Positions 1 to 20,000 of a DNA stretch of 20,000 bases are shown here, in pieces. The first letter of the stretch is position 1, and the number at the start of each line of letters is the position of its first letter. The position numbers and the translations under genes were made by a program. Below the pieces are notes generated by a model that was given only the letters and a program-made list of their open reading frames with translations, was not told the origin of the DNA and searched no databases. The DNA is from an uncultured virus (IMG/VR IMGVR_UViG_3300001242_000018). Lineage: Duplodnaviria > Heunggongvirae > Uroviricota > Caudoviricetes. The stretch spans positions 117,037 through 137,036 of IMG/VR virus record IMGVR_UViG_3300001242_000018, one strand, 5' to 3'.

Positions 1-40
1 CCCGTTGCTCATTGTAACATAACACTGTCACATGGGTACA

Positions 41-268
41 TTATTTCAATACCTCTTTAATTCGCTGCATACCCTCTGCCATTTGGGGATTTGTTTCCTT
101 TACAATGGCTAATTCTTTATCTATGAGTGCATGAATCTTAGTAATACTCAGGCCAATGGGGTGCTGTGCTATACAGACGCTACAAGAGCATCCCAAGCAA
201 TCTTTACTTTCGCCACGAATATCCATCTCTTCACAAAGTGCAGCATCCTTCTCTTGTTCTGGGGTCAT
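41..268 (-). CDS. hypothetical protein with Cys cluster (CLGCSCSVC)
   Basis: 75-aa ORF; GAAGGA RBS upstream of ATG. Confidence 0.7.
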   Translation of the reverse strand: MTPEQEKDAALCEEMDIRGESKDCLGCSCSVCIAQHPIGLSITKIHALIDKELAIVKETNPQMAEGMQRIKEVLK

Positions 269-340
269 TTAGATTCCTTCTTTCGTTATAAGTTGTAGTA
301 TGTCTCACCGAGACATGTTTTATACTCGTGTATAAATTAA

Positions 341-369
341 ATTATAGACTCAATTAGATAGTCCGTCAT
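341..369 (-). promoter_or_regulatory. putative sigma-A promoter
   Basis: ATGACG-N17-TATAAT on minus strand, just downstream of a terminator and upstream of ORF 41..268. Confidence 0.5.
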
Positions 370-392
370 ATCGATATAGATTTCCTTTATAT

Positions 393-422
393 AAAAGCAA
401 AAGCAACCAGTTTTGGTTGCTT
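393..422 (-). terminator. intrinsic terminator
   Basis: AAGCAACCA-AAAC-TGGTTGCTT hairpin followed by TTGCTTTT directly after the stop of the wHTH gene. Confidence 0.8.
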
Positions 423-907
423 TAAAGTATAGTTCTATAATCTTTATGAGGTCTGCTAAGTATTATACTCTCTAGAGTATCGCTAACAGGAGTTACGCTC
501 ATAACCCTACTACGTAACTCGTTGTATCGATCAAGCTCTAACTTTAAACGTTTAATTGTATTATGACAGTTATTTATATGATCGACGAGTCCCTGGGTTA
601 ATTCGTTGTTATCTTTTACATCATTACATAATCGACTACCTTTGGTTAGTAATGATGTATCTATAAGCTCTCCGTTGTAGATAATTGTACTTGGTTCTGC
701 AGCTTTACTACTTTTTTGTATCTCAATAACTCCGTCAGCTTGGAGTTTCTTGAGAGCTCTATGTAGAGTAGTGGCGGAATACTTGAGACGTTCTGCAATA
801 TCTTGTAAGCTCATTGTACACTTACGATTCCATGTATTGAGCTGTAGAAAGGTTATTATATCATCAAGCGCTCTTTGGCTTACATAATGTGTTGGTGGTG
901 TCGACAT
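422..907 (-). CDS. winged-HTH DNA-binding protein with C-terminal coiled coil
   Basis: SLQDIAERLKYSATTLHRALKKLQADGVIE HTH pattern; start moved to ATG 907 because AGAGGTGA RBS covers the GTG at 916. Confidence 0.75.
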   Translation of the reverse strand: MSTPPTHYVSQRALDDIITFLQLNTWNRKCTMSLQDIAERLKYSATTLHRALKKLQADGVIEIQKSSKAAEPSTIIYNGELIDTSLLTKGSRLCNDVKDNNELTQGLVDHINNCHNTIKRLKLELDRYNELRSRVMSVTPVSDTLESIILSRPHKDYRTIL

Positions 908-934
908 ACGTTTCACCTCTATTCCATATCATAT

Positions 935-963
935 ATTATAACTATTGTATTCCACATTGTCAA
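935..963 (-). promoter_or_regulatory. consensus sigma-A/sigma-70 promoter
   Basis: perfect TTGACA (963-958)-N17-TATAAT (940-935), AT-rich upstream region. Confidence 0.9.
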
Positions 964-1018
964 TCAATATGAATATATAGTAGTTCATAATGTAATATAG
1001 AATAGAAATATTAGCTAA

Positions 1019-1783
1019 TTATACACGAGGTTCTGTACCGACTCCCCAACTCCATATTCTTTCCGACTTCGATTCTAATATATTACCTTGCTGTATTAAT
1101 GGAGATCTCTCTACGTAAATTTCATCGTTAATATCATTACTAATATCTGTAGATATGTACTTAGCTATATCAACAGCTAGTTTCTTATCACGACACGTCC
1201 AAGTTCTTACTAGTGTAGTACCGGATAAGTGAATAACAACATACGATTTATTAATATCAAGAATATGATCGATAACCTTAATCATATCGTTATAGTAATT
1301 TAATAAAACTTCGTACAACTCGGACGGATTACGGGCTATAGTTTGCCAAGCTTTCCGGATATCTTTAAGAGCTACAATACTACAAGGTAAACCATCGTAA
1401 CTCGTGTCGTTACTAACGATTATTGTTATTGTACTCGCATCTTCATACGAAGGTTCGATTACTGTATGCATCCTTATACCAATATAATTCTTTATAACAC
1501 ACTGAGTTAATGGATAAAAGAAGTTCCAAAGTTTTGATTGGATACCTAGGAGTCCCTCTTCGTCGTTATCGAATGGGCCACCGCTATAAACATCGCTATC
1601 AAGAAAAGGGTCTAAGAAGTCTTTATAATAGGCATAAAAAGCTTCTATAAGTTCGTCTGGAACATTGCAATTTTTAGCTGTATCTTTGACCTTTTGTGAA
1701 TGCTGGTCATCTTCAAGTTCGATTATTTTCCCATCACTTTTAAAGTGTTCTAATTGAGCTAATAATAGCTCTTTACCTGTCAA
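1019..1783 (-). CDS. hypothetical protein
   Basis: long ORF; likely start TTG 1783 after AAGGGAGGT RBS (track start 1813). Confidence 0.75.
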   Translation of the reverse strand: MTGKELLLAQLEHFKSDGKIIELEDDQHSQKVKDTAKNCNVPDELIEAFYAYYKDFLDPFLDSDVYSGGPFDNDEEGLLGIQSKLWNFFYPLTQCVIKNYIGIRMHTVIEPSYEDASTITIIVSNDTSYDGLPCSIVALKDIRKAWQTIARNPSELYEVLLNYYNDMIKVIDHILDINKSYVVIHLSGTTLVRTWTCRDKKLAVDIAKYISTDISNDINDEIYVERSPLIQQGNILESKSERIWSWGVGTEPRV

Positions 1784-1813
1784 TTCTATTACCTCCCTTG
1801 GTAAGTATTCCAT

Positions 1814-1845
1814 AAAGGTATTAATATGAAATTGTAGAATTACAA
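1814..1845 (+). promoter_or_regulatory. putative SigH-type promoter overlapped by a palindromic operator
   Basis: AGGT(1816-1819)-N17-GAAT(1837-1840), with GTAGAAT -10; TTGTA-GAAT-TACAA palindrome at 1832-1845. Confidence 0.4.
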
Positions 1846-1859
1846 AATGGGGTGATATT

Positions 1860-2378
1860 ATGTCAAAAGTTCATGACTTTCAGAACTGGAAAGTCTCTAA
1901 AGAAATATACGCAAGACTTGATATAATGAAAAATATAGACATGATTATGTTTAGAATGTCATATAATCTTTCGCAAGCAAAAGCAGCTCGAATGGCTAAT
2001 ATACATCACATTGTCTGGATGAATATAGAGAATAAGAAAGTTATTCCAACTATAAACGAAGCTGGTAAGATTGCCTTCCTCCTTGGCAAACCTGTATTTA
2101 AGTTATTTCCCCAGACAAGACATGATACTATTCGATCGTTACCGTTACGTAGCTTTTCTAAACTTGCATTAATACGTTGTATATATGGAATCTCTCAGAT
2201 TAAACTAGCTAAAAGAGCTGAAGTTCCCTTTGAGATTATTCAGAGATTAGAGCGCGAATGGAAAGTCTTTTCCGACATTCCAGAAGAAAAACGTATATTA
2301 GTACAAAAGGTTGCAGATTATTTAAACGAAGATATTATTAATATTATTGGTGAAGGTATTATAAAGGAGGGCAATTAA
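1860..2378 (+). CDS. tandem Cro/C1 (XRE) HTH transcriptional regulator
   Basis: two XRE-like units (LSQAKAARMANI...IENKKVIP; ISQIKLAKRAEV...RLER); GGGGTGA RBS; only credible plus-strand gene. Confidence 0.8.
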   Translation: MSKVHDFQNWKVSKEIYARLDIMKNIDMIMFRMSYNLSQAKAARMANIHHIVWMNIENKKVIPTINEAGKIAFLLGKPVFKLFPQTRHDTIRSLPLRSFSKLALIRCIYGISQIKLAKRAEVPFEIIQRLEREWKVFSDIPEEKRILVQKVADYLNEDIINIIGEGIIKEGN

Positions 2379-2387
2379 TTACCCTCC
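2366..2387. terminator. hairpin between convergent genes, probable terminator
   Basis: near-perfect 22-bp palindrome GGAGGGCAATTAATTACCCTCC; TTTAT follows on the minus strand. Confidence 0.6.
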
Positions 2388-2394
2388 AAGTACA

Positions 2395-2682
2395 TTAATT
2401 AAGGACTTCCAAACGTTCCTTTATTGGCGCTGTCATGTAAGCTCTAGTCCTCATACAATCAAGTATCTTTAAAGAAGTGTACTCAGGTTTACCAGCACAG
2501 AAACCGTCGAGCTTTACTTTACACATATCACACTTTAAATCAATAGACCTTGGCTTAGCGGAGCCGAAGTTCTCCAGTAACATATCACCTAATGATCGTC
2601 TCGGTTGTTCTACCTGGGTAACTTGCTCCTTGGATTGTTCTTTACTCTTCTTTCGTTTCTTTCGAGTTTTTGATACCGGCAT
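2395..2682 (-). CDS. hypothetical protein, basic N-terminus, 4 Cys
   Basis: GGGAGGT RBS; CDMC...C...C. Confidence 0.7.
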   Translation of the reverse strand: MPVSKTRKKRKKSKEQSKEQVTQVEQPRRSLGDMLLENFGSAKPRSIDLKCDMCKVKLDGFCAGKPEYTSLKILDCMRTRAYMTAPIKERLEVLN

Positions 2683-3094
2683 TGTGTACCTCCCGTAAAC
2701 GTAGTTTGTTCTTGTAATCCTCTATCGGTACAATGATATCTATATCAAAGTCCTTACTGTTAGAGTCGGATGCGGATGAAATTATTGGTGTAGCTACAGC
2801 GGTATTACCAAATATCTTAGACACAATCTGCATAGCGTTTATAAACCACTCATCTAAATGACATAGTGGTTTATCTTTGCCACAAATATCGTCCGGATCC
2901 CAATCATAAATCTCGTCACCATTGATATATACCATAAGGTTTATAACCTCTGAATCATAGTCTACTATAAGATCTACATCTATTCCAGTTTGCTCTTTAA
3001 TGTAGCTCTCAAGTAAACTTTTAAGTTCCGCATCAGTAAAGGTATATATAACTCCGGCAGGCGCCGGAAGAGGTAACTTGGTTGATTCATTCAT
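2642..3094 (-). CDS. hypothetical acidic protein
   Basis: 150-aa ORF; AAGGAGA RBS; ATGA overlap with the primase stop. Confidence 0.7.
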   Translation of the reverse strand: MNESTKLPLPAPAGVIYTFTDAELKSLLESYIKEQTGIDVDLIVDYDSEVINLMVYINGDEIYDWDPDDICGKDKPLCHLDEWFINAMQIVSKIFGNTAVATPIISSASDSNSKDFDIDIIVPIEDYKNKLRLREVHNAGIKNSKETKEE

Positions 3095-4392
3095 TTTATC
3101 ATCTCCTTATGTGTATCTAAGCTGTTCAATAACCCTAATAGATTATTAGACGCTACACCAAATATACTAGCTACCTTCTCCATATAGAGTACTAATTCTC
3201 CAGACCGTCTGATAGCCTTTAGGAGTAGTATTAGCTTATCAAGACATTCTGTACGCATCATATCAAGCATGTCGGGATTAGTCCATCCTGCAGCTAAATC
3301 TATATCTTGTTTGTATTTCTGAATAATACCCAACAGAGCTGGTATAGACTGGTTTTGTATTATATATCTTACCTCGTCCGGTGTCTTACCGAACATAATC
3401 TCGTCTGGATCTTTTCCTGGCGTTTGAACCCAGATAACCTTAAAGCCCTTTTCCAATAGCTTCGGTAAGGACTTCTCTACTATAGCCGTACCTGCAATAT
3501 CACCGTCTGGCCAGAGGTAAAGTGTATCAGTTTCTTTTCTTAAGATATTCATCTGCTCGTCTGTAAATTGACTACCCATTATACCTACGGTATTCGTTAA
3601 GGTATGGTAATGGGCTGACAATACATCCATATATCCTTCCATTACTATAGCACTTCTACATTTTCTTATGTGCTTATAAGCGTATGGGAAGTAGTATAAC
3701 GTATTGCTTTTACTAAACGCTGTCGAACCACTATCGTTAATCCATTTAGGAGAGCGACCGTCTGGATGTCTATAAGCCATCCCAATTGTGCGCGGATTCT
3801 TTACCTTACTCATCTCTGGTATACCGATACAAAACCGGCCCCGGGCCACCTCCCAATAATAATTCTCTGGGACTAGACCTAATCTTGCATTTGTCTGTAG
3901 CCAATTAGCATCGATCCCTCTTTCCCTGGCTATCTGCTGAGCAAGTTCGTAGTTATTACTCCAGAGGTTTATATAGAATTCCCGGTTAGTATTGGTTACC
4001 TGATTTATCTTACCGGATAAATTCCCGTCTTCGTTTCTGGCTAAACTAAACGGAATTCCAGCCCGCTCTGCCAAGTGACGGCAAGCGTCGATATAACCTA
4101 ACCCTTCCATCTCCATGATAAATGCTATCACATCAGAACCAGCATTACCATCTTCTTTATTTCCTTTACAACAGGAGTAGCAATAAAAACTCTGATTCTC
4201 ATAGATAGTAAAACTAGGGTCAGATTCAAAGTGTGGCTCGTTATCGGTACCGCCATGGGGGAATGGACAAAGACCAACCCATAAATTACCCTGTCTGATA
4301 AGCTGCATATATTCGCTGATTACGTCGACAATATCATTCTTAGCTTTGATCTCTTTCTTTAACGCTTCCGGTACTATAGCGATTCTTACCAC
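3091..4392 (-). CDS. dnaG: DnaG-type DNA primase (CHC2 Zn finger + TOPRIM)
   Basis: DIVDVI, CPFPH...CYSC Zn finger, KWINDS, EGYMDV, DGDIAG, KDPDE; start uncertain (possibly ATC 4383). Confidence 0.93.
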   Translation of the reverse strand: MVRIAIVPEALKKEIKAKNDIVDVISEYMQLIRQGNLWVGLCPFPHGGTDNEPHFESDPSFTIYENQSFYCYSCCKGNKEDGNAGSDVIAFIMEMEGLGYIDACRHLAERAGIPFSLARNEDGNLSGKINQVTNTNREFYINLWSNNYELAQQIARERGIDANWLQTNARLGLVPENYYWEVARGRFCIGIPEMSKVKNPRTIGMAYRHPDGRSPKWINDSGSTAFSKSNTLYYFPYAYKHIRKCRSAIVMEGYMDVLSAHYHTLTNTVGIMGSQFTDEQMNILRKETDTLYLWPDGDIAGTAIVEKSLPKLLEKGFKVIWVQTPGKDPDEIMFGKTPDEVRYIIQNQSIPALLGIIQKYKQDIDLAAGWTNPDMLDMMRTECLDKLILLLKAIRRSGELVLYMEKVASIFGVASNNLLGLLNSLDTHKEMIK

Positions 4393-4702
4393 CTCCCAAG
4401 GGGATCCTATCTATCTCTATCGAACCACATGCTAAGCACCTAGTAATTACTTCGTCAGATATAGTACTATCATAAGAGTATTCAATCGGTTCATATTTAC
4501 CGGTAATCTTATGACCACCATTATCTTTCATATTACAAATTTTAAGTCTTAGTTTTACTACAACCTCGCCTTCGAATGGGCCTTTCTCCCCGGTATTACC
4601 ACACCTTTTGCAACACAGAATCTCGTAACGTTTGTCTATTGGGCCTGACAAAGGCTCAGGAATTCCTGAGCCTTTAATTAATCGTAAGTTTAGTTTACTC
4701 AT
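4340..4702 (-). CDS. Zn-ribbon protein
   Basis: CKRCG...CLACG; operonic position. Confidence 0.65.
   Translation of the reverse strand: MSKLNLRLIKGSGIPEPLSGPIDKRYEILCCKRCGNTGEKGPFEGEVVVKLRLKICNMKDNGGHKITGKYEPIEYSYDSTISDEVITRCLACGSIEIDRIPLGGGKNRYSTGSVKERDQS
4650..4675. repeat. perfect 26-bp palindrome
   Basis: AAAGGCTCAGGAATTCCTGAGCCTTT is its own reverse complement. Confidence 0.95.
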
Positions 4703-4705
4703 TTG

Positions 4706-5110
4706 TTATAAATTCCGGTATTTTTTGATAGCCTCGATTGAAGGTACATTCTCGGGTGAGAATACCTTACCGGCCGGAGCACCGCAATCCTCACAAACTA
4801 AGGGTGGTTTAGCATCTTGTATCAAGCCTTTAGTATTAGACATCTTTAAGGCTGTGTGCATGTTTACATTCTGAATAATCTCTCCACCACACATACATAA
4901 TCCTTCTCTTTCTAAGAAGGTAAAGGGCAATGGATCTTTGAAGCACTTCTCCCAGTTATCAGCGGTATCTTTATTATCACAGACAGGACACTCAATTTCT
5001 TCATGTCCTTTCATGGGAGGGTAGACATTCATAGGTTCTATTGTAAAGGTATCAGAACCTATCTTGATGTATAAGCCTTGCCTACAATCTTCATTTGTAC
5101 ATCTATACAT
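4706..5110 (-). CDS. double Zn-ribbon protein
   Basis: CTNEDC, CPVC, CMCGG, CEDCG; start moved to ATG 5110 after GGAGGG RBS. Confidence 0.75.
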   Translation of the reverse strand: MYRCTNEDCRQGLYIKIGSDTFTIEPMNVYPPMKGHEEIECPVCDNKDTADNWEKCFKDPLPFTFLEREGLCMCGGEIIQNVNMHTALKMSNTKGLIQDAKPPLVCEDCGAPAGKVFSPENVPSIEAIKKYRNL

Positions 5111-5387
5111 CTTTAATCCCTCCTTCGATAATGAATTTGGTAGTAACCGGAGGCAAATAGTAATAAGCAGTTTTACCACTAGGAGACTGTACTTTAATTA
5201 AGTACCTATCGGATACTTGGTTAACGTTTTGAGCTTTAGTCCTAAAAGTATCCAGTTTATTGTCGGCTATAACCTTTTCGACAGATACTCTTTTAGGTAC
5301 TATTACAAGTACAATACCCGTCTTTTTAGTAGTACTACCACCTGTCTGACTTGTCCAACTTACTACCTTACCAATAAGATCGCTCAT
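5103..5387 (-). CDS. hypothetical protein (beta-rich, possibly SH3-like)
   Basis: GCAGGTGA RBS; operonic spacing. Confidence 0.7.
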   Translation of the reverse strand: MSDLIGKVVSWTSQTGGSTTKKTGIVLVIVPKRVSVEKVIADNKLDTFRTKAQNVNQVSDRYLIKVQSPSGKTAYYYLPPVTTKFIIEGGIKDV

Positions 5388-5391
5388 ATTC

Positions 5392-6126
5392 TCACCTGCC
5401 TAGTTTGTATGTTATAACCTTACCCGGATAGATCTTGCTCGGGTCTGGTATTGGAAATGGTGTATTAACACACTGTGTAGAGTATACAATACCTTTTGGT
5501 AACTCTATAAGTGATAACCATCCGCCAATGTCAGCCCCTGTATTGATACACATCTTACCTTTAAACATCCAAGGTCGGTGTTGTTTATCCCCTCTTAAAT
5601 GTATAGCTTCGTTATGACCGAATATTACAAGTTTAGGGATACCTGTCTCCTTATATAAGAAGTTGTTCGTACCCCAAACAAATTCCTCTGTTTGTTCGTT
5701 TAATGGCTTACTTACATCAAAGCCGGCATGACAGAAGAAATAATGTTCTAGCTCGAAAGTTAATGGCATATTAAGTAACCAATCACAATCTTCGGCAAGT
5801 TTATTAAGAGCATCTATTCCAAACTGATCAACATATGAACGTACTGTGGAACTTCCACCGTAGTTCTTAAAGTAGATGGTTTCCTCAAGAGTCCCTGTTG
5901 AATATGCATGTGCAGCTACTTCATGATTTCCTATCAGAATCTTAGCTCCCTCTTTTTCTAATTCACGGGCAAACTGTACCGTTTTATACGAATCCGGCCC
6001 TCTGTCGATAAGATCTCCAAGAACAATTAGAAGATCGTTTCTTGGGTTGTATCCTGCCTTTTCTAATAGTAGCTTCCAAGCGTACCAATGACCATGTATA
6101 TCTGCACAAGCAAATACTCTCTTCAT
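5392..6126 (-). CDS. PPP-family Ser/Thr metallophosphoesterase (lambda phosphatase-like)
   Basis: DIHG, GDLIDRG, GNHE, HAG, FGH motifs; start ATG 6126 with GAGGTG RBS and TAATG coupling to the sigma gene. Confidence 0.9.
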   Translation of the reverse strand: MKRVFACADIHGHWYAWKLLLEKAGYNPRNDLLIVLGDLIDRGPDSYKTVQFARELEKEGAKILIGNHEVAAHAYSTGTLEETIYFKNYGGSSTVRSYVDQFGIDALNKLAEDCDWLLNMPLTFELEHYFFCHAGFDVSKPLNEQTEEFVWGTNNFLYKETGIPKLVIFGHNEAIHLRGDKQHRPWMFKGKMCINTGADIGGWLSLIELPKGIVYSTQCVNTPFPIPDPSKIYPGKVITYKLGR

Positions 6127-6695
6127 TAAACCACCTCGTAGTACCATCGTTTCATTTTGTGCTTTATTCTCTGCATAGTATTGTCTACAGAACGATAAGA
6201 TCTACACAACTTCTCACCTATATCATTTATACCCATGCCCTGAATCATACATAGAGCTACCTGATACTCTAGGTCTGATAGTAAAACCTTGAGTCGTCTA
6301 TTGAATATCTTATCTTCTTCAGCTGTCAATACGACCTGTTCCGGTTCTACGCTACCTTCGTAGGTGTCTATACCTTCTACATCATACATACTAATCGCAT
6401 CATTTAAGGGTTTATATTTATTGCGATTAGAATGTCTGATAGTTTCATAGATCTGTCTACGCATAACCATTTTGCTAAACATGACGAAGTTATAGCCAGG
6501 TCGGTAATTCTCTATTGCTTTTACGAAACCGACTCTGGCTTCTTGAACTATATCTTCATTGGTGCCACCTGCTATGAAATAGGATTTTGCCACGGAACAT
6601 ATTAAATTGTTGTATTTAGTAAGAAGCCATTCCTGTGCATAAAGATCCTCTTTAGCAAGCACGGCTACAGATTCGATAGGAACCTGTGAATACAC
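6126..6695 (-). CDS. sigH: SigH-like RNA polymerase sigma factor
   Basis: LLTKY...AKSYFIAG...EDIVQE...RNKYKPLNDAIS...LSDLEYQV...SVDNTMQRIKHK closely follows the SigH pattern. Confidence 0.85.
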   Translation of the reverse strand: MYSQVPIESVAVLAKEDLYAQEWLLTKYNNLICSVAKSYFIAGGTNEDIVQEARVGFVKAIENYRPGYNFVMFSKMVMRRQIYETIRHSNRNKYKPLNDAISMYDVEGIDTYEGSVEPEQVVLTAEEDKIFNRRLKVLLSDLEYQVALCMIQGMGINDIGEKLCRSYRSVDNTMQRIKHKMKRWYYEVV

Positions 6696-6748
6696 TGATT
6701 AAATAACAGTATCCTCTGTACTAATTTGTAACAATTAACTCCACTCCT

Positions 6749-6769
6749 TTAACAGTAACTTAACAGTAA
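6749..6769. promoter_or_regulatory. 11-bp-period direct repeat, OmpR-family (WalR/PhoP-like) box
   Basis: TTAACAGTAA at 6749 and 6760; minus strand reads TGTTAA-N5-TGTTAA. Confidence 0.5.
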
Positions 6770-6848
6770 GTTTACGATATCGGTATGTAAAACGTACATT
6801 TAGCTAAGACGAATCATTGATAGGTTTCACTTACATACCACCTCCTCG

Positions 6849-7082
6849 TCACAGTATTTTCTCACATCTATCCTCTGTTATGCATAATAGAGGCCCCTCT
6901 GAATCGTTACACAAATATAAAGAACGGGATAAACTACGTGTATTCTCCCATTTTCCACCAAGATAACGGGCCGCACTCAACTCTTCCCCGACGCGAAAGC
7001 GAACAACTACTCTACCATTAGGAGGTGTCTTGAATTTACGTTGCCATGTACAATTGTTAAATACCATTGCTAAGTTTATCAC
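6849..7082 (-). CDS. hypothetical protein
   Basis: GTG start preceded by GAAAGGA; 5 nt after the upstream small ORF. Confidence 0.55.
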   Translation of the reverse strand: MINLAMVFNNCTWQRKFKTPPNGRVVVRFRVGEELSAARYLGGKWENTRSLSRSLYLCNDSEGPLLCITEDRCEKIL

Positions 7083-7087
7083 AATAA

Positions 7088-7201
7088 CTACTTTCCTTTC
7101 CTATGTAATAAATTATAGAATGAAACTATTGATACACCTTTCATTAAACCAAAGACGTAAGTAATTATGATAATCCATACATGAAAGGCATTGTTTTCCA
7201 T
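7088..7201 (-). CDS. 37-aa single-TM membrane microprotein (not in ORF track)
   Basis: AGGAGGT RBS; MENNAFHVWIIIITYVFGLMKGVSIVSFYNLLHRKGK; fills the gap between neighbours. Confidence 0.6.
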   Translation of the reverse strand: MENNAFHVWIIIITYVFGLMKGVSIVSFYNLLHRKGK

Positions 7202-7209
7202 AACTATCC

Positions 7210-7494
7210 CTACCTCCTAAATATCATAGTAGTCTCATCATACAAAGGATGACCGTTATCATCATATACTTTGTTAGTATTGGCCAATTTTCCTAAGAGA
7301 AGTTCATCTCTGATGTATTCCTTTACAGCCCAATCTCCATTCGAATGGCGTACATGAAATTGTCGGCCGTCGACCTCGATAAGTTTAAATGGAAACCATG
7401 CGTCACCCACATCGTGAACCCGACCTTTCTTACCATTGTTGAAGATTACATTAAGAGTTCCACGAATTGTCTTACCCTCTATAATAACAGCCAT
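7210..7494 (-). CDS. hypothetical protein
   Basis: AAGGAGG RBS; 94 aa. Confidence 0.75.
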   Translation of the reverse strand: MAVIIEGKTIRGTLNVIFNNGKKGRVHDVGDAWFPFKLIEVDGRQFHVRHSNGDWAVKEYIRDELLLGKLANTNKVYDDNGHPLYDETTMIFRR

Positions 7495-7505
7495 GTAATT
7501 CCTCC

Positions 7506-8231
7506 TTACAACTTGGAGTACGCCAACAGTAGATCGTTATAAACATCTATATTGACTGTGGTAAAATCAGCACCGGTCTTACGGAGTACATACGCCGGAT
7601 GATATATTGGCATAACATTGTACTCTATATTATTCTGCCAATAAGAGCATAAAAGGCCGCGAATTTGTGTAATCTTAAGGTTCTTGCCAGGAAGGAGCGC
7701 ATTTAAAGCTACACCACCTACAGCTACAATAATCTTAGGATTAACCATTCTGATTTCTTCTTCCAGATACCTTTTTATACATGTAGTACACTCGTCTGTA
7801 GAGGGTGTTCGGTTATTAAGTGGACGACACTTTAATACATTTGTAATATAGACCTGCTCTCGTCTTAATGGCATTTTTTCAAGCCACATGGTTAAGGCAG
7901 CTCCAGCAATACCTGTAAATGGTAAGTTAAACATATCTTCATGCTCTCCCGGGCCCTCTCCGATAAACATGATAGGCGAACTAGGATTGCCGTATCCGTA
8001 TACCATACCAGTACCATATTCTTTAGAGATGTGACAATAATCGCATCTTTGTTTAAGAGCAGCGTGTCCACTTATTAAAGAGTGTTTCATTAAGGCTCCT
8101 ACCTTATGGACACCTATAGATACCGAAGCCTGACTGTAACCATTCTTAAGTAGTCTTTGACTAAAGTTATCTGTAAGATTCTTTATCAAGTCGATATTCA
8201 CTACTGATTGGTCGCTTGCTGTATTGACCAT
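7506..8231 (-). CDS. uracil-DNA glycosylase family 4 (4Fe-4S)
   Basis: CDYC, IGEGPG, PFTG, TNVLKCRP..NRTP, HPAY; GAGGAGG RBS. Confidence 0.92.
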   Translation of the reverse strand: MVNTASDQSVVNIDLIKNLTDNFSQRLLKNGYSQASVSIGVHKVGALMKHSLISGHAALKQRCDYCHISKEYGTGMVYGYGNPSSPIMFIGEGPGEHEDMFNLPFTGIAGAALTMWLEKMPLRREQVYITNVLKCRPLNNRTPSTDECTTCIKRYLEEEIRMVNPKIIVAVGGVALNALLPGKNLKITQIRGLLCSYWQNNIEYNVMPIYHPAYVLRKTGADFTTVNIDVYNDLLLAYSKL

Positions 8232-9163
8232 TCTTTTAGTCCTCCTCTTAAGTTAATGTTTCTACACTGCTTACAGTCACTCCAGGTAGCTCGATTACCG
8301 ATCTTCTTTTCAAATACTTCCGCAAATCTCTTATATCTTTCTAAATAATCTGCAAAATCACGTACCTCATTTATATTTGCGACAACCCCGCCACCGCCAT
8401 AACAACAGGGGCCAATATCGCCATTCCAATGAACTGTGAAAATTAGTTCATTTTGTTCAATATCTTGGACACCTCGTGATATAGAGCAAGTAGCATTTTC
8501 ACTAAAATCGCTATTAAATACTCCGGTTTTTGCCGCACGTCCAATAGGTAAAGCGACATTATGTGGCTTAAGTAATCGATTTAGATGGCTAATACCCTCA
8601 CCATGTAATTCTGAATCTATAAAAATACCGTAAGGATTATCTTCAAACCAGTATAGTACCTCTTCAAATCCGAATTTCTCAACCAGTTTCTCGTCTTCAT
8701 ATGGGTAATTTAAGAGTTCAGCAAGGTTTCGTAACAGAGTTTCCATATGTTTTGACCTGTACTTTTGATGCCAGATTGTATTACTAATTCGCATACTAAA
8801 TAGTTCCTGATAAGTTTCCATGAGTTTAACAACAAGTTCGAGTCTATCTTTCTTTAATACAAAAGAACCATTTGTACTAATAAAGATCATGGTATTATAA
8901 TCTTTTACCCTTCTACAGAGAATCTCGATTGCACGGTCTAGTACTTTGGGTACTAAGAAAGGTTCTCCACCAAAGAAGTTATAGTCTAATATAGGCGCGT
9001 CGTATACACTTATAGCTTCAGAGACAAGACGATTAATATTCCATATTGTTTCATCTGTCATAACACCTTTACAATTAGGTGAGCAATTGTAAAAACAATG
9101 ATCGCACTTAAAGTTGCAATTAATATTTGTCTGTACATTAACAGACATAGAATTTATATCCAT
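8201..9163 (-). CDS. radical SAM protein with C-terminal SPASM/twitch-like Cys motifs
   Basis: CNFKCDHC, GGEP, STNG, GRA, C...GDIGPCC...CKQC. Confidence 0.9.
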   Translation of the reverse strand: MDINSMSVNVQTNINCNFKCDHCFYNCSPNCKGVMTDETIWNINRLVSEAISVYDAPILDYNFFGGEPFLVPKVLDRAIEILCRRVKDYNTMIFISTNGSFVLKKDRLELVVKLMETYQELFSMRISNTIWHQKYRSKHMETLLRNLAELLNYPYEDEKLVEKFGFEEVLYWFEDNPYGIFIDSELHGEGISHLNRLLKPHNVALPIGRAAKTGVFNSDFSENATCSISRGVQDIEQNELIFTVHWNGDIGPCCYGGGGVVANINEVRDFADYLERYKRFAEVFEKKIGNRATWSDCKQCRNINLRGGLKEWSIQQATNQ

Positions 9164-9216
9164 ATCACCCTTTCCGCCTCGTATAAGGCTATCCCCGGCA
9201 CAAGACCGGGGAATGT

Positions 9217-9516
9217 TTATTTAATATATCCTTTAGATATGAGTTTTTTGATATGAGTATCACGAGCTTCTTCTATATTGATGCCGTACTGATCTTCTAG
9301 TACAAACATCATAGATATAGCTGTTTGAGCTACATCAAAAAGCTCTTTTGCCGCAGACTGCAACCATTCCTTATTAGGCGTCTCGCCACTCATGCCTCGA
9401 AGTTTGCCTATAGCTTGAGCAAGCTCTCCCGACTCCTCCATTAATTTAAGGGTAGTTGATTCTAATGTAGGAGTTAGGTTATTGAGCTTCGGTAAACTGA
9501 TAGTCTTTAGATGCAT
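9217..9516 (-). CDS. MazG-like all-alpha NTP pyrophosphohydrolase
   Basis: KLMEESGELAQA...KELFDVAQ (EExxE...ExxD). Confidence 0.85.
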   Translation of the reverse strand: MHLKTISLPKLNNLTPTLESTTLKLMEESGELAQAIGKLRGMSGETPNKEWLQSAAKELFDVAQTAISMMFVLEDQYGINIEEARDTHIKKLISKGYIK

Positions 9517-9668
9517 TAATCAGTAATCTTTATTACCGGTTGACCGTCTTTACCTATGGTTACATCAAGCTTACCCATATCATTATTGCCAATAATAATT
9601 TGCTCTTTCTTACATTTACAGTCTGAGTCTTTACACTTACCACCACAAGTACATTCTTTGTCAGCCAT
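9516..9668 (-). CDS. 50-aa Cys-rich microprotein (not in ORF track)
   Basis: AGGAGGG RBS; MADKECTCGGKCKDSDCKCKKEQIIIGNNDMGKLDVTIGKDGQPVIKITD; TAATG coupling to the MazG-like gene. Confidence 0.8.
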   Translation of the reverse strand: MADKECTCGGKCKDSDCKCKKEQIIIGNNDMGKLDVTIGKDGQPVIKITD

Positions 9669-9725
9669 GGAAAGTTTCCCTCCTATTCATAATTCTTTGC
9701 AAATATATATAGAAATTTTACCTTA

Positions 9726-10400
9726 TTAGGGCCCCACCGGTGCTATTACAGGTATCTTTTCTTTAACTACGCTACTGCCATTATAGATATTTACATCAAA
9801 ACATTTACTCGCTTGGTCGGCCAAGTATTGCTGATGTGTAACACCGTTTATCTGTATGTCAAATTCCTTACTAATAAACTGGATGAATTGACCTAACTTA
9901 ATAGCGAAGTTCTGACTAACCATCTTAGCGGGCTCATCAAGAATCATACAGCCATTTTGGGCCGGTTCCTTACAGAGTTTCTTGACAGCTACTTGTAGAG
10001 CAAATGCTACGATATCAACTACGCCGCCACCCATACTCTTTTCAGGCGAACTTTTGATAATCTTATTACCCAGCTCATGCTCAACGTAGAAGTGTATCTC
10101 AGGTTTACCCCGAGATTCTTTATGTTCAATGATTAATCTAAAATCCGGCCCAAAGGTGTGTTGTAATGCACTTGTTACGACAAGGGCTAGATTATCAGAA
10201 TACACTTTACGAGCTTCATCGGTAGTATCCTGGAGTACCAGACCTATAGCTTCAAAGTCTGCAATGGAGACCTTATCTTCAAGAACGGATTTATCCAGAG
10301 ATACAATCTGTTCTTCAATGCCTTTCTTTTCACCTAGACGGCTGTTGTAACTTGCTTTTAATTGTTCAAGCTGCTCTTTTAAATCTATAGTAGATATCAT
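9726..10400 (-). CDS. Rad50/SbcC C-terminal half (coiled coil + ABC signature, Walker B, H-switch)
   Basis: N-terminal heptads, SMGGGVVD signature, MILDEP, VTHQ; no Walker A. Confidence 0.85.
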   Translation of the reverse strand: MISTIDLKEQLEQLKASYNSRLGEKKGIEEQIVSLDKSVLEDKVSIADFEAIGLVLQDTTDEARKVYSDNLALVVTSALQHTFGPDFRLIIEHKESRGKPEIHFYVEHELGNKIIKSSPEKSMGGGVVDIVAFALQVAVKKLCKEPAQNGCMILDEPAKMVSQNFAIKLGQFIQFISKEFDIQINGVTHQQYLADQASKCFDVNIYNGSSVVKEKIPVIAPVGP

Positions 10401-10423
10401 GAGCGTATGTCTCCTTTAACACT

Positions 10424-11008
10424 CTAGAATGGAAAATCCATTACAGAGTTTTTAGGTTGCAAGGTTGAATCACCTTCAGTAGGAGGAGTTAGATTCGGGA
10501 GTGGCCAACTCGATACACCTGCAACGGATTCCGGTAAAGGTGAGTTCTCCTGAGACCCTCCTTGTGTAAGAAAACTATCAAAGGTTGGGTGTTGTTGCTC
10601 TGGCAACATATACTCTTCTCCCGTTATAGGAATATTGGGTAAAGACTGTCCACTTTCACAAAACTCTTGCATTACCGGTGGTACATGTTCTTGCATTACC
10701 AGTTGTTGAGCTACTTGCTGCACAGGTTGTTCTACCGGTGTTTGTACGGGTTCCGGTGTATTAAACACTGGAGGCTCTATCTGCTTACCAGTCAGTACGT
10801 CAGATACATATTGCTTCAGCTGATCTCGTTTCTGAATACGTTCATCTCTCTCGGCCTGTAGGTTTTGATAGTTATAACCCTTAGCCGATACTCTATTGAT
10901 CAGTTCCTGATACTGGTTCTGCAGATTGTTCAGGTTCTCCGTCAATCTCACTTCTTGGAGCTGAATTTCCTGTACCTGCGCTTTTAGCTGTTTCAATGAT
11001 TCGCTCAT
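10424..11008 (-). CDS. coiled-coil protein with disordered P/Q/E tail ending DFPF
   Basis: GGGAGGAG RBS; about 70 aa of heptads then a low-complexity tail. Confidence 0.8.
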   Translation of the reverse strand: MSESLKQLKAQVQEIQLQEVRLTENLNNLQNQYQELINRVSAKGYNYQNLQAERDERIQKRDQLKQYVSDVLTGKQIEPPVFNTPEPVQTPVEQPVQQVAQQLVMQEHVPPVMQEFCESGQSLPNIPITGEEYMLPEQQHPTFDSFLTQGGSQENSPLPESVAGVSSWPLPNLTPPTEGDSTLQPKNSVMDFPF

Positions 11009-11627
11009 GTAGTAACTCCTCCCTTTTCTTTCTTACCAAGTTCATGATAAGTGCTGATACTTTTTCACGAGTCTCTGTAGTTTCGATAGGATTGTCACCA
11101 ACCTCATCCCTAATGGTTGTCAGAATATCTTCATGAATATTCTGTACTTCACTAGGTAATACCAGAGAGTTTGTTTCAATCCATTCTTGAATAAACAAAA
11201 GCATAATCTGCCTGGTTTCTTCGGTGTCTGGATACTCATAGAACACAAGATTCATTAAGTCTGCAAGATTCTTTAGTTTATCTTGCAAGTGTACTGGGAA
11301 CTTGGTTTTAATAAGTTCAAACTTATCTTGACCATCCCACTTAATGAAGCCAGGATCTTTATATTTCGTTATCCAACGGCACACCTCGCGCTCTATTTCT
11401 CGTTTTACCTGCCTAGTAAGACGAGAATCACGGTACCTCATTCGTAAATTACCAGCCAGCTGAGCGGCGTAACGGCGCAGATTAAATGGTAAACTCTCTG
11501 CATCAATTTCAATGGTTACACCATTACCATCCTCGGTAGGTATAAAACGAACGTGTCGCTGTATCTGTCTAGGTTTAACCTGAGGAGCTATTTGTTTAAC
11601 TGCACCCGGCCTAGTTTTATTATCCAT
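10893..11627 (-). CDS. hypothetical protein inside the split sbcCD locus
   Basis: 244-aa ORF abutting the upstream stop; overlaps the next gene by 116 nt. Confidence 0.75.
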   Translation of the reverse strand: MDNKTRPGAVKQIAPQVKPRQIQRHVRFIPTEDGNGVTIEIDAESLPFNLRRYAAQLAGNLRMRYRDSRLTRQVKREIEREVCRWITKYKDPGFIKWDGQDKFELIKTKFPVHLQDKLKNLADLMNLVFYEYPDTEETRQIMLLFIQEWIETNSLVLPSEVQNIHEDILTTIRDEVGDNPIETTETREKVSALIMNLVRKKREELLHERIIETAKSAGTGNSAPRSEIDGEPEQSAEPVSGTDQ

Positions 11628-14090
11628 TTATCTTACCCCCGTTACATTATCAAGTATTAGTGCTATCCGGGCATCGTCTAGGATACTAAAACACTCACCA
11701 CATACCTTAGCTTCTCTTAGGGAAGCTGTATAAGTATCTCTTATTCTTTTAGATGCTGTTATAGTATCTGAGAGATTACTTTTGGTAGTGTTAATATGAG
11801 TGTAGATGGTAGATATATCTCTTTGAAATATATCAATCTCTTCGATCTGTGGATTCAGCTGCTCGGCCAGAGATAGATAGTCAGAGAGTCCATTAGTATT
11901 TGGTATGTTATTAAGACTTTGTTGTACCCGAACCATCTCTGATTGTAGATGCTCTGACTGTGATATAAAATCAGTAAGCTCTTTTATATCATCCTCAAGA
12001 GGTAATCCTTGGTCTATAAGATCGAGTAACCCTGTTATATTAGGCAAGGAAGCTTGTGTTTCTTGATATCCCTGGATATATTTATTCAGGGTGAGACTTT
12101 TGTCAAGAGCTTCGTTAAGCCATGCAACTTCTACATCTATATCACTAGCGTTATCCAGTAGAACTAAGAGTTTAGCTGCATCGATAGCTTTAATACGTTT
12201 TAATTCAGCGTCACTTGTAGCTATATTGGTATTCATTGCTGTAAAGTCTTTTATTGCTTGGTCTATATCTTGGACTGTATTTGTAAGTTCTTCGATAACA
12301 TCGATACCGACGGTAGCCGAAGCGATCTTTGTTTCCATATCAGATAGATCGGTAAACGTACCAAGTTTATTTATAAAATCACTTACTATCTTTTCTTTTT
12401 CCTTGATACCTTTTTGTATACCGGCAATACCTTTACTATTTTCTCTGATAGCTACGTCGAATGCATCAAGTCCGGCTAATGTACCAATTATAGCTGCCCG
12501 GATAGATGGACTTTCAGACAATAAGAATGGAGCGTCAAGTTGCTCGGAAACTGAAAGGTTTATACGCTTATCTTTAGCTAAGATAACGTCCGGCATTTGG
12601 TGTACGTTAAGTACTTCAATTGGGATTTGATGCCCCCACTTAGTAAAGTCATATACTTGCTTGCCATCAAAAACCTTTAAGGTACCGGCAGCCGACCTAG
12701 TTCTCTCACGTTCAATCCAGGTACCATCATCATAGTAGATTTTACCACGGGTTTTAGATTCACCAAGTTTTATAAAGTCAGCACCTTTAGGATCGTCAAA
12801 GCATACCCAGCGAACTAACCTTATAATAACGGATTTGCCATTATTACTTGGCCCGACAAACATATTCGTTTCAGGGTTAAGATCGATTACCGTATTACTG
12901 TGACTCATGAAATTCTCGATCTCGATACGAGTAATACGCTTGGTATAACCACAATCTACATATCCCTGTAACTTTTGTGTTACCTGAGCATGTAATGCGT
13001 CGGCATCACTTAGCATCTTAAGACACTTAGTTAAACAACCTGCCTTACTAGCCTTTTCATTTAAGATCTTCATAACATCATACGGCTTAATATTAGCAGT
13101 ATTAGCTAAACTTTGTCTAAAATTACTTAGAAAATTACTCTTAGCTTTCTTTTGTACATTGGTGTTAAAATCGAATACATCTATACCGGGTTGAGCTGAT
13201 TTAAACTCTACGAAGTTTTCTTTCCAGCCATTCTTATCAAACTCCAGGATAGTCATACCTGGTATTCTGGTTTGTACATCTACACTGGCAGAGTTTCTAC
13301 CCATACTACCGTTGTTAATGATAAACGGATTGTTCTTACTTTGCATTGTCTTAAAACCAGGATGATAATGTCCTGCACATATGATTGCAGGATATGGAGT
13401 ATTACTTGCAGGAATATCGTCTGCTAATACATAATCCATATTCGGTGGCCCTGGTTTATCCAGAATGTTACCATGTACAAAGAGAACGTGGTACTGTGCT
13501 GAGAGATCTATATCTACGATATACTTATCCGGATTCTTATCTACATCAGGTGTAAACTCCTGTCCCTGAATTGATACTACCAGTCCATCATTAGTTTTAC
13601 AGGTTGTAGGAGTGGCTCTGGTTAATAGATTAAACACTCCGGCTTTTGCTAATAAACCAAGTGTTGTTTTATTGATATTTTGCATACTGTAACCAAAGAT
13701 ATCGTGATTACCTGGTACAACCACCATAGGACAGAGATACTCTTTCATAATTCCTGCAAATAAGCCGGAGATCTCATTATCAATACGAGGGCCGTCAAAC
13801 ATATCACCTGTATGTACAAGTAAATCAATTTGATAGGTCTGAATAAGTTCTCCAACTTCCATGTACTTCTTTAGAAGGGCTACAATGTAATCATCCTTCC
13901 GAGATTTAGGGTTAGTTTCTCGGATGTGAGTATCATTGATAACTCCAATCTTCAAATTAGTACGTCCCTGAATATTAGGACACCCTTCTATACCAGCTTC
14001 GATTAATTCTTTTTCAAATTGCTCATCACTTACGCTAGGTAAATGTTCGGTTAAATCTTTTGTTATTTCTTTTAAATCCACACATTTCAC
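11628..14090 (-). CDS. Mre11/SbcD nuclease fused to the Rad50/SbcC N-terminal ATPase half, ending at a zinc-hook CxxC
   Basis: NDTH, TGD, GNHD, HG, GHYH phosphoesterase motifs; IENFMSH, Walker A GPSNNGKS, Q-loop, coiled coil, CGEC near the C-terminus; start may be GTG 14081 or TTG 13955. Confidence 0.9.
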   Translation of the reverse strand: MKCVDLKEITKDLTEHLPSVSDEQFEKELIEAGIEGCPNIQGRTNLKIGVINDTHIRETNPKSRKDDYIVALLKKYMEVGELIQTYQIDLLVHTGDMFDGPRIDNEISGLFAGIMKEYLCPMVVVPGNHDIFGYSMQNINKTTLGLLAKAGVFNLLTRATPTTCKTNDGLVVSIQGQEFTPDVDKNPDKYIVDIDLSAQYHVLFVHGNILDKPGPPNMDYVLADDIPASNTPYPAIICAGHYHPGFKTMQSKNNPFIINNGSMGRNSASVDVQTRIPGMTILEFDKNGWKENFVEFKSAQPGIDVFDFNTNVQKKAKSNFLSNFRQSLANTANIKPYDVMKILNEKASKAGCLTKCLKMLSDADALHAQVTQKLQGYVDCGYTKRITRIEIENFMSHSNTVIDLNPETNMFVGPSNNGKSVIIRLVRWVCFDDPKGADFIKLGESKTRGKIYYDDGTWIERERTRSAAGTLKVFDGKQVYDFTKWGHQIPIEVLNVHQMPDVILAKDKRINLSVSEQLDAPFLLSESPSIRAAIIGTLAGLDAFDVAIRENSKGIAGIQKGIKEKEKIVSDFINKLGTFTDLSDMETKIASATVGIDVIEELTNTVQDIDQAIKDFTAMNTNIATSDAELKRIKAIDAAKLLVLLDNASDIDVEVAWLNEALDKSLTLNKYIQGYQETQASLPNITGLLDLIDQGLPLEDDIKELTDFISQSEHLQSEMVRVQQSLNNIPNTNGLSDYLSLAEQLNPQIEEIDIFQRDISTIYTHINTTKSNLSDTITASKRIRDTYTASLREAKVCGECFSILDDARIALILDNVTGVR

Positions 14091-14094
14091 CGCC

Positions 14095-14454
14095 TTAGTA
14101 GTAACGATCTTCTTCTGTAAATAAACCCGGGTTAGGAAACTTTGCTAATTTACCAAAGGTATCATGCAAGCTATATTTACTTGCAGTTTCGGATATTTCG
14201 ATTACATATACATCTGGATAGAACCGTTGGGCATCTCGGATATCTTTACAGTATTCGTCTAGAAAAGCTAAATAAGCGGCATTAGAATCGATAGCATCAT
14301 AAGTACCCATCACGGAGAATAATTCTCCAGGTACTAATTTATCAACAGCTCTTTCATATGGTCTCGCTGTGACTATAAACTTCTTTAACTTTGGTTCTGG
14401 TTTATATCCACCGCAGCTTGGCAATTTGCTATCAAGATATTTGTAGTAACTCAC
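14095..14454 (-). CDS. hypothetical protein
   Basis: GTG 14454 after GGAGGAG RBS (track start 14481). Confidence 0.7.
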   Translation of the reverse strand: MSYYKYLDSKLPSCGGYKPEPKLKKFIVTARPYERAVDKLVPGELFSVMGTYDAIDSNAAYLAFLDEYCKDIRDAQRFYPDVYVIEISETASKYSLHDTFGKLAKFPNPGLFTEEDRYY

Positions 14455-14458
14455 ATGC

Positions 14459-14962
14459 TTACTCCTCCCTATATGCTTCAAGTGTTCTTATACCAAACTT
14501 AATAGCTTTTCCACGACTAGCAAAACAAATATCTATTTTGTTACGTTTAATAGCACCACCAGTATCTTCAACGATAAACCGTCCTTTATTCGGGTAGTTA
14601 GATAATGCAGGGATAACTATAATAGTACCCGGTAACAAGAAACTTGGATGCGCTGCTATTGTAGTCAATCCAGTAACCGGGTCAGGTTTTTCGATGGGCT
14701 TTACTTTTGTACCATTCTTAGTTATACCACGACCATCCATACCAGGATCGTTTTTAGTATAAGCCGTAGCTACAACCTTAAATGTTTTTCTAATCTCCGT
14801 TTTAACTTCCGTAACCTTTACATCCTGTATAGGTTTCGATACAGGTATTAATTTCGGAGCCGATATCGAAACCGTATGTTTAATAGGCTGTTCGTAAAGG
14901 TAGCTTGGGAAAGTAATCAGAGAAAATAGTACAAAAGCTAAAAGCCACATACGATATATCAA
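14459..14962 (-). CDS. secreted or membrane-anchored 3D-domain (MltA-like) cell-wall protein
   Basis: hydrophobic N-terminus; ATAYT, GITKNG, EDTGGAIK..KIDI. Confidence 0.88.
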   Translation of the reverse strand: MIYRMWLLAFVLFSLITFPSYLYEQPIKHTVSISAPKLIPVSKPIQDVKVTEVKTEIRKTFKVVATAYTKNDPGMDGRGITKNGTKVKPIEKPDPVTGLTTIAAHPSFLLPGTIIVIPALSNYPNKGRFIVEDTGGAIKRNKIDICFASRGKAIKFGIRTLEAYREE

Positions 14963-15642
14963 GCAGGTTCCTGTATTGCAGGAATTGACGGTTCAAGTGG
15001 CGCTGTTTGATTAATCATTGGCGATACAGGTGTAGTTTCCTGAGTTGGTACCGGCGTTTGTGCAGACGCATTAGGCAACCGTTCTATATGACTAATAATA
15101 TCCCAGCCATCCTCTTCAGTCAGCTTAGAGGCATCATTCTTATGACAAAGACTTATGCTAAGTGCTCGTACTTGCTCGCCAGAGAGACCTTTCTTAGTCA
15201 TAATTTCTGACATATACTGTTTTTGCAGTACCGTGAGTGGCTTTTGCTCCCAAGGGGATAGTAACTCTTCAAAGCATACCATATCGATACCAAGGAAATC
15301 TCTCAATACCCGGGCTTTAGCACGAGTACTTGCCATTCTGATAAAGTGCGGTGCTACCATGTTGTTACAGTTAGCAGGCGTTGCATCACCGATATCAGAC
15401 CACTCGTTACCATCGGTATCAATCAAACATGATTCTGCTACAGCAGTAAAATTATTAGATTGATCGGGATAATAAACTATCTTAGTTTTAAGACCTTTCA
15501 TACCTTTGGCATGACCAAGCTGTACCAGTCCTTTAAACAAGATGTGATCTTTTCCTTTAAGACTGATAATATACTTCTTTTTGAAATCGGCGGAAAGGTT
15601 ACGTCCTTCATACGTTCTTTGTGATGTCATTTGTTCTATCAA
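14959..15642 (-). CDS. putative Rad52-fold ssDNA-annealing protein
   Basis: IGDA...RMASTRAKARVLRD pattern, small helical C-domain, P/Q tail; recombination context; AAGGAGG RBS. Confidence 0.5.
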   Translation of the reverse strand: MIEQMTSQRTYEGRNLSADFKKKYIISLKGKDHILFKGLVQLGHAKGMKGLKTKIVYYPDQSNNFTAVAESCLIDTDGNEWSDIGDATPANCNNMVAPHFIRMASTRAKARVLRDFLGIDMVCFEELLSPWEQKPLTVLQKQYMSEIMTKKGLSGEQVRALSISLCHKNDASKLTEEDGWDIISHIERLPNASAQTPVPTQETTPVSPMINQTAPLEPSIPAIQEPA

Positions 15643-15695
15643 CTTGTTCCCTCCTTATTACATAGTCTACCCAACATGTAATACTATTATACCAT

Positions 15696-15738
15696 ATTGC
15701 AACACAGGATGCTAGTCCCAAGCATCCTGTGTTGCAAT
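15696..15738. repeat. perfect 18-bp inverted repeat, 7-nt loop
   Basis: ATTGCAACACAGGATGCT (15696-15713) / AGCATCCTGTGTTGCAAT (15721-15738). Confidence 0.95.
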
Positions 15739-17577
15739 GATATAGTGTTTTGGTATTTCTTTAATAAATCTGGATAGTTTACCTTCTACGTGATTACCAT
15801 ACAAATAGCGCTCTTTAACCCAGGATATAAAAAGTCGGTTCCCTGCTCGGGTAAGTGCTACGTACATACCCCGACGCTCTTCTTCTAGGGTACGTAAATC
15901 ATTCATACTATTCTTATGTGGGAATGTACCTTCTTCAGCCCCTATTAAGAATACAACGTCAAACTCAAGACCTTTAGAGCCATGTACCGTCATAAGTTTT
16001 ACACCTGGGCCGTCTTTATCATTAGTACTTGATAAAGCAGCCTGACTTAAAAACTCTGTTATCATGTGATAGCCCTTACTTAGTTCTAAAAGTCTTTCTA
16101 CATTGGCTACTCTTTCTTCGCCTGTAGATTTATCTGCAGAGAGAGTATTAATACAATCAGACTTAACTATAATCTGTCTTAGCACCTCGTAAGGAGATGA
16201 TAGTACTGATATATCCTTCAGTTCTTTCACCATATAACCGAACTCATTTATCTTTTTGTTCGGTGAGTTTATACATGTATCAATCAAATCACCATTACTT
16301 ATTTCTATAACCCGGCTAACAATCTTAGCTCCGACGCCCGGTTGAAGTAAGGCTACTCTCTTAAAGACATCCTTATCAAAAGGATTAGCTATCAATTGCA
16401 TATGAGCAATTAAATCTTTAATCTCTTTACGCTGGTAGAAACTTACCCCACCTACCAGTGTATAAGGAATATTGTACTCAAGCAAAGCTCTTTCTGCAGG
16501 TTTAGATTGAGCATTAGTACGGAATAGGATAGCTATCTTGTTATACGCATTACCCTCTCTGATTAACCTTACGATGTTAGAAGCTACACCCATTGCTTCT
16601 TCTCTTTCATCGTAATATTTCACCAGCTCAATTGGGGCACCTGCTGTATTTATAGTATACGATTTCTTAGGCAGCCGACTTTTGTTATTAGCTACTACGA
16701 AGTCTGCAGCATCAACTACGGTCTTAGTCGATCTGTAGTTTCTTTCAAGTTTACATAGCTGAGCCTGGGGATAATCTCGCTGAAAGTTTAGGATATTTGT
16801 AATATCAGCACCGCGCCAGCCATATATACTTTGATCCGGATCTCCACATACCCACAGAGCGGCAACTGGATTTAATAATCTTTGTATTAACACATACTGT
16901 GAATGGTTGATATCTTGATACTCATCAACCAGTAGATGCTGGAACTTATTATGAGCCCAGTATCTCGCATGTGCATCAAGTTCTAATAGCTGTATAGTTC
17001 TTAAGATAAGATCGTCAAAGTCCATAGCATGGTTGGCTAAAAGTTCTCTGGTATAATCAGAGTATACTTTGGCAATCTGCTCGGCCTTAAGTCTTGTTCC
17101 ATCTGTCGGTAAATTATTAAATACAAATTGAGGACTCTTAAGTTTGTTCTTCCAATCAGATATCTTACCGACAATGCCATTTATTTCATTGTATTCAGTA
17201 GGCATACCGTAAGATTTCATAATACGTCTTATGACAGCCTTAGAATCATCGGCATCGTAGATGGTAAATGCACTACTAAAGCCTATATTATTAGCATACT
17301 TACGTAATATCCTACAGCATAATCCATGAAATGTACCTACCCATATCCTATTCGTCTGTACATTCATTTTCTGTAGACGAGCGACCATTTCATTAGCGGC
17401 TTTATTTGTAAAGGTAACAGCCATAATAGTACCCGGATCAAATCCCATGTTAATTGAGTGAGCTATCCTAAAAGTTAGACATCTGGTTTTACCGGAACCA
17501 GCGCCGGCTAATACTAATACTTGTTGATTCGTAGCTACAACTGCTTGTAACTGCTCTGGATTTAACTGAGTTAGCAA
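15712..17577 (-). CDS. pcrA: PcrA/UvrD SF1 helicase
   Basis: AGAGSGKT, TFTNKAA, DEYQD, GDPDQSIYGWRGA, NYRST, TVHGSKGLEF, EEERR.MYVALTRA. Confidence 0.95.
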   Translation of the reverse strand: MLTQLNPEQLQAVVATNQQVLVLAGAGSGKTRCLTFRIAHSINMGFDPGTIMAVTFTNKAANEMVARLQKMNVQTNRIWVGTFHGLCCRILRKYANNIGFSSAFTIYDADDSKAVIRRIMKSYGMPTEYNEINGIVGKISDWKNKLKSPQFVFNNLPTDGTRLKAEQIAKVYSDYTRELLANHAMDFDDLILRTIQLLELDAHARYWAHNKFQHLLVDEYQDINHSQYVLIQRLLNPVAALWVCGDPDQSIYGWRGADITNILNFQRDYPQAQLCKLERNYRSTKTVVDAADFVVANNKSRLPKKSYTINTAGAPIELVKYYDEREEAMGVASNIVRLIREGNAYNKIAILFRTNAQSKPAERALLEYNIPYTLVGGVSFYQRKEIKDLIAHMQLIANPFDKDVFKRVALLQPGVGAKIVSRVIEISNGDLIDTCINSPNKKINEFGYMVKELKDISVLSSPYEVLRQIIVKSDCINTLSADKSTGEERVANVERLLELSKGYHMITEFLSQAALSSTNDKDGPGVKLMTVHGSKGLEFDVVFLIGAEEGTFPHKNSMNDLRTLEEERRGMYVALTRAGNRLFISWVKERYLYGNHVEGKLSRFIKEIPKHYIIATQDAWD

Positions 17578-18071
17578 TCTTTTTCACCTGCTTCATATAA
17601 TACAACTCGACCACTTAGTACGCTGGCCGGCACTTTGATTAAACGTTGATTGAGACTCCCTCTATAAGCTACATTATTACTATGTAACTCTTTCATATAG
17701 GGGCCATCTACAATTACATCAACAAAACTAATTGTCATGATGTCTTTAATCTCTTCCCAAGTAGCACCTGTATACATCCATACATCCTTGCCAGAATAAT
17801 ACTCCTTAAAGTAAATCAGAAAGTCTATAATTTCATTCCACTGGTACATAGGATCTCCACCTGATAAGGTAATCCCTTGTATCAGTGGATTCATGCGTCG
17901 GTCGATACTTGCAATAAGTTCTTTTGTTGAAACCTCCTTACCCTTCTTGAAATCATGAAGCCCTGGATTATGACAACCAGGGCAATCACGTTTACAACCC
18001 TGAAAGAAAATGACTATTCTTAATCCAGGGCCATCTACTACAGATTCTGATACTATTTTATGAATACGCAT
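17571..18071 (-). CDS. nrdG: anaerobic ribonucleotide reductase activating radical SAM enzyme
   Basis: SVVDGPGLR, GCKRDCPGCHNP, SGGDP, DVIVDGPY, RGSLNQRLI. Confidence 0.9.
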   Translation of the reverse strand: MRIHKIVSESVVDGPGLRIVIFFQGCKRDCPGCHNPGLHDFKKGKEVSTKELIASIDRRMNPLIQGITLSGGDPMYQWNEIIDFLIYFKEYYSGKDVWMYTGATWEEIKDIMTISFVDVIVDGPYMKELHSNNVAYRGSLNQRLIKVPASVLSGRVVLYEAGEKDC

Positions 18072-18075
18072 AATA

Positions 18076-19338
18076 TTATCCTCTCACTGGTTCTGGTATT
18101 GGCCAATCTTCCATAGGAGGTACATGAGTAGGTGGATTTAGTTGTTGTATTTCGGGCGATTCCATTAGTTGCCCGGTTTCGTTTCCGGTAACAATCTCTA
18201 TATCAATATCTGTTGCGCTACCTTCCGGAATTTCATCTTCATCGATCATAGGTACGTTACTCATTCTTGAAGCAAAGGAAGCTTGCATTCTGTCAAAGAG
18301 AAGTTGTTTTAAAGTAGGATTTCTTTTAAACTCTTCTCTTAGCTGAGCGGTACCGTTTACCTTATACGGCTTATTATCCGCGCCATTAAGTTCTGGCTGT
18401 CCTGTAGTAGGATCGATAAATGTCATCCAACTACCGCTCTTCTGTACAACAAAGAGATCGTGACCTAAATCGTAAACTTCTTGAGCAAAATCAACACCCT
18501 CGTTATACAGAACAGAGAATGTGGCTACCTTATGAGGAGCTGCTACTTTATTCTTTATTACCTTTACGGTAGTAGCATGGCCAATGATATCTGTACCAAC
18601 TTTAACAAATTCCCCTTTTCGAACATCAAGTCTTACAGAGGCGTAGAACTTTAACGCACGACCGCCCGGGGTTGTCTCGGGATTGCCGTATCCGCCAACC
18701 TTTTCTCTTAACTGATTAATGAAGATTACAAGTACTTTATGTTTAGCAACCAAATTTGTAAGTTTACGCATTGCTTGACTCATTAAACGAGCCTGTAAAC
18801 CGACATGACTATCGCCCATCTCTCCGTCTAGTTCTTTTTGTGGTACAAGGGCTGCTACAGAGTCGACAACAGCGACATCTACCATATTAGTCTTAACAAG
18901 AGCTTCTACAATAGCAAGAGCTTTCTCTCCACTTGCAGGTTGGCTATACAGTAGACTATCAATATCAACTCCCTGTAATTTCGCCAGCTCTATATCTAAA
19001 CCACATTCTGGATCTACATATGCACTTTTCTTACCGGTATTGAGTATTCTGGCAAGAGCTTGAGCTTCCGAGACAATGCCTAAAGCGATACCAGTCTTAC
19101 CGGAATGTTCCGGGCCGTATATCTCCATAATTCTGCCTCTAGGAGCTCCGCCTATACCAAGAGCAATGTTTAAAGCCATAGATTTAGTAGGTATTGCTTC
19201 AACTCTTAGTAAGGCTTTCTCCTGACCTAGGTACATTATACTACCGATACCCATTAATTTATTAATAGCATCCATAGTAGCATCAAGTATACTTTGACCT
19301 TCTTTAGCTACTACTATGGTTTTCTCTTTTCCAGCCAC
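18076..19338 (-). CDS. recA: RecA recombinase with acidic/Pro-rich C-terminal extension
   Basis: GPEHSGKT, VDSVAAL, QARLMSQAMRK, INQLREKVG, GGRALKFYASVRL, KNKVAAP. Confidence 0.97.
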   Translation of the reverse strand: MAGKEKTIVVAKEGQSILDATMDAINKLMGIGSIMYLGQEKALLRVEAIPTKSMALNIALGIGGAPRGRIMEIYGPEHSGKTGIALGIVSEAQALARILNTGKKSAYVDPECGLDIELAKLQGVDIDSLLYSQPASGEKALAIVEALVKTNMVDVAVVDSVAALVPQKELDGEMGDSHVGLQARLMSQAMRKLTNLVAKHKVLVIFINQLREKVGGYGNPETTPGGRALKFYASVRLDVRKGEFVKVGTDIIGHATTVKVIKNKVAAPHKVATFSVLYNEGVDFAQEVYDLGHDLFVVQKSGSWMTFIDPTTGQPELNGADNKPYKVNGTAQLREEFKRNPTLKQLLFDRMQASFASRMSNVPMIDEDEIPEGSATDIDIEIVTGNETGQLMESPEIQQLNPPTHVPPMEDWPIPEPVRG

Positions 19339-19628
19339 TATTTATCAGCCTCCAACATCCCCTTAATTGTTACAAGCGTATTCTTTACAGCCATACCTTC
19401 GATTCCAAGTCCCTTCGCCTGCTTTAAGGCAGTATTTAATAAGTCGAACATTCGAGACTTGTCCATCTTTACAGGCTTATTGTTTGAGTAAGTTTCTGAT
19501 AAATCATTTAAGTCCTGACTAACCTTTAGTCTAGCATCCTCCTTTGTGAGGCCTGTCTGTATATAAGCCTCACAAAGGTAGATAGCCATCTGGTTAAGTC
19601 CTGATTTAGACTGGTTTACAGGGTTCAT
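19338..19628 (-). CDS. hypothetical protein
   Basis: TAATG coupling upstream; abuts recA. Confidence 0.7.
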   Translation of the reverse strand: MNPVNQSKSGLNQMAIYLCEAYIQTGLTKEDARLKVSQDLNDLSETYSNNKPVKMDKSRMFDLLNTALKQAKGLGIEGMAVKNTLVTIKGMLEADK

Positions 19629-20000
19629 TAAAACGGTAAAGTCGGGTCTGTCGGGCCACCCGGATAACCACCCTGCTGAGCCGGATTAGGAGCGGTTTGC
19701 GGCTGTTGAGCAGGTTGCTGGTACGGTTGAGCAGGCTGCGCCGGTTGTTGATAAGGCTGTTGATACGGCTGAGCCGGTTGTCCTTGCTGTACAGGTTGCT
19801 GACCGGGTTGTTGATAAGGCTGCTGAGCCGGTTGCTGATACGTTTGTTGTGCAGGTTGCTGACCGGGTTGCGGAGCAGGCTGCTGATAAGGTTGTTGGTA
19901 CTGCTGAGTTTGCTGAACCGGCTGTTGTACAGGTTGCTGTGCCGGCTGTTGGTATGGCTGCTGTACAGGCTGTTGAGTCGGTTGCTGATAAGGTTGTTGG
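19628..20000 (-). CDS. 3' part of a probable single-stranded DNA-binding protein (partial)
   Basis: open frame from the window edge; Q/P/Y low-complexity linker ending GGYPGGPTDPTLPF*, an SSB-type tip; two genes upstream of recA. OB fold lies outside the window. Confidence 0.65.
   Translation of the reverse strand, partial: QQPYQQPTQQPVQQPYQQPAQQPVQQPVQQTQQYQQPYQQPAPQPGQQPAQQTYQQPAQQPYQQPGQQPVQQGQPAQPYQQPYQQPAQPAQPYQQPAQQPQTAPNPAQQGGYPGGPTDPTLPF
19675..20000 (-). repeat. degenerate 12-nt coding tandem repeat encoding QQP[Y/A/V/G/T]
   Basis: repeated CAG/CAA CAA/CAG CCN NNN units. Confidence 0.9.

Follow-up and report, generated by a model that had tools for sequence, protein, structure and literature searches.

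A probable phage Mre11-Rad50 (SbcCD) enzyme with the nuclease fused to a Rad50 N-half and Rad50 cut after the zinc hook

Can an Mre11-Rad50 (SbcCD) DNA-end-processing enzyme be encoded with its Rad50/SbcC ATPase divided among separate proteins? A block of four genes at 9726-14090 on the minus strand raises this question; it lies in a 20,000-nucleotide stretch of DNA (hereafter the window) from an uncultured giant phage. We consider it likely, judging from sequence comparisons, that the block encodes such an enzyme. Its genomic setting is one of recombination and replication, with genes for RecA, a UvrD-type helicase, a primase, UDG, MazG and NrdG in the neighborhood. In the order of the block, the genes are:

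11628..14090, minus strand: piece 1, a fusion of Mre11/SbcD with the N-half of Rad50/SbcC, 820 aa (Pfam, PHROG, profiles)
10893..11627, minus strand: 244-aa ORF (no family match)
10424..11008, minus strand: piece 2, putative small subunit, 194 aa (top match of a small-ORF HMM)
9726..10400, minus strand: piece 3, the C-half of Rad50/SbcC, 224 aa (PHROG, Rad50 chain matches)

The fused-and-split layout is real, and chance and assembly error are ruled out. Contigs from two runs of one study, possibly the source of the window DNA itself, span 9700-14100 without differences. In a run from a second study, 13 contig pieces matched at 99% or more with no letter changed, missing or added; one of these pieces (11468-11792) extends across the hook, the stop codon and the start that follows. 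Of the 30 bins of that run, 4 are without cover.

Piece 1 begins with a GTG, contains no internal stop and is laid out as follows:

13191..13955, minus strand: Mre11/SbcD phosphoesterase domain with motifs I-V, residues 46-300 (motif positions)
12939..13190, minus strand: linker, residues 301-384 (conserved in the A1 alignment; unfused SbcD alignments)
12447..12938, minus strand: Rad50/SbcC ATPase lobe I, residues 385-548 (structure-chain profile matches, motifs)
12831-12854, minus strand: Walker A motif GPSNNGKS, residues 413-420
12534-12548, minus strand: Q-loop motif SEQLD
11703..12446, minus strand: helical arm, residues 549-796, about five tandem repeats of ~50 aa (hhalign self-comparison)
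11631..11702, minus strand: zinc hook CGEC (residues 797-800, 11691-11702) with a 20-residue tail, followed by the stop at 11628-11630 (conserved Cys)

Of the HMM families that an earlier note on this DNA had suggested scanning for, two were found in piece 1 by Pfam: Metallophos at residues 46-244 (E 2.5e-14) and AAA_23 at residues 388-597 (E 6.7e-12). The PHROG family phrog_16465 (‘exonuclease’) matches residues 385-786 (E 3.6e-52), and the profile of the piece 1 family (A1) matches both Rad50 N-lobe chains (E 1.4e-15) and Mre11/SbcD chains (E 4e-9 to 1e-4); in the two-chain Rad50 entries 1f2t, 1ii8, 1us8 and 3qkr, it is chain A that the N-half of the window matches. All five phosphoesterase motifs were located (NDTH 52-55, HTGDMFD 93-99, GNHD 127-130, VHGN 205-208 and GHYH 240-243). 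Among 26 relatives at E<=0.001, 24 carry Metallophos and AAA_23 in a single chain of 712-820 aa, and in the alignment of 20 fused relatives (six of the 26 were left out) GNHD, H206 and GHxH are invariant, as are G418, K419 and Q517 of lobe I. Within the linker, L321 and F324 are conserved at 90% or more in the A1 alignment, and unfused SbcD ORFs of related loci align up to query residues ~320-360. The linker corresponds to the helical C-terminal end of the free-standing SbcD proteins of the same family, and it may serve in Rad50 binding.

The other half of the ATPase is found in piece 3, where a proximal helix (residues 1-70) is followed by lobe II with its motifs:

10023-10034, minus strand: MGGG at the signature position, residues 123-126
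9930-9947, minus strand: Walker B motif MILDEP, residues 152-157
9831-9842, minus strand: H-loop motif VTHQ, residues 187-190

Against the reading as an Mre11-Rad50 enzyme, the signature is MGGG in piece 3, where the usual ABC form is LSGG. We found that phrog_15167 (‘ATPase’) matches piece 3 (E 6e-43) and that its profile (A2) matches the Rad50 C-terminal chains 3qkr_B (4.9e-16), 1ii8_B (1.2e-15) and 1f2t_B (9e-13); chain B of all four two-chain entries is matched by the window C-half, and positions 801-892 of 895 in the NCBIfam Rad50 model PRK01156 match it below cut-off (E 7e-5). Each piece has a start of its own, with ribosome-binding sites seen ahead of pieces 2 and 3, and across relatives the catalytic residues of each half show little or no variation. 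The earlier note read the layout correctly. It had described an 820-aa ORF with five Mre11/SbcD motifs and no internal stop, Walker A and CGEC at the very coordinates given above, a nuclease-Rad50 N-half fusion cut about 20 aa past CxxC (on which Pfam, the alignment and the Rad50-chain profiles agree), and a signature/Walker B/H-loop lobe in a separate 224-aa gene two ORFs downstream.

The hook is the point at which the chain ends throughout the family. Its cysteines C797 and C800 are invariant in 20/20 aligned fused relatives, CxxC lies within the final 45 aa in 71/71 rows, and in all 33 N-halves the chain ends 3-23 residues past it. The break after the hook is natural: CxxC is invariant, all 33 N-halves end just past it and the second-study assembly is identical. 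Likewise counting against the enzyme reading, the hook is CGEC in the window versus CPxC in 62 of the 71 rows. At least one extra Cys or His is present in the hook tail in 50 of the 71 rows; the window hook is a plain two-Cys half-site, the same as in canonical Rad50.

Comparison of the arm profile with itself by hhalign revealed an off-diagonal match at a shift of 47-54 aa (E 3.4e-11, probability 97%) and a second one at ~103 aa (E 8e-6); the off-diagonal score was 79.0, compared to maxima of 10.9 in 30 column shuffles and 16.9 in 30 seven-column block shuffles. The window arm measures ~252 aa versus ~149 aa in the returning pieces. A tandem-repeat arm ~100 residues longer than these pieces is a new point. 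Neither a plain two-stranded coiled coil restored in trans nor the coiled coil assembled in trans that the earlier note had proposed agrees with these lengths. Across 21 loci the returning pieces sum to 137-166 aa and the arms span 142-297 aa (Pearson r 0.21, p 0.36), and arm lengths across the family are stepped (105, ~147, ~197, ~250 and 297 aa). Where the arm is 142-160 aa long, as in seven loci, it equals the small core plus the proximal helix within -19 to +11 aa.

Of the two ORFs interposed between piece 1 and the C-half, only 10424-11008 appears to be a conserved part, namely a small helical subunit with these segments:

10775-11008, minus strand: helical core, residues 1-78
10451-10774, minus strand: P/Q-rich linker
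10427-10450, minus strand: C-terminal tip ...NSVMDFPF

We built an HMM from the small ORFs of related loci (23 in all, of which 22 lie immediately upstream of the C-half); the exception is gp7 of Bacillus phage 0305phi8-36, where gp6 lies between gp7 and the C-half. Piece 2 was its best match (E 4.1e-7), followed by another window ORF at E 0.022. A strong ribosome-binding site, AAGGGAGGAG, precedes its ATG at 11008, its relatives belong to phrog_18563, and in most loci the gene for the small protein immediately precedes that of the C-half. Synteny and a modest HMM score suggest that piece 2 is homologous to the small protein of the family, for whose profile the only matches with solved structures were generic coiled coils. 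The SSB-like tail (…DFPF) that ends the small subunit is a further new point and, speculatively, may link the enzyme to the SSB interaction network. The 244-aa ORF, whose ATG abuts the piece 1 stop (TAAATG) and which overlaps the next gene by 115 nt, had no family in Pfam, PHROG, NCBIfam or PADLOC, no phmmer match in 43 viral loci, no usable Atlas match and no similarity to ORFs at the corresponding place in relatives; it is lineage-specific cargo and probably no part of the machine. None of the examined loci holds a relative of 10893-11627. Overall, the interpretation in the earlier note is partly supported, and the use in host DNA degradation that it had named is a conjecture.

How far does this arrangement extend? 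Stand-alone C-halves form a family of 2,393 cluster representatives at E<=1e-30, the best 150 of which are all 190-308 aa long; they are present in 55/401 genomes of one bacterial phylum, and a separate C-half ORF is found in 31 of 43 viral loci. The hook-split operons that the earlier note had mentioned for some Clostridia fit 19 loci that carry the split set and come from Bacillota genomes, Clostridia and Lachnospiraceae MAGs among them; 17 have all four genes and the remaining two are cut by contig ends. On five chromosomes the gene order is recA-recX-sbcD-N-half-small-C-half-rny, and the N-halves of bacterial prophage-type loci are 434-520 aa long with CxxC at residues 419-507, beside small proteins of 75-85 aa. 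Three of the listed C-halves of at least 250 aa (P0111, the protein of locus L014, 267 aa; P0118, 279 aa; P0046, 285 aa) bear an N-terminal extension of 54-71 aa ahead of the C-half. Locus L071 has an armless relative in a single chain of 700 aa, and P0027 (1025 aa) is a whole-Rad50 fusion with the nuclease. Piece order varies among lineages, with sbcD, clamp or nrd genes interposed, and the hook cut occurs in every lineage of the tree; the hook split is old and widespread in phages and bacteria. The nuclease fusion has a single origin, in the clade with 0305phi8-36: a branch with support 98/90 separates the 11 fused rows from the rest, and the row nearest to them is L016, in which sbcD is directly upstream of an unfused N-half (support 100/98).

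The comparisons show the domains, the catalytic motifs and where the cut lies, together with its conservation. Piece 1 carries lobe I of the ATPase, the helical arm that leads outward and a CxxC zinc hook, its chain ending a few residues later; the piece 2 family supplies a small helix-loop-helix protein of ~80 aa; and in piece 3 a short proximal helix precedes ATPase lobe II, which bears the signature motif, Walker B and H-loop. In the 0305phi8-36 clade, including the window phage, the front of piece 1 is additionally joined, in frame, to the SbcD gene. We infer that these pieces assemble. By analogy with crystallised two-chain Rad50 constructs, the two lobes would join non-covalently into one nucleotide-binding domain, while the small protein, like the helix at the N-terminus of piece 3, may pack against the arm base. 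ATP would then engage two assemblies, whose arms may meet via the hook. The tethered nuclease would, as T4 gp46/gp47 do, trim or open DNA ends and so prepare them for RecA-dependent recombination and the restart of replication.

The pieces might instead form no Rad50-like ring at all. The head would then carry a novel arm, not a folded-back coiled coil: the piece 1 arm would be a self-contained repeat rod or pair with a second piece 1 arm, and the small protein and piece 3 helix would make a short stalk of their own. We regard this as unlikely, though a serious possibility, given that the tandem 50-aa repeats, the stepped arm lengths beside returning pieces constant near 150 aa, the dimensions of the prophage-type loci, the armless relative in L071 and the extra Cys/His of the hook tails all favor it, whereas the seven loci with 142-160-aa arms fit a fully paired arm by length and the window hook is of the canonical kind. 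A recent split is improbable: here the 244-aa ORF would be a mobile or selfish element that landed at the hook site, as in the fractured genes of Dassa et al. 2009. The ORF is indeed unconserved, overlaps the next gene and sits exactly at the break, an annotated AP2-domain protein occupies the corresponding place in phage vB_BboS-125 (Pfam AP2 5.6e-5, below cut-off), and the cited part of Dassa 2009 (PMC2677866) describes how a Vsr-like endonuclease ORF splits an SbcD-like gene. However, Pfam detected no nuclease or intein domain in the 244-aa ORF, the genes interposed in other loci are of the ordinary replication kind (sliding clamp, PD-(D/E)XK nuclease, NrdD, NrdG), and in loci L005, L009, L011 and L013 the small ORF alone stands between the pieces. 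As the cut exists without insertion, in all lineages and on bacterial chromosomes, the cargo ORF probably came after an old split.

It is scarcely credible that the layout stems from a broken gene or from faulty assembly or sequencing, with one SbcC interrupted by errors and sbcD falsely fused to it. Although a stop 20 codons past the hook, followed 1.2 kb downstream by the remainder of the ATPase, resembles a disrupted gene, the fusion in 24/26 relatives, the cut in 33/33 N-halves, the conserved catalytic residues and separate starts, the identical second-study contigs and the thousands of stand-alone C-halves contradict it. We give next to no credence to the idea that a split intein, readthrough or frameshift rejoins the pieces into one canonical chain. 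The abutting TAAATG and the overlapping middle ORFs would suit it, but Pfam detected no intein or Hint family in any piece, the 3-23 residues past CxxC are too short for an N-intein, and piece order varies with other genes interposed, so readthrough is excluded as a general mechanism. We also think it very improbable that the genes form an ABC-ATPase/nuclease system for anti-phage defence or counter-defence, in the manner of PARIS AriA, Lamassu LmuB, Gabija GajA or OLD, instead of a recombination enzyme. PADLOC did return AriA (E 2.3e-10, residues 386-775), LmuB, Old and GajA (residues 385-430) and, weakly over the arm, JetC (E 7.9e-4, residues 558-800); yet all except AriA and JetC cover only the generic P-loop N-terminus, and AriA aligns to 269/373 profile positions. 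Furthermore, the nuclease is of Mre11/SbcD type, by profile Rad50 and Mre11 come out as the best structural relatives, the neighbors include RecA, helicase and primase, and the bacterial version lies between recA-recX and rny.

An Mre11-Rad50 enzyme in pieces, our preferred reading, has much in common with the canonical systems (P. furiosus, M. jannaschii, E. coli SbcCD, T4 gp47/gp46): a five-motif phosphoesterase nuclease; an ABC-type head in which Walker A, Q-loop, signature position, Walker B and H-loop are all found; a long helical arm with CxxC at its end; and a recombination context. It differs in that canonical Rad50 is one folded-back chain, whereas the window Rad50 is cut past the hook and again in its returning part, a covalent link joins the nuclease to the N-terminus of Rad50, and the arm is built of tandem 50-aa repeats and outreaches the returning pieces. 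In PDB entries 1f2t/1f2u, 1ii8, 1us8 and 3qkr the Rad50 head is likewise made of separate N- and C-terminal polypeptides; these are laboratory truncations without most of the coiled coil and hook, whereas the split in the window is natural, leaves the arm and hook with the N piece and comes with a small protein as third member. Fractured genes (Dassa et al. 2009, PMC2677866) are also essential phage DNA-metabolism enzymes encoded as separate ORFs that need reassembly; as the cited part describes them, the breaks are recent and involve a homing endonuclease and often split inteins, whereas in the window there is no intein, the cut is old and the pieces are dispersed among ordinary genes.

The earlier note had considered that this architecture might be already widespread and described. 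Widespread it is; as to described, the fusion itself has been published (Yoshida, Claverie and Ogata 2011, PMC3175470), and a targeted literature search found no description of the hook split; the whole layout is apparently undescribed in print. That paper lists the 0305phi8-36 protein A7KV18 as an Mre11/Rad50 fusion and remarks that one P-loop segment of the Bacillus phage protein ‘was not observed’; its fusion section does not mention a separately encoded C-half or a cut at the hook. The Mimivirus R555-type fusions treated there join nuclease and Rad50/SbcC ATPase in one chain, as piece 1 does, but by its account most hold a whole Rad50, where piece 1 holds the N-half. The fused-and-split layout of the window is seen in gp8/gp7/gp6/gp5 of 0305phi8-36, whose record names are ‘exonuclease’, ‘hypothetical’ and ‘ATPase’ and whose label in the cited part of Hardies 2007 is only ‘DNA repair exonuclease’. 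In this phage gp8 (769 aa) is 32% identical to piece 1 over residues 44-764, gp7 (annotated at 92 aa; 99 aa as a predicted ORF) can be aligned to the small subunit, the extra ORF gp6 (238 aa) between small subunit and C-half is unrelated to the 244-aa ORF of the window, and gp5 (236 aa) is 40.6% identical to piece 3.

All catalytic parts of the Mre11-Rad50 enzyme are present and conserved in the window, where they are spread over three proteins whose genes lie in one run of ORFs:

11628-14090, minus strand: 820-aa ORF, nuclease plus Rad50 N-half, the first of four consecutive ORFs filling 9726-14090
residues 52-55, 93-99, 127-130, 205-208 and 240-243 of the 820-aa protein: phosphoesterase motifs NDTH, HTGDMFD, GNHD, VHGN and GHYH
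12831-12854, minus strand (residues 413-420): Walker A, GPSNNGKS
residues 515-519: Q-loop, SEQLD
11691-11702, minus strand (residues 797-800): CGEC, followed by 20 residues and the stop
10893-11627, minus strand: 244-aa ORF of the same run
10424-11008, minus strand: 194-aa ORF of the same run, putative small subunit
9726-10400, minus strand: 224-aa ORF of the same run, C-half, with MGGG at the signature position, MILDEP as Walker B and VTHQ as H-loop

The window (GC ~38%) forms the final 20 kb of a 137-kb virus record whose estimated completeness is 61%, and the 820-aa protein is also on record on a 220-kb contig. The segment 9700-14100 recurs unchanged in contigs of two runs of one study, possibly the source of the window DNA. 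In a second study, 13 contig pieces match it at 99% or more without substitutions or indels, leaving four of the 30 bins of the run without cover; one of these pieces spans hook, stop and the following start. Because the contigs are identical across two studies, a stop or frameshift artefact is excluded, and the fusion ORF reads through its junction as the earlier note had claimed. A scan of the window for promoters and terminators gave sites no more often than shuffled sequence did, and we therefore drew no operon boundaries.

Pfam places Metallophos at residues 46-244 of the 820-aa protein (E 2.5e-14, above cut-off) and AAA_23 at 388-597 (E 6.7e-12), and among PHROG families phrog_16465 ‘exonuclease’ covers 385-786 (E 3.6e-52), with weaker matches to SbcD-like and SbcC-like families. 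All five Mre11/SbcD motifs (DxH, GDxxD, GNHD, H, GHxH) were found, as were the Walker A and Q-loop of a Rad50 N-lobe; Walker A and CGEC lie exactly where the earlier note had put them. When 20 of the 26 proteins found at E<=0.001 were aligned, GNHD, H206 and GHxH proved invariant in 20/20, and the same holds for G418, K419 and Q517 of the N-lobe and for C797 and C800 of the hook, with every chain ending 11-22 residues past CxxC. Metallophos and AAA_23 share one 712-820-aa chain in 24 of these 26 proteins (word-indexed search, E<=0.001). Against solved structures, a profile of the aligned fused proteins matched Rad50 N-terminal chains at E 1.4e-15 and Mre11/SbcD structures at 4e-9 to 1e-4 (3qg5_C 4.2e-9, 2q8u_A 4e-8, 1ii7_A 7e-8, 6s6v_A 9e-5), the latter over only about the first 88 profile positions.

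Models of other ATPases were matched as well. The NCBIfam model ‘TrlF family AAA-like ATPase’ matches residues 383-788 (E 2.8e-11, model positions 287-696 of 944), far below its cut-off. A defence ABC ATPase (PARIS AriA, Lamassu LmuB, Gabija GajA or OLD) would be expected to match over its full length and to bring partner genes; the matches fall mostly on the N-terminal P-loop, residues 385-430, that to AriA is partial, a weak one to JetC lies on the arm, and the partner genes are absent from the window, whose context is one of recombination. We consider this reading very unlikely.

The remaining lobe is carried by the 224-aa protein, which matches phrog_15167 ‘ATPase’ (E 6e-43) and has the signature position, Walker B, D-loop and H-loop of a Rad50 C-lobe, in a chain within the range of stand-alone C-halves (~200-270 aa). 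Among 27 aligned C-halves, D155 and E156 of Walker B are invariant (27/27) and H189 is conserved at 90% or more. The usual Rad50 signature motif is LSGG; here the GG is conserved at 90% or more and the serine is not kept. The single sequence matched solved structures only weakly (E 0.07), and a profile of C-halves matched the Rad50 C-terminal chains 3qkr_B, 1ii8_B and 1f2t_B at E 4.9e-16 to 9e-13. Motifs, PHROG family and profile matches thus agree with the earlier description of a separate gene for the signature/Walker B/H-switch lobe. A search for longer relatives of the C-half found no close unsplit relative on which the cut could be mapped; its sole find was P0027, a database protein that is a distant whole SbcD-SbcC fusion (E 4.8e-6). 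Three listed C-halves of at least 250 aa have a 54-71-aa N-terminal extension: P0118, P0046 and P0111, the last being the 267-aa protein of the related locus L014, which aligns to positions 668-954 of a full-length SbcC profile. These assignments correct the annotation of a gene usually labelled ‘chromosome segregation ATPase’ or ‘ATPase’, and of a small piece labelled ‘hypothetical’.

That small piece is a 75-115-aa helix-loop-helix ORF found directly upstream of the C-half in nearly all related loci. The HMM that we built on 23 of these ORFs (22 immediately upstream of the C-half; the other, gp7 of Bacillus phage 0305phi8-36, with gp6 in between) has as its top match in the window residues 1-53 of the 194-aa ORF (E 4.1e-7; next ORF 0.022), which thus carries a small helix-loop-helix protein (~80 aa) just upstream of the C-half. 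Relatives of the small subunit fall in phrog_18563, a family of unknown function, which the window’s own ORF did not reach at E<=0.01. The HMM result and the phrog_18563 relatives identify the 194-aa ORF as a conserved third piece. The profile of small ORFs matched only generic coiled coils among solved structures, an Atlas search with the 194-aa ORF gave no usable match, and the weak HMM matches to the N-termini of many C-halves (E about 1e-4) may reflect coiled-coil composition. As to its start, an alternative Atlas gene call begins the protein at residue 20; the more probable start is the ATG at 11008, given its ribosome-binding site and the alignment. The 244-aa and 194-aa ORFs overlap by 115 nt (10893-11008) in different frames, and the overlapping tail of the 244-aa protein is of low complexity.

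The helical core of the 194-aa protein is followed by a P/Q-rich stretch of ~110 aa (10427-10774, minus strand) ending in ...NSVMDFPF. Its closest relatives end in ...EDVPF (L012) and ...NNALSF (L004), and an SSB homologue in the same locus L012 ends in ...EEDERVPF (L012 coordinates of the tail features: 48-593 and 8440-8760). This homologue matches Pfam SSB at E 1.7e-5, just under cut-off, and 16 phage records, the 12 listed ones all being annotated as SSB. In the window, a 5'-open ORF adjoining recA (19628-19999, minus strand), whose N-terminus lies beyond the record, is likewise P/Q-rich and ends in ...DPTLPF; a Pfam scan of it gave no match. The small-subunit tail seems to follow the plan of bacterial SSB, in which a disordered linker ends in an acidic tip, and it looks like mimicry of the SSB C-terminal tail.

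For the 244-aa ORF, neither a family nor a relative was found in Pfam, PHROG or the related loci, and the Atlas gave no usable match. ORFs at the equivalent position elsewhere show no relationship to it, nor in most cases to one another; they include DUF1653, DUF1292, a protein annotated as AP2-domain (Pfam AP2 below cut-off) and gp6 of 0305phi8-36. In other loci ordinary genes lie between the pieces, namely sbcD itself, a sliding clamp, a PD-(D/E)XK nuclease, NrdD and NrdG. The pieces thus act as long-established, independent genes. Three GC-rich phage contigs have a sliding clamp of the DnaN type between small subunit and C-half (L032:9543-10739, L033:9698-10819, L038:10400-11599), as well as a PD-(D/E)XK nuclease between sbcD and the small subunit.

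The window’s layout is shared by 0305phi8-36, whose genome paper is said to be Thomas et al. 2007 (Virology): gp8 (769 aa) is 32% identical over residues 44-764, gp7 and gp6 follow, and gp5 (236 aa) is 40.6% identical to the window’s C-half. The cut occurs without the fusion in phage vB_BboS-125 and in prophage phBC6A51. Of 43 loci found in viral contigs, 31 have a separate C-half ORF; all 33 N-half ORFs, the window’s included, have the Walker A lysine and end 3-23 residues past CxxC, with the window’s 20 residues inside the limit of about 25 expected of a hook-split N-half. With a profile of 27 C-halves, a search of 1.84 billion representatives returned 19,246 matches at E<=1e-3, 4,635 at 1e-10 and 2,393 at 1e-30, the best 150 of these 2,393 all being 190-308 aa long. 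At E<=1e-30 this profile separates C-halves from canonical SbcC (160-190 vs 33-38 bits in three test genomes).

The hook-split family is thus not rare: its members occur in phages both giant and small, in prophages and, next to recA, in bacterial genomes. Searching with the phBC6A51 type gave 19 loci in Bacillota genomes, among them Bacillus, Brevibacillus, Paenibacillus, Sporomusa and MAGs of Lachnospiraceae and Clostridia, which fits the hook-split Rad50 operons of some Clostridia mentioned in the earlier note; all four genes are present in 17 and the other two loci are cut by contig ends. When 401 genomes of one phylum were sampled, 55 of them, about one in seven, had a stand-alone C-half at E<=1e-30, and 57 of the 58 open frames concerned are 155-282 aa long. 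In five bacterial chromosomal loci (L066-L070), a free sbcD and the three-piece set of N-half, small ORF and C-half lie between recA-recX and rny, as judged from flanking RecA- and RNase Y-size ORFs, with RecA, RecX and RNase Y confirmed by Pfam in L066 only. Downstream of these sets lie a 252-aa ORF and then an 86-aa ORF ending in ...AIKLIVEPR in 5/5. A further bacterial locus, L071:8152-10254 (-) in genome G093, encodes a 700-aa single chain of SbcD, lobe I and lobe II, the lobes joined by ~40 residues with neither arm nor hook; it matches the fused-protein profile at E 7e-100 and is a natural armless relative.

A lobe I tree of 32 rows places the 11 fused proteins together on one side of a branch (support 98/90); their nearest neighbour (100/98) is L016, a locus whose unfused sbcD runs four bases into the start of the N-half. 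By tree and gene order, the hook cut is ancestral and the nuclease fusion a single later event from that order. Section 6 of Yoshida et al. 2011 (PMC3175470) lists the 0305phi8-36 protein among Mre11/Rad50 fusions and states that one P-loop segment ‘was not observed’; the separate C-half gp5 was missed there. Hardies 2007, in the passages concerned, labels the protein just ‘DNA repair exonuclease’, and Iyer et al. 2021, in their passages on SbcC and SbcD, describe both as near-universal in jumbo phages and do not mention a split there. The earlier note had allowed that this exact architecture might be already widespread and described: it is widespread (2,393 strong C-half relatives) and the fusion is in print, and we found no description of a hook-split Rad50/SbcC in a literature search that scarcely covered subscription journals.

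The arm, from the end of lobe I to CxxC, fits less simply. The window’s chain does not fold back as in single-chain Rad50: it stops 20 aa past the hook, and the return is encoded by two other genes. Arm lengths across loci are stepwise, at ~105, 147, 197, 230, 250-265 and 297 aa, and CxxC at residues 419-507 in the bacterial loci implies arms beyond 297 aa, while the small core plus the proximal helix of the C-half stay constant at 137-166 aa. A coiled coil assembled in trans, as earlier proposed, agrees in length in seven loci with 142-160-aa arms, where the returning pieces match the arm to within -19 to +11 aa. In the window the arm is 252 aa and the returning pieces 149 aa, an excess of 103 aa, and among the eight loci with ~250-aa arms, the window included, the excess is 93-104 aa; the simple version does not fit these lengths. 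hhalign against the arm gave nothing for the small core (probability 7%) or the proximal helix (4%), and a weak match between these two (34%).

Self-alignment of the arm profile gave shifts of 47-54 aa (E 3.4e-11) and ~103 aa (E 8e-6), and the off-diagonal score was 79, where 30 column shuffles reached at most 10.9 and 30 heptad-block shuffles at most 16.9; the arm is therefore a tandem repeat of 50-aa units. We tentatively propose, as a possibility that we consider rather unlikely, that the arm is a variable-number 50-aa-repeat rod and not a folded-back coiled coil, and that the small subunit, by its DFPF tail, could connect the nuclease to the SSB network. If so, at least the outer 100 aa of the arm would stand alone or pair, beneath the zinc hook, with that of another molecule, an undescribed way to build an SMC-like arm. 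This reading of the arm is the main rival to the working proposed below.

The hook is conserved, with CxxC in 71/71 N-half rows (the window’s protein twice, a few others perhaps near-duplicates), CPxC in 62/71 and CGEC in the window, where zinc binding is predicted. After CxxC, the N-half tails (from L002-L065 and P0002-P0025) have no further Cys/His in 21 rows including the window, one in 20, mostly as CPCC...H, and two or more in 30, as HxH, CxH or H...C. With extra Cys/His in 50 of 71 rows, many members could therefore hold zinc through four ligands of one chain.

The enzyme probably works as follows: lobes I and II would associate as in crystallised two-chain Rad50 heads, with the small protein and the C-half’s N-terminal helix of 70 residues packed on the base of the arm, ATP would engage two heads, the hooks would join two arms, and the tethered nuclease would process ends for RecA-dependent recombination. 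The neighbouring genes in the window (RecA, UvrD-type helicase, NrdG, primase, UDG and MazG) fit such a recombination enzyme. Inside this run, between the UvrD-type helicase and the nuclease fusion, lies a 167-aa protein (14459-14962, minus strand) whose N-terminus is hydrophobic and whose 3D domain scores E 1.9e-9; it resembles cell-wall-acting proteins. The same minus-strand run holds, at 8201-9163, 7506-8231, 5392-6147 and 6126-6695 (-), a radical SAM/SPASM-like protein (both matches below Pfam cut-offs) beside a family-4-type uracil-DNA glycosylase, together with a second Metallophos protein and a sigma-70 region 2 protein.

Rad50 and its SMC relatives are the textbook case of a chain that folds back into a long coiled coil, with the ATPase head at one end and the hook far off at the other; the influence of hook continuity and arm length on the head is a matter of debate. 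The split family is a natural experiment on this question: the cut lies exactly at the hook, the returning strand comes in two pieces, the arm varies by whole repeats, an armless relative exists and, in the window’s clade, the nuclease is covalently tethered. Furthermore, its small, separately expressible parts would be useful for structural and biochemical work. The canonical Mre11/SbcD nuclease is a free-standing subunit that binds Rad50 via a C-terminal helical region, and SbcD is unfused in relatives outside the fused clade, whereas in the window an 84-aa linker joins it in frame to lobe I. Of the two-chain Rad50 head constructs, the window’s N-half matches chain A and its C-half matches chain B. 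At the tip of the arm, canonical Rad50 shares its zinc half-site between two chains, whereas many split members could draw all four ligands from one.
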